Positions 1 through 32,093 of a stretch of DNA of 32,093 nt are shown piece by piece. Position numbers and translations under genes: made by a program. Source of the stretch: a virus (taxonomy: Duplodnaviria > Heunggongvirae > Uroviricota > Caudoviricetes); IMG/VR virus record IMGVR_UViG_2698536480_000001, positions 1-32,093 of that record. One strand, written 5' to 3'. The notes beneath the pieces were generated by a model. That model was given only the letters and a program-made list of their open reading frames with translations. It did not search any database and was not told the origin of the DNA. Numbering within the stretch: position 1 is the stretch's first letter; every line of letters begins with the position of its first letter.

Positions 1-14
1 AAACCCGGGGCGGT

Positions 15-641
15 TCAGTGAATGGCATTATCCAGTCGCTGGGCTTTAGGCCAGTATTTGCTGGCGCGTTTAACTATGGTTTTACGCGCCATCTCTTCCC
101 AGAATGTCTTCCACGGTCCATTCTTTGCCTTGCTCGTTGCTTCCACAGCTTTAATTTCTGCCAGACTCATTTCTTCAGTCAGGTAGTCACCATCTGCTGT
201 TTTAACCGTGCAATAACCACCAACAATAGAGCCTCGTTCACCAAATGCGTTGTATTTGTGAGTTGGTGCTGAATCAAGGCCATTTGATTCATAGGTGTCG
301 TTTGAGTACACCAGTTTGCATTGCCCCCACTTAATTGATCCTGTCGACTGTGCAAGGTGAAGTAATCCCATATAGCTGATATCAAGGCAAACCATGCCGT
401 CGCGCGGAACTAGATAAGCAAGTTTGCTGGCCGGGTTTAAGGTGATGCCGATCGCCGCAACGTTGATGATAGCGTTCTGTGCGCTGGTCGGATTTGCCAG
501 TGCCGTTTTAGCCAGGTAATCATTTTTCTGGAAATACTGAATTGCAAACTGGCTTTCCTTAGCCCATGTCACCGTCTGTTCAGTCAATGCTCCGCAGAAT
601 AACTGCTCCTGCTGTTTAACGAATTCAACGATATTGCTCAT
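15..641 (-). CDS. recT: RecT-family single-strand annealing recombinase
   Basis: 208-aa ORF; C-terminal segment NGPWKTFWEEMARKTIVKRASKYWP resembles the conserved RecT motif (NGPW..HWEEMAKKT); ATG at 641 overlaps the upstream gene stop (ATGA). Confidence 0.85.
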   Translation of the reverse strand: MSNIVEFVKQQEQLFCGALTEQTVTWAKESQFAIQYFQKNDYLAKTALANPTSAQNAIINVAAIGITLNPASKLAYLVPRDGMVCLDISYMGLLHLAQSTGSIKWGQCKLVYSNDTYESNGLDSAPTHKYNAFGERGSIVGGYCTVKTADGDYLTEEMSLAEIKAVEATSKAKNGPWKTFWEEMARKTIVKRASKYWPKAQRLDNAIH

Positions 642-949
642 GCAGCTTCTCCAAAAATGTGTCTGCGTTTAAATATTGAGAAGGCATATTCAGCCTTAAC
701 TCTTTCGGTTATTGCATCCCAGAACCATTCAGCGGCTTTTTCCTGATAGTTACAGTCATCATCTTCCAGCCAGTCGATAGCGTCCTTAGTGTGTTCATCT
801 GGTTTATATGAGCGAAGCATTTCGCTTATTGGGTCGCAACGTTTGCAGAGGCGATCAACTTCACTGTTGATTCGCTCGTAATCTTCATCAGTAAAACTTG
901 CGATAATTTGCGATATTTCACGCTTATCATTCAGAGTCAGAATCATCAT
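638..949 (-). CDS. hypothetical early-left operon protein (103 aa, acidic)
   Basis: ORF translationally coupled to recT by ATGA overlap at 638-641; no recognisable family. Confidence 0.55.
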   Translation of the reverse strand: MMILTLNDKREISQIIASFTDEDYERINSEVDRLCKRCDPISEMLRSYKPDEHTKDAIDWLEDDDCNYQEKAAEWFWDAITERVKAEYAFSIFKRRHIFGEAA

Positions 950-1167
950 CTTTCTCCTGTTCTTTGTGCTGATTGAGCATTTTGTTCATCTGACGAATGA
1001 ATTCTTCGTCTGACCAGTTATCTGTAAAACTCATTTCCTGCGATACCACGGAAGGTTGATAGCTGATTTCATCGCTTTATTTGCTTCAAGCCACATTTTG
1101 GAATCACCAATAAATCTGGCTATTACTGCTTTGTTCTGTGCTGCACGAAGTATCTGGTGATTGATGG

Positions 1168-1353
1168 CTATTTCATTGCGCATAACGCCTCCAGTTGTTT
1201 CTTTGCTGCTCTGATTAATTGTTTAACTCGGCGTGATAATTCAGATTCGTGCGGGTAGAAAGCGGACATGACGCCGCTACCCGCGAGCTGAAAGTGCATC
1301 ATGGGTAACTCCTTATATTTGATTGCATAACGAAAATGCCTCTCGTGAAGCAT
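1168..1353 (-). CDS. hypothetical small protein (61 aa)
   Basis: ORF in the same orientation as the early-left operon; short, no recognisable family. Confidence 0.35.
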   Translation of the reverse strand: MLHERHFRYAIKYKELPMMHFQLAGSGVMSAFYPHESELSRRVKQLIRAAKKQLEALCAMK

Positions 1354-1377
1354 TATTGGTATGCGGTAAAGCCGCGC

Positions 1378-1746
1378 TCAGGCGGCTTTGATAGTCATAT
1401 CATCTGGATCAAATATTCCTGATGTATCGATATCGGTAATTCTTATTCCTTCGCTACCATCCATTGGAGGCCATCCTTCCTGACCATTTCCATCATTCCA
1501 GTCGAACTCACACACAACACCATATGCATTTAAGTCGCTTGAAATTGCTATAAGCAGAGCATGTTGCGCCAGCATGATTAATACAGCATTTAATACAGAG
1601 CCGTGTTTATTGAGTCGGTATTCAGAGTCTGACCAGAAATTATTAATCTGGTGAAGTTTTTCCTCTGTCATTACGTCATGGTCGATTTCAATTTCTATTG
1701 ATGCTTTCCAGTCGTAATCAATGATGTATTTTTTGATGTTTGACAT
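1378..1746 (-). CDS. hypothetical early-left operon protein (122 aa, acidic)
   Basis: ORF co-oriented with the early-left operon; ATG at 1746 follows a purine-rich stretch; no recognisable family. Confidence 0.55.
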   Translation of the reverse strand: MSNIKKYIIDYDWKASIEIEIDHDVMTEEKLHQINNFWSDSEYRLNKHGSVLNAVLIMLAQHALLIAISSDLNAYGVVCEFDWNDGNGQEGWPPMDGSEGIRITDIDTSGIFDPDDMTIKAA

Positions 1747-1762
1747 CTATTCATATCCTCAT

Positions 1763-1792
1763 AGATAAAAAATCGCCCTCACACTGGAGGGC
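1763..1792 (-). terminator. putative intrinsic terminator in the early-left operon (tL-like)
   Basis: On the - strand GCCCTC-CAGTGT-GAGGGC hairpin (plus 1775-1792) followed by a U-run (plus 1764-1770 is AAAAAAT). Confidence 0.45.
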
Positions 1793-1928
1793 AAAGAAGA
1801 TTTCCAATAATCAGAACAAGTCGGCCCCTGTTTAGTTACGAGCGACATTGCTCCGTGTATTCACTCGTTGGAATGAATACACAGTGCAGTGTTTATTCTG
1901 TTATTTATGCCAAAAATAAAGGCCACTA

Positions 1929-2129
1929 TCAGGCAGCTTTGTTGTTCTGTTTACCAAGTTCTCTGGCAATCATTGCCGTCGTTCGTATTGCCCATTTATC
2001 GACATATTTCCCATCTTCCATTACAGGAAACATTTCTTCAGGCTTAACCATGCATTCCGATTGCAGCTTGCATCCATTGCATCGTTTGAATTGTCCACAC
2101 CATTGATTTTTATCAATGGTCGTAGTCAT
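1929..2129 (-). CDS. hypothetical small Cys-rich protein (66 aa)
   Basis: ORF with C-x5-C-x2-C-x5-C spacing (CGQFKRCNGCKLQSEC), suggestive of a zinc ribbon; preceded by a 29-codon acidic ORF (2110-2199) with ATGA-type overlap. Confidence 0.5.
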   Translation of the reverse strand: MTTTIDKNQWCGQFKRCNGCKLQSECMVKPEEMFPVMEDGKYVDKWAIRTTAMIARELGKQNNKAA

Positions 2130-2399
2130 ACGGATAGTCCTGGTATTGTTCCATCACATCCTGCGGATGCTCTTCGAACTCTTCAAATTCTTCTTCCATA
2201 TATCACCTCAAATAAGTTGTTTGCTGCGAAAGTAAATACGCTTAAGTTACCTGTTATTTATCCCACCAAGTTCCGTATCTATCTATCCAGTTACACCAAT
2301 CATCGACACTCCATTTTGTTGTGTCGCATTTTGGCAACTGGCATGAATATCTACCTTCTTTGTAAAGTCGGCGTTTGACTTTCTTGAGCATGGCTCACC

Positions 2400-2705
2400 T
2401 CAATCGTAATAAGCTGGAATTGATTTTCCGCGTTGCTTCTGGCGGCCTGAACAAGTCACACCCATTTCACTGCGTGGCTTGCGGTAGTAAATACGGTTCT
2501 GTTTACGCTCGACTTCTTCTGCCTTCTTGCAGCGAAGGCTTCCGAGTGATGCTGCTTTATCTGCTCTGACGCAACCAGAGAGCTTTAGCGCAATTTTTCG
2601 CGCCAGTCGCTGCTCTTGCATTGCCTGTTCACGTTGAGCCTGTCTGCGTGCTCTGCGGCGATTTCTGGCGTTATCGTCAGCCAGTTATGTAATGACTACT
2701 GTCAT
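2400..2705 (-). pseudogene. N: antitermination protein N (phi21/P22-type), interrupted by an in-frame TAA at codon 7
   Basis: C-terminal part (SGCVRADKAASLGSLRCKKAEEVERKQNRIYY...GVTCSGRQK) resembles phi21 N. Strong RBS GGAGG plus ATG at 2705 gives MTVVIT then TAA (plus 2685-2687), then an in-frame arginine-rich motif NARNRRRARRQAQREQA with no ATG/GTG/TTG before it. Confidence 0.6.
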
Positions 2706-2812
2706 GTTGACCTCCGATGATTGACTTTGGCGGTGACGCGCCGGGTGCTTATCTTCCGGTTGCCGTCGTGCAGCTGCACTTCACGTCACCCCAAAGCCAA
2801 CTACTCTTTGGT

Positions 2813-2864
2813 TCCCGCATTTCGGCGGGACAATCCCATCAATGTTAAAGAGCCTGCCAATCTG
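2813..2864 (-). promoter_or_regulatory. nutL (boxA plus boxB hairpin)
   Basis: On the - strand GCTCTTTAACA (boxA, plus 2853-2864) followed by hairpin UCCCGC-CGAAAU-GCGGGA (plus 2813-2830); the same boxA and boxB recur downstream of cro. Confidence 0.55.
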
Positions 2865-2899
2865 TTCCGTTTGGCTTCCAGCGTCATGCTGATGGCTAA

Positions 2900-2986
2900 A
2901 GAATACTGTAGGTATTTTATTGTGTAAATACCCAAGGTATTTATTTTTGATGAAATAATGATAAGCAAATGAATACAAAGGATATT
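2900..2986 (-). promoter_or_regulatory. OL operators and pL promoter
   Basis: Three 15-bp sites of the form AATAC-N5-GTATT/ATATT at 2902-2916, 2927-2941 and 2972-2986; on the - strand -35 TTTACA (plus 2923-2928), 17-bp spacer, -10 TATTCT (plus 2900-2905). Confidence 0.5.
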
Positions 2987-3072
2987 TATTTTTTCGGTGT
3001 CTGCTTGTTCAGTGCTTTTTATGCGGGATATGTGAAGTGGATCCCGATAGCTATTGCTGCCGGGATTATAGG

Positions 3073-3441
3073 TTAGTCAGCGAAGGTTAAGACGAGAATT
3101 ACCTTAATGATGTCTGCTACAACAGACACGGCCATAGATAAACCAAAGACGATCCAAGCCACAGTGATGTCTTCACTACCATCGTATAGAGTTCCGTAAT
3201 CACTGGTGTAAGGCGTAAATGTCGCGCCTTGATACAATAGGTATAAGCTTGATCCATAGAGGATAAATGCAGATATCCCTTGTATTGCTATGATCACCAG
3301 AATCATGAAACGAGCTGATCTATGCGCCCAAGCCTGGCTTATTTTTTCTGATAGAGATTTCGCAATAAAAGCATGCGCTAAGCCGTAAATTGTCGAGATT
3401 GCCAACATCCCAAAAAAGCTTGCTATAGCGGTTCCAACCAT
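3073..3441 (-). CDS. small polytopic membrane protein co-transcribed with cI (3-4 predicted TM helices)
   Basis: ORF immediately downstream of cI; ATG at 3441 with RBS AAGGGG 5 nt upstream (alternative TTG at 3462 overlaps the cI stop); hydrophobic segments throughout. Confidence 0.7.
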   Translation of the reverse strand: MVGTAIASFFGMLAISTIYGLAHAFIAKSLSEKISQAWAHRSARFMILVIIAIQGISAFILYGSSLYLLYQGATFTPYTSDYGTLYDGSEDITVAWIVFGLSMAVSVVADIIKVILVLTFAD

Positions 3442-3458
3442 AATCGCCCCTTGCGTGA

Positions 3459-4175
3459 TCAAACCAGCCTTAGTTTTGTCTCAATTGCAACGCCTATAAT
3501 CTTGCAGTTTCCATTGATTGGCACGAGAGGCCATGCAGGATTAAGTCCCTTGAGGTATTTATTTCCGCCGTCGATTATCAGCTTCTTGAATGTTGCTTCG
3601 TTAGAGTCAGAAAGTTTTGCTATGACCAAGCTGCCGTTGATCGCCTCCCTTCCGGTATCGAAAAGAACGAATGTTCCCTCTGGAATGCTTAACCCAACCG
3701 GTGCCGTCATTGAATCACCTTCCACTTTAAGCCAGAACGCATTACCTTGAATATGCGCGTCAGACTCAAGCCAAACATCTATGTCTTTAATGGTGTATGG
3801 TTCGCATGCTTCACACCACGAGCCAGCCTGGATACTGCTTAACACCGGATACCTCTTTCCTGCTCTGTATTCCCCTGCATACCTTACGTTGGCATCGCTC
3901 TTAAGGCTTTCTGCCTGTTCTGCAACCTTGGCAGCAATTGACTGGCTAAAATCAGCAATTGAGACTTGCAACAGCCGTGCAAAACCAGATGCAACCTCAA
4001 CGTTTAGCGCGTTTCTGCCATTAAGATAATGCCCTACCGCTCCTTGGGTGATACCCAGTTCATCAGCGATTGAGTATTGGGTTATTCCCAATTCTTTCTT
4101 TTTTGACTCATACAAAGCCTTAAGCCGCTTAGCGTCTTCGAGCTGTTCTGTCGTCAGTGATTTTTTATTTTCCAT
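3459..4175 (-). CDS. cI: CI-type prophage repressor (HTH plus LexA-like S24 peptidase domain)
   Basis: 238 aa; N-terminal HTH (QYSIADELGITQGAVGHYLNG), C-terminal autocleavage domain with GDSM serine motif and a conserved lysine further downstream; divergent from cro across an operator region. Confidence 0.92.
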   Translation of the reverse strand: MENKKSLTTEQLEDAKRLKALYESKKKELGITQYSIADELGITQGAVGHYLNGRNALNVEVASGFARLLQVSIADFSQSIAAKVAEQAESLKSDANVRYAGEYRAGKRYPVLSSIQAGSWCEACEPYTIKDIDVWLESDAHIQGNAFWLKVEGDSMTAPVGLSIPEGTFVLFDTGREAINGSLVIAKLSDSNEATFKKLIIDGGNKYLKGLNPAWPLVPINGNCKIIGVAIETKLRLV

Positions 4176-4204
4176 AGCTTAATTCTAATAGCTAAGGTAC
4201 TTAA

Positions 4205-4262
4205 ACTAAAAATACCCTGAGTATTGATTGCTTTGAATACCTGTAGTATTCTTTGTTCATGG
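4205..4262 (+). promoter_or_regulatory. OR operators with PR promoter
   Basis: Operator sites AATACCCTGAGTATT (4211-4225) and AATACCTGTAGTATT (4236-4250) matching the OL sites; PR -35 TTGATT (4224-4229), 17-bp spacer, -10 TATTCT (4247-4252). Confidence 0.5.
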
Positions 4263-4281
4263 TTAATAACGGAGAGTGCAT

Positions 4282-4476
4282 ATGATTCGAATGACACTTG
4301 CCGATTACGCCAAAATCCATGGACAGGCTAAAGCAGCCAGTGACTTTGGTGTAATCCAGTGCGCTATCAGCAAGGCCATTCTGGCAGGTCGTAACATTAT
4401 GGTTACGGTAAAGCCTGATGGCAGTGTGATTGGAGAGGAAGTTCGTCCTTTCCCAAGCAACAAGAAAAACAAATAG
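4282..4476 (+). CDS. cro: Cro repressor (lambda Cro-like)
   Basis: [62 protein letters not shown] closely parallels lambda Cro ([59 protein letters not shown]); SD GGAGAG 5 nt before the ATG at 4282. Confidence 0.88.
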
Positions 4477-4482
4477 TAACAC

Positions 4483-4526
4483 CGCTCTTTAACAGTCATG
4501 GTCCTCATTCCCGCCGAAATGCGGGA
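4483..4526 (+). promoter_or_regulatory. nutR (boxA CGCTCTTTAACA plus boxB hairpin)
   Basis: CGCTCTTTAACA at 4483-4494 and hairpin TCCCGC-CGAAAT-GCGGGA at 4509-4526, identical to the nutL boxB; followed by inverted repeat GCGCAT-N6-ATGCGC (tR1 region). Confidence 0.6.
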
Positions 4527-4584
4527 ATACAACGCGCATAAGTTGATGCGCATAACTTCTTATTAGTTAAGGAAATACTTACAT

Positions 4585-4863
4585 ATGCAACTTACAAGTA
4601 CTCGCAAGAAAGCGAATGCAATTACAAGCAACATCCTGAATCGAATTGCTGTACGTGGTCAGCGAAAGGTTGCCGACGCGTTAGGGATTAATGAATCGCA
4701 AATTTCGCGATGGAAAGACAGCTTCATCCCCAAAATGGGAATGCTTCTTGCTGTTCTTGAATGGGGTGTTGAAGACGAGGAGTTGGCGGAACTGGCTAAG
4801 AAAGTAGCCAGAATGCTGACAAAAGAAAAAGCCCCGAAGAACGGCGAATTCTTCGAGGCCTGA
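4585..4863 (+). CDS. cII: CII transcriptional activator
   Basis: 92 aa; segment QISRWKDSFIPKMGMLLAVLEWGVED matches lambda CII (QISRWKRDWIPKFSMLLAVLEWGV). Confidence 0.85.
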   Translation: MQLTSTRKKANAITSNILNRIAVRGQRKVADALGINESQISRWKDSFIPKMGMLLAVLEWGVEDEELAELAKKVARMLTKEKAPKNGEFFEA

Positions 4864-4897
4864 TGTAGAAAGACTGGATCAATCCACAGGAGTCATT

Positions 4898-5059
4898 ATG
4901 ACAAAACGTCGTAAGAAATACCAGGAAAAAGAAGAGATTCGACACCCTGATTCACCTGAGGGATTAGTGGTAGCCGCAGCAAATAACAGGGCGTTCGCAG
5001 AGCGCCTTGTTGGTGTTTACAGACTAGCCAAAGCAGGAGTGAAGCATGGGCGTCGTTAA
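4898..5059 (+). CDS. hypothetical small basic protein (53 aa)
   Basis: ATG at 4898 preceded by AGGAG; fills the cII-to-O gap; below the ORF-track size cut-off, so weakly supported. Confidence 0.3.
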   Translation: MTKRRKKYQEKEEIRHPDSPEGLVVAAANNRAFAERLVGVYRLAKAGVKHGRR

Positions 5060-5108
5060 GTTAGCTGATTACAGGCATAACCCTGTACAACATCAGGAGG
5101 CATCCAGT

Positions 5109-5936
5109 ATGGGGTATGTCTCTATACACCGCCAGTTTATGGACAGCAGGCTCTATAAGGACTCTCAGGCAGTACATCTTTGGCTTCACTTAATCCTCAA
5201 GGCTAATCACGAATCTACTGTCGTCAATACGGATATCGGGCCGATAACTGTTGATCGCGGTCAGATGATAACTGGACGCCCGTCGCTGGTCAGAGAAACA
5301 TTCATCCCCGACAACAAAGTTCGGAGCTTATTACGGACTTTTGAGTCGAAAGGGATGCTTAATATTTGCTCGATGGGGAAGAAATTTAGCCTGTTTACAA
5401 TCGTTAAATATGACGATTTTCAGGCAAAAAATTGTCCAACGGTTGTCCAACGGTTGTCCAACGCAAACACAAGTAATGGCGCGGCTCTCAGCGGAGATTG
5501 TCCAACGGTTGTCCAACGGTTGTCCATAAACAATAATATAAATAATATCTCTAATACTGACGTATTAGAGAGTGCCACAGCAGACAAAAAGTCTGACAAG
5601 AAAAAACCTCCCGTCAGCTGTCAGGATGTTGTCGATGCTTACCACGAAATCCTTCCTGAAGCGCCAAGAATCCGCGCACTGAATGACAAGCGTAAAAACC
5701 AGATCCGAACGTTCTGGCGCAAAGCCGGAGTGATAACCCGCCAGCTTGACGGGCATGGGTTCACGATGCAGGACTGGAGAAATTATTTGAGCTACGTAGG
5801 CGAAAATTGCCGATGGATGTTCGAAGAGCGTCCAAACCATCAACGCGGAACCGTCTGGCACAAAAAGGGATTTGATTTCCTGCTTAACGACAATACCTAC
5901 CTGAAAGTTCGTGAGGGTGAACACGATGACCGATAA
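5109..5936 (+). CDS. replication initiator protein (O-type), with origin iterons inside the coding sequence
   Basis: ATG at 5109 with SD AGGAGG 8 nt upstream (track start 5046 is less likely); gene contains the iteron array and ends overlapping the helicase gene, as in lambda O and P22 gene 18. Confidence 0.8.
   Translation: MGYVSIHRQFMDSRLYKDSQAVHLWLHLILKANHESTVVNTDIGPITVDRGQMITGRPSLVRETFIPDNKVRSLLRTFESKGMLNICSMGKKFSLFTIVKYDDFQAKNCPTVVQRLSNANTSNGAALSGDCPTVVQRLSINNNINNISNTDVLESATADKKSDKKKPPVSCQDVVDAYHEILPEAPRIRALNDKRKNQIRTFWRKAGVITRQLDGHGFTMQDWRNYLSYVGENCRWMFEERPNHQRGTVWHKKGFDFLLNDNTYLKVREGEHDDR
5432..5531. repeat. origin of replication: six tandem 11-bp iterons (TTGTCCAACGG) in two triplets plus an AT-rich tract
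   Basis: TTGTCCAACGG repeated at 5432, 5443, 5454 and 5499, 5510, 5521 (last copies degenerate), followed by AT-rich ATAAACAATAATATAAATAATATCT. Confidence 0.7.
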
Positions 5937-7362
5937 TTTTTATGCGCCGCCCCATAGCATCGAGGCAGAGCAGGCGGTGATTGGTGGATTGCTTCTGGAT
6001 GATGACAGCAGTGAGCGCGTCCAGAAAGTTCTGGCGATGCTGAAGCCCGATTCATTTTACAGCCGACCACACAAAATCCTTTTCGAAGAAATAACCAGAA
6101 TGCACCGGGAGCAAAAGCCAGTAGATGGCCTGACGCTTTTCGATGAACTGGAGCGTAAATCGTTAACGGTGTCTGTTGGCGGTTTTGCTTATATCGCTGA
6201 GATCGCAAAGAACACGCCAAGCGCAGCAAACATCGTTGCCTATGCAATGCAGGTTCGTGAAACCGCAATGGAACGCTACGCCATCAACCGCATGACTGAA
6301 GCGACGGAATTGCTCTATTCCCGCAACGGAATGACTGCGACGCAGAAGTACGAAGCTATTCAGGCGATTTTCACGCAACTGACAGACCATGCAAAAACCG
6401 GATCGCGTCGCGGCCTTCGCTCATTTGGTGAGGTCATGGAAGACTGGGTTAGCGACCTTGAGAAGCGATTTGACCCGTCAGGCGAACAACGAGGAATGAG
6501 CACAGGGATCCCATCGCTGGACAGGATGCTGTCACCGAAAGGTCTGGTGAAAGGCTCTCTGTTTGTCATTGGCGCTCGCCCTAAGATGGGGAAAACGACG
6601 CTATACAGCCAGATGGCAATCAACTGCGCAGTGCATGAGAAAAAGCCCGCTCTGATGTTCAGCCTTGAAATGCCAGGTGATCAGATACTGGAAAAACTGG
6701 TAGGGCAGAAGTCAGGTGTTAACCCGAATATTTTTTACCTTCCGGCGACAAATGACGCTGATGACGGCTATCAGGGTGATTACGATGGTGACTTCAACAG
6801 GGCGATCGAAACAGCTAATCGTTTGAGTGAAATCGACCTGCTTTACATCGACGACACGCCGGGATTATCTCTGGCTCAAATCGTCAGCGAAAGCCGTCGA
6901 ATCAAGCGAGAAAAAGGATGTGTTGGCATGATTCTGGTCGATTACCTGACACTAATGACCGCTGAGAAGGCCGATCGCAACGACCTTGCTTACGGCATGA
7001 TCACCAAAGGACTGAAGAACCTTGCCAAAGAGCTTGATTGCGTTGTTGTGCTTCTGACGCAGCTTAACCGCGCACTGGAAAGCAGAACCAATAAACGCCC
7101 ATTACCAAGTGACTCACGAGATACAGGGCAAATTGAACAGGATTGCGATTATTGGGTGGGGATCCATCGTGAAGGTGCTTTTGATGACAGTGTTCCACCT
7201 GGTGAAACCGAACTAATCCTTCGTCTCAATCGTCATGGCAATACCGGCACGGTGTATTGCATTCAGGCAAATGGCGCTATTTATGACACAGACCAACAGT
7301 CTGCTGAAATGCGCCGCCGTGAACGCGAGGAACCGCAGTCCAAGAAGAAAGGAGGATTCTGA
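5926..7362 (+). CDS. DnaB-family replicative helicase (P22 gene 12-like)
   Basis: 478 aa from the ATG at 5926 (SD GAGGGTG); Walker A GARPKMGKTT and a DnaB-like C-terminal RecA fold; N-terminal IEAEQAVIGGLL motif typical of DnaB. Confidence 0.92.
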   Translation: MTDNFYAPPHSIEAEQAVIGGLLLDDDSSERVQKVLAMLKPDSFYSRPHKILFEEITRMHREQKPVDGLTLFDELERKSLTVSVGGFAYIAEIAKNTPSAANIVAYAMQVRETAMERYAINRMTEATELLYSRNGMTATQKYEAIQAIFTQLTDHAKTGSRRGLRSFGEVMEDWVSDLEKRFDPSGEQRGMSTGIPSLDRMLSPKGLVKGSLFVIGARPKMGKTTLYSQMAINCAVHEKKPALMFSLEMPGDQILEKLVGQKSGVNPNIFYLPATNDADDGYQGDYDGDFNRAIETANRLSEIDLLYIDDTPGLSLAQIVSESRRIKREKGCVGMILVDYLTLMTAEKADRNDLAYGMITKGLKNLAKELDCVVVLLTQLNRALESRTNKRPLPSDSRDTGQIEQDCDYWVGIHREGAFDDSVPPGETELILRLNRHGNTGTVYCIQANGAIYDTDQQSAEMRRREREEPQSKKKGGF

Positions 7363-7437
7363 TGACCATCTACATCACTGAGCTAATAACAGGCCTGCTG
7401 GTAATCGCAGGCCTTTTTATTTGGGGGAGAGTAAATC

Positions 7438-7644
7438 GTGGTTGAGTTGATTTTCTCTGCATTGAGGCTTCTCGGTGCTATGTGGATGGTGGCGACGTTC
7501 ATTGTAGTTGCTGGCTGTTTTGTCCGGTTGGTAGGCGAAGGTAAAGACCTGGTTGGTGTGCTTTTCGGTAGCATTTTCCTGTGGGTGATTATCGGTGTTA
7601 TGCCTGTCGCTGTAGCAAAAATGGCGTGGCGTTTTGTGAGTTGA
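7438..7644 (+). CDS. hypothetical small membrane protein (68 aa, two hydrophobic helices)
   Basis: GTG start at 7438 with SD GGGGGAGAG 6 nt upstream; strongly hydrophobic; preceded by a 26-codon hydrophobic ORF (7362-7442) coupled to the helicase stop. Confidence 0.4.
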   Translation: MVELIFSALRLLGAMWMVATFIVVAGCFVRLVGEGKDLVGVLFGSIFLWVIIGVMPVAVAKMAWRFVS

Positions 7645-7661
7645 ACTGAGGGTAAGTATCG

Positions 7662-7982
7662 ATGGACGAATCAAGAAAGCAGTTTGAAGAAAGTTGGTTG
7701 CGACGTGGAGGCGAATCTTCAGACCTTATCCGTTACCCTGAAAATCACCATGAAATTGGCAGTGGTGATATTGGTGGTCAATACGTGATGGACGATGTTC
7801 AAGGCCACTGGCAAACGTGGCAGGCATCGCGAGCAGCTATTGAAATAACCGCGCCAAAGTTTATCGACAGCAGAGAAGCATTAGCCAAAGGGTTTACTGT
7901 TGATTATTCCAATGGCTTCGGTGATGCAATGGATGCTTATGAGGAAAACATCCGCGCTGCTGGAATCAAAGTGAAGGAGTGA
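7662..7982 (+). CDS. hypothetical nin-region protein (106 aa)
   Basis: ATG at 7662 with SD GAGGGTAAG; no recognisable family. Confidence 0.6.
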   Translation: MDESRKQFEESWLRRGGESSDLIRYPENHHEIGSGDIGGQYVMDDVQGHWQTWQASRAAIEITAPKFIDSREALAKGFTVDYSNGFGDAMDAYEENIRAAGIKVKE

Positions 7983-7984
7983 GC

Positions 7985-8170
7985 ATGAGTCGACGAAGTA
8001 GCTTTTTGGGGTTTGTAATATTCCTGTCCTGCACTGGTTACATCGTAATCTGGTCAATTTCGAACATTGACCGTGGCGGGGAATATCTCATTGTAATGTT
8101 CTTTCCTTTGTTTCTTGGGTGGTACGCCGCAAGGTTGCTGGAAGAATGGGGTTACAGGCATAAAAAATAA
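7985..8170 (+). CDS. hypothetical small membrane protein (61 aa)
   Basis: ATG at 7985 with SD AAGGAG 5 nt upstream (track GTG start at 7979 overlaps the previous stop); two hydrophobic segments. Confidence 0.45.
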   Translation: MSRRSSFLGFVIFLSCTGYIVIWSISNIDRGGEYLIVMFFPLFLGWYAARLLEEWGYRHKK

Positions 8171-8181
8171 AGGAGTGTTCA

Positions 8182-8592
8182 GTGAAGCAAACAATATTCC
8201 TCCGAACTAAGCAACAACAGCAAGCCGCAATCAACGCCATCCTCGCAACTCCTCTCGATAAAGACAAGCCAGTCACCATCCGCATTACTGACTACAAGCG
8301 AAATCTTGACCAGAACGCAAAATTTCACGCGATGGTCGCAGATATCGCCAGGCAAGTTCAGTGGCGCGATAAATGGTTAAAACCAGAACAATGGAAGGTT
8401 TTGTTGATCAGCGGTCATGCAGTGGCAACAAAGCAGGAAGCTGATGTTTTGCCCGGGCTTGAAGGCGAATACGTCAACATCCGCGAAAGCAGCGCGCAGA
8501 TGAGTGTGAAGCGTATGGCAAGTCTGATTGAGTACACAACAGCGTGGGCTATTGGTCAGGGTGTCAGATTTACCGACAGGAGGTACGAATGA
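8182..8592 (+). CDS. ninB: NinB (Orf-family recombination mediator)
   Basis: 136 aa; [30 protein letters not shown] parallels lambda NinB (VTIQERNRSLDQNRKLWACLGDVSRQVEW); GTG start with SD AGGAG. Confidence 0.85.
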
Positions 8593-8765
8593 GACGACAG
8601 CGACGAAGTTTCACCGACATCATCTGCGAAAACTGCAAATACCTTCCAACGAAACGCTCCAGAAATAAACGCAAGCCAATCCCCAAAGAATCTGACGTAA
8701 AAACTTTCAACTACACGGCTCACCTGTGGGATATCCGGTGGCTAAGACATCGTGCGAGGAAATGA
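8589..8765 (+). CDS. ninE: NinE
   Basis: [58 protein letters not shown] is near-identical to lambda NinE as recalled; ATG at 8589 overlaps the ninB stop. Confidence 0.8.
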
Positions 8766-8767
8766 CA

Positions 8768-9115
8768 ATGGATTATTCACAGTTAAGTGATTTTGAAATT
8801 AACAAGCGAGTATTTAAAGTGATAGTTGGGGCAAAACCATTAGGTTATCCGCACAACGCAGATGGACGGTCTGTTGGCAATGAAGCAAATGGTAATTATC
8901 GATGGTACGACTACTGCAATAACCCAGCAGACGCATGGCCTGTAATCGCAAAACATCAGATCAGCATATGTGCATACGAAAGAAATAATCCTGGAATGAA
9001 GAATGAATATTGGTGGGAGGCGGATAGATTTTGTGAATTTATTACCATAGACAATAACCCACTCCGCGCCGCCATGATTGTCTTTCTCATGATGCAGGAC
9101 GCTAATAATGCTTAG
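8768..9115 (+). CDS. hypothetical nin-region protein (NinX-like position)
   Basis: ORF between ninE and ninF; start ATG at 8768 (or 8762); family name uncertain. Confidence 0.6.
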   Translation: MDYSQLSDFEINKRVFKVIVGAKPLGYPHNADGRSVGNEANGNYRWYDYCNNPADAWPVIAKHQISICAYERNNPGMKNEYWWEADRFCEFITIDNNPLRAAMIVFLMMQDANNA

Positions 9116-9284
9116 CCCATCCCAATCCCTTCAATACCAGAAAGAAAGCGTCGAGCGAGCTTTAACGTGCGCTAACTGCGGTCAGAAGCTGCATGTGCTG
9201 GAAGTTCACGTGTGCTCAGATTGCTGCGCAGAACTGATGAGCGATCCGAATAGCTCAATGTACGAGGAAGAAGACGATGAATGA
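9108..9284 (+). CDS. ninF: NinF
   Basis: 58-aa ORF MLSPSQSLQYQKESVERALTCANCGQKLHVLEVHVCSDCCAELMSDPNSSMYEEEDDE, near-identical to lambda NinF as recalled; below the ORF-track cut-off, found by manual translation. Confidence 0.8.
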   Translation: MLSPSQSLQYQKESVERALTCANCGQKLHVLEVHVCSDCCAELMSDPNSSMYEEEDDE

Positions 9285-9999
9285 GTTAATAAATGGCAAT
9301 GCTATCAAAATGACAAGCATTGAAATCGCTGAGTTGGTGGGTAAGCGTCATGACAATGTGAAACGTACCATCGAAACGCTGGCTAAAAATGGTGTTATCC
9401 GGCTTCCTCAAATTGAGGTTTCCGAAAGAATCAATAACTTAGGGTTCAATGTTCAGTACGAGCATTACGTCTTCGAAGGCGAACAAGGTAAGCGAGACAG
9501 TATTGTCGTTGTTGCCCAGTTGTCGCCGGAATTCACCGCTCGTCTTGTTGACCGTTGGCGAGAGCTTGAGGAAACTGCGGTTAATATCCCCAAAACGCTA
9601 CCAGAAGCGTTGCGCCTTGCTGCTGATCTTGCTGAGCAGAAAATGCAACTGGAAAACCAGCTCGCAATTGCCGCACCTAAAGTTGAGTTTGCCGATCGCG
9701 TTGGCGAGGCCAGCGGAATTTTGATTGGAAACTTTGCAAAGGTTGTTGGAATTGGTCCAAACAAACTGTTTGCGTGGATGCGCGATCACAAAATCCTTAT
9801 TGCTTCAGGTTCCCGGCGAAATGTGCCAATGCAGGAATATATGGATCGCGGCTATTTCACAGTGAAAGAAACAGCGGTCAACACAAATCACGGAATACAG
9901 ATATCGTTCACCACAAAAATCACCGGGCGTGGTCAACAGTGGCTGACCAGAAAGCTGCACGATAACGGAATGCTGAAAGTAACAGGGGAGGCTGCTTAA
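9277..9999 (+). CDS. antirepressor-like protein (Rha-type N-terminal domain plus KilA-C/ANT C-terminal domain)
   Basis: 240 aa; N-terminus SIEIAELVGKRHDNVKRTIETL is Rha-like; C-terminal domain resembles the antirepressor KilA-C fold; inserted between ninF and the ybcO-like gene. Confidence 0.75.
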   Translation: MNELINGNAIKMTSIEIAELVGKRHDNVKRTIETLAKNGVIRLPQIEVSERINNLGFNVQYEHYVFEGEQGKRDSIVVVAQLSPEFTARLVDRWRELEETAVNIPKTLPEALRLAADLAEQKMQLENQLAIAAPKVEFADRVGEASGILIGNFAKVVGIGPNKLFAWMRDHKILIASGSRRNVPMQEYMDRGYFTVKETAVNTNHGIQISFTTKITGRGQQWLTRKLHDNGMLKVTGEAA

Positions 10000-10289
10000 T
10001 GGCTAACCTACGCAAAGAAGCGCGCGGAAGAGAATGTCAGGTACGTATTTACGGCGTATGCAATGGCAACCCTGAAACTACAGTTCTGGCGCATTACCGG
10101 ATGGCTGGAATTTGCGGAACTGGAATGAAGCCTGACGACCTGATCGGCGCATGGGCTTGTAGCGCGTGTCACGATGAAATCGACCGACGCACCCATAACC
10201 TCGACAACAAAGACGCCAGACTTTACCACCTCGAAGGCGTAATCAGGACGCAGGCGATACTGCTGAAGGAGGGGAAGATTAAGTCATGA
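9999..10289 (+). CDS. YbcO-like (DUF1364) protein, putative nuclease
   Basis: 96 aa; RGRECQVRIYGVCNGNPETTVLAH...CSACHDEIDRRTH parallels E. coli DLP12 YbcO; sits immediately upstream of rusA as in other lambdoid prophages. Confidence 0.7.
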   Translation: MANLRKEARGRECQVRIYGVCNGNPETTVLAHYRMAGICGTGMKPDDLIGAWACSACHDEIDRRTHNLDNKDARLYHLEGVIRTQAILLKEGKIKS

Positions 10290-10648
10290 ACGAATATCAG
10301 TTTGTGCTTCCATACCCACCGTCGGTGAATACCTACTGGCGAAGACGGGGAAGCCAATACTACATCAGCGATAAAGGCCAGAAATACCAAAAAGACGTTC
10401 AGCAAATCATCCACCAACTCAAGTTAGATATTTTCACCAAATCACGACTCCGCATCAAAGTCATCGCAGACGTTCCAGACTCCCGCCGCCGCGACCTCGA
10501 TAACATCCTGAAAGGTTTACTCGACTCCCTTATCCACGCCGGATTTGCGGAAGACGACGAGCAATTCGATGACATTCGCGTAATTCGTGGTGTGAAAGTA
10601 CCAGGCGGACGGCTTGGAATAAAAATCACCGAACTGGAGAACGTATGA
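10286..10648 (+). CDS. rusA: RusA Holliday-junction resolvase
   Basis: 120 aa; PDSRRRDLDNILKGLLDSL and VPGGRLGIKITEL match RusA motifs (PDRRRRDLDNLQKA, KGGRLELTITEM). Confidence 0.88.
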   Translation: MNEYQFVLPYPPSVNTYWRRRGSQYYISDKGQKYQKDVQQIIHQLKLDIFTKSRLRIKVIADVPDSRRRDLDNILKGLLDSLIHAGFAEDDEQFDDIRVIRGVKVPGGRLGIKITELENV

Positions 10649-10833
10649 ACGCCACAATTCAAACGATACCAGAGCTTCTTATCCAGACACGAGGCAATCA
10701 GACCGAAGTGGCGAGGATGCTTTCCTGCGCAAGAGGAACAGTGCTCAAGTACAACCGAGACAACAAAGGCGAGCGTCACGTAATAGTTAACGGCGTCCTG
10801 ATGGTCAAACAGGGCAAGAGGGGAAGACCATGA
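10645..10833 (+). CDS. ninH: NinH-like protein
   Basis: 62 aa; TIPELLIQTRGNQTEVARMLSCARGTVLKY parallels lambda NinH (TIPDMLVEAYGNQTEVARRLKCSRGTVRKY). Confidence 0.7.
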   Translation: MNATIQTIPELLIQTRGNQTEVARMLSCARGTVLKYNRDNKGERHVIVNGVLMVKQGKRGRP

Positions 10834-11453
10834 GACTCGAAAGCGTAGCTAAATTTCATTCGCCAAAAAGCCCGATGATGAGCGACTCACCACGGGCTAC
10901 GGCTTCTGACTCTCTTTCCGGTACTGATGTGATGGCTGCTATGGGGATGGCGCAATCACAAGCCGGATTCGGAATGGCTGCATTCTGCGGTAAGCATGAA
11001 CTCAGCCAGAACGACAAACAAAAGGCTATCAACTATCTGATGCAATTTGCACACAAGGTATCGGGGAAATACCGTGGTGTGGCAAAGCTTGAAGGAAATA
11101 CTAAGGCAAAGGTACTGCAAGTTCTCGCAACATTCGCTTATGCGGATTATTGCCATAGTGCCGCGACGCCGGGCGCAAGATGCAGAGATTGCCACGGTAC
11201 AGGCCGTGCGGTTGATATAGCAAAAACAGAGCAGTGGGGGAGAGTTGTCGAGAAAGAGTGCGGAAGATGCAAAGGCGTCGGCTATTCAAGAATGCCAGCA
11301 AGCGCTGCATATCGCGCTGTAACGATGCTAATCCCAAACCTTACTCAACCCACCTGGTCACGCACTGTTAAGCCACTGTATGACGCTCTGGTGGTGCAAT
11401 GCCACAAAGAAGAGTCAATCGCAGACAACATTTTGAATGCGGTCACACGTTAG
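10830..11453 (+). CDS. Q: late-gene antiterminator Q (lambda Q-type)
   Basis: 207 aa, essentially identical over its length to lambda Q as recalled (MRLESVAKFHSPKSPMMSDSPRATASDSLSG...); followed by PR'. Confidence 0.93.
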   Translation: MRLESVAKFHSPKSPMMSDSPRATASDSLSGTDVMAAMGMAQSQAGFGMAAFCGKHELSQNDKQKAINYLMQFAHKVSGKYRGVAKLEGNTKAKVLQVLATFAYADYCHSAATPGARCRDCHGTGRAVDIAKTEQWGRVVEKECGRCKGVGYSRMPASAAYRAVTMLIPNLTQPTWSRTVKPLYDALVVQCHKEESIADNILNAVTR

Positions 11454-11495
11454 CAGCATGATTGCCACGGATGGCAACATATTAACGGCATGATA

Positions 11496-11524
11496 TTGAC
11501 TTTTTGAATAAAGTTGGGTAAATT
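11496..11524 (+). promoter_or_regulatory. late promoter PR' with qut region
   Basis: -35 TTGACT (11496-11501), 17-bp spacer, -10 TAAATT (11519-11524); context TTGACTTTTTGAATAAAGTTGGGTAAATTTGACTCAACGATGG is lambda PR'-like. Confidence 0.65.
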
Positions 11525-11560
11525 TGACTCAACGATGGATAAATGCACTCGTTAAATAAA

Positions 11561-11589
11561 GCCCTGAGTTAATAGCTCAGGGCTTTTTG
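11561..11589 (+). terminator. intrinsic terminator downstream of PR' (tR'-like)
   Basis: Hairpin GCCCTGAG-TTAATAG-CTCAGGGC followed by TTTTTG, about 55-60 nt downstream of the PR' start. Confidence 0.6.
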
Positions 11590-11886
11590 CGTTTTAAGCA
11601 CGGCCTTTCTGAAAGCACATCAAACCAAATACCAGACAGACAAAAATAATCACCTTATCCGCTGTGGCTACGGTGCGGTGTGCTTTGCATAAAAGAAAAC
11701 CAGCGCAATGGCTGGCTTCGTGAAAGCGGGTGGCAAGAGGCTGCGCTAACAACCTCCTGCCGTTTTGCCCGTGCATATCGGTCACGAACAAATCTGATTA
11801 CTAAACACAGTAGCCTGGATTTGTTCTATCAGTAATCGACCTTATTCCTAATTAAATAGAGCAAATCCCCTTATTGGGGGTAAGAC

Positions 11887-12210
11887 ATGAAGATGCCAGA
11901 AAAACATGACCTGTTAGCCGCCATTCTCGCGGCAAAGGAACAAGGCATCGGGGCAATCCTTGCGTTTGCAATGGCGTACCTTCGCGGCAGATATAATGGC
12001 GGTGCGTTTACAAAAACAGTAATCGACGCAACGATGTGCGCCATTATCGCCTGGTTCATTCGTGACCTTCTCGACTTCGCCGGACTAAGTAGCAATCTCG
12101 CTTATATAACGAGCGTGTTCATCGGCTACATCGGTACTGACTCGATTGGTTCGCTTATCAAACGCTTCGCTGCTAAAAAAGCCGGAGTAGAAGATGGTGG
12201 AAATCAATAA
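11887..12210 (+). CDS. S: holin S (lambda S, class I holin with dual-start motif)
   Basis: 107 aa, essentially identical to lambda S ([39 protein letters not shown]...), including the Met1-Lys2-Met3 dual start. Confidence 0.95.
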
Positions 12211-12670
12211 TCAACGTAAGGCGTTCCTCGATATGCTGGCGTGGTCAGAGGGAACTGATAACGGACGTCAAAAAACCAGAAATCATGGTTATGACGTCAT
12301 TGTTGGCGGAGAGCTATTCACTGATTACTCCGATCACCCTCGCAAACTTGTCACGCTAAACCCCAAACTCAAATCAACAGCCGCAGGACGTTACCAGCTT
12401 CTTTCCCGTTGGTGGGATGCCTACCGCAAGCAGCTTGGCCTGAAAGACTTCTCTCCGAAAAGTCAGGACGCTGTGGCATTGCAGCAGATTAAGGAGCGTG
12501 GCGCTTTGCCGATGATTGATCGCGGTGATATCCGTCAGGCAATCGACCGTTGCAGCAATATCTGGGCTTCACTGCCGGGTGCTGGTTATGGCCAGTTCGA
12601 GCATAAGGCTGACAGCCTGATTGCAAAATTCAAAGAAGCAGGCGGAACGGTCAGAGAGGTTGAGGTATGA
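12194..12670 (+). CDS. R: endolysin R (lambda-type lytic transglycosylase)
   Basis: 158 aa, near-identical to lambda R ([39 protein letters not shown]...). Confidence 0.95.
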
Positions 12671-13104
12671 GCAGAGTCACCGCGATTATTTCCGCTCTGG
12701 TTATCTGCATCATCGTCTGCCTGTTATGGGCTGTTAATCATTACCGTGATAACGCCATCGCCTACAAAGAGCAGCGCGACAAAGCCGCATCCATCATCGC
12801 TGACATGCAGAAGCGTCAACGTGATATAGCAGAACTAGACGCCAGATACACAAAGGAGCTTGCTGATGCTAACGCGACTATCGAAAGTCTCCGTGCTGAT
12901 GTTTCTGCTGGGCGTAAGCGCCTGCAAGTCGCCGCCACCTGTGCAAAGTCAACGACCGGAGCCAGCAGCATGGGCGATGGAGAAAGCCCAAGACTTACAG
13001 CAGATGCTGAACTCAATTATTACCGTCTACGAAGCGGAATCGACAGGATAACCGCGCAGGTTAACTACCTGCAGGAGTACATCAGGACTCAGTGCCTGAA
13101 ATAA
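12667..13104 (+). CDS. Rz: i-spanin Rz
   Basis: 145 aa; N-terminal TM anchor and coiled-coil periplasmic domain; N-terminus matches lambda Rz, the remainder diverges. Confidence 0.85.
12860..13051 (+). CDS. Rz1: o-spanin Rz1 (lipoprotein embedded in the +1 frame of Rz)
   Basis: 63-aa ORF wholly inside Rz in another frame; signal peptide with lipobox-like LLGVSAC followed by a proline-rich stretch (KSPPPVQ). Confidence 0.6.
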
Positions 13105-13135
13105 TTTTTTTGCAAATCACAAAGTCTATTTAATG

Positions 13136-13160
13136 AGCCTCGCGATGCGGGGCTTTTTTA
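13136..13160 (+). terminator. intrinsic terminator after the lysis cassette
   Basis: AGCCTCGC-GAT-GCGGGGCT hairpin (one G-U pair) followed by TTTTTT. Confidence 0.55.
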
Positions 13161-13308
13161 CATCTGAATTTCACAGCGCATCTCACGCGCATATTACATC
13201 ACCCGAGCCTTTCAGAAAGTTGAGCCTGAGAACTGCCGTATATGGTGGCGACCATCTCGGGGCGGCTTTTCTGTGAGACAGGCTCACTTTCTAAAAGGTA
13301 AAGACGCT

Positions 13309-13827
13309 ATGAATCATCAATTGGCTAATCTCGATTTCCGGGACATGGTGGTTGTTTCTGGTGATCGCGTGATCACAACCTCCCGCAAGGTAGCAGCTTA
13401 CTTCGACAAGCAGCATCACCACATCATTCAGAAAATCGAAAAGCTAGACTGTTCGGATGAATTTCTAACCAGCAACTTTTCGCGGGTTACCTATGAACAC
13501 AAGGGTAATCAGTATGTTGAATATGAAATTTCCAAAGACGGTGCGATGTACATCATCATGTCGTTTACCGGCAAAAAAGCTGCCGCCATCAAAGAGGCGT
13601 TTATCAAAGCATTTAATTGGATGCGTGACAGGCTGATGGAGATGGCTCACTCATACCAAAGAGAGCACAACGAGTTAATGCTGGAGTTCATGAAGGAAAA
13701 GGATGTTGCCAGTATGTCAGGACGCTTGCTGAACCGCTGGGGCAGGATCAAAAAACCGCAACTCATAGCAAGAATCAAAAGGCTTGAGCAGCAGGCGCAA
13801 ATATCGATCCCCGGACTGCCAAAGTGA
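13309..13827 (+). CDS. rha: phage regulatory protein Rha (P22 orf201-like)
   Basis: Rha-type N-terminal domain (VITTSRKVAAYFDKQHHHIIQKIEKL); positioned between lysis genes and orf80/terminase as in P22; ATG at 13309 preferred over the track GTG at 13273. Confidence 0.8.
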   Translation: MNHQLANLDFRDMVVVSGDRVITTSRKVAAYFDKQHHHIIQKIEKLDCSDEFLTSNFSRVTYEHKGNQYVEYEISKDGAMYIIMSFTGKKAAAIKEAFIKAFNWMRDRLMEMAHSYQREHNELMLEFMKEKDVASMSGRLLNRWGRIKKPQLIARIKRLEQQAQISIPGLPK

Positions 13828-14179
13828 CCATTCCAAAGCCCATCTACGGGTGGGCTTGATAATGAAACCGTGATTTACATCCCCACAATCCGGGTATGTA
13901 AAAGATAGTTCAGGCGAGAACAGATTTAACTAAATCTGTGCACCACCAGTTACGGCAGTACCACGAAGCAACCCAAGCCAGTAAGTGGGGAAATAACACT
14001 GGCAGCCACTGAAAGATGAACCTCCAGCCTTATGGCAAAAAAGATTCTTTGTGGTGGCGGACTGATGGAAAGACATCGGTTATTGCAGAGGCCATTCAAT
14101 GAGTGGTCTCGACAATGGCTTATACCCTACACGGGATAACTTAACTGACATCCCTTTTAACGGATAAACGGAGCCAACA

Positions 14180-14422
14180 ATGGCAGAGATTATTCCCATG
14201 ACTGAAGAACAGAAATTCCAGTTAGAGATTTATAAACTGGTCATGAACCAGAACGCAGCCGCAGAAGAAGCATTTCAATTCATTGGCACTGACGAACTGA
14301 AGCTTGAGCTATTCAAAATTCACTTCCAGTCAGGCGGCGCTAATTCAGATATCACGACCCGTACTATCGAAGCGGTGCGTAAATCGAAGGAAGCGTTAGA
14401 CCTGTTCACTACCGGAGCATGA
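14180..14422 (+). CDS. hypothetical protein (P22 orf80-like position)
   Basis: 80-aa ORF immediately upstream of the small terminase gene, SD GGAG before the ATG. Confidence 0.65.
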   Translation: MAEIIPMTEEQKFQLEIYKLVMNQNAAAEEAFQFIGTDELKLELFKIHFQSGGANSDITTRTIEAVRKSKEALDLFTTGA

Positions 14423-14457
14423 TGCTCAACCTGAAATAACAACTAAGTGAGATGAAT

Positions 14458-14946
14458 ATGGCAGCACCAAAGGGCAACCGATTTTGGGAGGCCCGCAGTA
14501 GTCATGGGCGAAACCCTAAATTCGAATCGCCTGAGGCGCTGTGGGCTGCTTGTTGTGAATACTTCGAGTGGGTGGAAACTAACCCGCTATGGGAGATGAA
14601 GGCGTTCTCGTATCAGGGTGAAGTGATACAAGAGCCTATCGCCAAGATGCGAGCGATGACCATCACCGGACTCACTCTGTTCATTGATGTGACGCTTGAA
14701 ACATGGCGCACATATCGCCTGCGAGAAGATTTATCTGAAGTCGTTACGCGAGCAGAGCAGGTCATCTACGACCAGAAATTCTCTGGCGCAGCCGCTGACC
14801 TTCTCAACGCTAATATCATCGCCCGTGATTTGGGCCTCAAAGAGCAGTCGCAAGTTGAAGACGTGACACCTGATAAGGGAGATCGCGATAAGCGACGCTC
14901 TCGTATCAAGGAGCTATTCAACCGTGGAACTGGACGCGATTCTTGA
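14458..14946 (+). CDS. terminase small subunit (P22 gp3-type)
   Basis: 162 aa from the ATG at 14458; contains the pac-like sequence; overlaps the large terminase start. Confidence 0.85.
14725..14752 (+). other. putative pac site for headful packaging, inside the small terminase gene
   Basis: GAAGATTTATCTGAAGTCGTTACGCGAG matches my recollection of the P22 pac site within gene 3; not verified against a reference. Confidence 0.5.
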
Positions 14947-16423
14947 TAACTTGAGCGACGAAGAGCAAATCGAATTGCTCGAGCTACTCGAAGAAGAAGA
15001 GAACTACCGTAACACACACCTGCTATATGAATTTACGCCATACAGCAAACAGCGTGAGTTCATCGACGCCGGGCATGACTATCCAGAGCGCTGTTTTATG
15101 GCTGGTAACCAGCTTGGTAAGTCATTTACTGGTGCTGCTGAAGTCGCGTTTCACCTTACCGGGCGTTATCCGGGCACAAAAGGCTATCCTGCTGATGGTA
15201 AATATGGCGGTGAGTGGAAAGGTAAGCGTTTTTATGAGCCTGTTGTCTTTTGGATTGGTGGCGAGACAAACGAGACTGTAACCAAAACGACTCAACGCAT
15301 CCTGTGTGGTCGTATCGAAGAGAATGGTGAGCCAGGCTACGGTTCCATACCGAAAGAAGACATCATTAGCTGGAAGAAGTCTCCTTTCTTTCCGAACCTT
15401 GTTGATCATCTTCTGGTTAAGCATCACACGGCTGATGGCGTTGAAGATGGCATTTCAATCTGCTACTTCAAGCCATACTCGCAAGGCCGTGCTCGCTGGC
15501 AGGGTGATACAATCCATGGCGTGTGGTTTGACGAAGAACCACCATACAGCATTTATGGCGAAGGCCTTACCCGTACCAACAAATACGGGCAATTCTCAAT
15601 TCTGACGTTTACCCCGCTGATGGGGATGTCTGACGTTGTTACCAAGTTCCTGAAGAATCCCAGCAAGTCGCAGAAAGTGGTCAACATGACCATCTACGAC
15701 GCTGAGCACTACACCGACGAGCAAAAAGAGCAAATCATCGCATCCTATCCCGAGCATGAGAGAGAGGCGCGTGCTCGCGGTATTCCTACGATGGGTAGCG
15801 GTCGAATCTTCCAGATACCGGAAGAGACGATTAAGTGTCAGCCGTTCGAGTGTCCGGATCACTTCTACGTAATTGGCGGGATGGATTTCGGATGGGATCA
15901 CCCACAGGCGCAGGTTCAGCTTTGGTGGGATAAGGACGCAGACATAATCTACCTTTCACGCGTGTGGAAGGCGAAAGAAAAGACAGCCGTTCAGGCGTGG
16001 GGAGCCGTTAAACCATGGGCGCATAAAGTGCCAACCGCATGGCCCCATGACGGAAACCAGCACGAGAAGGGCGGCGGTGAGCAGCTCAAAGGGCAGTATG
16101 CGGACGCTGGATTTATGATGTTGCAGGAGCATGCGACATGGCCTGATGGCGGTAATGCTGTTGAGCCTGGAATCACTGAATTGCGCGACATGATGCTAGA
16201 TGGTCGCTTCAAGGTATTCAACACCTGTGAACCATTCTTTGAGGAATTCCGCCTCTATCACCGTGATGAAAACGGGAAGATCGTCAAGCTTAACGACGAC
16301 GTTCTCTCAGCCGTTCGCTATGCATACATGATGCGCCGCTTCGCCAAAATGATGCGCGACATCAAAAAACCAAAAGAGAAAAAGATACCAGCCCCAATCA
16401 GGCCCATCGCACGGAGAACTTAA
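14924..16423 (+). CDS. terminase large subunit (P22 gp2-type)
   Basis: 499 aa; near-identical to P22 gp2 as recalled; ATPase and nuclease domains. Confidence 0.95.
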
Positions 16424-18589
16424 ATGGCCGACGAAAACAGACTCAATTCCATTCTGTGTAAGTTTGACGCGGACTGGATGGCGAGCGATGAAGCCAGAAC
16501 CGAGGCGACAAATGACCTGTATTTTAGCCGAGTGTCGCAATGGGATGACTGGCTATCAAACTACACCACCCTGCAATATCGCGGACAATTCGATGTTGTT
16601 CGCCCGGTGGTCAGGAAGCTGGTCGCAGAGATGCGCCGGAACCCTATCGACGTTCTCTTCCGACCCAAAGACGGCGCTAATCCTGATGCAGCCGATGTGT
16701 TGATGGGGATGTATCGTACTGATATGCGCCATAATACGGCAAAAATTGCCGTTAACGTTGGCGTTCGTGAGCAGATAGAGTCAGGCGTTGGTGCATGGCG
16801 TCTGGTCACGCAGTACGAAGACAACGATCCAACAAGCAACAATCAGGTAATCCGACGCCTGCCAATCCATGAAGCCTGCTCACACGTCATATGGGACGCC
16901 AACAGCAAGCAGATGGATAAGAGCGACGCTAAGCACTGCACGGTGATTAACGCCTTGTCACGCAATGGCTGGAAAGAGTTCGCAGAGGATTACGGTATTG
17001 ATCCGGATACCTTGCCATCTTTCCAGAATCCGAACGACACATGGCTGTTTCCGTGGGTATCGAATGATGTCGTCTACGTCGCTGAGTATTACGAGGTAGA
17101 AGAGAAGAAGGAGAAAGTCTTCATCTACCGCGACCCGCTGACAGGTGAGCCGGTCAGCTATTACCAGCAGGATATCAAAGACGTCATCGACGACCTGGCT
17201 AATCGTGGATTCATTAAGGTAGCAGAGCGTAAGGTCAAGCGTCGGCGTGTGTATAAGTCGATCATCACCTGCACGCAGATACTGAAAGACCGCGAGAAGA
17301 TAGCTGGAGAGCATATCCCAATCGTTCCTGTGTACGGCGAATGGTCATTCGCTGGTGACAAGGAGTGCTACGAGGGCGTGGTAAGGCTGACGAAAGACGG
17401 TCAACGCCTTCGTAACATGATCATGTCGTTCAACGCCGATATTGTTGCTCGTTCACCGAAGAAGAAACCTACCTTCTTCCCTGAGCAAATCGAAGGCTAC
17501 GAATACATGTACGGTGGAAATGATGACTATCCGTACTATCTGCAGAACAGGACCGATGAAAACGGTAACGACCTGCCGATTGGTCCAATCTCCTACATGG
17601 AAAACCCTGAAGTGCCGCAAGCCAACGCTTACATGCTTGAGGCTGCCACCAACGCAGTGAAAGAGGTGGCTAGTCTTGGTGTGGATGCGCAGGCAGCAAA
17701 CTCTCAGGTCGCTTTCGATACCGTCAATCAACTGAACATGCGGGCAGATCTTGAGACATACGTGTTTCAGGATAACCTGGCTACTGCAATGCGACGTGAT
17801 GGCGAGATTTATGCCTCAATGGTCAACGATATTTATGACGTTCCTCGTCATGTAACGCTGACACTTGAAGATGGAAGCGAGAAAGACGTTCAACTCTATG
17901 CGCAAGTTGTCGATTATCAGTCCGGCAATGTGGTCACACTCAACGACATTCGTGGTCGCTATGAGTGCTATACGGACGTTGGGCCATCCTTCCAGAGCAT
18001 GAAGGAACAGAACCGCGCAGAGATTCAGGAGTTACTAACCAAGGTTCCGCAAGGTACTCCAGAGTTCCAGATGCTGATGCTGCAATACTTCACGCTGCTT
18101 GACGGTAAAGGCGTCGAGATGATGCGAGAGTACGCGAACAAGCAACTGGTGATGATGGGGCTGAAGAAACCAGAAACACCTGAAGAGATGGAGATGGTGC
18201 AGCAGGCACAACAACAGCCGCAGCAGCCATCAGCAGAGCAAATTCAGGCGCAGGGCATCCTTCTGCAAGGTCAGGCTGAATTGCTCAAGGCAGAGAACCA
18301 ACAGGCGCAGATTCAGGTTGAAGCTGCCAAGGTTGAAGCCCAGAACCAACTCAACGCCGCGAAGATTGCAGAAATCTTCAACAATATGGACCTCGACAAG
18401 CAGGCAGAACTGCGTGAGTACCTCAAGCTCGTAGGTCAATTCCAGCAACAGCGCAGCAAAGATGCTCGTGCTAACGCTGAGCTGCTTCTTAAAGATGCAG
18501 ACCAGACTCATTCACAACGCATGGATTTCGCGAATCTTATGCGTCAAGTTCAAATCCCCTCCGGCGGAGTAGCCGAGACACCTCAATAA
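16424..18589 (+). CDS. portal protein (P22 gp1-type)
   Basis: 721 aa; highly similar to P22 portal throughout, including the C-terminal Q-rich coiled-coil barrel segment. Confidence 0.95.
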
Positions 18590-18602
18590 GAGAGAGTTAA
18601 TC

Positions 18603-19514
18603 ATGGACCAAACCACCGACATTCAGGCTTCTGAAGAATTAACCCTGCCTGGCAATCATGCAGCGGCATCTGCTGATGGCTTAGTTGTCGATAATGCCAA
18701 CGACAACGCAGGTCAGGAAGAAGGCTTCGAGATTGTCCTGAAAGACGATGAGAAACCAAAACAAGACCCGGCAACTAATGCTGAATTTGCCCGTCGCCGC
18801 ATCGAACGCAAACGCCAGCGTGAGCTTGAGCAGCAGATGGAAGCGGTTAAGCGTGGAGAGTTGCCGGAGCACCTGCGGGTGAACCCTGAGTTACCAAAAC
18901 AACCAGACCCTAACGATTATCTTTCCGAAGATGCACTGGCTAAGTACGACTATGACCAGAGCCGCGCACTGGCTGCCTTCCAGCAGGCAAACAGTGAATG
19001 GCAGATCAAGGCTATGGACGCACGAAGCCAGGCTGTCGCCGAGCAGGGTCGCAAAACTCAGGAGTTCACCCAGCAATCAGCGCAATACGTCGAGGCAGCC
19101 CGTAAGCACTACGACGCAGCGGAAAAGCTCAATATCCCTGACTATCAGGAGAAAGAGGATGCATTCATGCAACTGGTGCCGCCAGCAGTCGGTGCCGACA
19201 TCATGCGCCTCTTCCCGGAGAAATCCGCCGCTCTCATGTATCACCTTGGTGCTAATCCTGAGAAAACACGCCAGTTGCTGGCGATGGACGGGCAATCCGC
19301 GCTGATTGAACTCACTCGACTGTCAGAACGTTTAACTCTCAAGCCTCGAGCCAAACCTGTTTCAGAAGCCCCGCTACCTGATGAACCCATTCATGGACAC
19401 GCTGTTGCTGCAAATATATCTGCGATTGAAAAGCAGATGGAAGCGGCAGCAAACAAAGGGGATGTAGAGACATACCGCAAGCTCAAGGCGCAACTGAATA
19501 AAGGAATTCGATAA
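18603..19514 (+). CDS. scaffolding protein (P22 gp8-type)
   Basis: 303 aa; very similar to P22 gp8 (e.g. [55 protein letters not shown]). Confidence 0.92.
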
Positions 19515-20809
19515 TGGCATTAAATGAAGGTCAACTGGTCACGTATGCTCTGGATGAAATCATCGAAACCGTCCAGAACCTGACGCCAATGGCGTCCAAA
19601 GTGACAAAATACACCCCTCCGGCAGAATCCATGCAGCGTTCAAGCAACACCGTGTGGATGCCTGTTGAGCAGGAAGCGCCAACTCAGACTGGCTGGGATT
19701 TAACTGGCAACGCTACCGGGATTCTGGAACTCTCCGTGAAATGCAACATGGGCGATCCGGATAACGATTTCTTCGAACTTCGTGCAGATGACCTGCGTGA
19801 TGAGCGTTCTTACCGTCGCCGCATCCAGGCATCCGCCAAAAAACTGGCGAATAACATTGAGTCAGCGATTGCCAAACAGGCAACTGAAATGGGCTCGCTT
19901 GTTGTTCACGATACCCGCGCAATTGGTCCATCTACTGGCCTGTCTGGCTGGGATTTTGTGTCTGATGCAGAGCGCCTGATGTTCTCCCGTGAGCTAAACC
20001 GCGACATGGGCATCAGTTACTTCCTGAACCCTGACGATTACCGCAAAGCAGGCCGCAACCTGGTAGATGGTGACATCTTTGGGCGCGTTCCTGAAGAAGC
20101 GTATCGCAACGGTACTATTCAGCGTCAGATTGCTGGCTTTGATGAAATTCTTCGCTCACCGAAACTTCCGGCAGTTACCAAGTCAACCGCGACTGGTGTA
20201 ACTGTTTCTGGTGCGCAGAAGTTTAAGCCGCAGGCATACACCCTTGATACCGATGGTAACAAAGAGAACGTCGACAACCGTGTTGCAACGGTGACCGTAT
20301 CCTCCACCACCGGATTTAAGCGCGGCGACAAAATCAGCTTCACTGGTGTGAAATTCCTGTCTCAGATGGCGAAGAACGTGCTGACTGATGATGCTACTTT
20401 CTCAATCACCCGCGTGATCGATAGTACTCACATCGAAATCACGCCGAAGCCGATTGCACTGGATGACGCGTCACTGACAAAAGAAGAGAAGGCTTACGCT
20501 AACGTAAACACCTCTCTTGCTGATACCACTCCGGTAAACGTTCTGAACGTGGCAACAACAACCGCTAACGTGTTCTGGGCTGATGACTCAATCCGTCTGC
20601 TGTCTCAGCCGATCCCGGTAACCCATGAACTGTTTGCTGGCATGAAAACGTCTTCCTTCAGCATTCCTGGTATTGGTGTTAACGGCATCTTCGCAACGCA
20701 GGGTGATATCAACACTCTGTCTGGTAAGTGCCGTATTGCTGTGTGGTATTCAGCATGTGCTGTACGACCAGAGGCAATTGGTGTTGGTCTGCCTAACCAG
20801 ACCGCGTGA
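19514..20809 (+). CDS. major capsid (coat) protein (P22 gp5-type)
   Basis: 431 aa (P22 coat is 430 aa); highly similar, e.g. [11 protein letters not shown] and [31 protein letters not shown]. Confidence 0.95.
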
Positions 20810-20815
20810 TAACCA

Positions 20816-20840
20816 GAGGGAGCTTCGGCTCCCTTTTCTA
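20816..20840 (+). terminator. intrinsic terminator downstream of the coat gene
   Basis: AGGGAGC-TTCG-GCTCCCT hairpin followed by TTTTCT, directly after the coat stop codon. Confidence 0.65.
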
Positions 20841-20852
20841 TTGGAGATACCA

Positions 20853-21446
20853 ATGAGCGTAATGATTTTTCAGGCTGGCGGAGATACCAAAATCTGGGGA
20901 CGCAAGCTGAAAACGAAAACCGTTGATCCTGATGATGTAGCTGTGCACTTAGCAAATGGCTGGTATAAGCACCCTGACGATGTTCCTGATGATCCTCTTG
21001 TTGGTGATCACATTAGGAGTGTTGGCGGAGGTGAAACTTCCCCAGTTGATATGGGCGAAGTGTCCGACGGTTATCACACTTTTAACGAGCTTTACGCTCA
21101 CCGAGTGCGCCTCTTCTCATCGCTGATGCATGCTTACGCTGAGCTTTCGTGGTGGTCTCGCAAACACAGTGACGGTGAAGAGTGGGATGGCTGGATCATT
21201 GCTGGTATCACCACTCCAGAAGGCGAAATCACTTATCACCTACCTGTTGAAGAAATCGAGTTCCTTCCTGAAGGTACTGAGCTTGAGTTCGGGAAAGAGT
21301 GGGATGGTCATGAAGCAAATGATGTTCTTGGACGACTCCTGAGTTTGCGTCCGGCTATTGCAGAGCCAGAGCCAGAAGAAAAACAGCGTAAAAAGCCTGG
21401 TCGAAAACCTAAGGCGGCAGCAGATGAACCTGACAACGAAGGGTGA
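20853..21446 (+). CDS. hypothetical protein encoded between coat and gp4 (197 aa, acidic with a basic AT-hook-like tail)
   Basis: ATG at 20853 with SD GGAGA 5 nt upstream; C-terminus [22 protein letters not shown]; overlaps the gp4 start by 23 nt. Not part of the canonical P22 gene order. Confidence 0.7.
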
Positions 21447-21924
21447 TTTAGTCCTTGCGGCATTACGTAAGCTCGGTGTGGCATCAAATGCCACGTTAAC
21501 AGATGTCGAACCGCAGTCTATGGAAGACGGCGTCAACGACCTTGAAATGATGATGGCTGAATGGATTGGCGGTGATGCGTCACCTGGTATCAACGTTGGC
21601 TACATTTTTGCTGATGCAGATGTTGCTCCGGATCCGGGCGATGAGCACGGTTTATCAAATAACGCTATCAATGCCGTCATTTTCAACCTTGCCTGCCGCA
21701 TTGCTCCAGATTATGCGCTGGAAGCGTCTGCAAAACTTATAACCACTGCCAGATACGGGAAAGAGCGACTCGTCAAACTGTCTGCAATGGATAGGGCAAA
21801 AGCCGCTAAATGTAAGTCCGGTTATCCAAACCGTATGCCTGTTGGTAGCGGTAACCAGTTGGCGAAGTGGAACGGTTGGAATTACTTCCACCGGAAGGAA
21901 CCTTGCGATAACGGGAGCGAATAA
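21424..21924 (+). CDS. head completion / portal-ring tail adaptor protein (P22 gp4-type)
   Basis: 166 aa from the ATG at 21424; [29 protein letters not shown] matches the P22 gp4 N-terminus. Confidence 0.85.
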
Positions 21925-23343
21925 ATGCCGATTCAGCAACTTCCGCTTATGAAAGGTGTCGGCAAAGACTTTCGAAACGCCGACTATATCGACTATCTGC
22001 CAGTGAATATGCTGGCTACACCCAAAGAAATCCTCAACAGCAGCGGATATCTTCGCTCATTCCCGGGCATTGCCAAACGTTCCGACGTGAACGGCGTATC
22101 GCGGGGCGTCGAGTACAACATGGCGCAGAATGCTGTTTATCGCGTGTGTGGTGGCAAGCTGTATAAGGGCGAAAGTGAAGTCGGTGATGTTGCCGGAAGT
22201 GGTCGCGTATCAATGGCGCATGGTCGGACATCACAGGCGGTAGGCGTTAATGGTCAACTGGTCGAGTATCGTTATGATGGCACGGTTAAAACCGTCTCAA
22301 ACTGGCCTACAGACAGCGGATTCACTCAGTATGAGTTAGGTTCGGTTCGTGACATTACGCGCTTACGTGGGCGTTATGCGTGGTCAAAAGACGGAACTGA
22401 TTCATGGTTTATCACTGACCTTGAAGACGAATCGCACCCTGACAGATACAGCGCACAATATCGCGCAGAATCGCAGCCTGACGGCATCATCGGCATCGGA
22501 ACATGGCGAGACTTCATCGTCTGCTTTGGTTCATCGACGATTGAATATTTTTCCTTGACTGGTGCAACCACTGTTGGTGCCGCTTTGTATGTCGCACAGC
22601 CATCGCTGATGGTGCAGAAAGGCATTGCCGGAACTTACTGCAAAACGCCGTTTGCTGATTCGTATGCGTTCATCAGCAATCCGGCAACGGGTGCGCCGTC
22701 TGTATACATCATCGGCTCAGGTCAGGCATCACCAATCGCCAGCGCGAGCATTGAGAAAATCCTCCGCTCCTACACTGCTGATGAACTGGCTGATGGTGTG
22801 ATGGAATCGCTGCGGTTTGATGCTCATGAGTTGCTGATTATCCATCTTCCGCGTCACGTCCTCGTGTACGACGCATCTTCAAGTGCCAATGGTCCGCAAT
22901 GGTGTGTGCTGAAAACAGGCCTGTATGACGATGTGTACCGCGCTATCGACTTCATTTACGAAGGCAATCAGATAACGTGTGGCGATAAGCTGGAGTCCGT
23001 GACCGGGAAATTGCAATTCGACATCAGCAGCCAGTACGACAAGCAACAGGAACACCTGCTGTTTACTCCGTTGTTCAAAGCGGATAACGCCAGAGTGTTC
23101 GACCTTGAGGTTGAGTCGTCAACTGGCGTTGCGCAGTATGCTGACCGCCTTTTTCTCTCTGCAACCACTGACGGCATCAATTACGGGCGTGAGCAGATGA
23201 TTGAGCAGAATGAACCGTTCGTTTACGACAAACGCGTTTTGTGGAAGAAAGTAGGGCGCATCAGGAAAAACATTGGCTTCAAATTGCGCGTTATCACGAA
23301 GTCACCTGTCACTCTGTCTGGCGCTCAGATAAGGATTGAGTAA
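21925..23343 (+). CDS. tail hub protein (P22 gp10-type)
   Basis: 472 aa, the same length and position as P22 gp10. Confidence 0.9.
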
Positions 23344-24191
23344 TGGCGGATTCGAATCTCAATGTGCCGGTAATCATTCAGGCTACACGACTCGACACAT
23401 CAGTCCTTCCGCGTAATATCTTCTCGCAGTCATATCTGCTGTACGTTATTGCACAGGGTACTGATGTTGGTAATGTGGCTAACAAGGCCAACGAGGCCGG
23501 ACAGGGCGCTTATGACGCACAAGTCAGGAACGATGAGCAGGATGTGATTCTCGCTGACCATGAGCAGCGAATTTCTGCTGCGGAAGCAACGCTTGTTAAT
23601 CATGAGGAGCGAATCAGCCAGGCAGAATCAACTCTTCAGGAACATGAAACGCGAATCGCTCAGAATGAAAGCGATATTGCGTCGCTTGATACCAGAGTTC
23701 AGTCGCTGGAATCGCAGGTTTCAGACCATGAAACGCGCATCGATGCTCTTGAGTATGCCACTACGCGCAAGAAGTCAGAGGTTGTTTACTCTGGCGTATC
23801 TGTAACCATCCCGACAGCGCCGACCAACCTTGTTAGCCTGCTGAAAACGCTCACGCCGTCATCCGGCACGTTGGCACCATTCTTCGATACCGTTAACAAC
23901 AAGATGGTTGTGTTCAACGAGAACAAAACCTTGTTCTTCAAGCTGTCGATCGTCGGGACGTGGCCCAGCGGAACCGCCAACAGGTCAATGCAACTAACAT
24001 TTTCCGGTTCTGTTCCTGACACACTTGTAAGCAGTCGTAACTCGGCGACAACGACCGATAACATCCTGTTAGCTACGTTCTTCAGCGTGGATAAAGACGG
24101 CTTTCTTGCCACAAATGGCAGTACGTTAACCATTCAGTCAAATGGGGCGGCGTTTACTGCCACAACCATCAAAATCATTGCGGAGCAGTGA
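23343..24191 (+). CDS. tail needle protein (gp26-type, with extended C-terminal domain)
   Basis: 282 aa; N-terminus [43 protein letters not shown] matches the gp26 hub-binding domain; central coiled coil built from tandem 14-aa repeats; C-terminal domain of about 140 aa unlike P22. Confidence 0.85.
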
Positions 24192-24658
24192 TGGAAATAA
24201 AGCTCATCGATAATCCGGTGAAGCTTGCAGAATTCCTCAACAACCCGGCAAACACGGGAAATATCGTAGATAGTGGAGACAAATACTACATCAAGCCTGA
24301 TGCGGTATATCTCGGCATCTACGAAGGATTAGTGCTGGCTGGAGTTCATGAAGTTCGTAACTTCTGGCATAGCGTTGTGGAATGCCATGCGGTGTATGAC
24401 CCCGGATTCCGTGGCGAATATGCACTACAAGGGCATCGATTATTCTGCAGATGGCTTCTCGAAAACTCACCATTCCTTAACAGCATCACCATGGTTCCTG
24501 ACACCACCAAATACGGACGGGCAATTATCCGTTTGCTTGGCGCTACCCGTGTTGGTCACCTTGATGATGCGTACATGAGTAACGGAAAACCGGTAGGAAT
24601 CACCCTCTATCAATTACCTCGTTCGAAATATGAGGAGCTATTAAATGTTAGTACTTAG
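24188..24658 (+). CDS. ejection/assembly protein (P22 gp14-type)
   Basis: 156-aa ORF in the gp14 position, translationally coupled to gp26 and gp7. Confidence 0.8.
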
Positions 24659-25304
24659 CGAAAGCTTCAAGAATAAATTGCTTCCCATGAATGGGTATAT
24701 GAAAGGCGGCAGCGACTCCGGATCTAAAGCCCAGGCACGCGCAACTGAAAAGGGCATCGAACTGCAGCGTGAAATGTGGCAGACGAACATGCAAAACCTT
24801 GCACCGTTCACGCCACTCGCTCAGCAGTACGTATCACAGTTGCAGAATCTTTCCTCTCTTCAGGGGCAAGGTCAGGCGCTTAACCAGTATTACAACTCCC
24901 AGCAGTATAAAGACCTTGCAGGGCAGGCGCGCTATCAGAGTCTGGCAGCAGCAGAGGCAACGGGTGGATTAGGCTCTACAGCAACAGGAAACCAGTTAGC
25001 AGCAATCGCACCTACACTCGGTCAAAACTGGCTTTCAGGTCAGATGAACAACTACAACAATCTGGCAAATATCGGCCTTGGTGCTCTTACAGGTCAGGCA
25101 AACGCCGGACAGAACTACGCTAACAATGTCAGCCAATTGTATCAACAGCAGGCGGCAGCATCGGCAGCAAATGCGAATAAACCATCAGGATTTCAGAGCG
25201 CCTTGAGTGGAGCGGCAGCAGGTGCAGCTGCAGGTACTGCAATCATGCCTGGTTGGGGTACAGCAATTGGTGCTGGCGTCGGTCTTCTTGGTTCACTTTT
25301 TTAA
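24645..25304 (+). CDS. ejection protein (P22 gp7-type)
   Basis: 219 aa; Q/N/A/G-rich low-complexity protein in the gp7 position. Confidence 0.8.
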   Translation: MLVLSESFKNKLLPMNGYMKGGSDSGSKAQARATEKGIELQREMWQTNMQNLAPFTPLAQQYVSQLQNLSSLQGQGQALNQYYNSQQYKDLAGQARYQSLAAAEATGGLGSTATGNQLAAIAPTLGQNWLSGQMNNYNNLANIGLGALTGQANAGQNYANNVSQLYQQQAAASAANANKPSGFQSALSGAAAGAAAGTAIMPGWGTAIGAGVGLLGSLF

Positions 25305-25316
25305 TGGAGGTGTCTC

Positions 25317-26729
25317 TTGGCTACATGGCAACAGGCTGGTAATTCAGGCGCGCTTCTTGCCGGGTTAGGCGGCATGAACTCCAACGCTCCAAGAGCAAGT
25401 GATGCAGACGCCACGCTTGCATACATTCGACAGAATAACGAGATGGAGCGTTCAGGACGTAATAACGTTGGCTTGCAGGCTTTGCAGGGCATTTCATCTG
25501 TCATGGATATGTATAAGCAGATGGATCAGCAGAATCGACAGCAAGAGTTTCAGCAGGCTTATGCTGATGCATATACATCTGGTGACCGCGATGCAATGCG
25601 AAAACTGGCATCACAGTATCCTGAGCAGTTTGACGTTGTAAGAAACGGCATGAAATTTGTCGATGAAGACCAGCGTTCCACTGTCGGTACACTGGCAGCA
25701 AGTGCCAGACTCGCAGCTTCATCTCCAGAAGCCATGATGTCATGGTTGCAGAACAACTCATCTGAGCTTACTCGTGCCGGAGTAGACCCTCTGGATGTGG
25801 CGAAAATGTATCAGCAAAATCCACAAGGTTTCACAGAGTTTGTTGATCACCTTGGAATGGCTGCTCTTGGTCCGATTGATTACTTCAATGTTCAGGACAA
25901 GATGGCTGGTCGTGAAATTGACCGAGGCAGGCTGGCAGAGACAATCCGCAGCAATCAGGCTGGTGAAGCACTTCAGGCGAGAAGGCAAAACCTTTCCTAT
26001 CAGTCAGCAATGACTGGGCACAATATCGCAGCACAACGCTTGGCTCTGGATCAGCAAGAGTTCGGGTTTAAGATGCAGCAAGCGCAGGAAAAGGCTCAGC
26101 AGTTGATTAGCGAAGCACCTAAGCTGTCAGTAAACATGGAAAAAGGCATCGAGACGGCTGTAAACAATGCCACAGCATCATCAAACTCAGCCAATTCTAT
26201 GAGTGCGCTTGCTCAACAGTTCAGAGCAGAAAAACCAACGACAGGTTTGTTCGGTAACGCACAGAACATGTTCGCAAAACTTACCGGAAGCGATACGACA
26301 TTGCGTGATTTGCGCATTCGCCAAAATGCCCTTGTTAACAGTCAGGTTCTTAAATTCCTACCTCCCGGCCCAGCAACGGATAAAGACGTTGAGATCGTTC
26401 GACAGGGTGCGCCAACTGACATGGATAACCCTGAGACGGTCGCAAGATGGCTTGATGCAATGGCAAACCTTGAGCGACGAAACGCGCAGTTTAATGAGTT
26501 TAAAGCTGAGTGGATGAGCGCGAATGGCAACCCTGGACAATCGCGTAATGGCGGTCAGATATTGGGGTTGGATGTTAAAAAAGGTGAATCATTGGGGAGT
26601 GCCGTTAAGCGGTATATGTCAATGAATACTGACGCAGCACCAGCGCAAGATTCGACACCTTCAGGAGAACCACGGAATCAGGTTGGATCATATACCTCAA
26701 AATCAGGCATTCAATTTACGGTGGAATGA
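25317..26729 (+). CDS. ejection protein (P22 gp20-type)
   Basis: 470 aa (P22 gp20 is 471 aa); TTG start at 25317 with SD GGAGG 6 nt upstream. Confidence 0.85.
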
Positions 26730-28567
26730 TGAAAGTAACTGCAAACGGTAAGACATTTACCTTCCCTGATGGTACGAGCACGGAAGATATTGGATCTGCC
26801 ATTGATGAGTATTTTGCTGGACAGTCTGTTCAGCAACAAACTGTCAGCCAGGATAGCAATGAACCAGCACGTGAAGAACCATCATTGATGCAACAAGCTG
26901 GCGATTGGCTCACTGGTGGTCAAAGTGCAGGGCAAATTGCAGAACAGGCTGGTCGTGGTCTGGTAAACATACCATTTGACGTATTGCAGGGTGGCGCAAG
27001 TCTGATTAATGCAATCAGTCAGGGGCTTGGTGGACCCAAGGTTTTGGATGATGTTTATCGTCCAGTAGACAGACCGACAGACCCCTACGCGCAAGCCGGT
27101 GAAACAATTGGTGGGTATTTAGTTCCAGGAGTTGGAACGGCAGGAAGCATGGCTATTGGCTCACTGGCAGAGGCTGCAAATCAGAAAGGCGATTTCGCAC
27201 AAAATGCAGCAAGAAACGCCGGAGTTAACCTTGCCGCTCAGGGGGTTCTTTCCGCAGCAGCAAAGGGAATAGGGCGTGGAATAACGGCTATAAAAGGTGA
27301 TATTGCGCCAGAAGTGGCGAAGAAAATTGCCACATCAGAATCGATGGGCGTGACACCAATGACATCTGATGTTATCCCGCCGAAAAATGCTTTCACTCGC
27401 GGCCTTACTCAGGATGCCGAGGGGGCTTTGCTCGGGACAGGCTCAAAGAGAGCGGAGCAATATGCAACGCGTAGTAAGCTGGTAAGCAATTATTTTGACC
27501 GTTTTGGTGAGTACAACCCTGATGATGTGGTGAAATCTCTGACCACCACGTTAAGGGGGCGGAAGGATGCCGCTGGCGCTGTTATCAATGACGTCACCAA
27601 TAAAATGGGTAATGCCGCAGTTGATACCACAAATACCATGAATGCTCTGAATACAGCGATCGCAAGACAGGAACGGCTTGGGACTTCAGCCAATCAAAGC
27701 CTGCTTACATCCTTGCGTAACCTACGTGAAGAATTAGCAAACCCTGCAACTGATTTGGATGTTACGTTTGATCTCTTGCGTCAGCACAGAACAGCATTTA
27801 GATCTAATGTTCAGGGAGATTCTATGGTCTTCCCCAACCAGGCAAAAGCAGCTACCAATATGGTAGAGAATGCAATGTCAAAAGACCTTCGTAACGCAGT
27901 TGCAAAAAACCTCGGTGCGTCAGACGCAGCAAAATACCTTAAAGCAAATTCCGATTATGCAAACGTTTATAATAAGGTGCTTAATAAAAACATTGCTAAC
28001 AAGCTCAACAAGGCAAGCAGTGAAGCCAGTCCTGAACTTATAAATACCGTTGTATTAAGCAGAAAGCCATCTGACGTGAAACGAATCTGGAGCGCATTGG
28101 ATGATAAAGGGAAAGATGCTATGCGTGCAGCTTACGTCAGCAAAATAGCGGAAAAGGCCGGTGACTCTCCAGCCAAGTTCATCACTGAAGTTAATAAGCT
28201 TAAATCTCAGTCAGGCGGTGAAATTTACAACACTATTTTTTCTGGAAAGCACATGAAAGAGCTTGATGCTCTTCATGAAGTTCTACAGCAAACAGCAAGG
28301 TCAGACACCGCAAATGTAGTAACTCAGACGGGGCAATCACAAGCCAACAGGATAAGGACGATTGGCGCAACTGCGACTCTTGGAGTATCAATGGGGCTTG
28401 AGGCTGGCTTTGGTGCAATGATGCGTTTGTATGAGTCCAAAGCCGCAAGGAATATGCTTCTTCGTTTGGCAAACACCAAAGCAGGAACACCAGCCTATGA
28501 AAGAGCGCTAAATAACGCTGCGAATGCCATCAGACCGCTGTTTGCTACTGAGGCAACACAGCAGTAA
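26726..28567 (+). CDS. ejection protein (P22 gp16-type)
   Basis: 613 aa (P22 gp16 is 609 aa); last gene of the virion operon before the immI-type region. Confidence 0.85.
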
Positions 28568-28591
28568 CGTATGGGAAATTGGATTCAATCG

Positions 28592-28981
28592 CTAACATTT
28601 TCTTTTTACTTTTCCAACAAAAGCTTTGGTTGAATCCATATTTCCATAACCGGAAATGGTTTTTGACATTAAAACTGTTCCAGTAGGATGTATTACCCAT
28701 GAGTCGATAACGCGTTGAGTTTCGCCATTCGCGCCGATTCCTATGATGGAGTTTTTAGACAATGCTTTGTAAGCCATGCCGCCCGCATCTGTCCCAGAAT
28801 ATGTGATGCTGGCATCTTCACCGCTTGTCTTAATGATGAATGTTCCACTAAAACCATCTTCTTCCGGATGGAAATTATTTCGTTCTGAATAGCTTATTCC
28901 GCGCATATCTCCAACGACCCAGCACTCTGCTGTAGCCCCAAAAGATATGAATAAGAACATAGCAGCAAGAAATTGCTTCAC
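28592..28981 (-). CDS. secreted (signal-peptide) protein of unknown function at the sieA-equivalent locus
   Basis: GTG start at 28981 with SD AAGGAGG 5 nt upstream (track ATG at 29056 is further upstream); N-terminus MKQFLAAMFLFISFGATA-E looks like a Sec signal peptide; mature protein about 110 aa with Cys near both ends; convergent with gp16. Confidence 0.7.
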   Translation of the reverse strand: MKQFLAAMFLFISFGATAECWVVGDMRGISYSERNNFHPEEDGFSGTFIIKTSGEDASITYSGTDAGGMAYKALSKNSIIGIGANGETQRVIDSWVIHPTGTVLMSKTISGYGNMDSTKAFVGKVKRKC

Positions 28982-29045
28982 ACCAACCTCCTTAGTTTTG
29001 AGCAGGATACCAGATGATAATGTGTAGTTGGAGTAGCGCGGTTGT

Positions 29046-29137
29046 AATGCAAGCATTTTGTTTTAGTTTTATGCTTGCTTGTATGTGTGCACAGTGTATA
29101 TAATGCAAGCATAAATCACAACAAAGGTGCTTGCATT
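29046..29137 (+). promoter_or_regulatory. divergent promoter region with two about 35-bp palindromic operator-like modules
   Basis: AATGCAAGCAT (29046-29056) and inverted copy ATGCTTGCTT (29071-29080); AATGCAAGCAT (29102-29112) and inverted copy GTGCTTGCATT (29127-29137); -35 TTGCTT, 17-18 bp spacer, -10 TATAAT lie between the modules; the second module ends at the start codon of the downstream gene. Confidence 0.5.
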
Positions 29138-30106
29138 ATGACTGAAAAGAAAAGTGGCGAAGGGAAAGCTAAGGGCGGGATCGCTCGCGCAAAGTCGCTG
29201 ACTAAAGAGCAGCGTTCTGAAATAGCAAAGAAAGCAGCTGCTGCAAGATGGAAAAGTAAGATTCTCAGGGCAACTCATCGTGGTAACTTTTTAGATGATT
29301 TTGGCATTGATGCTGAATGTTATGTACTGGATGACGAGTCGAAAACTGTCGTTGTTACGAAAACTGGATTATCTCAGTTGCTAGGGATTGGTGAACATGC
29401 CAGGGATTTAGATCAACTGCTTGGCGCTCAGTATATGAGCAAATACCGAGATCTAGAATTGCAGCGAAAAATGGAAAATCCCTATAAATTTCAACTTACT
29501 TCGAAGTCTAAAACCGTTCATCAAGCGTTAGGTTATGACATTACAGCAATTGTTGATATTGGTAGGGCACTAATAGAAGCCAAAGATAATGACGATCTAC
29601 CACAATCACGGTTAAAGGCAGCCGCCGCAGCACAGAGACTTATTAATGCCTCCGCTAAGGCGGGAATTAAGGGGGTTGCGTATGCGCTTGCTGGTTATCG
29701 TCCAGAAGTTCAGGCTGTCATTGACGAGTTCAAAGCGTTTGTTCGTGAAGAGGCTCGTCAATATGAAAAGGAATTTCCAGATGAGCTATACGAGGAGTGG
29801 TATCGACTGTACGGCCTGAATAGGCCAGAGAAAGGACGGCCTATTCGTTTTGGGCAGCTAACCAACATGCAGATATACACCCCGCTAGCAAAGAGTAAAG
29901 GTAAAATCCTTGAACAGATTCGAGCCAGCCGAGACGAGAACGGAAAACAATCTGATAAGTTGCATCTGTTCCTTTCTGAAATTGGTGTCAAGGCTTTGCG
30001 TCAGCATATCGGTAAGCTTCTTGGGGTCGCAGCGATGAGTGAGACAAGAGAAGAATACGAAAAAGGAATAGAAAAGGTTTTTGGAAGAATGAAACCAGAA
30101 ATCTAA
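29138..30106 (+). CDS. hypothetical 322-aa protein with N-terminal basic helix (possible DNA/RNA-binding), immI-region accessory gene
   Basis: ATG at 29138; N-terminus KKSGEGKAKGGIARAKSLTKEQRSEIAKKAAAARWKSK is strongly basic; remainder mixed charge; followed by a bidirectional terminator shared with mnt. Confidence 0.75.
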   Translation: MTEKKSGEGKAKGGIARAKSLTKEQRSEIAKKAAAARWKSKILRATHRGNFLDDFGIDAECYVLDDESKTVVVTKTGLSQLLGIGEHARDLDQLLGAQYMSKYRDLELQRKMENPYKFQLTSKSKTVHQALGYDITAIVDIGRALIEAKDNDDLPQSRLKAAAAAQRLINASAKAGIKGVAYALAGYRPEVQAVIDEFKAFVREEARQYEKEFPDELYEEWYRLYGLNRPEKGRPIRFGQLTNMQIYTPLAKSKGKILEQIRASRDENGKQSDKLHLFLSEIGVKALRQHIGKLLGVAAMSETREEYEKGIEKVFGRMKPEI

Positions 30107-30110
30107 TTAT

Positions 30111-30137
30111 GAAACCCACCGTCAGGTGGGTTTTTTG
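30111..30137. terminator. bidirectional intrinsic terminator between the 322-aa gene and mnt
   Basis: AAACCCACC-GTCA-GGTGGGTTTTTT; A-run on one side and T-run on the other; the mnt stop codon lies in the loop. Confidence 0.7.
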
Positions 30138-30373
30138 TACAAATCCTTCAGCGTATCAAACACCATCTTCTTAACAAGTTCGGACTGCTCATCAGCGAGT
30201 CGTTCTGCATCGTCGCGATATCCAGTCACAGGCGATGGTTTTGATAGAGCATCTTGGACGATTTGTAACAACTCGGAGTTCATTGATCTCCCATTCGCCT
30301 CCGCCCTGAATTTTAATTTCTCCCTTACTTCCATAGGCATACGGAAGTTAAAGTGCGGATCATCTCTAGCCAT
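30122..30373 (-). CDS. mnt: Mnt repressor (ribbon-helix-helix, P22 immI)
   Basis: 83 aa, near-identical to P22 Mnt as recalled (MARDDPHFNFRMPMEVREKLKFRAEANGRSMNSELLQIVQDAL...). Confidence 0.92.
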   Translation of the reverse strand: MARDDPHFNFRMPMEVREKLKFRAEANGRSMNSELLQIVQDALSKPSPVTGYRDDAERLADEQSELVKKMVFDTLKDLYKKPT

Positions 30374-30395
30374 GCCATCACTCCAAGTTAGTGTA

Positions 30396-30448
30396 TTGAC
30401 ATGATAGAAGCACTCTACTATATTCTCAATAGGTCCACGGTGGACCTA
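30396..30448 (+). promoter_or_regulatory. Pant promoter with Arc operator and Mnt operator
   Basis: -35 TTGACA (30396-30401), -10 TATATT (30419-30424); Oarc ATGATAGAAGCACTCTACTAT (30401-30421); Omnt palindrome TAGGTCCACGGTGGACCTA (30430-30448). Confidence 0.8.
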
Positions 30449-30463
30449 TATTGTGAGGTGAAT

Positions 30464-30625
30464 ATGAAAGGAATGAGCAAGATGCCGCAGTTCAATTTGC
30501 GGTGGCCTAAAGAAGTATTGGATTTGGTACGCAAGGTGGCGGAAGAGAATGGTCGGTCTGTTAACTCTGAGATTTATCAGAGAGTAATGGAAAGCTTTAA
30601 GAAGGAAGGGCGCATTGGCGCGTAA
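30464..30625 (+). CDS. arc: Arc repressor (ribbon-helix-helix)
   Basis: 53 aa [53 protein letters not shown], matching P22 Arc apart from one conservative change. Confidence 0.92.
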
Positions 30626-30693
30626 AGTTGAAGCCCCAACTGCGGGAACAGTCAGGGCTTCGGTATCAACAAATCGGATTAGGAAATATTGAC

Positions 30694-31572
30694 ATGAAAA
30701 GTATAGCAAAGGCACAAAACGATTTCACCATCTTCAAATTCGGCGACAGTGAAATCCGCGTCATCAACAAATGCGGTGAGCCGTGGTTTGTAGCAAAAGA
30801 TGTTTGTGATGCTTTAACCCTGACTAACTCACGCAAGGCGCTTACTGCACTTGATGACGATGAAAAGGGAGTAACTTTAAGTTACACCCTTGGTGGTGAG
30901 CAGAATCTAAGCATTGTTAGCGAATCAGGTATGTATACATTGGTTCTGCGCTGCCGCGATGCTGTCAATAAAGGTTCGGTCCCGCACAAATTCCGCAAGT
31001 GGGTAACAGCAGAAGTTCTACCTTCAATTCGCAAACATGGCGAGTATGTGAAAGGCAAGAAAACCACTGTTGAGGAAAGAACGGCGCTACGCGATGCAGT
31101 AAACATGCTGGTAGGAAAGAAAGGACTTCGCTATGACGATGCATACAATATGGTTCATCAGCGTTTTGGTATTGACAGCATTGATGAACTTTCAATTGAA
31201 CAAATCCCGCTGGCCGTAGAGTACATCCACAGGGTAGTGCTTGAAGGCGAGTTTATCGGCAAACAAGAGAAGAAAGCAAACGAGCTTTCTGCAAAAGAAG
31301 CAAACAGCCTTGTATGGCTATGGGATTATGCTAACCGTTCACAGGCATTATTCTGCGAACTGTATCCGGCATTAAAACAAATTCAATCGAACTATTCCGG
31401 CAGATGCTACGACTACGGTCATGAATTCTCGTATGTTATCGGAATGGCGAGAGACGTTTTAATCAATCACGCACGAGATGTTGATATCAATGAGCCAGAC
31501 GGACCAACGAATCTTTCCGCATGGATGAGACTTAAGAATAAAGAATTACCTCCTTCAGTACATAACTACTGA
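30694..31572 (+). CDS. ant: antirepressor Ant
   Basis: 292 aa from the ATG at 30694 (SD AGGA; track start 30628 abuts the arc stop); N-terminal Bro-N/KilA-N-type domain ([14 protein letters not shown]); position downstream of arc as in P22. Confidence 0.85.
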
Positions 31573-31589
31573 CAGATAACCAACGCGAC

Positions 31590-31614
31590 AACCCAGCTTC
31601 GGCTGGGTTTTTTT
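31590..31614 (+). terminator. intrinsic terminator after ant
   Basis: AACCCAGC-TTCG-GCTGGGTT followed by a T-run (TTTTTTT). Confidence 0.7.
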
Positions 31615-31672
31615 ATGCCCAAAATTCATCGTAGCCATGCTTCGGTGATTCCTTGTATCTGGAGCAAATTAA

Positions 31673-32093
31673 ATGACAGATTCAATAAATGCCAATGTTG
31701 TAGTGAGCATGCCTTCTCAACTCTTCACTATGGCGCGTTCTTTTAAAGCGGTTGCCAATGGCAAAATTTATATCGGTAAAATTGACACTGACCCTGTAAA
31801 TCCTGAAAACCAGATTCAGGTTTATGTGGAAAACGAAGACGGCTCTCACGTTTCTGTTGCACAGCCAATCATCATTAACGCTGCTGGATATCCGGTATAT
31901 AACGGACAGATTGCCAAGTTCGTAACTGTGCAAGGCCATTCTATGGCTGTATACGATGCGTGCGGTTCTCAGCAGTTCTATTTTCCGAATGTGCTGAAGT
32001 ATGACCCTGATCAGTTTGGTCCTGACTTCAAAGACCAGCTTGCTCAAGATGGCAGTTATATCAATGACGATACAATGAACCGCCCCGGGTTTC
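31673..32093 (+). CDS. tailspike protein, N-terminal head-binding domain (partial, runs off the window end)
   Basis: ATG at 31673 with SD GGAG; [37 protein letters not shown] and [12 protein letters not shown] match the conserved P22-family tailspike head-binding domain; sequence after about residue 115 differs from P22. Confidence 0.9.

Follow-up and report, generated by a model that had tools for sequence, protein, structure and literature searches.

The closest described relatives of the N antiterminator gene considered here are those of the phages HK620 (AAK28866.1), HF4s (QOI58142.1), N7 and CUS-3, in which N is the first gene after pL and nutL. The window, by which we mean the whole stretch of 32,093 nucleotides that was analysed, carries N at the same position and with the same motif (NARNRRRARRQAQ), and shares with the four phages the Shine-Dalgarno sequence, the start codon and the first 64 codons. 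The difference lies at codon 7, which is TAT in these phages and TAA in the window. HK620 N is further distinguished by its C-terminal third, which comes from a different mosaic module, and by its length of 90 aa as against 101 aa in the window. Phage 21 N (UMO75464.1) resembles the window N in gene position and over residues 37-97, the body that interacts with NusA and RNAP, but its N-terminal motif and its boxB are completely unlike those of the window, so that its nut specificity is different.

Gene content and order show the window to be the internal part, 32 kb long, of an E. coli prophage of the HK620-like (P22-like, Lederbergvirus) type. It begins within RecT, which is cut by the window start, and continues with kil and ral, N, a 129-aa membrane protein and cI (238 aa). 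These are followed by cro, cII, an O-like protein, a DnaB-like helicase, the nin region, Q and the lysis genes, and then by the terminase subunits, portal, scaffold, P22-type coat, gp4, gp10 and needle. Ejection proteins, arc/mnt/ant and the start of the tailspike complete the order. A P22-type morphogenetic module (including terL and the tailspike head-binding domain) and a lambdoid early region, in canonical order, place the window in Lederbergvirus. The best match was an E. coli prophage adjoining intS/argW, with 97.3% identity over 87% of 25 kb, and identity to phages HK620, IME10 and HZ41 was 95.8-96.6%. Over the length of the window, none of the complete E. coli genomes or phage records reached 99% identity, and an exact search with the 613-aa ejection protein led to other mosaics. 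A sar RNA, the antisense RNA of P22 immI, was found at the arc/ant junction (Rfam RF00262; 30626-30692, minus strand; 71.6 bits, gathering score 43), so that the prophage has an immI region of the P22 type, with Arc/Mnt and with an antirepressor at 30628-31572. The O-like gene (5046-5936, plus strand) contains two clusters of three 11-bp direct repeats (TTGTCCAACGG) at 5431-5463 and 5497-5529, 66 bp apart. The repeats encode the repeated peptide CPTVVQRLS and are probably the iterons of the replication origin.

The N locus of the window is laid out as follows.

2711 to 2715, minus strand: Shine-Dalgarno sequence GGAGG, 5 nt 5' of the N start; the same in HK620, HK630, HF4s, N7 and CUS-3
2400 to 2705, minus strand: N antiterminator gene, 101 codons plus TGA (2402-2400), interrupted at codon 7
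2685 to 2687, minus strand: ochre TAA, codon 7 of N; TAT (Tyr) in relatives
2682 to 2684, minus strand: CTG (Leu8), adjoining the stop; the sole near-cognate start 5' of the motif, without a properly spaced Shine-Dalgarno sequence
2631 to 2672, minus strand: arginine-rich motif NARNRRRARRQAQR, N codons 12-25, 3' of the stop
2400 to 2621, minus strand: longest canonical ORF remaining in N, with ATG at 2621 and 73 aa; it starts just past the motif and lacks it

Read on the minus strand, GGAGG is followed by the spacer TCAAC (2710-2706), the start codon ATG (2705-2703) and the codons ACA GTA GTC ATT ACA, which together give MTVVIT, and then by TAA at 2687-2685. Past the stop the same frame runs on from CTG GCT GAC GAT AAC through GCC AGA AAT CGC CGC AGA to GCA CGC AGA CAG GCT CAA (LADDNARNRRRARRQAQ), and so into the motif and the N body. 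Neither the sequence nor the ORF list contains an ATG, GTG or TTG in the N frame between the TAA and the arginine-rich motif. The next canonical start is the ATG at 2621, after codons 12-25, and the 73-aa ORF that it opens gave no match in Pfam. The original prediction had described this arrangement, from the GGAGG with its 5-nt spacer to the hexapeptide, the in-frame motif and body past the stop, the missing canonical start ahead of the motif and the downstream ATG that would delete it, and it was borne out in each of these points. The reading frame is thus not continuous from the start through the motif to the C-terminus. As written, the locus is an N gene by descent and, judged by this frame, a pseudogene or null allele.

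When the stop was repaired (TAA to TAT), the resulting 101-aa protein matched PHROG 271, 'anti-termination protein N-like', with E=2.4e-36. Its score against Pfam N_peptide was 19.1 bits, under the curated cut-off of 27.9, and the assignment to the N family is therefore based on PHROGs and BLAST. In tblastn searches of phage records, residues 37-97 were 88.5% identical to phage 21 N, as expected from the phi21-like body proposed earlier, and residues 63-97 were 60% identical to lambda N. HF4s N was 99% identical to the repaired protein over all 101 aa (tblastn). Protein alignment identified residues 1-36 as an HK620-type N-terminal module. N is a three-part mosaic, made of the HK620-type residues 1-36, the phage-21-type residues 37-97 and a tail, QKQRGKSIPAYYD, matching ST64T gp24. 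Relatives that share the N-terminal module exist in 90-, 99- and 101-aa versions with differing C-terminal modules, and the module itself occurs in 494 of 5,426 complete E. coli genomes. The gene has the attributes of a lambdoid N-type antiterminator: it is the first gene of the pL operon, directly 3' of pL and nutL; it is homologous to known N proteins, including the C-terminal body that interacts with RNAP and NusA; and the arginine-rich motif is accompanied by predicted boxA and boxB elements in both early operons.

Codon 7 was compared with its counterpart in related genes. It is TAT (Tyr) in 187 of 187 relatives read directly, including the viable phages HK620, HK630, HF4s, N7 and CUS-3, and in DNA alignment with these five isolated phages the 5' end of N is the same except for TAT in place of TAA. 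The altered base is window position 2685, which is A on the coding strand (T on the plus strand), whereas the relatives have T on the coding strand. A tyrosine at the equivalent position had been named for P22 N in the original prediction, and it is found in HK620, HF4s, CUS-3 and the P22-type gp24 of ST64T (MT-VITYGKS...).

A 71-nt query centred on codon 7 matched 495 records (523 places) among the 5,426 complete E. coli genomes, none at 100% identity, and the same query matched 29 of 50,697 phage records, again none at 100%. The exact TAA-bearing 37-mer had no match in genome_contigs or viral_contigs. When the variable base was set to N, the 37-mer matched 52 metagenome loci, 119 viral loci and 1 genome locus. 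Each of these has T, and once the five phage loci are added, T stands at this base in 177/177 pattern-matching loci. Ten further loci with an identical cI repressor all have a full-length N downstream (90, 99 or 101 aa), and the nine of them that contain the 37-mer pattern all read TAT. Position 21 of the N gene is the only base that is absent from every homolog (up to 173 sequences), and four loci encode exactly the repaired 101-aa N. The TAA is thus no chance pattern: it sets the window apart by one base from a gene that is otherwise strongly conserved.

The comparison also bears on whether the TAA could be a programmed feature conserved in the N family, through recoding or a documented alternative start. 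Functional homologous phages with the same stop, which the original prediction had named as evidence against its reading, were not found at any of the roughly 700 homologous sites. TAA is absent from the 187 relatives read directly, no identical 71-mer exists in the complete E. coli genomes or phage records, and in the viable HK620, HK630, HF4s, N7 and CUS-3 codon 7 is TAT and N is annotated from the same ATG. Programmed recoding is refuted by these comparative data, since no relative has the stop, and the probability left to it is negligible.

The uniqueness of the base has to be weighed in another respect, namely that A at 2685 could be a base-calling or consensus error, the true codon being TAT and N being intact. 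The TAA allele is a singleton among the homologous sites, A at 2685 is the only unique base in the N gene, and the rest of the prophage has no other decay. A gene without secondary decay fits a very recent mutation, and it fits an error equally well. However, the exact product of the 73-aa remnant was looked up in a collection of 153 billion genes and was found on a single contig, Logan ERR1415336_626 (2,724 bp), the only one on which the 73-aa ORF is called as a gene. This contig is 100% identical over 2,723 nt to window 2179/2180-4902, including the TAA. Since Logan assembles independently from raw reads and reproduces the TAA through a different pipeline, an assembly artefact is unlikely as its origin, as far as the two assemblies can tell. 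The contig passes the site unbroken, assembly behaviour that argues against a mixed TAT/TAA read population. Short-read consensus substitution errors outside homopolymers are rare. The ERR1415336 contig may, on the other side, share its isolate or reads with the window, and a systematic error could then recur in both; for this reason a small probability is kept for sequencing error, which we regard as improbable. The earlier proposal of such an error is thus weakened.

The two ends of the contig fall precisely at window 2179 and 4902, which suggests that the sequences flanking this segment are repeated in the ERR1415336 sample. A second lambdoid prophage with the ral-side and cII/O-side modules in common would be one example. 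If such a second prophage exists, it could matter for trans-complementation or for recombinational repair of N.

The targets of N and the elements downstream of them were compared with the HK620 annotation.

2893 to 2928, minus strand: pL promoter, 100% identical to the annotated HK620 pL
2813 to 2854, minus strand: nutL, with boxA GCTCTTTAAC at 2853-2844 and the boxB hairpin TCCCGCCGAAATGCGGGA at 2830-2813; 100% identical to HK620 nutL
1765 to 1792, minus strand: tL2A-like intrinsic terminator, 3' of N and ral in the pL operon; 4 mismatches to HK620 tL2A
4224 to 4259: pR, 100% identical to the HK620 annotation
4483 to 4528, plus strand: nutR, with boxA CGCTCTTTAACA and the boxB hairpin at 4507-4528; 100% identical to HK620 nutR
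4528 to 4534, plus strand: tR1, directly after nutR; 100% identical to HK620
7390 to 7422, plus strand: intrinsic terminator tR2, separating the helicase (P) gene from the nin/Q region, the barrier that has to be overcome by N before Q can be expressed; found in a terminator scan and 100% identical to HK620
10830 to 11453, plus strand: intact gene for a Q-type late antiterminator of 207 aa, which needs readthrough of tR2 to be expressed
11496 to 11531 and 11546 to 11588: pR' and qut, with 1 mismatch each to HK620

The boxB of nutL folds into a 6-bp stem and that of nutR into an 8-bp stem, both stems being of G+C and both carrying the loop CGAAAU. tL2B in the window is near-identical to the HK620 annotation. 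The nut sites and early terminators had been described as intact on first reading, and the identity of nutL, nutR, tR1 and tR2 to HK620, with a near-identical tL2A, agrees with that. A TAG at 4564-4566 (plus strand), between nutR/tR1 and the cII start at 4585, closes the cII frame 5' of its ATG. Twenty-seven related ORFs are open through 4564-4566; the TAG lies in the non-coding leader and leaves the 92-aa cII unaffected.

Lambdoid phages can become N-independent through loss of the terminators that precede Q, as in lambda nin5/byp, and the stop would have no phenotype if N were naturally dispensable in this prophage too. The terminators described above speak against it, since tR1 and a strong intrinsic tR2 are present and 100% identical to those of HK620, and tL-type terminators are present as well. 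N length was surveyed in 184 related N genes that were covered at both ends, and 176 of them are 90, 99 or 101 aa long. Retention of the canonical length in 176/184 loci indicates purifying selection on N, which does not fit a dispensable gene. Dispensability of N is accordingly a very improbable reading.

The remainder of the window was screened for lesions by tblastn with 4,631 ORFs from 178 related loci and by comparison of gene lengths with those of homologs. A total of 111 distinct homologous ORFs extend across the codon-7 stop in N, and inside the real genes of the window there is no further in-frame stop. No other broken gene was found in the 32 kb, and the remaining genes match the lengths of their homologs. 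Apparent stops at 4564 (cII), 31670 (tailspike) and 13165 (GIY-YIG gene) were rejected as lesions, as they lie upstream of the true starts, and the remaining apparent in-frame stops were rejected because they fall in spurious antisense ORFs. Searches of the window for a tRNA gene or suppressor tRNA, and for a second copy of N, found none.

Taken together, these results make it probable that the prophage carries a recent singleton change of Tyr7 to ochre (TAT to TAA) which removes N-dependent antitermination and leaves the prophage non-productive or strongly crippled. Inactivation of N by an ochre mutation of a tyrosine codon was also the leading option of the original prediction. It gains support from TAT in all relatives, from the single T-to-A change on the coding strand, from the lack of a canonical restart before the motif and from nut sites and terminators that are as in the viable HK620. 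Full-length N is not expected to be made, because no canonical start (ATG, GTG or TTG) separates the TAA from the motif. Translation from the strong Shine-Dalgarno sequence and ATG, the only good initiation site, must end after the hexapeptide MTVVIT. The motif with which N has to bind the nutL and nutR boxB hairpins comes only after the stop. At most, traces of an N-terminally shortened N from CUG8, or of an inert, motif-less 73-aa fragment from AUG 2621, would be produced.

The lambda N and P22 gene 24 paradigm, taken together with tR1, tR2 and the tL terminators of the window, leads one to expect that the loss of N function would take effect upon induction. Transcripts from pL would halt at the tL terminators and those from pR at tR1/tR2, little Q would be made and the late operon would stay largely off. 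Some 290 nt of N mRNA would be left untranslated, and Rho-dependent polarity may come on top of this. The prophage would retain its repressor, immunity and lysogenic functions, and a productive burst would need an N of the same boxB specificity supplied in trans.

How complete the loss is depends on the codon that adjoins the stop. Restart at the CUG after the UAA, or occasional readthrough of the UAA, could supply a little N with the motif, sufficient for lytic growth at a lower but genuine level, and the allele would then be leaky, a hypomorph and not a null; we consider this unlikely. In lacI and T4 rIIB, translation is classically known to restart past nonsense codons early in the gene. 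The CTG lies next to the stop and upstream of the motif, and residues 1-7 of N are outside the motif and variable between N types. The GGAGG is, however, 26 nt upstream of the CTG, which has no Shine-Dalgarno sequence at the proper spacing. UAA is the most efficiently terminated of the stop codons, the window has no suppressor tRNA, and the relatives, all with TAT, give no hint of such a route. CUG starts work with about 1-2% (range 0.02-3%) of the efficiency of AUG even when a Shine-Dalgarno sequence is present (10.1101/063800), a figure that allows some initiation. The expected yield is nevertheless at most about 1% of wild type, and trace N from CUG8 is unlikely to restore normal growth. 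The unusual initiation or readthrough considered earlier thus survives only as a low-level leak. In one form of it, for which the chances are equally slim, UAA-CUG would be a termination-reinitiation site yielding a small amount of N without residues 1-7 but with an intact motif, in a naturally attenuated prophage. Spontaneous induction and killing would then be lower, with the lytic cycle still completable.

On the preferred reading, an ochre mutation that inactivates N, the locus should be annotated as an N pseudogene or ochre allele and not as a 73-aa hypothetical protein. The prophage is predicted to be non-inducible or poorly productive despite its complete look, and scoring of 'intactness' by gene content would miss the lesion. 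If real, the allele is a clean example of the first step in prophage inactivation, consisting of one base, without secondary decay and with the targets intact, and one that experiments could readily revert or suppress.

Other disrupted alleles occur in the same N family. Among the IMG/VR and metagenome loci, two (L033 and L115) are frameshifted near codon 31, with a 39-aa product. In two more, N is disrupted after about codon 40 (L121, 55 aa) or has an early stop at codon 84 (L110, 83 aa). A C-terminal frameshift was also noted in L119. These alleles indicate that sporadic inactivation of N in resident prophages recurs, at a level of a few percent. In the HK620 record (AF335538.1, 846-986), the authors note that cIII is shortened by an internal stop in a viable phage, so that some members evidently tolerate small truncations of early genes.

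The window resembles those lambdoid prophages, defective or cryptic, whose regulatory genes are inactivated by point lesions, in that an otherwise complete prophage is disabled by a small change; it differs from them in having one detectable lesion only and no secondary decay. Nonsense mutations in early antiterminators are known from classical work, as lambda Nsus7/Nsus53 and the P22 gene 24 ambers, which were selected in the laboratory. Like them, the window allele has a premature stop and an expected block in delayed-early and, as a result, in late expression, and in both cases the block is, or would be, complementable in trans or suppressible by a suppressor tRNA. Unlike them, it is a natural ochre allele, which affects codon 7 in the HK620-type N of a resident prophage. 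The N ochre is an ordinary knock-out mutation, present in one sample only and involving no new mechanism. The window allele is thus a further instance of the already known class of N/gene 24 nonsense alleles.

What the first reader, a model, noticed from the sequence alone, without database searches (positions are those of the whole stretch)
3073..3462. Membrane protein co-transcribed with the cI repressor (rexB-like position, no rexA partner)
A 122-aa polytopic membrane protein starts 17 nt after the cI stop codon with a good RBS, or overlaps it if the TTG start is used. Genes in this position are made in the lysogen from PRM (lambda rexA/rexB, for example) and typically protect the lysogen from other phages. 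This ORF is small, has no RexA-like partner, and I do not recognise it. It is a candidate lysogeny-expressed exclusion or abortive-infection membrane effector.
Basis: partly seen in the sequence, partly recalled or inferred. Interest (0 to 1): 0.65.

Follow-up and report, generated by a model that had tools for sequence, protein, structure and literature searches.

The report
Uncharacterised membrane gene hkaS behind cI
The ORF is real: it is hkaS, a three-pass inner-membrane protein of unknown function that always sits directly behind the phage HK620-type cI repressor, which makes it a reasonable but untested candidate for a prophage gene that keeps other phages out.

Summary
A 122-aa ORF lies on the minus strand at 3073-3441. 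It has a Shine-Dalgarno site and an ATG 17 nt after the stop of an HTH/S24 cI repressor (3459-4175). The TTG start is not conserved in relatives.

The gene is not new. The region is about 99% identical to the phage HK620 immunity region, where the ORF has been annotated as hkaS ("unknown") since 2001. It belongs to PHROG 6534, unknown function.

- **Distribution:** it occurs in 146 of 5426 complete E. coli genomes and in Salmonella, Enterobacter and Hafnia prophages.
- **Linkage:** it always sits directly behind the same cI type, inside the OL-OR immunity cassette.
- **Selection:** purifying but weak (piN/piS 0.26, against 0.014 for cI).
- **Structure:** AlphaFold gives a confident three-helix membrane protein, N-terminus out and C-terminus in. 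The cytoplasmic face is the most conserved part, and TM3 carries an invariant D110/K113 pair.
- **Homology:** none to RexB, SieB, Pfam, NCBIfam, PADLOC or PDB entries. Fold matches are generic helix bundles.

Expression from the cI promoter in lysogens follows from the architecture and from precedent (lambda rexAB, BTP1 bstA). An exclusion or abortive-infection role is plausible and untested, and I found no paper on its function. It is an ordinary but worthwhile wet-lab candidate.

The parts
3073..3441 (-). hkaS CDS (122 aa, ATG start). Three-pass inner-membrane protein: TM1 about 3-27, cytoplasmic loop 28-45, TM2 about 45-70, periplasmic loop 71-92, TM3 about 93-120.
   Evidence: phrog_6534, E 2.9e-79, profile 1-122 aligned to residues 8-129 of the TTG form; HK620 hkaS
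3447..3452 (-). Shine-Dalgarno AAGGGG, 5 nt before the hkaS ATG
   Evidence: read from the sequence; equivalent AAGGA sites in homologues
3460..3462 (-). Alternative TTG start overlapping the cI stop; probably not used
   Evidence: not conserved; the Salmonella homologue has an in-frame stop before its ATG; the PHROG profile starts at the ATG
3459..4175 (-). cI repressor (238 aa, HTH_3 plus Peptidase_S24), first gene of the operon
4182..4187 (-). Candidate PRM -10 (TAGAAT), 6 nt before the cI ATG. This would give a leaderless cI mRNA as in lambda. Inference only.
   Evidence: read from the sequence; overlaps OR3; by analogy with lambda PRM (my knowledge); the consensus scan did not call it
4186..4251 (.). 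OR3 (4186-4202), OR2 (4210-4226), OR1 (4235-4251)
   Evidence: the operator motif AAATACCNNNGGTATTT has exactly six hits in 32 kb, and 0 of 100 shuffles reach six; HK620 annotation
2901..2987 (.). OL1 (2901-2917), OL2 (2926-2942), OL3 (2971-2987), and pL (-35 TTTACA, -10 TATTCT, 2928..2900, minus strand) pointing away from hkaS
3041..3066 (-). GC-rich hairpin (AUCCCGGCAGCAAUAGCUAUCGGGAU) 7 nt after the hkaS stop, with no U tract. Possible 3' end or stabiliser of the immunity transcript.
   Evidence: some homologues have other GC-rich inverted repeats in about the same place, as I read them in the alignment (not folded); function not shown

Best explanation
hkaS is an accessory (moron-type) gene carried inside the HK620-type immunity cassette: OL - hkaS - cI - OR - cro.

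**Expression (inferred from architecture).** Leftward transcripts that read through cI carry on into hkaS. These would come from PRM in the lysogen and from PRE during establishment. hkaS is then translated from its own SD. Expression should stop once Cro shuts PRM off in lytic growth.

**Product (shown by prediction).** A 122-aa protein that spans the inner membrane three times, N-terminus in the periplasm and C-terminus in the cytoplasm. It has no soluble domain.

**Partners (inferred).** Across its very mosaic carriers, the only phage genes always found next to it are cI and cro, plus a CII-family gene wherever the contig extends that far. It must therefore act alone or on host components.

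**Function (inferred, not shown).** Most likely it is a stand-alone barrier to superinfecting heteroimmune phages at the cytoplasmic membrane. It would interfere with genome entry, or with a host inner-membrane factor that entry needs. This is how the solo small membrane proteins P22 SieA, HK97 gp15 and T4 Imm work.
For: **Identity and linkage**
- About 99% DNA identity to the HK620 immunity region, where the ORF is annotated hkaS.
- All 16 phage records that carry this cI at 99% identity or more carry hkaS, and no other records do.
- In 79 of 80 IMG/VR loci, cI (at least 99.6% identical) ends 17-19 nt upstream. The 80th locus starts at the gene itself.
- The same arrangement holds in Salmonella, Hafnia-type and metagenome homologues down to 52% identity. 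Their N, O/P and recombination modules differ.

**Expression logic**
- The 17-nt gap contains only an SD.
- No promoter-like site lies inside cI on that strand, and pL points away.
- Precedent: the cI-N interval is a moron and defence hotspot, and cI-bstA is one operon by RNA-seq (PMC7067206, PMC8585504).

**Real and functional gene**
- dN/dS about 0.13 and piN/piS 0.26.
- Present in 146 of 5426 complete E. coli genomes.
- The exact protein is on at least 1000 public contigs.

**Membrane protein without a soluble domain**
- Hydropathy and charge distribution.
- AF2 pLDDT 92: three long helices, a short amphipathic helix and a periplasmic hairpin.

**Variable cargo in the slot**
- rexAB in lambda, hex in 434, two unrelated genes in Enterobacter phage BHUENT3, and nothing in Serratia phage OS31.

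**Dispensable for lytic growth**
- Phage HF4s carries a frameshifted copy.
Against: - There is no experimental datum on hkaS. No paper in the library mentions its function.
- There is no sequence, profile or specific fold similarity to any characterised exclusion or defence protein.
- The most conserved parts face the cytoplasm: loop 28-45 and the C-terminal ILVLTFAD with D110/K113. The periplasmic loop is the least conserved. That does not particularly point to recognition of incoming phage proteins in the periplasm.
- Most amino-acid polymorphisms are conservative changes inside the helices. This looks like weak constraint rather than an arms race.
- The same slot can hold a gene whose reported role is not exclusion (434 hex).
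Confidence: 0.4

Rival explanations
1. Abortive-infection effector. HkaS would be a dormant pore or depolarising protein that is triggered by infection and kills or arrests the cell. That is RexB-like in outcome but needs no RexA sensor. It could also be holin-like, since it has the three-TM, N-out/C-in topology of class I holins.
For: - It occupies the rexB position in the cI operon.
- Predicted topology is three TM helices, N-terminus out and C-terminus in.
- Invariant polar residues sit inside the bilayer (Q54, S106, D110, K113), as expected for an oligomeric channel or a gated helix bundle.
Against: - No RexB homology (probability 0.7%).
- No sensor partner. Known membrane abortive-infection effectors of this kind work with a cytoplasmic sensor (RexA; Sbash gp30 with gp31, as I recall it).
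- No charged C-terminal tail and no holin family hit.
- The fold matches are non-specific.
Confidence: 0.15
2. Not a defence gene. HkaS would tune the prophage or the host. It could stabilise lysogeny or alter induction, as reported for 434 Hex. It could act on a membrane protease or chaperone such as FtsH. Or it could confer some other lysogenic-conversion trait on the envelope.
For: - The same slot in phage 434 holds hex, annotated as protecting the repressor from RecA-dependent proteolysis (GenBank note citing PMID 23303392).
- The conserved surface of HkaS is cytoplasmic. It includes a basic amphipathic helix lying on the membrane, KISQAWAHRxARF.
- The strict linkage to one cI type would suit a function tied to that repressor or its switch.
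Against: - Hex is unrelated: it is a secreted protein with a signal peptide.
- Linkage to cI is also expected for any gene trapped between OL and OR, as rexAB is.
- No similarity to known FtsH or protease modulators was found in any search.
Confidence: 0.2
3. Functionless passenger. This would be an ORF kept only because it lies inside the immunity cassette, and slowly decaying.
For: - Weak constraint: piN/piS is 0.26 against 0.014 for cI, and dN is 4-6 times that of cI.
- Frameshifted copies exist in HF4s and in some database ORF calls.
- The family is tiny, with two 50%-identity representatives among 1.84 billion.
Against: - The ORF keeps full length, start, SD, topology and 43 invariant residues (in the 7-sequence alignment A2) down to 52% identity, where synonymous sites are saturated.
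- None of the 80 IMG/VR copies has a stop codon, although those were the 80 best matches.
- At least one frameshifted copy lies in an assembly where cI is frameshifted too, which suggests sequencing error.
Confidence: 0.1

Closest known systems
Lambda RexB (with RexA)
   Same: It lies between cI and OL in the immunity operon and is made in the lysogen. It is a small polytopic inner-membrane protein.
   Different: No sequence or profile similarity (hhalign probability 0.7%). HkaS has three predicted TM helices in 122 aa; RexB has four in 144 aa (my knowledge). There is no RexA-like gene: only 85 nt separate hkaS from OL3.
Solo small inner-membrane superinfection-exclusion proteins: P22 SieA (PMC10883804), HK97 gp15, T4 Imm, lactococcal Sie2009 (the last three from my knowledge)
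   Same: Prophage- or phage-encoded, small, membrane-embedded, with no partner and no enzymatic domain. This is the functional class I think HkaS most likely belongs to.
   Different: No homology: the PHROG and Pfam scans hit only phrog_6534. They sit at other genomic positions (sieA in the immI/ant moron, gp15 in the tail region). A block to DNA entry has not been tested for HkaS.
BstA of Salmonella prophage BTP1
   Same: Same slot directly downstream of cI. For BstA, transcription from the cI promoter as one operon was shown by RNA-seq (PMC7067206, PMC8585504).
   Different: As I recall it, BstA is a roughly 300-aa soluble protein. The paper shows it acts at phage replication sites and carries an aba self-immunity element. 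HkaS is a 122-aa membrane protein, and I identified no such element.
Phage 434 Hex
   Same: Same slot. Its start overlaps the cI stop. The 434 cI is 52% identical to this cI.
   Different: Hex has a signal peptide and is a secreted, non-TM protein. It is unrelated in sequence. Its annotated role is repressor protection, not exclusion.
Class I holins (lambda S105)
   Same: Predicted three TM helices, N-out/C-in, about 100-120 aa.
   Different: No holin family hit. No charged cytoplasmic C-terminal tail. It is not in the lysis cassette and would be expressed in the lysogen.

Membership tests
HkaS / PHROG 6534 (function unknown) | Full-length sequence match to the family profile | tested here: met
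   E 2.9e-79, profile positions 1-122 of 122; 97.5-100% identical to the copies in 15 of the 16 phage records, including HK620, HK630, HK140 and mEpX2, and 91% to the frameshifted HF4s copy
HkaS / PHROG 6534 (function unknown) | Position directly downstream of the HK620-type cI | tested here: met
RexB (lambda Rex system) | Sequence or profile similarity to RexB | tested here: not met
   hhalign probability 0.7%; no PHROG, Pfam or PADLOC hit
RexB (lambda Rex system) | Adjacent RexA sensor gene | tested here: not met
   No ORF between cI and hkaS (17 nt) or between hkaS and OL3 (85 nt)
RexB (lambda Rex system) | Located in the cI (PRM) operon between cI and OL | tested here: met
SieB | Sequence or profile similarity | tested here: not met
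   hhalign probability 2% against the SieB of lambda imm434; 0.1% against HK620 hkaP, the putative Sie protein
Known anti-phage defence proteins (PADLOC-DB 2.0) | Match to any model | tested here: not met
   0 families at E up to 10
Class I holin | Three TM helices, N-out/C-in | tested here: met
   Prediction only: hydropathy, positive-inside rule and AF2
Class I holin | Charged cytoplasmic C-terminal tail; gene in the lysis cassette; holin family match | tested here: not met
   The protein ends at ...LVLTFAD right after TM3. The gene is in the immunity operon. No Pfam or PHROG holin hit.
Lysogen-expressed cI-operon accessory gene (functional class) | Transcribed with cI in the lysogen | not testable with these tools
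   The architecture strongly implies it, with precedent in BTP1 and lambda. It needs RNA-seq, Northern or 5'/3' RACE.
Superinfection exclusion / abortive infection (functional class) | Reduces productive infection by other phages | not testable with these tools
   No experimental report found

The most novel reading that the evidence does not exclude
HkaS founds a new family of single-gene, membrane-only anti-phage proteins. A 122-aa three-helix protein made from the repressor promoter would, without any sensor partner, either block genome entry or collapse the membrane on infection. It would use the conserved intramembrane Q54/D110/K113 cluster and the cytoplasmic amphipathic helix. It would protect the roughly 3% of E. 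coli that carry this immunity type.
Probability: 0.4. Interest if true: 0.55.

Novelty: new member of a known kind. Interest (0 to 1): 0.35.

Why it matters
The cI-to-N interval of lambdoid prophages is a recognised slot for lysogen-expressed defence genes such as rexAB and bstA. HkaS fills that slot in the model phage HK620 and in about 2.7% of complete E. coli genomes, as well as in Salmonella, Enterobacter and Hafnia prophages. Every database still calls it "hypothetical".

It is small, acts without a phage partner, and sits in genetically tractable phages (HK620, mEpX2, HK630). It is therefore a cheap and clean test case for how a minimal membrane protein can serve a prophage. A positive result would add a new single-gene defence family. 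A negative one would be a reminder that position next to cI does not equal defence.

Tried and rejected
**Remote homology.** All searches were negative or below threshold.
- Pfam gave only TssN, E 0.043, far below the cutoff.
- NCBIfam and PADLOC gave nothing.
- Word-indexed search of 5.8 billion proteins found 12 clusters, all the same family.
- Full HMM search of 1.84 billion representatives found only 2.
- PDB sequence profile search found 0.

**Fold searches** were uninformative.
- BFVD had no hit with E of 0.001 or better.
- The afdb50 library was unavailable.

**Direct profile comparisons** with RexB, SieB and HK620 hkaP gave no relation. 434 Hex is unrelated and secreted.

**Other scans**
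- Rfam scan of 2300-4600: nothing real.
- Species-representative genomes: no copy found. That fits a sporadic prophage gene, though the pattern-based scan may also miss copies.
- Classical intrinsic terminator after hkaS: none called. There is only a hairpin without a U tract. The AT-rich "tIMM" of the HK620 record is not convincing.

**Ideas dropped**
- Phase variation at the A6-A8 run (codons 32-34). Frameshifted copies exist (HF4s). One such assembly also has cI frameshifted, so sequencing error is as likely.
- An overlapping RNA or DNA element at the nucleotide-invariant last 20 nt of hkaS. It rests on only three invariant synonymous codons in four sequences, which is too little to claim.

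**Literature.** The Clark et al. 2001 HK620 paper is not held. No paper mentions both hkaS and HK620.

Full report
**1. The observation**

The ORF exists as described, but on the minus strand. It runs 3073..3462 from a TTG (129 aa) or 3073..3441 from an ATG (122 aa).

The upstream gene (3459..4175, minus) is a classical cI repressor with HTH_3 and Peptidase_S24 domains. Its TGA stop is at 3461..3459. Then come 17 nt containing AAGGGG (3452..3447), followed by the ATG at 3441..3439. The TTG overlaps the cI stop as TTGA.

The ATG is the real start, for three reasons:
- The 122-position PHROG profile aligns to residues 8-129 of the long form.
- All diverged homologues begin at the equivalent ATG with their own SD.
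- In the Salmonella homologue a TAA lies in frame directly before the ATG.

**2. What it is**

The 2.1 kb around the ORF is about 99% identical to the immunity region of coliphage HK620 (AF335538). There the ORF is annotated as hkaS, product "unknown". It is flanked by cI on one side and by tIMM, OL3-OL1/pL, nutL and N on the other.

The same cassette is found in several virion types:
- P22-like podoviruses: HK620, HF4s, HZ41, vB_EcoP-611R6.
- Lambda-like siphoviruses: HK630, HK140, mEpX2.
- Stx2c phages and phi296/phi367.

The protein is PHROG 6534, function unknown. It has no Pfam, NCBIfam or PADLOC match. Every public source calls it a hypothetical protein, and the exact sequence is on at least 1000 contigs. 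It is in 146 of 5426 complete E. coli genomes, always on the chromosome.

The window itself is a P22-like (Lederbergvirus-type) genome, closest to HZ41 and IME10.

**3. A very narrow family, locked to one immunity type**

Searching 5.8 billion proteins gave 12 clusters. A full HMM search of 1.84 billion representatives gave two. Members come from E. coli, Salmonella, Enterobacter, Hafnia and metagenomes.

In every context I could read, the gene lies 17-20 nt behind a cI of the same type, with cro on the other side (cI at least 85% identical; the one apparent exception, L007, is a truncated ORF call). A CII-family gene follows wherever the contig extends that far. The N, replication and recombination modules differ between carriers.
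- All 16 phage records with this cI carry hkaS, and no others do.
- In 79 of 80 IMG/VR loci, cI ends 17-19 nt upstream. The 80th locus is cut at the gene.

The operator motif AAATACCNNNGGTATTT occurs exactly six times in the 32-kb window. Three copies lie left of hkaS (OL1-3) and three lie right of cI (OR3-1), and 0 of 100 shuffles reach six. hkaS is therefore physically inside the immunity cassette, as rexAB is in lambda. That alone explains the strict linkage.

More distant cI relatives carry other cargo in this slot:
- Serratia phage OS31: nothing.
- Enterobacter phage BHUENT3: a CxxC protein plus a coiled-coil/TM protein.
- Phage 434: hex.
- Lambda: rexA and rexB.

This matches the published view that the cI-N interval is a mosaic hotspot for accessory genes (PMC8585504, PMC7067206).

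**4. Is it a real, selected gene?**

Yes. Constraint is weak but real.
- Against the Hafnia-type homologue, dN/dS is 0.135, compared with 0.029 for cI. In deeper pairs synonymous sites are saturated and dN is 4-6 times that of cI.
- In 80 IMG/VR copies, synonymous diversity per site is the same in both genes (0.22-0.23).
- Segregating changes are 19 synonymous and 23 non-synonymous in hkaS, against 37 and 5 in cI. piN/piS is 0.26 against 0.014.
- Most replacements are conservative changes within helices.
- This sample is the best 80 matches, so disrupted copies are under-represented.

Frameshifted copies exist. HF4s has a 1-nt deletion in the A-run at codons 32-34, and some database ORF calls are frameshifted too. 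One such assembly also has a frameshifted cI, so I do not read this as phase variation.

**5. The protein**

Hydropathy shows three hydrophobic segments at about 3-27, 45-70 and 93-120. The loop at 28-45 carries K28, K33, H40, R41 and R44. The loop at 71-92 carries D81, D87, E90 and D91. By the positive-inside rule the N-terminus is periplasmic and the C-terminus cytoplasmic.

AlphaFold2, using seven sequences, gives mean pLDDT 92 and pTM 0.79. It predicts helices at 2-29, 31-38, 41-73 and 89-121, and a small hairpin at about 78-86.

Conservation is highest on the cytoplasmic side:
- Loop 1, KISQAWAHRxARF: 10 of 18 residues invariant.
- The C-terminal D110xxK113xILVLTFAD.

It is lowest in the periplasmic loop, where 4 of 22 residues are invariant. 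Q54, S106, D110 and K113 are invariant polar residues within the bilayer.

There is no soluble domain, so an enzymatic role is unlikely. The protein must work by oligomerising in the membrane or by binding other membrane components.

**6. Expression**

This is shown by architecture only.
- The 17-nt gap leaves no room for a terminator.
- The consensus scan finds no promoter-like site on the minus strand within cI.
- The only nearby leftward promoter, pL (2928..2900), lies downstream of hkaS and points away from it. pR points rightward.
- Any transcript that completes cI therefore enters hkaS, and little else can transcribe it.
- A TAGAAT sits 6 nt before the cI ATG and overlaps OR3. It would give a leaderless cI message as at lambda PRM. 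That is my reading by analogy and is not tested.
- A GC hairpin follows the hkaS stop (3041-3066), with no U tract. I also read other GC-rich inverted repeats in about that place in some homologues (not folded).
- In BTP1, RNA-seq showed that cI and the downstream bstA form one operon from a single start site (PMC7067206).

**7. Mechanism**

No computation here can show what HkaS does, and I found no experimental paper.

I commit to the following, at about 0.4. HkaS is a lysogen-expressed, stand-alone barrier against other phages at the inner membrane, most likely at the genome-entry step. The reasons are:
- The slot and operon.
- A protein that is only membrane.
- No partner gene conserved across mosaic carriers.
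- Precedent: solo small membrane proteins of prophages are typically entry blockers (P22 SieA in PMC10883804; HK97 gp15, T4 Imm and Sie2009 from my knowledge). Membrane abortive-infection effectors usually come with a sensor (RexA/RexB).

Rivals:
- **Sensor-less abortive-infection pore (0.15).** It is supported by the holin-like topology and the intramembrane polar cluster.
- **Non-defence role (0.2).** This would be control of lysogeny or induction, or envelope physiology. It is supported by the Hex precedent in the same slot and by the conserved cytoplasmic face.
- **Passenger with no function (0.1).** It is argued against by conservation of length, start, topology and 43 invariant residues at 52% identity.

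**8. Comparison with known systems**

HkaS works from the same place as RexB but is not a RexB:
- Profile similarity is absent.
- There is no RexA.
- The TM count differs.

It is also not SieB, not a PADLOC family and not a holin by family or context. Fold searches returned only generic helix bundles.

**9. Verdict**

- The gene has been known since 2001 as an ORF of unknown function.
- It is a good bench candidate rather than a surprise, so I score interest at 0.35.

Noticed in passing
window 2683-2685 (minus strand; N gene 2400..2705): The antiterminator N gene carries a nonsense codon at position 7 (TAT to TAA; window 2685 is A where HK620 and HF4s have T). The arginine-rich RNA-binding motif lies after the stop. 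No complete E. coli genome is 100% identical over 2560-2760 (best 99.5%), so this looks like a private N-null allele. The phage may be unable to grow lytically unless the stop is read through or suppressed.
   Followed up: partly
window about 2400-2514: N is mosaic. Identity to HK620 stops near 2514, and the C-terminal half of N matches phage 21/N7/HF4s-type N instead of HK620's P22-like C-terminus.
   Followed up: partly
window 2971-2987 versus 2948-2964: The HK620 GenBank record places OL3 at the equivalent of 2948-2964, which does not resemble the operator consensus. The motif search and the alignment of diverged homologues both point to 2971-2987 as OL3. That is 45 bp from OL2 rather than about 24 bp.
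   Followed up: partly
window 3073-3095 (3' end of hkaS): The last 20 nt or so of hkaS (GTTTTAACCTTCGCTGAC) are almost invariant at the nucleotide level in homologues whose synonymous sites are otherwise saturated. This could be a module boundary, a recombination joint or an RNA element. Four sequences are too few to tell.
   Followed up: no
window 3343-3348 (hkaS codons 32-34); L015 (HF4s): An A6 run (A8 in the Hafnia-type homologue) is the site of a 1-nt deletion that frameshifts hkaS in phage HF4s. It likely also explains the odd N-termini of database proteins P0006, P0007 and P0009. E. coli ET151 also has a shortened, presumably frameshifted hkaS copy (site not checked) together with a frameshifted cI, so some of these may be assembly errors.
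   Followed up: partly
L012 3170-3886 (Enterobacter phage BHUENT3): Downstream of a related cI (65% identical, with a different N-terminal DNA-binding domain) lie two unrelated genes. One is a 127-aa protein with two CxxC pairs. The other is a 109-aa coiled-coil protein with a C-terminal TM helix. Together they are another uncharacterised two-gene cargo in the rexAB slot.
   Followed up: no
L014 3109-3513 (lambda imm434 hex): The Hex protein in the same slot of phage 434 starts with a typical signal peptide (MIRIAALLSILLTTSANS). That is odd for a protein annotated as protecting the cytoplasmic repressor from RecA-mediated cleavage.
   Followed up: no
window about 5400-5530 (inside the O-like gene 5046..5936): The protein sequence repeats (CPTVVQRLSN twice). 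This coincides with the replication origin annotated in HK620 and is consistent with iterons inside the O gene, which would be expected and ordinary. The DNA repeats themselves were not checked.
   Followed up: no

Follow-up and report, generated by a model that had tools for sequence, protein, structure and literature searches.

A divergent homologue of phage 434 Hex in the sieA slot of an E. coli P22-like prophage: a candidate periplasmic exclusion protein

The window is the whole 32,093-nucleotide stretch of viral DNA that was analysed (IMG/VR record IMGVR_UViG_2698536480_000001), and its source is an E. coli P22-like prophage. At the locus under study an open reading frame of about 129 residues had been predicted, and it is present on the minus strand as a coding sequence of the Hex family. 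The features of the locus and the basis of each assignment are as follows.

26726-28567, plus strand: gene 16 homologue, an ejection/DNA-transfer gene (RefSeq and Pfam naming of relatives)
28592-28981, minus strand: Hex-family (PHROG 2651) coding sequence, 129 codons plus stop (PHROG 2651, hhalign, dN/dS)
28595-28927, minus strand: predicted mature protein, 111 aa, 11.9 kDa (AlphaFold2, invariant columns, composition)
28928-28981, minus strand: predicted Sec signal peptide, residues 1-18, MKQFLAAMFLFISFGATA (rule-based analysis, 57 homologues; AlphaFold2 helix)
28987-28993, minus strand: Shine-Dalgarno sequence AAGGAGG, 5 nt before the GTG (read from the sequence)
28979-29012, minus strand: cassette head of 34 nt, TGGTATCCTGCTCAAAACTAAGGAGGTTGGTGTG (upstream alignments)
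29138-30106, plus strand: P63C-domain gene (PF10546, E 6.8e-14; PHROG 2384)
30122-30373, minus strand: mnt, the immI maintenance repressor gene, on the same strand as the Hex-like gene
30464-30625: arc
30626-30692, minus strand: sar antisense RNA (Rfam RF00262, 71.6 bits)
3459-4175, minus strand: 434-like cI, 52% identical to 434 cI

The Hex-like gene starts with GTG (28981-28979) rather than ATG and ends in a stop codon at 28592-28594, both on the minus strand. The strong ribosome binding site of the original prediction corresponds to the AAGGAGG sequence, which is invariant in six phages in upstream alignments. The RefSeq entry for the identical gene from E. coli O111:H8 TW05614 (WP_063610642, a "hypothetical protein" of 122 aa) starts at the internal Met8, however, this start would give an 11-residue leader without a charged n-region. 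The GTG start is preferred because the charged n-region is kept in every homologue and because the GTG start matches the homologues. A dN/dS of 0.28 was determined against an 87%-identical relative, and this is clearly a real gene under purifying selection. The gene is found with at least 95% identity in 147 of 5426 complete E. coli genomes, where the product is always labelled hypothetical, and a profile search of 1.84 billion cluster representatives returned 210 related clusters (50% identity) at E <= 0.001.

On its upstream side the Hex-like gene is separated from mnt by the P63C-domain gene, which has the opposite orientation, and mnt, arc, sar and ant together form a complete immI region of the P22 type. 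Positions 29045-29139 feature two operator-like inverted repeats on TAATGCAAGCA and TGCTTGCATTA. One pair has 12-nt arms with 100% complementarity (29100-29111 and 29128-29139), and the repeats overlap a promoter-like TTGCTT-18-TATAAT (29075-29104) and the start codon of the P63C-domain gene; the region looks like a putative repressor-controlled promoter. At the other end of the window no second Hex copy was found beside cI. The slot there is occupied by a 129-aa open reading frame (3073-3462, minus strand) that is strongly hydrophobic and multi-pass-looking, and its start overlaps the cI stop codon. Phages 434 and Sf6 have hex at the corresponding position. The hydrophobic reading frame probably encodes another prophage-expressed membrane protein.

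The gene 16 homologue and the Hex-like gene are convergent, and 24 nt (28568-28591) lie between their stop codons. No terminator-like hairpin was seen in this interval; the sole terminator-like sites near the Hex-like gene fall within its own coding sequence (28854-28871). In P22, gene 16 and sieA converge, with sieA lying 22 nt beyond gene 16, and a separate promoter is annotated for sieA. It had been predicted that the gene occupies the slot of P22 sieA, and the alignments agree with this assignment: the place and orientation are the same, and leader, ribosome binding site and GTG are shared, with 33 of 34 nt identical between the cassette head and the P22 sequence that ends in the sieA GTG. 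The shared leader reads TGGTATCCTGC(T/A)CAAAACTAAGGAGGTTGGTGTG. The same leader, ribosome binding site and GTG precede epsilon34 gp14 (hkcB-like) and a gene of 611R6 that encodes a 134-aa membrane/coiled-coil protein, and in JEP4 an unannotated reading frame stands behind the shared leader and GTG. Shared-leader sites were located at 28979-29012 (minus strand) in the window, at 2329-2362 in L181 and in loci L018, L019 and L020. Among 80 related IMG/VR loci, the leader precedes the Hex-like gene in 59. The finding of unrelated coding sequences behind one leader and GTG shows that they have been swapped within a single expression cassette, with the junction exactly at its start codon, and on these alignments the Hex-like gene is a cassette swap in the sieA slot. 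A conserved 3' boundary of the cassette was looked for and not found.

The cassette head begins with an invariant TGGTATCCT (29012-29004, minus strand), which resembles an extended -10 element and may serve as one. The original prediction gave the gene a divergent promoter region of its own, and this was not recovered: a consensus scan found no sigma-70 site in 28982-29137, and a relaxed scan returned only TTGTGA-17-TACACT, an 8/12 match that is not relied on. The -35 part of the annotated P22 sieA promoter is not conserved in the window. The gene had also been placed between gene 16 and mnt, which is correct as to position, although the P63C-domain gene lies in this interval as well.

The Sec signal peptide of the original prediction is supported by a rule-based assignment that was applied to 57 diverse homologues. 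The MKQFLAAMFLFISFGATA/ECW junction features a basic n-region, a hydrophobic core with a best 9-residue Kyte-Doolittle mean of 2.9, and A-T-A at positions -3 to -1. Signal peptidase I is predicted to cut between A18 and E19. A leader of 17-27 residues with at least one Lys or Arg and a hydrophobic core is found in 57/57 members; the -1 residue is Ala in 51 and Ser in 6 of them, and the -3 residue is always small. All 57 mature proteins, including that of the window, begin with xCW and contain exactly two cysteines, one at residue 2 and one in the C-terminal region. The residue preceding the Cys20 position is D, E, N, S, A, Q or K in 54 of the 57 members and G in the other 3. A lipoprotein reading was ruled out, since a lipobox is absent.

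The AlphaFold2 model calculated from the family alignment (pLDDT 91.4, pTM 0.79) features a leader helix followed by nine antiparallel strands. The signal-peptide region is modelled as a helix spanning residues 2-15 with lower pLDDT, and four of the nine predicted strands are 6 residues long. The family alignment shows that C20, C129, W21, G28, D42, W95 and G123 are invariant, and a C20-C129 disulphide that joins the first and last strands is likely. Conserved charged residues are located on both strand faces of the window protein. The C-terminus of the family consists of the Cys followed by variable polar tails, with no terminal aromatic residue. Foldseek searches of the PDB and BFVD gave no match at E <= 0.001. 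Sequence identity to the structural matches does not exceed 20% for any entry or 14% for the top 15, and these matches are generic barrels, with NHBA, Cap15, avidins and fatty-acid-binding proteins scoring nearly equally. The predicted fold has no specific structural relative, so no target is suggested by the modelled structure.

The protein might alternatively be placed in the outer membrane, as a beta-barrel of the Lom, Ail, OmpX or PagP type that changes the cell surface or masks a receptor. The record of phage Huey (PQ850609) labels its Hex homologue "PagP lipid A acylation protein", which would fit such a location, however, this label probably reads too much into the generic barrel fold. 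The mature protein has only 111 residues, its 6-residue strands are too short to cross a membrane, and the absence of a C-terminal aromatic residue and the charges on both strand faces also argue against an outer-membrane barrel. No PagP or OmpX-type Pfam match was found among the 57 members, and soluble barrels score almost equally in the fold search. This location is considered very improbable. Membership in the OmpX, Ail, Lom, PagP and NspA families was rejected: no family profile was matched, spanning strands of ~10 residues are missing, and so is the C-terminal aromatic signal. The short strands, the lack of a C-terminal aromatic residue, the charges on both faces and the invariant terminal cysteines that would staple the first strand to the last suggest that the mature protein is a soluble periplasmic barrel and not a membrane barrel.

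The window protein is assigned to PHROG 2651 (E 9e-61), which is annotated as "unknown function", and 57/57 diverse members match the same PHROG. A translated search of phage genomes found near-identical copies in the same slot of the Salmonella phages Emek (gp14) and ST-35. Full-length tblastn matches with 27% identity were obtained to the gene that immediately follows the repressor gene in 434, lambda-imm434, Sf6 (gp38), HK446, HK633 and Sf101, and the member in phage 434 is hex. BLASTP of the window protein against Hex gives an E-value of 3e-12 with 27-28% identity. Profiles were built separately for the window clade (19 sequences) and the Hex clade (24 sequences), and hhalign aligned them end to end over 131 columns with 99.9% probability and an E-value of 2.4e-31. 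An independent AlphaFold2 model of a Hex-type protein (pLDDT 85.8) features an N-terminal helix and nine strands in the same order as the window model. The sequence comparisons robustly identify the window protein as a full-length homologue of phage 434 Hex and a divergent member of its family in a new genomic position. An identity of 27-28% is, on the other hand, too low for phage specificity to be transferred from Hex by sequence comparison. Members come from Escherichia, Salmonella, Enterobacter, Citrobacter, Klebsiella, Yersinia, Pantoea, Cedecea, Erwinia and Aeromonas.

The family had not been recognised in the original prediction, and PHROG 2651 with its named member Hex now supplies it. 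The profile and fold searches that were proposed there had different outcomes, since the profiles led to PHROG 2651 and Hex and Foldseek returned only generic barrels. A characterised family with an unrelated role was named as a possible refutation, and none was matched in Pfam, NCBIfam, PADLOC or PDB sequences. Scans of the window protein against Pfam, NCBIfam and PADLOC gave no meaningful match: the best NCBIfam matches, EutA and PA0050, have E > 0.05 and lie far under the cut-offs, and 0 families of the PADLOC-DB 2.0 defence models were found at E <= 1. The Pfam scan of the 57 members returned no family at a useful score, only scattered matches with E > 0.02, and the MliC/PliC lysozyme-inhibitor Pfam profile was not matched. 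A sequence-profile search of the PDB found nothing at E <= 1.

Homologous genes occupy two kinds of loci. The window-type set comprises 80 IMG/VR loci (L021-L100). Gene 16 was detected in 74 of them and always converges with the Hex-like gene, and an upstream mnt was detected in 72, always with the Hex-like gene downstream of it on one strand; the remaining loci are truncated contigs. Linkage in this clade is to mnt and to the sieA cassette rather than to cI. In the Hex-type loci the order is cI followed by hex, with hex directly downstream in 78/80 and N next in 75, and in 434, Enterobacter and Yersinia cI and hex share 4 nt. In Enterobacter ludwigii the copy and cI converge, and the Aeromonas and Cedecea copies are located in islands or remnants by integrase or resolvase genes with no repressor nearby. 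In a 52%-identical relative the Hex-like gene overlaps the mnt stop codon by 4 nt. Co-transcription with a repressor is thus visible as gene overlap in relatives (cI-hex and mnt-hex), and in the window mnt is split off by the opposite P63C-domain gene. The theme common to the relatives appears to be placement in prophage-expressed units. Two prophages on IMG/VR contigs (L074/L147 and L030/L180) have both a cI-linked Hex-type gene and a gene-16-linked window-type gene, which is compatible with exclusion factors of different targets.

Among the IMG/VR relatives, the interval between mnt and the Hex-like gene is a highly variable cargo hot spot of 0.35-2.8 kb. The cargo includes an exported protein of the Rap1a-like type (PF18602, a family that provides immunity to type VI effectors), a 143-aa lipoprotein and P63C, as well as DUF4065 with a partner, KilA/Ant-like genes and PIN-like genes. 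In the 52%-identical relatives (L010-L013) the gene 16 homologue has 836 aa and features an N-terminal SLT lytic transglycosylase domain (PF01464). This domain suggests that some phages eject a cell-wall hydrolase fused to a conduit protein, encoded beside the operon of mnt and the Hex-like gene.

The cargo bears on an explanation in which the protein serves envelope immunity or lysogenic conversion and is not directed at phages, as a periplasmic inhibitor of wall-degrading enzymes or toxins such as competitor or host lysozymes, type VI secretion effectors or colicin-like toxins. The Rap1a-like gene, from a family of immunity proteins against type VI amidase effectors, is the next gene upstream in the same operon in 13 related loci, and copies of the Hex-like gene are also found outside intact prophages. 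However, no MliC or other inhibitor or immunity Pfam match was found at E <= 0.1 in any member, and many of the generic barrels among the structural matches score above PhiA. Additionally, the gene stands in the sieA cassette beside the ejection-protein genes, and the sole genetic phenotype reported for the family is phage exclusion. Envelope immunity is judged an unlikely function.

The name Hex stands for "heterologous exclusion". As relayed in PMC3564112, citing Susskind and Botstein 1980, P22 is excluded by lambda-imm434 lysogens of Salmonella and not by hex- lysogens. The literature search on Hex and on periplasmic exclusion in P22-like phages found nothing beyond PMC3564112. This study reported that hex is co-transcribed with cI from PRM, that replacement of hex raised spontaneous induction ~30-fold in recA+ and not in recA- cells, and that overexpressed full-length Hex is toxic (PMC3564112). 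In vitro, the RecA-stimulated cleavage of both the 434 repressor and the P22 repressor was blocked by a 6-kDa fragment, sHex, which also complemented the hex mutant in part (PMC3564112).

These results were explained by repressor protection, in which Hex hinders the RecA-stimulated self-cleavage of LexA-like repressors in the cytoplasm and thereby stabilises lysogeny. The presence of a 434-like cI in the window is in line with this mechanism, as are the induction, cleavage and complementation results. However, a cleavable signal peptide and a cysteine pair in 57/57 members are hard to square with a cytoplasmic protein, and a signal peptide is nowhere mentioned in PMC3564112. The Hex reading frame used there has 158 codons and starts 24 codons upstream, within cI (PMC3564112). 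The DNA sequences given in that paper show that sHex starts with GAATGCTGG, which encodes ECW, and its "E43" corresponds to E19 of the 134-aa Hex, the residue after the predicted cut ANS|ECW; sHex therefore begins, with ECWIV, as the predicted signal-peptidase product does. Its end, N79, lies just before strand 6 of 9 in the Hex-type model. On this model sHex would be a half-barrel with the mature N-terminus and without the C-terminal cysteine, which cannot fold natively, and it was purified through guanidine (PMC3564112). In the hex- allele a cat cassette, which has a promoter and a terminator of its own, stands immediately 3' of cI (PMC3564112), and polar effects of this allele on cI are possible. 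A cytoplasmic mechanism for native Hex is doubtful in view of the half-barrel recovered from guanidine, the cat-cassette allele and the conserved export signal. The window clade, tied to mnt and the sieA cassette, and the Aeromonas and Cedecea copies with no repressor nearby also argue against repressor protection, and it is considered a quite unlikely function for the window protein.

The likeness of the window protein to Hex of 434 (equivalent to Sf6 gp38) extends to full-length homology, PHROG 2651, the signal peptide, the xCW motif, the C-terminal Cys and the same predicted nine-strand barrel. Both are encoded by prophage accessory genes, with hex tied to the repressor gene cI and the window clade linked to mnt, and Hex is annotated as a "repressor protection protein" in 434. 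There are also differences. The 434 hex gene overlaps the cI stop codon and is read from PRM, whereas the window gene is found at the opposite genome end, next to gene 16 and within the sieA cassette, with the P63C-domain gene before mnt. The pI of the mature protein is 4.6 for Hex and 7.0 for the window protein.

The P22 SieA protein is expressed from the prophage and is sufficient to block DNA injection by P22-like phages, and mutations that escape it map to the ejection proteins gp16 and gp20 (PMC10883804). SieA proteins (types A-C) feature three or four transmembrane helices and a FxRYPxEAxxFNK motif (PMC10883804). The window gene resembles P22 sieA in its slot convergent with gene 16, in its location on the mnt strand and in its leader, ribosome binding site and GTG, and it has the location used to recognise sieA genes (between genes 16 and 9, behind the sieA leader), which is positional equivalence only. 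P22 SieA lacks a signal sequence and is integral to the inner membrane, where three transmembrane helices are predicted, whereas the window protein is predicted to be cleaved, appears as a soluble-looking beta-barrel and has no hydrophobic helix beyond the signal peptide. Homology to SieA was ruled out by a BLASTP E-value of 0.89 and by the all-beta model, and the window protein is at most a functional analogue of SieA, not a member of its family.

Exported exclusion proteins have precedents elsewhere. T4 Spackle (Sp) is a small Sec-exported periplasmic protein that excludes superinfecting phage via the virion gp5 lysozyme; it is helical and comes from a lytic phage. Ltp of the Streptococcus thermophilus phage TP-J34 is described as a prophage-encoded exclusion protein outside the cytoplasmic membrane (PMC3952083). 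It is a lipoprotein from a phage of a Gram-positive host with an unrelated fold, in contrast to the window protein, which carries no lipobox.

We moderately favour the explanation that the window gene encodes a periplasmic protein which the prophage makes and which keeps out P22-like phages at the envelope stage. The exclusion phenotype of Hex, the export signals found throughout the family, the sieA cassette beside the ejection genes and the precedent of SieA argue for this reading, and the full-length homology to Hex lends indirect support to the superinfection exclusion that was guessed in the original prediction. In the proposed mechanism, a Hex-family gene has been installed in the expression cassette that holds sieA in P22. 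The prophage would express this gene, and its product would be exported by Sec and cut after Ala18. The mature ~12 kDa protein would fold in the periplasm as a soluble beta-barrel closed by the Cys20-Cys129 disulphide. There it would disturb an early step of infection and so shield the lysogen against heterologous P22-like phages, most plausibly by acting on the ejection-protein conduit (gp7, gp20, gp16) or on the accompanying activity that cuts the cell wall. A block of DNA delivery by the window protein is thus suggested by its genomic position and by homology.

A broader reading, which we put forward tentatively and regard as somewhat doubtful when taken as a whole, is that the Hex family is a widespread, unrecognised class of soluble periplasmic exclusion proteins that is interchangeable with SieA. 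Hex-family proteins would bind a component that P22-like phages release in the periplasm, either the gp7/gp20/gp16 conduit or an associated hydrolase. The Hex family and SieA would swap as cassettes behind one conserved leader. The published repressor-protection mechanism would be an artefact of a signal-less half-barrel fragment and a polar allele.

This is not a new kind of system, and the Hex family is known but poorly understood. The "hypothetical protein" of 147/5426 E. coli genomes gains a name and a testable function, in a family that spans the Enterobacterales and Aeromonas. The sieA slot is seen as a plug-in site, where genes for unrelated envelope proteins replace one another with the junction precisely at the start codon behind one conserved leader. 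The literature also turns out to contain a conflict, in that Hex, the only studied member, was assigned a cytoplasmic mechanism, whereas every member carries an export signal. If periplasmic exclusion is true, the protein would provide a simple soluble probe of the conduit through which short-tailed phages pass their DNA across the periplasm.

Follow-up and report, generated by a model that had tools for sequence, protein, structure and literature searches.

A multi-operator, probably autorepressed promoter on a widespread prophage gene family

What are the two large palindromes that accompany the promoter of a 322-aa gene in an Escherichia coli prophage, and what reads them? The window, by which we mean the whole stretch of 32,093 nucleotides that was analysed, is a P22-like (Lederbergvirus) prophage of E. 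coli, and the palindromes lie in the 153 bp between a leftward gene and the 322-aa gene. The surrounding features are as follows.

26726-28567, plus strand: gene 16
28984 (GTG) to 28592, minus strand: small secreted-protein gene, the leftward neighbour (phrog_2651)
29138-30106, plus strand: 322-aa gene, ATG at 29138-29140, with a P63C domain (PF10546) at residues 199-286 (Pfam, phrog_2384)
30111-30137, unstranded: intrinsic terminator hairpin AAACCCACC-GTCA-GGTGGGTTTTTTG (from the sequence, with a weak sroH-like terminator match)
30373-30122, minus strand: mnt
30402-30449: Arc operator ATGATAGAAGCACTCTACTAT and Mnt operator GGTCCACGGTGGACC
30626-30692, minus strand: sar antisense RNA (Rfam RF00262, 71.6 bits)

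Past the Arc and Mnt operators the order is arc, sar antisense RNA and ant. The 322-aa protein matched PF10546 at 52.7 bits, against a gathering cut-off of 26.1, and phrog_2384 with an E value of 1.7e-104. The hairpin at 30111-30137, which is strong and has a T-run, lies between the convergent P63C gene and mnt, covers the last codons of mnt and probably acts as terminator for both genes. The segment 28985-30110 is 100% identical to a prophage in E. coli strain ECONIH6; among 5,426 complete E. coli genomes, 116 have some match to it and 46 match over at least 80% of its length. The best reading of the region 29046-30137 is a self-contained accessory-gene cassette, consisting of a promoter with four boxes, the gene and its terminator.

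The two palindromic modules reported in the earlier note are real: AATGCAAGCAT is found at 29046-29056 and, 56 bp further on, at 29102-29112. In module 1 the right arm, ATGCTTGC (29071-29078), follows after 14 nt and completes an exact 8-bp inverted repeat, while module 2 together with its flanks makes an exact 12-bp inverted repeat (29100-29111 / 29128-29139). The formula given earlier, with a right arm starting with A, needs correction in module 2, where this arm is GTGCTTGCATT (29127-29137) and starts with G. Every module arm is itself pseudo-palindromic (AATGC-AA-GCATT), and the true unit is thus one 10-mer, ATGCAAGCAT, present in four copies. These are centred at 29051.5, 29075.5, 29107.5 and 29131.5, in the orientation F-R-F-R.

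29047-29056, orientation F: box 1, ATGCAAGCAT, about -64 to -55 from the predicted start site
29071-29080, orientation R: box 2, ATGCTTGCTT, about -40 to -31, holding the -35 hexamer
29103-29112, orientation F: box 3, ATGCAAGCAT, about -8 to +2, covering the predicted start site
29127-29136, orientation R: box 4, GTGCTTGCAT, about +17 to +26, ending 1 nt before the ATG

With their flanks, the boxes in the window read AATGCAAGCATT, TATGCTTGCTTG, AATGCAAGCATA and GGTGCTTGCATT. The exact 10-mer occurs twice in the 32 kb window, both times in the array. When one mismatch was allowed, we counted 6 matches in the window against 4.76 expected, 4 of them inside 90 bp, for which our arithmetic gives an expectation of about 0.014. 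As had been stated before, the boxes show no relation to the operators of Arc and Mnt: the stretch 30402-30449 contains no box-like site at up to two mismatches.

The comparative evidence for the boxes is far stronger than these within-window statistics. A search of relatives for the same palindromes, which the earlier note had suggested, found them absent from none of the close ones: E. coli prophages and phage vB_EcoP-611R6 keep all four boxes intact, and the few differences, including a 1-bp deletion, all fall in the spacers. The same array design was present in Klebsiella and Phaseolibacter genomes found via the protein (72-76% identity), and at orf23 of Salmonella phage ST104 (31% protein identity), which lies between cI and gene 24. 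It was also seen in 80 viral contigs found in this way. Among 63 distinct upstream regions of relatives ascertained through the protein, 52 carry the canonical F-R-F-R array and the remainder degenerate or deleted versions of it. Scanning the viral contigs with the palindrome, we found that 51 of 120 matches adjoin a gene of the family; in metagenome DNA, 62 of 120 matches to the perfect palindrome are directly upstream of a family gene and a further 10 are at contig ends. The remaining metagenome matches of these 120 were single unrelated hairpins, for instance terminators and simple repeats, with no four-box array among them.

Further lone ATGCAAGCAT palindromes from viral and metagenome sequences were rejected as terminators, simple repeats or unrelated repeat elements. 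Eight metagenome loci hold another short repeat family built on '..tagATGCAAGCATataacattagATGCTTGCATat..' with 'tagatgc' repeats nearby, unlinked to P63C genes, and two further loci have TAAATGCAAGCATTT palindromes near a Bacteroidetes-type promoter.

Pooling phage, prophage and metagenome DNA gave 100 distinct arrays, linked to proteins with as little as 25% identity to that of the window and spread over Enterobacterales, several Pseudomonas species, Burkholderia cepacia and Caballeronia. Positions 3-9 of the box are 95-100% invariant in this set, an apparent invariance that is inflated because the box itself served to find part of the distant arrays, a bias for which the protein-ascertained sets correct only down to about 47% identity. 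Taken box by box, positions 3-9 of box 1 are at least 97% invariant (87 arrays), positions 2-8 of box 2 are unchanged in 86-87 of 87 arrays, and positions 2-9 are 98-100% invariant in box 3 and 95-100% in box 4 (100 arrays each). The spacers between paired boxes measure 9-15 nt in the 100 arrays and are unrelated in sequence. Some lineages have box 1 in R orientation, which gives R-R-F-R.

Single-module variants occur in two types of viral-contig locus, beside a tRNA gene. They look as if recombination between boxes 1 and 3, or 2 and 4, had deleted the intervening DNA; since the promoter between the modules has been lost in them, these copies may be silent. In E. coli 2017.18.04CC, box 2 and the -10 hexamer are separated by an IS1 insertion (at about 29081 of the window), and the P63C gene is gone from that prophage.

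The boxes are interlaced with the signals for transcription and translation of the 322-aa gene.

29075-29080, plus strand: -35 hexamer TTGCTT, a 3/6 match to TTGACA, 18 nt upstream of the -10 hexamer
29099-29104, plus strand: -10 hexamer TATAAT, whose last two bases are the first two of box 3
29110-29112, plus strand: predicted transcription start A29111, placed from the position of the -10 hexamer
29124-29129, plus strand: Shine-Dalgarno-like AAGGTG, overlapping the first three bases of box 4

A weak-to-moderate sigma-70 promoter, TTGCTT-18 nt-TATAAT, is predicted to drive the gene. The hexamers had been described as standing between the modules; both are present, but the -35 is contained in the right arm of module 1, and the left arm of module 2 shares bases with the -10. 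The promoter call itself is sound, given that the register of the -10 against box 3 is kept in all 100 arrays, with a T at -7 in every one and an A at -11 in 87 of them. The hexamer reads TATAAT in 27 of these arrays, TATTAT in 13, and is TAnnAT-like in most others. TTGCTT is too weak to be listed by a consensus promoter scan, and its position is fixed by the constant spacing between boxes 2 and 3, which is 21-22 nt in 75 of 87 arrays. Enteric arrays have TTGCTT inside box 2 as their -35; Pseudomonas-type arrays have a consensus TTGACA abutting box 2, which itself sits in the 17-nt spacer, and a -10-like hexamer in the same register.

If transcription begins the usual 7 nt beyond the -10, it would start at about A29111, inside box 3. 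Box 4 occupies the gap from the Shine-Dalgarno to the ATG (29138); it ends -1 to +2 nt from the ATG in 52 arrays and overlaps it (GCATG) in Pseudomonas-type relatives. The spacer of module 2 (29113-29126), unlike that of module 1, shows partial conservation in many enteric lineages (ATTTCACA[AG]CA...), and may have a part in translation initiation or offer a further contact to a protein.

Relative to the predicted start site, the box positions form a repression layout. They could also be read in the manner of the C proteins of restriction-modification systems, whose C-boxes have a GACT..AGTC-type consensus and an O_L/O_R arrangement: the protein would activate a weak promoter from module 1 and, once concentrated enough to fill module 2, shut it off. 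The enteric -35, with its three matching bases and its place inside box 2, would suit such dual control, and two modules upstream of and over the gene's own promoter do resemble the O_L/O_R layout. However, the Pseudomonas-type promoter, with consensus TTGACA and box 2 in the spacer, needs no activator, the single-module variants keep the repressing module only, and the protein has no Xre-type helix-turn-helix domain, so that we regard dual control as quite unlikely.

The earlier note further supposed that module 2 forms a stem in the mRNA of the gene and hides the ribosome binding site. RNA of positions 29098-29145, which contains both arms, does fold into a 14-bp stem (-16.4 kcal/mol, z -4.75) covering the Shine-Dalgarno and the AUG, but this is relevant to read-through RNA only. 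The register of the -10 puts the start inside box 3, hence the gene's own mRNA would be without the left arm and the stem could not form. Folding the leader, as had been proposed, agreed with this: the predicted leader 29110-29170 reached -4.1 kcal/mol (z +1.4), and the 27-nt leader was less structured than shuffled controls. In 79 arrays we saw no pair changed on both sides, a comparison of low power because the core is invariant, and the single changes that do occur break pairs. Among the Rfam covariance models, only generic miRNA-hairpin models matched 29037-29147, far below threshold, the sar RNA being the sole true match in the window. The idea of a stem acting in the gene's own mRNA was given up on account of the promoter geometry and the missing covariation.

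A weaker form of RNA-level control would confine the hairpin to read-through transcripts, arriving from the late operon via gene 16 or from P_RM in ST104-type contexts, so that only transcripts from the gene's own promoter would be translated. Besides the stability of the stem, it would account for the placement of box 4, always between Shine-Dalgarno and ATG or on the ATG, and for the invariant F-R orientation of module 2, which maximises pairing. Read-through is plausible, as gene 16 is upstream on the same strand, and late transcription in P22 crosses the region. RNA-level control in either form nevertheless seems unlikely to us. To the unstructured leader and the absence of compensatory changes and of an Rfam family is added the fact that boxes 1 and 2 lie outside the mRNA and are conserved equally, and the R-R-F-R lineages would spoil a hairpin in module 1.

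Boxes 1 and 2 precede the predicted start site and are nonetheless conserved on a par with boxes 3 and 4. This points to recognition at the DNA level, and the boxes appear to be read as sequence, on DNA. The proposal that the palindromes are operators of a dimeric repressor stands in part. The invariant boxes, the free spacers and the position of boxes 1 and 2 agree with operators, but a symmetric dimer leaves the strict inverted orientation in module 2 unexplained.

The whole stretch 29040-29143 can also be folded into one long hairpin (-47.5 kcal/mol, z -5.6), and one might see in these ~100 bp a structural DNA element, such as a cruciform, a recombination site or the end of a small mobile element, instead of a regulatory one. 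Mosaic junctions just left of box 1 and the natural deletions between boxes would be in keeping with it. However, a super-hairpin of about 100 nt is an automatic by-product of placing one box in the order F-R-F-R. Complementarity between the spacers never rose above that of shuffled controls in 77 arrays, a result by which a giant hairpin or cruciform was rejected and which largely refutes the structural reading; the 10/13 spacer match seen in the window is a composition effect of a T-rich against an A-rich spacer. The orientation of the array and its register to the -10 and the start codon are, moreover, constant, and linkage to a transposase or recombinase is absent. We judge a purely structural role very improbable.

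If the boxes are operators, which gene do they serve? Control of both divergent genes had been suggested, and this found no support in relatives, where the leftward gene is swapped for unrelated genes, or in phage Emek, where the same leftward gene occurs without the array. By eye and by promoter scan, 28985-29140 showed no convincing sigma-70 promoter that would serve the leftward gene. Upstream of the array, most other contexts have a terminator or a tRNA gene instead of a divergent gene, and even the most frequent neighbour family is seen in no more than 5 of 17 lineages. Among the contexts are the gene 16-mnt slot of P22-like phages, the cI-gene 24 slot (ST104), and tRNA-adjacent islands. 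The array moves with the P63C gene alone, and its linkage to this gene family is exclusive.

The leftward side has an organization of its own. In E. coli P22-like prophages, the leftward genes beside the P63C gene are unrelated to one another (130 aa here; 134, 87, 109 and 122 aa elsewhere), and all have a GTG start, a common ribosome-binding site and about 60 bp of common upstream sequence (28979-29045 in the window), with the mosaic junction exactly at the start codon. It looks like a fixed expression platform that takes exchangeable cargo. In ST104 (2430-2470) and in many viral loci after a cI-like repressor, a conserved terminator, GGTCGCAGAAATGCGGCCTTTTT, stands immediately before the array, so that the P63C cassette occupies the cI-gene 24 slot. 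In other P22-like phages this slot holds exclusion or abortive-infection genes.

As to what binds the boxes, a linked regulator gene was rejected, as no neighbour family is conserved (5/17 lineages at most). Mnt or Arc as binder found no support, because the array is found in many genomes without an immI region, for example ST104 (where it is beside cI), Pseudomonas and Burkholderia. Since the array travels with the gene alone, two candidates are left, the 322-aa product itself and a host factor that would have to be conserved in hosts as far apart as E. coli and Burkholderia. P63C is the only domain that Pfam finds in the 322-aa protein, and neither domain nor fold searches returned a recognised DNA-binding domain. 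The protein does have a conserved segment close to its N-terminus.

29171-29251, plus strand: N-terminal motif KGGIARAKSLTKEQRSEIAKKAAAARW, codons 12-38, candidate box reader by its conservation and its co-occurrence with boxes

The motif consensus is KGGxARAxxL[ST]xExRxxIAxKAAxARW (residues ~12-38). In the most distant members of the family, with 25-34% identity overall, residues 12-38 are 48-78% identical, versus 22-29% for the rest of the protein. Sequence searches against Pfam, NCBIfam and PDB gave no match to it, and AlphaFold, at low confidence for the motif, predicted residues 1-22 to be disordered and residues 23-39 to form a helix.

A natural experiment is provided by 130 distinct upstream regions ascertained through the protein. 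When motif carriers were called by an automatic pattern, 112 of 116 had at least two boxes; adding three carriers that escaped the pattern, 115 of ~125 have boxes (~119 with the canonical motif and 6 with a GGVERA variant). Five relatives without the N-terminal motif have neither boxes nor any other palindrome upstream. These five, which are homologous from 'ATHKGNF...' onward and differ in their N-terminus, probably represent two or three independent events only. Variants of the motif go with variants of the box: proteins with ..KAAQ[YF]RH pair with the flanks TAGCAAGCAA / ATGCTTGCTA, and those with GGVERA..AALVKSGG with AAGCAAGCAA / GTGCTTGCTA, the GCAAGC core being unchanged in both cases.

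The motif is not confined to P63C proteins. At seven metagenome loci, a convergent ORF of ~80 aa just downstream of the P63C gene carries the motif KGGxARA..L..E.R..IA.KAA.ARW at its C-terminus; these ORFs have no upstream boxes and belong to no Pfam family, and alphaRep matches of one such small ORF were dismissed as an artefact of repeat composition. The presence of the motif in unrelated, boxless proteins means that the motif alone does not imply a box. It is a mobile module that occurs in more than one protein family.

The co-occurrence of box and motif, the variant flanks and the conservation of the motif favour autoregulation through the N-terminal arm. They have to be weighed against a different regulator, either a host factor of the MarR/SlyA type or another prophage protein, that would use the boxes as operators. 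The SlyA consensus box, TTAGCAAGCTAA, shares the 5-AA-5 layout and the GCAAGC core with the boxes described here, and its specificity resides in the outer TTA-N6-TAA triplets (PMC5797941), exactly where the boxes differ, reading AAT..ATT. SlyA itself was rejected as binder on this mismatch of the specificity triplets, only the GCAAGC core being common. The lack of a recognised DNA-binding domain in the 322-aa protein would leave room for another regulator, but the arrays are kept in Pseudomonas and Burkholderia, so that a host factor would have to be conserved across all hosts, and neighbouring genes are not conserved. Four-box arrays stand only beside the P63C family, and a host-factor model does not predict that motif-less members of the family are boxless. 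We consider a separate regulator rather unlikely.

Our preferred reading, held with moderate confidence, is an autorepressed cassette whose 322-aa product would bind its own boxes through the N-terminal arm; binding, repression and the identity of the binder are all things that we infer. A sequence-specific DNA-binding protein would occupy the boxes and, at boxes 2 and 3, exclude RNA polymerase and shut the promoter, while boxes 1 and 4 would probably add cooperativity. The binder would most likely be the gene's own product, acting via its conserved basic N-terminal arm. The arm appears to be flexibly tethered, which would account for the tolerance of 9-15 bp spacers within box pairs. The outcome would be negative autoregulation, holding the protein at a low and constant level in the lysogen.

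A bolder extension, which we find doubtful, is that the KGG-ARA-RW arm of ~28 residues is a portable DNA-reading module, new to description, and forms with the frozen ATGCAAGCAT box a plug-and-play autoregulatory cassette that has carried P63C genes across beta- and gamma-proteobacterial prophages. The boxes would perhaps then work at two levels, as DNA operator and as translation-blocking hairpin in read-through RNA. If so, the gene would be expressed from its own promoter only, insulating a potentially harmful, possibly anti-phage protein from the strong transcription of lytic or repressor operons that runs across the slots where it is inserted.

Proteins with a P63C domain are common in prophages (1,682 database relatives in one search), and our literature search found no paper that gives them a function or covers the box sequence. 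For this family there is now a defined cis element, together with a predicted promoter, a predicted start site and a candidate DNA-binding motif. Neither the leftward gene nor the 322-aa gene matched the PADLOC v2 profiles of known anti-phage defence systems. The P63C gene occupies the two P22-like positions where genes for superinfection exclusion or abortive infection are classically found. Tight control by its own product would be in keeping with a protein that does harm in excess, and the family is a reasonable candidate for defence screens. The frozen 10-mer, retained from E. coli to Burkholderia, could also be a handy marker for such cassettes in metagenomes.

Among known systems, the nearest in layout are the repressor promoters of temperate phages (O_R/O_L of lambda and P22, and Arc/Mnt of immI), in which several copies of a short pseudo-palindromic box are likewise placed amid -35, -10 and +1. 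They share with the cassette a regulator that is probably cis-encoded, repression by occlusion, and extra sites for cooperativity. The differences are that the boxes bear no sequence relation to the operators of Arc and Mnt, that the 322-aa protein has no recognised helix-turn-helix or ribbon-helix-helix domain, and that one box lies on the segment from Shine-Dalgarno to ATG. Immunity operators diversify, whereas the box described here is frozen across beta- and gamma-proteobacteria. The element is probably a multi-operator, autorepressed promoter on a widespread prophage gene family, notable for the rigidity of its box across very distant hosts.

The SlyA/MarR box is a 12-bp pseudo-palindrome with an identical centre and arm layout (PMC5797941), from which the boxes depart in their outer triplets, and the arrays also occur outside Enterobacteriaceae. 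The C-boxes of restriction-modification systems likewise comprise two palindromic operators upstream of and over the regulator's own promoter, with a very short leader and autoregulation at a fixed low level. C proteins, however, are Xre-type helix-turn-helix dimers of ~80 aa with linked restriction-modification genes, neither of which is present here.

In its genomic position the cassette is closest to the accessory genes of P22-like phages. The sieA slot (gene 16-mnt) and the slot downstream of cI are sites of stand-alone genes with their own promoter, such as sieA, sieB, rexAB and BstA of BTP1. The P63C protein has no sequence relationship to the products of these genes and no PADLOC match, and a defence role is a candidate only; yet it is the same two slots that are occupied here, by a gene that brings its own promoter and its own terminator.

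What the first reader, a model, noticed from the sequence alone, without database searches (positions are those of the whole stretch)
29138..30106. Second accessory gene in the immI-type island: 322-aa protein with a basic N-terminal helix
It is transcribed divergently from the secreted-protein gene, has its own sigma70-like promoter bracketed by palindromes, and ends at a bidirectional terminator shared with mnt. The N-terminus (GGIARAKSLTKEQRSEIAKKAAAARW) looks like a nucleic-acid-binding helix and the rest is a mixed-charge alpha-rich domain. Together with the secreted protein it forms a compact two-gene cassette, bounded by terminators on both sides, in a position known to exchange exclusion genes in P22-like phages. 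It may be an abortive-infection, exclusion or regulatory function; function unknown.
Basis: partly seen in the sequence, partly recalled or inferred. Interest (0 to 1): 0.6.

Follow-up and report, generated by a model that had tools for sequence, protein, structure and literature searches.

The report
Self-regulated P63C gene cassette in prophage
The 322-aa gene is a real member of the large, uncharacterised P63C protein family that travels with its own built-in promoter and four-site DNA switch, alone in prophages and inside IS1-like jumping genes in many bacterial phyla, and it is not tied to the neighbouring secreted-protein gene.

Summary
The ORF (29138-30106, +, 322 aa), its promoter, the palindromes and the terminator are all present.

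The "two-gene cassette" reading fails. The P63C gene and the minus-strand secreted-protein gene occur independently in relatives.

What always travels with the gene is a four-site array, ATGCAAGCAT / ATGCTTGCAT (29047-29136).
- Site 2 contains the -35.
- Site 3 abuts the -10.
- Site 4 fills the space between the Shine-Dalgarno sequence and the ATG.
- I found 91 non-identical copies of this array upstream of homologues (27-100% identity) in Proteobacteria, Acidobacteriota, Myxococcota, Firmicutes and phages.

In about a third to a half of the cellular loci sampled, the array lies between the P63C gene and a divergent IS1-like transposase, inside 2.3-2.8 kb elements with inverted repeats and 8-9 bp target duplications. 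In phages the cassette stands alone in accessory-gene slots: the sieA slot, downstream of cI, and tail-gene morons.

Most likely it is an autoregulated DNA-binding protein. It has a conserved basic N-terminal motif, a hypervariable middle domain and a conserved P63C domain. Its effector role is unproven; defence or exclusion is the leading guess.

The parts
29047..29056 (+). Operator site 1, ATGCAAGCAT
   Evidence: Exact match. The position is conserved in 91 non-identical arrays, with about 2 bits per position over TGCAAGCA. In IS-borne relatives its complement holds the -35 (TTGCAT) of the divergent transposase promoter.
29071..29080 (-). Operator site 2, ATGCTTGCTT on the + strand. It contains the -35 hexamer TTGCTT (29075-29080).
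   Evidence: The core-to-core spacing between sites 2 and 3 is 31-32 nt in most arrays, which gives a 17-18 nt promoter spacer.
29099..29104 (+). -10 hexamer TATAAT, overlapping the first two bases of site 3
   Evidence: Read from the sequence. A TAnaAT consensus is fused to site 3 across the arrays.
29103..29112 (+). Operator site 3, ATGCAAGCAT
   Evidence: Also conserved in the siphovirus-type prophage L012 and upstream of ST104 orf23, whose protein is only 29% identical.
29127..29136 (-). Operator site 4, GTGCTTGCAT on the + strand, lying between the Shine-Dalgarno sequence (AAAGG, 29123-29127) and the ATG
   Evidence: The start codon lies 6-9 nt after the core in all 91 arrays and is often inside the site (TGCTTGCATG).
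29138..29251 (+). Codons 1-38: the basic N-terminal motif, GKAKGGIARAKSLTKEQRSEIAKKAAAARW
   Evidence: G13, G14, R17, R37 and W38 are invariant. Predicted helices 11-20 and 23-38. About 98% nucleotide identity together with the array between alleles whose remaining sequence is 40-65% identical. The same motif ends 57-75 aa stand-alone proteins, including the third gene of the IS elements.
29252..29731 (+). Codons 39-198: middle alpha/beta domain, the most variable and most recombined module
29732..30106 (+). Codons 199-322 plus the stop codon: helical C-terminal region containing the P63C domain (aa 199-286)
   Evidence: Pfam PF10546, E 6.8e-14, 52.7 bits against a cut-off of 26.1. It falls into two allele groups, at least 86% or about 55-63% identical to the window.
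30112..30136 (.). Hairpin AAACCCACC-GTCA-GGTGGGTTT followed by a T-run: terminator of the P63C gene, overlapping the 3' end of mnt
   Evidence: A homologous terminator is annotated in epsilon34. This segment is shared at 95-98% identity with P22-like phages that carry other cargo.

Best explanation
The feature is a self-contained mobile cassette of about 1.06 kb, 29047-30106, plus the slot's terminator. It consists of a sigma70 promoter embedded in a four-site operator array, followed by a gene for a three-module protein: a basic N-terminal DNA-binding motif, a variable middle domain, and a P63C domain.

Inferred mechanism: the protein binds the ATGCAAGCAT sites. Sites 2 and 3 cover the -35 and the transcription start region. 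Site 4 covers the ribosome-binding spacer and start codon. Site 1 provides cooperativity. In this way the protein would hold its own synthesis at a low, constant level in the lysogen.

The cassette comes from, or is shared with, IS1-family insertion sequences. There the same array lies between back-to-back promoters for the transposase and the P63C gene, so the protein would repress both. In this P22-like prophage only the array and the gene were captured, as a moron in the gene16-mnt accessory slot. It is independent of the neighbouring secreted-protein gene.

Shown: the anatomy, the conservation, the contexts, purifying selection and the modular mosaicism. Inferred: DNA binding, autorepression, and which module reads the sites. 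The benefit to the phage is not established; the hypervariable middle domain and the slots the gene occupies point to defence or exclusion.
For: 1. The array travels with the gene.
- It is absent when the slot holds other cargo (epsilon34, Emek).
- It is present with the gene in P22-like prophages, a siphovirus-type prophage, lambda-like tail slots, downstream of cI in ST104 at only 29% protein identity, and in Acidobacteriota, Myxococcota, Firmicutes and all proteobacterial classes.
- 91 non-identical arrays share about 2 bits per position over 8 bp of each site, with about 0 bits in the spacers and fixed spacings of 22-25 / 30-33 / 22-25 nt.

2. The P63C protein is the only gene product common to every context. 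The transposase and the small IS gene are absent from the phage loci and from the window. A host factor would have to be conserved across phyla.

3. The sites overlap the -35, the -10 and start region, and the Shine-Dalgarno-ATG spacer. On the transposase side, the -35 lies in site 1 and a -10 lies 17 nt further on.

4. Flanking positions of paired sites do not covary, and pairing does not extend beyond the 10-mers. No Rfam family matches. This favours protein-binding sites over a selected hairpin.

5. A reverse search of viral contigs for one site pair returned 76 loci. 48 are next to P63C-family genes. About 20 are one repeated coding-sequence coincidence. About 8 are singletons, near my rough chance expectation of about 7, which assumes a collection of about 1e11 bases.

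6. The array plus the first 34 codons are inherited as one block at 98% identity while the rest of the gene is swapped. The four homologues that lack the N-motif (L083, L084, L092, L095) lack the array. Subfamilies with altered N-motifs have altered but related sites.

7. The gene is under purifying selection: dN/dS is 0.20-0.27. The family has 3074 clusters at 50% identity.

8. IS membership of relatives: an IS1-like transposase, GGTAGTGGGTCAGTTTGAA inverted repeats around both genes, and 8-9 bp target duplications.
Against: - Stand-alone proteins with the same basic motif in two IS1-like loci have no ATGCAAGCAT sites nearby. The motif alone may therefore not specify this sequence.
- A natural variant (L007/L008, seen in at least 11 contigs) has lost site 2 and the promoter through a deletion between sites 1 and 3, yet keeps an intact gene. 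Tight autoregulation is therefore not indispensable.
- No transcription start or expression data were available.
- Autoregulation explains the control of the gene, not what the gene is for.
Confidence: 0.6

Rival explanations
1. Prophage- or IS-borne anti-phage defence or exclusion protein of the BstA type. A DNA-binding protein expressed in the lysogen recognises invading or replicating phage through its variable middle domain and blocks it through the P63C domain. The DNA array at the start of the gene doubles as a regulatory or self-immunity element. This concerns the effector role and is compatible with autoregulation.
For: - It occupies known defence slots. One is the sieA slot between gene 16 and mnt; relatives carry Pfam SIEA there (PMC10883804).
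- In ST104 and about 20 P22-like Salmonella phage records, a distant homologue lies directly downstream of cI. That is where bstA lies in BTP1 (PMC8585504).
- The middle domain is hypervariable and swapped between conserved flanks, as expected of a target-recognition module in an arms race.
Against: - No hit to any PADLOC model, including BstA, at E up to 1.
- There is no phenotype data.
- The array is nearly universal across the family, whereas BstA has cognate, allele-specific aba elements.
- About a third to a half of the cellular copies sampled are IS passengers rather than residents of prophages or defence islands.
- The 933W homologue sits in the nin region, which is not a slot expressed in the lysogen.
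Confidence: 0.3
2. Two-gene cassette with the divergent secreted-protein gene. The two products act together, for example an exclusion protein plus its regulator.
For: They are adjacent and divergent in the window and share a 156-bp control region.
Against: - The genes separate freely in relatives: P63C occurs with a 134-aa gene, with SieA, with a 161-aa gene or with none, while the secreted-protein gene occurs with unrelated plus-strand cargo.
- The junction between them is a conserved linker (28984-29013) shared by phages with other cargo.
Confidence: 0.04
3. The four sites are not operators for the P63C protein. They are either a structured RNA or DNA element (hairpins sequestering the ribosome-binding site) or sites for another factor: a host protein, or in the IS elements the transposase or the small protein.
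For: - Sites 1/2 and 3/4 are inverted repeats that could form hairpins.
- Weak generic hairpin (miRNA-like) Rfam matches reflect this.
- In the IS elements, two other element-encoded DNA-binding candidates exist.
Against: - Sequence, not pairing, is conserved. There is no covariation, and no extension of the stems.
- Site 3 lies at or upstream of the expected transcription start.
- The array is just as well conserved in phages that lack the transposase and the small protein.
- A host factor would need the same specificity in at least five phyla.
Confidence: 0.1
4. Antirepressor-like protein-protein regulator. Like the neighbouring Ant (Bro-N + P22_AR_C), it would bind and inactivate repressors or other regulators of competing or resident phages.
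For: - Weak BFVD fold matches of the middle domain to AntA-N and Bro-N models.
- Recurrent neighbourhood with antirepressor modules: mnt-arc-ant, S24 repressor + ORF6N, and roi in 933W.
- From my own knowledge (paper not retrievable): the P63C domain was defined by Iyer et al. 2002 within the KilA-N/Bro-N domain-shuffling network.
Against: - No Pfam Bro-N or KilA-N hit, even at E up to 1.
- Fold matches are below significance.
- The IS context has no repressor to antagonise.
- The neighbourhood may only reflect shared moron hot-spots.
Confidence: 0.1
5. Functionless remnant of an IS1-like insertion into the immI region. The transposase and small gene were lost, and P63C persists only as selfish baggage.
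For: - IS-borne relatives exist.
- The window has no transposase, inverted repeat or small gene.
- A promoter-deletion variant exists.
Against: - Intact reading frames under purifying selection in phage contexts, with dN/dS 0.20-0.27.
- The stand-alone cassette is found in many unrelated phage types and slots, with the array conserved.
- No IS scars flank it.
Confidence: 0.08

Closest known systems
Pfam PF10546 (P63C domain) / PHROG 2384 / RefSeq 'P63C domain-containing protein'
   Same: Passes the Pfam gathering threshold. Aligns over the full length to PHROG 2384. It is 100% identical at DNA level to an annotated gene in E. coli ECONIH6.
   Different: The family has no assigned function. Neither the upstream four-site array nor the IS1-like association was described in any paper I could search.
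BstA-aba prophage defence (Salmonella phage BTP1; PMC8585504)
   Same: A prophage accessory gene with its own terminator. An N-terminal DNA-binding-type region plus a second domain. A functional DNA element straddling the gene start. A distant homologue occupies the same downstream-of-cI slot.
   Different: No sequence similarity (PADLOC). No KilA-N hit. The array is family-wide rather than allele-specific. The defence phenotype is untested.
P22 SieA and other occupants of the gene16-mnt slot
   Same: Same genomic slot and the same moron logic: own promoter, with a terminator shared with mnt (PMC10883804).
   Different: SieA is an inner-membrane protein encoded on the other strand. The P63C protein matches no SIEA model and was modelled as a soluble, mostly helical protein.
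Classical autoregulated repressor-operator units with divergent promoters (for example the Tn10 tetR-tetA control region; IS1 InsA repression of the IS1 promoter)
   Same: Palindromic sites overlapping the -35, the -10 and the start site. In the IS relatives, back-to-back promoters for the regulator and a second gene.
   Different: A different protein fold and different sites. There are four sites including one over the start codon. The regulator carries about 280 further residues of unknown function. The comparison with TetR and InsA rests on my own knowledge.
IS1-family insertion sequences
   Same: Relatives lie in elements with a transposase whose best match is the IS1 family, GGTAGTG... 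terminal inverted repeats and 8-9 bp target duplications.
   Different: The transposase is below NCBIfam's IS1 cut-off (62.7 against 100 bits). The elements carry two extra genes (P63C and a 72-75 aa basic protein). None of these IS features is present in the window.

Membership tests
Pfam P63C (PF10546) | HMM score above the curated gathering threshold | tested here: met
   52.7 bits against a cut-off of 26.1, E 6.8e-14, aa 199-286.
PHROG 2384 | Full-length profile match | tested here: met
   E 1.7e-104, aa 6-321 against profile positions 4-328 of 338.
BstA defence family | Match to BstA models in PADLOC | tested here: not met
   No PADLOC family at E up to 1.
BstA defence family | N-terminal KilA-N(-like) domain | tested here: not met
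BstA defence family | Abortive-infection phenotype and suppression by a cognate DNA element | not testable with these tools
   Needs phage challenge and titration experiments.
Bro-N / Ant-type antirepressors | Bro-N (PF02498) or AntA (PF08346) domain | tested here: inconclusive
   No Pfam hit. Foldseek against BFVD gives only weak matches: AntA-N with E 0.06 and target TM-score 0.50, and Bro-N with target TM-score 0.41-0.54.
SieA superinfection exclusion | Pfam SIEA (PF26849) match / inner-membrane protein | tested here: not met
   Only the P63C family was found. The AlphaFold model is a soluble, mostly helical protein. Transmembrane segments were not predicted with a dedicated tool.
IS1-family insertion sequence (as a part of one) | Transposase, terminal inverted repeats and target-site duplication flanking the gene | tested here: not met
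   In the window, tblastn with two IS1-like transposases and the small protein, plus a search for the inverted repeat with up to 5 mismatches, found nothing. These features are met in relatives L025, L029, L040, L046 and L070; L042, L049 and L063 have matching inverted repeats but no duplication was found or checked.
Two-gene operon, cassette or toxin-antitoxin pair with the 154/129-aa neighbour | Consistent co-occurrence of the two genes | tested here: not met
   The two genes are distributed independently.
Autoregulated repressor-operator unit | Conserved palindromic sites overlapping the gene's own promoter and start | tested here: met
   Four sites over the -35, the -10 and start region, and the Shine-Dalgarno-ATG spacer. 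Conserved in 91 arrays.
Autoregulated repressor-operator unit | The gene product binds the sites and represses transcription | not testable with these tools
   Inferred only from co-inheritance and from the absence of any other shared factor.

The most novel reading that the evidence does not exclude
P63C proteins would be a new, phylum-spanning class of mobile-element effector controlled by a DNA element. A universal four-site array would serve both as the operator and as a cis or trans 'self' signal. The swappable middle domain would sense a variable target such as an invading phage or a rival element. The P63C domain would execute a block. IS1-like elements would carry the system to regulate or protect themselves, and temperate phages would have domesticated it repeatedly as a BstA-like defence in their sieA and rex-type slots.
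Probability: 0.22. Interest if true: 0.75.

Novelty: new member of a known kind. Interest (0 to 1): 0.5.

Why it matters
P63C is a large protein family: 3074 clusters at 50% identity. It is found in temperate phages, including Stx phage 933W and many Salmonella P22-like phages, and in bacteria of many phyla, and it has no known function.

This analysis supplies a concrete, testable handle. The family has a 10-bp recognition sequence, a fixed four-site promoter architecture and a three-module protein plan. It is linked to IS1-like transposons on one side and to classical prophage defence slots on the other.

If the protein binds these sites, the family gains a first biochemical activity. The variable middle domain then becomes an obvious candidate for target specificity, whether in defence, exclusion or control of transposition.

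The accessory slot is filled by independently exchangeable single-gene modules joined at a conserved linker, not by a two-gene cassette.

Tried and rejected
- PADLOC and NCBIfam scans of the protein found nothing.
- A sequence search of the PDB found nothing.
- Foldseek against AFDB50 was unavailable.
- BFVD gave only weak Bro-N and AntA-like hits.
- Rfam gave only sub-threshold hairpin-like matches.
- The consensus promoter and terminator scanner missed both the promoter and the terminator. I read both from the sequence.
- Literature searches for P63C, ISMhu11 and IS1 passenger genes returned nothing useful. The Iyer et al. 2002 paper that defined the domain could not be retrieved.
- I tested whether the basic N-motif alone predicts ATGCAAGCAT sites by looking upstream of stand-alone motif proteins. 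It does not.
- L115, which looked like a natural split of the N-motif from the rest of the protein, is only an IS3-type insertion into the gene.
- The hairpin or riboswitch-like reading of the sites was rejected for lack of covariation.
- The longer TTG start at 29075 (343 aa) was rejected. It lies inside the promoter, and all homologues start right after site 4.

Full report
**1. What is in the window**

The window is most of a P22-like prophage. Over the stretch tested (28982-30136) it is 100% identical to the chromosome of E. coli ECONIH6. Around the finding the gene order is:
- a gp16-type ejection protein (26726-28567, +);
- a minus-strand ORF (28592-29056);
- the 322-aa ORF (29138-30106, +);
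- mnt (30122-30373, -), arc and ant.

The minus-strand gene most likely starts at GTG 28981, behind an AAGGAGG Shine-Dalgarno sequence. That gives a 129-aa protein with a signal peptide. I read this; it is the same length as its homologue orf129 in phage Emek and belongs to PHROG 2651.

**2. Identity of the protein**

- The whole protein matches PHROG 2384, a family of unknown function, at E 1.7e-104.
- PADLOC, NCBIfam and PDB sequence searches find nothing.
- The family is large and uniform. There are 1682 homologues in the word-indexed search, nearly all about 320 aa. A full HMM scan finds 3074 clusters at 50% identity.
- RefSeq annotates it only as 'P63C domain-containing protein'. About 46 of 5426 complete E. 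coli genomes carry it.
- I found no paper on its function.

**3. The two-gene cassette does not hold**

- In Escherichia phage vB_EcoP-611R6 the same P63C gene (98.7% nucleotide identity) sits beside a different 134-aa minus-strand gene.
- Salmonella phages Emek and ST-35 have the secreted-protein gene but different plus-strand cargo.
- Epsilon34 shares only the linker and the terminator/mnt end.
- Other prophages pair P63C homologues with SieA (Pfam SIEA), with a 161-aa protein, or with no minus-strand gene.
- A 61%-identical homologue lies in a siphovirus-type prophage, between a tail chaperone gene and an S24 repressor/ORF6N module.

The slot is nevertheless a real accessory slot, where P22 keeps sieA (PMC10883804).

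**4. What does travel with the gene: a four-site array**

The 156-bp control region holds four copies of a near-palindromic 10-mer:
- ATGCAAGCAT at 29047-56;
- its complement-type copy ATGCTTGCTT at 29071-80;
- ATGCAAGCAT at 29103-12;
- GTGCTTGCAT at 29127-36.

The -35 (TTGCTT, 29075-80) lies inside site 2. The -10 (TATAAT, 29099-104) overlaps the first two bases of site 3. Site 4 fills the space between the Shine-Dalgarno sequence and the ATG.

The array is absent where the slot holds other cargo. It is present, with diverged spacers, in front of the siphovirus-type homologue.

A scan of one genome per species returned 80 loci with full-length homologues at 42-76% identity. They come from Acidobacteriota, Myxococcota, all proteobacterial classes, Oscillospiraceae, Heliobacteriaceae, Abditibacteriaceae and Chloroflexi. 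Most have the same plus-minus-plus-minus array.

Pooling all loci gave 91 non-identical arrays:
- each site carries about 2 bits per position over TGCAAGCA, and the flanks carry about 0 bits;
- core-to-core spacings are 22-25, 30-33 and 22-25 nt;
- a TAnaAT hexamer is fused to site 3;
- TTGCAT or TTGCAA lies within site 2, which gives a 17-18 nt promoter spacer;
- the start codon lies 6-9 nt after core 4.

Even ST104 orf23, only 29% identical in protein, has the array.

The reverse test was to search viral contigs for one site pair, which returned 76 loci:
- 48 lie next to P63C-family genes;
- about 20 are one repeated coding-sequence coincidence in an 88-kb phage group;
- about 8 are singletons, close to my rough chance expectation.

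**5. Operators rather than hairpins**

- Positions flanking the paired sites do not covary, and complementarity stops at the 10-mer edges.
- Site 3 sits at or upstream of the expected transcription start.
- Rfam has no matching family.
- So it is sequence, not pairing, that is conserved, as expected of protein-binding sites.
- The only product encoded in every context is the P63C protein itself. This is the basis for inferring autoregulation. The inference is not demonstrated.

**6. Link to IS1-like elements**

In 38 of 79 genome loci (26 of the 90 pooled non-identical arrays outside the window), the array separates the P63C gene from a divergent transposase of about 290-300 aa. Its best matches are the IS1 family:
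- Pfam DDE_Tnp_IS1, above the gathering threshold;
- NCBIfam IS1, E 4.5e-17, but below the curated cut-off.

IS1-like inverted repeats (GGTAGTGGGTCAGTTTGAA) flank both genes. In L025, L029, L040, L046 and L070 there are 6-9 bp target duplications, and the elements are 2.3-2.76 kb long.

On the transposase side, site 1 supplies a -35 (TTGCAT). A CATAAT- or TATACT-type -10 follows 17 nt later. In many elements the ATG follows about 7 nt after that. The array therefore sits on two back-to-back promoters.

These elements have a third gene. It encodes a 72-75 aa protein, convergent with P63C, and its C-terminus carries the same basic motif as the P63C N-terminus. Similar stand-alone proteins occur elsewhere in IS1-like loci.

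None of this — transposase, inverted repeats or small gene — is present in the window or in the phage loci.

**7. Protein architecture**

- AlphaFold gives low- to moderate-confidence N-terminal helices (residues 11-38), a well-predicted alpha/beta middle domain, and a helical C-terminal region.
- BFVD gives weak but recurrent Bro-N and AntA-N matches.
- The gene is a mosaic. Against L011, the linker, the array and the first 34 codons are about 98% identical, and the rest is 40-65% identical. Against L006 and L009, both flanks are 95-100% identical while the middle domain is 37-75% identical.
- Across 57 homologues the middle domain is the most variable module and assorts independently of the C-terminal domain.
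- dN/dS is 0.20-0.27.
- The four homologues that lack the N-motif also lack the array. Subfamilies with altered N-motifs (an acidobacterial group; the 933W type) have altered but related sites.
- I therefore assign site reading tentatively to the N-terminal motif, and target specificity of unknown kind to the middle domain.

**8. Function**

- Control of the gene is reasonably explained by autoregulation. What the gene is for is not explained.
- In phages the stand-alone cassette occupies typical accessory-gene positions:
  - the sieA slot (here);
  - directly downstream of cI in ST104 and about 20 Salmonella phage records, which is the slot that holds bstA in BTP1 (PMC8585504);
  - lambda-like tail-gene moron sites;
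  - the nin region beside roi in 933W.
- Together with the hypervariable middle domain, this makes a defence or exclusion role the leading guess. There is no similarity to known defence models and no phenotype.
- Alternatives are an antirepressor-like regulator or, in the IS elements, a regulator of transposition.

**9. Verdict**

- The two-gene interpretation is wrong.
- The gene is an ordinary member of a known but uncharacterised family.
- The family-wide operator array, the modular mosaic and the IS1-like association appear undescribed in the literature I could search. They make the family directly testable.

Noticed in passing
window 28984-29013 (also L003, L002, L177 3810-3832): A conserved linker, ACCAACCTCCTTAGTTTTGAGCAGGATACCA, forms the Shine-Dalgarno sequence and leader of whatever minus-strand gene fills the slot. 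It is shared by phages with unrelated cargo (epsilon34, Emek). A near-identical TTAGTTTTGAGCAGAATACCA precedes the P63C homologue in the nin region of Stx phage 933W. It looks like a boundary sequence for module exchange.
   Followed up: partly
window 28592-29056 (-): The 'secreted protein' ORF probably starts at GTG 28981, not ATG 29056, because an AAGGAGG lies 5 nt upstream. That gives 129 aa with a cleavable signal peptide (…FGATA|ECW). It belongs to PHROG 2651 (function unknown); its Emek homologue orf129 is annotated as similar to Sf6 gene 38. It sits where SieA lies in other P22-like prophages, so it may be an alternative periplasmic exclusion factor.
   Followed up: partly
L007 and L008, about 5950-6000: A natural variant, seen in at least 11 contigs, has a 56-bp deletion between the direct repeats TAATGCAAGCAT of sites 1 and 3. 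The deletion removes site 2 and the -35 and -10 hexamers, yet the P63C reading frame is intact.
   Followed up: no
L029 4036-6561, L040 777-3534, L070 3671-6306, L025 3972-6276, L046 3592-6277: Three-gene IS1-like elements in environmental bacteria. Their order is: inverted repeat, transposase (leftward), four-site array, P63C gene (rightward), a 72-75 aa basic protein (leftward), inverted repeat. They have 8-9 bp target duplications (for example AAGACCCG, AACTTTTT). I found no description of them in the searchable literature.
   Followed up: yes
L177 3880-3925 (phage 933W, upstream of L0095): The 27%-identical P63C homologue of 933W has a variant site set (ACGTGCAT / TGCACGT) in place of ATGCAAGCAT, and a variant N-terminal motif (…KARAAKMTAEQRKESSRKAV…). 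Acidobacterial homologues likewise have TATACTTGCYCGRG / CTCGGGCAAGTATA sites (L034, L038, L044 and others).
   Followed up: partly
L101, L103, L109, L122 and others (88-kb viral contigs): The pattern TGCAAGCAT-N16-ATGCTTGCA also occurs inside a conserved coding sequence (…ATLASIGGKEIMLAKDPK…) of a group of about 88-kb phages. This looks like a coincidence multiplied by relatedness. It is a caution for motif-only searches.
   Followed up: partly
window 30112-30136 and 30122-30124: The stop codon of mnt lies in the loop of the terminator hairpin that ends the P63C gene. The hairpin has a clear T-run only in the plus direction, so 'bidirectional' is plausible but asymmetric.
   Followed up: no
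L115 4148-5268: In one viral contig the P63C gene is split directly after the N-terminal motif by an IS3-type insertion (orfA and orfB with an rve domain). This leaves a 42-aa N-motif ORF behind the array.
   Followed up: yes
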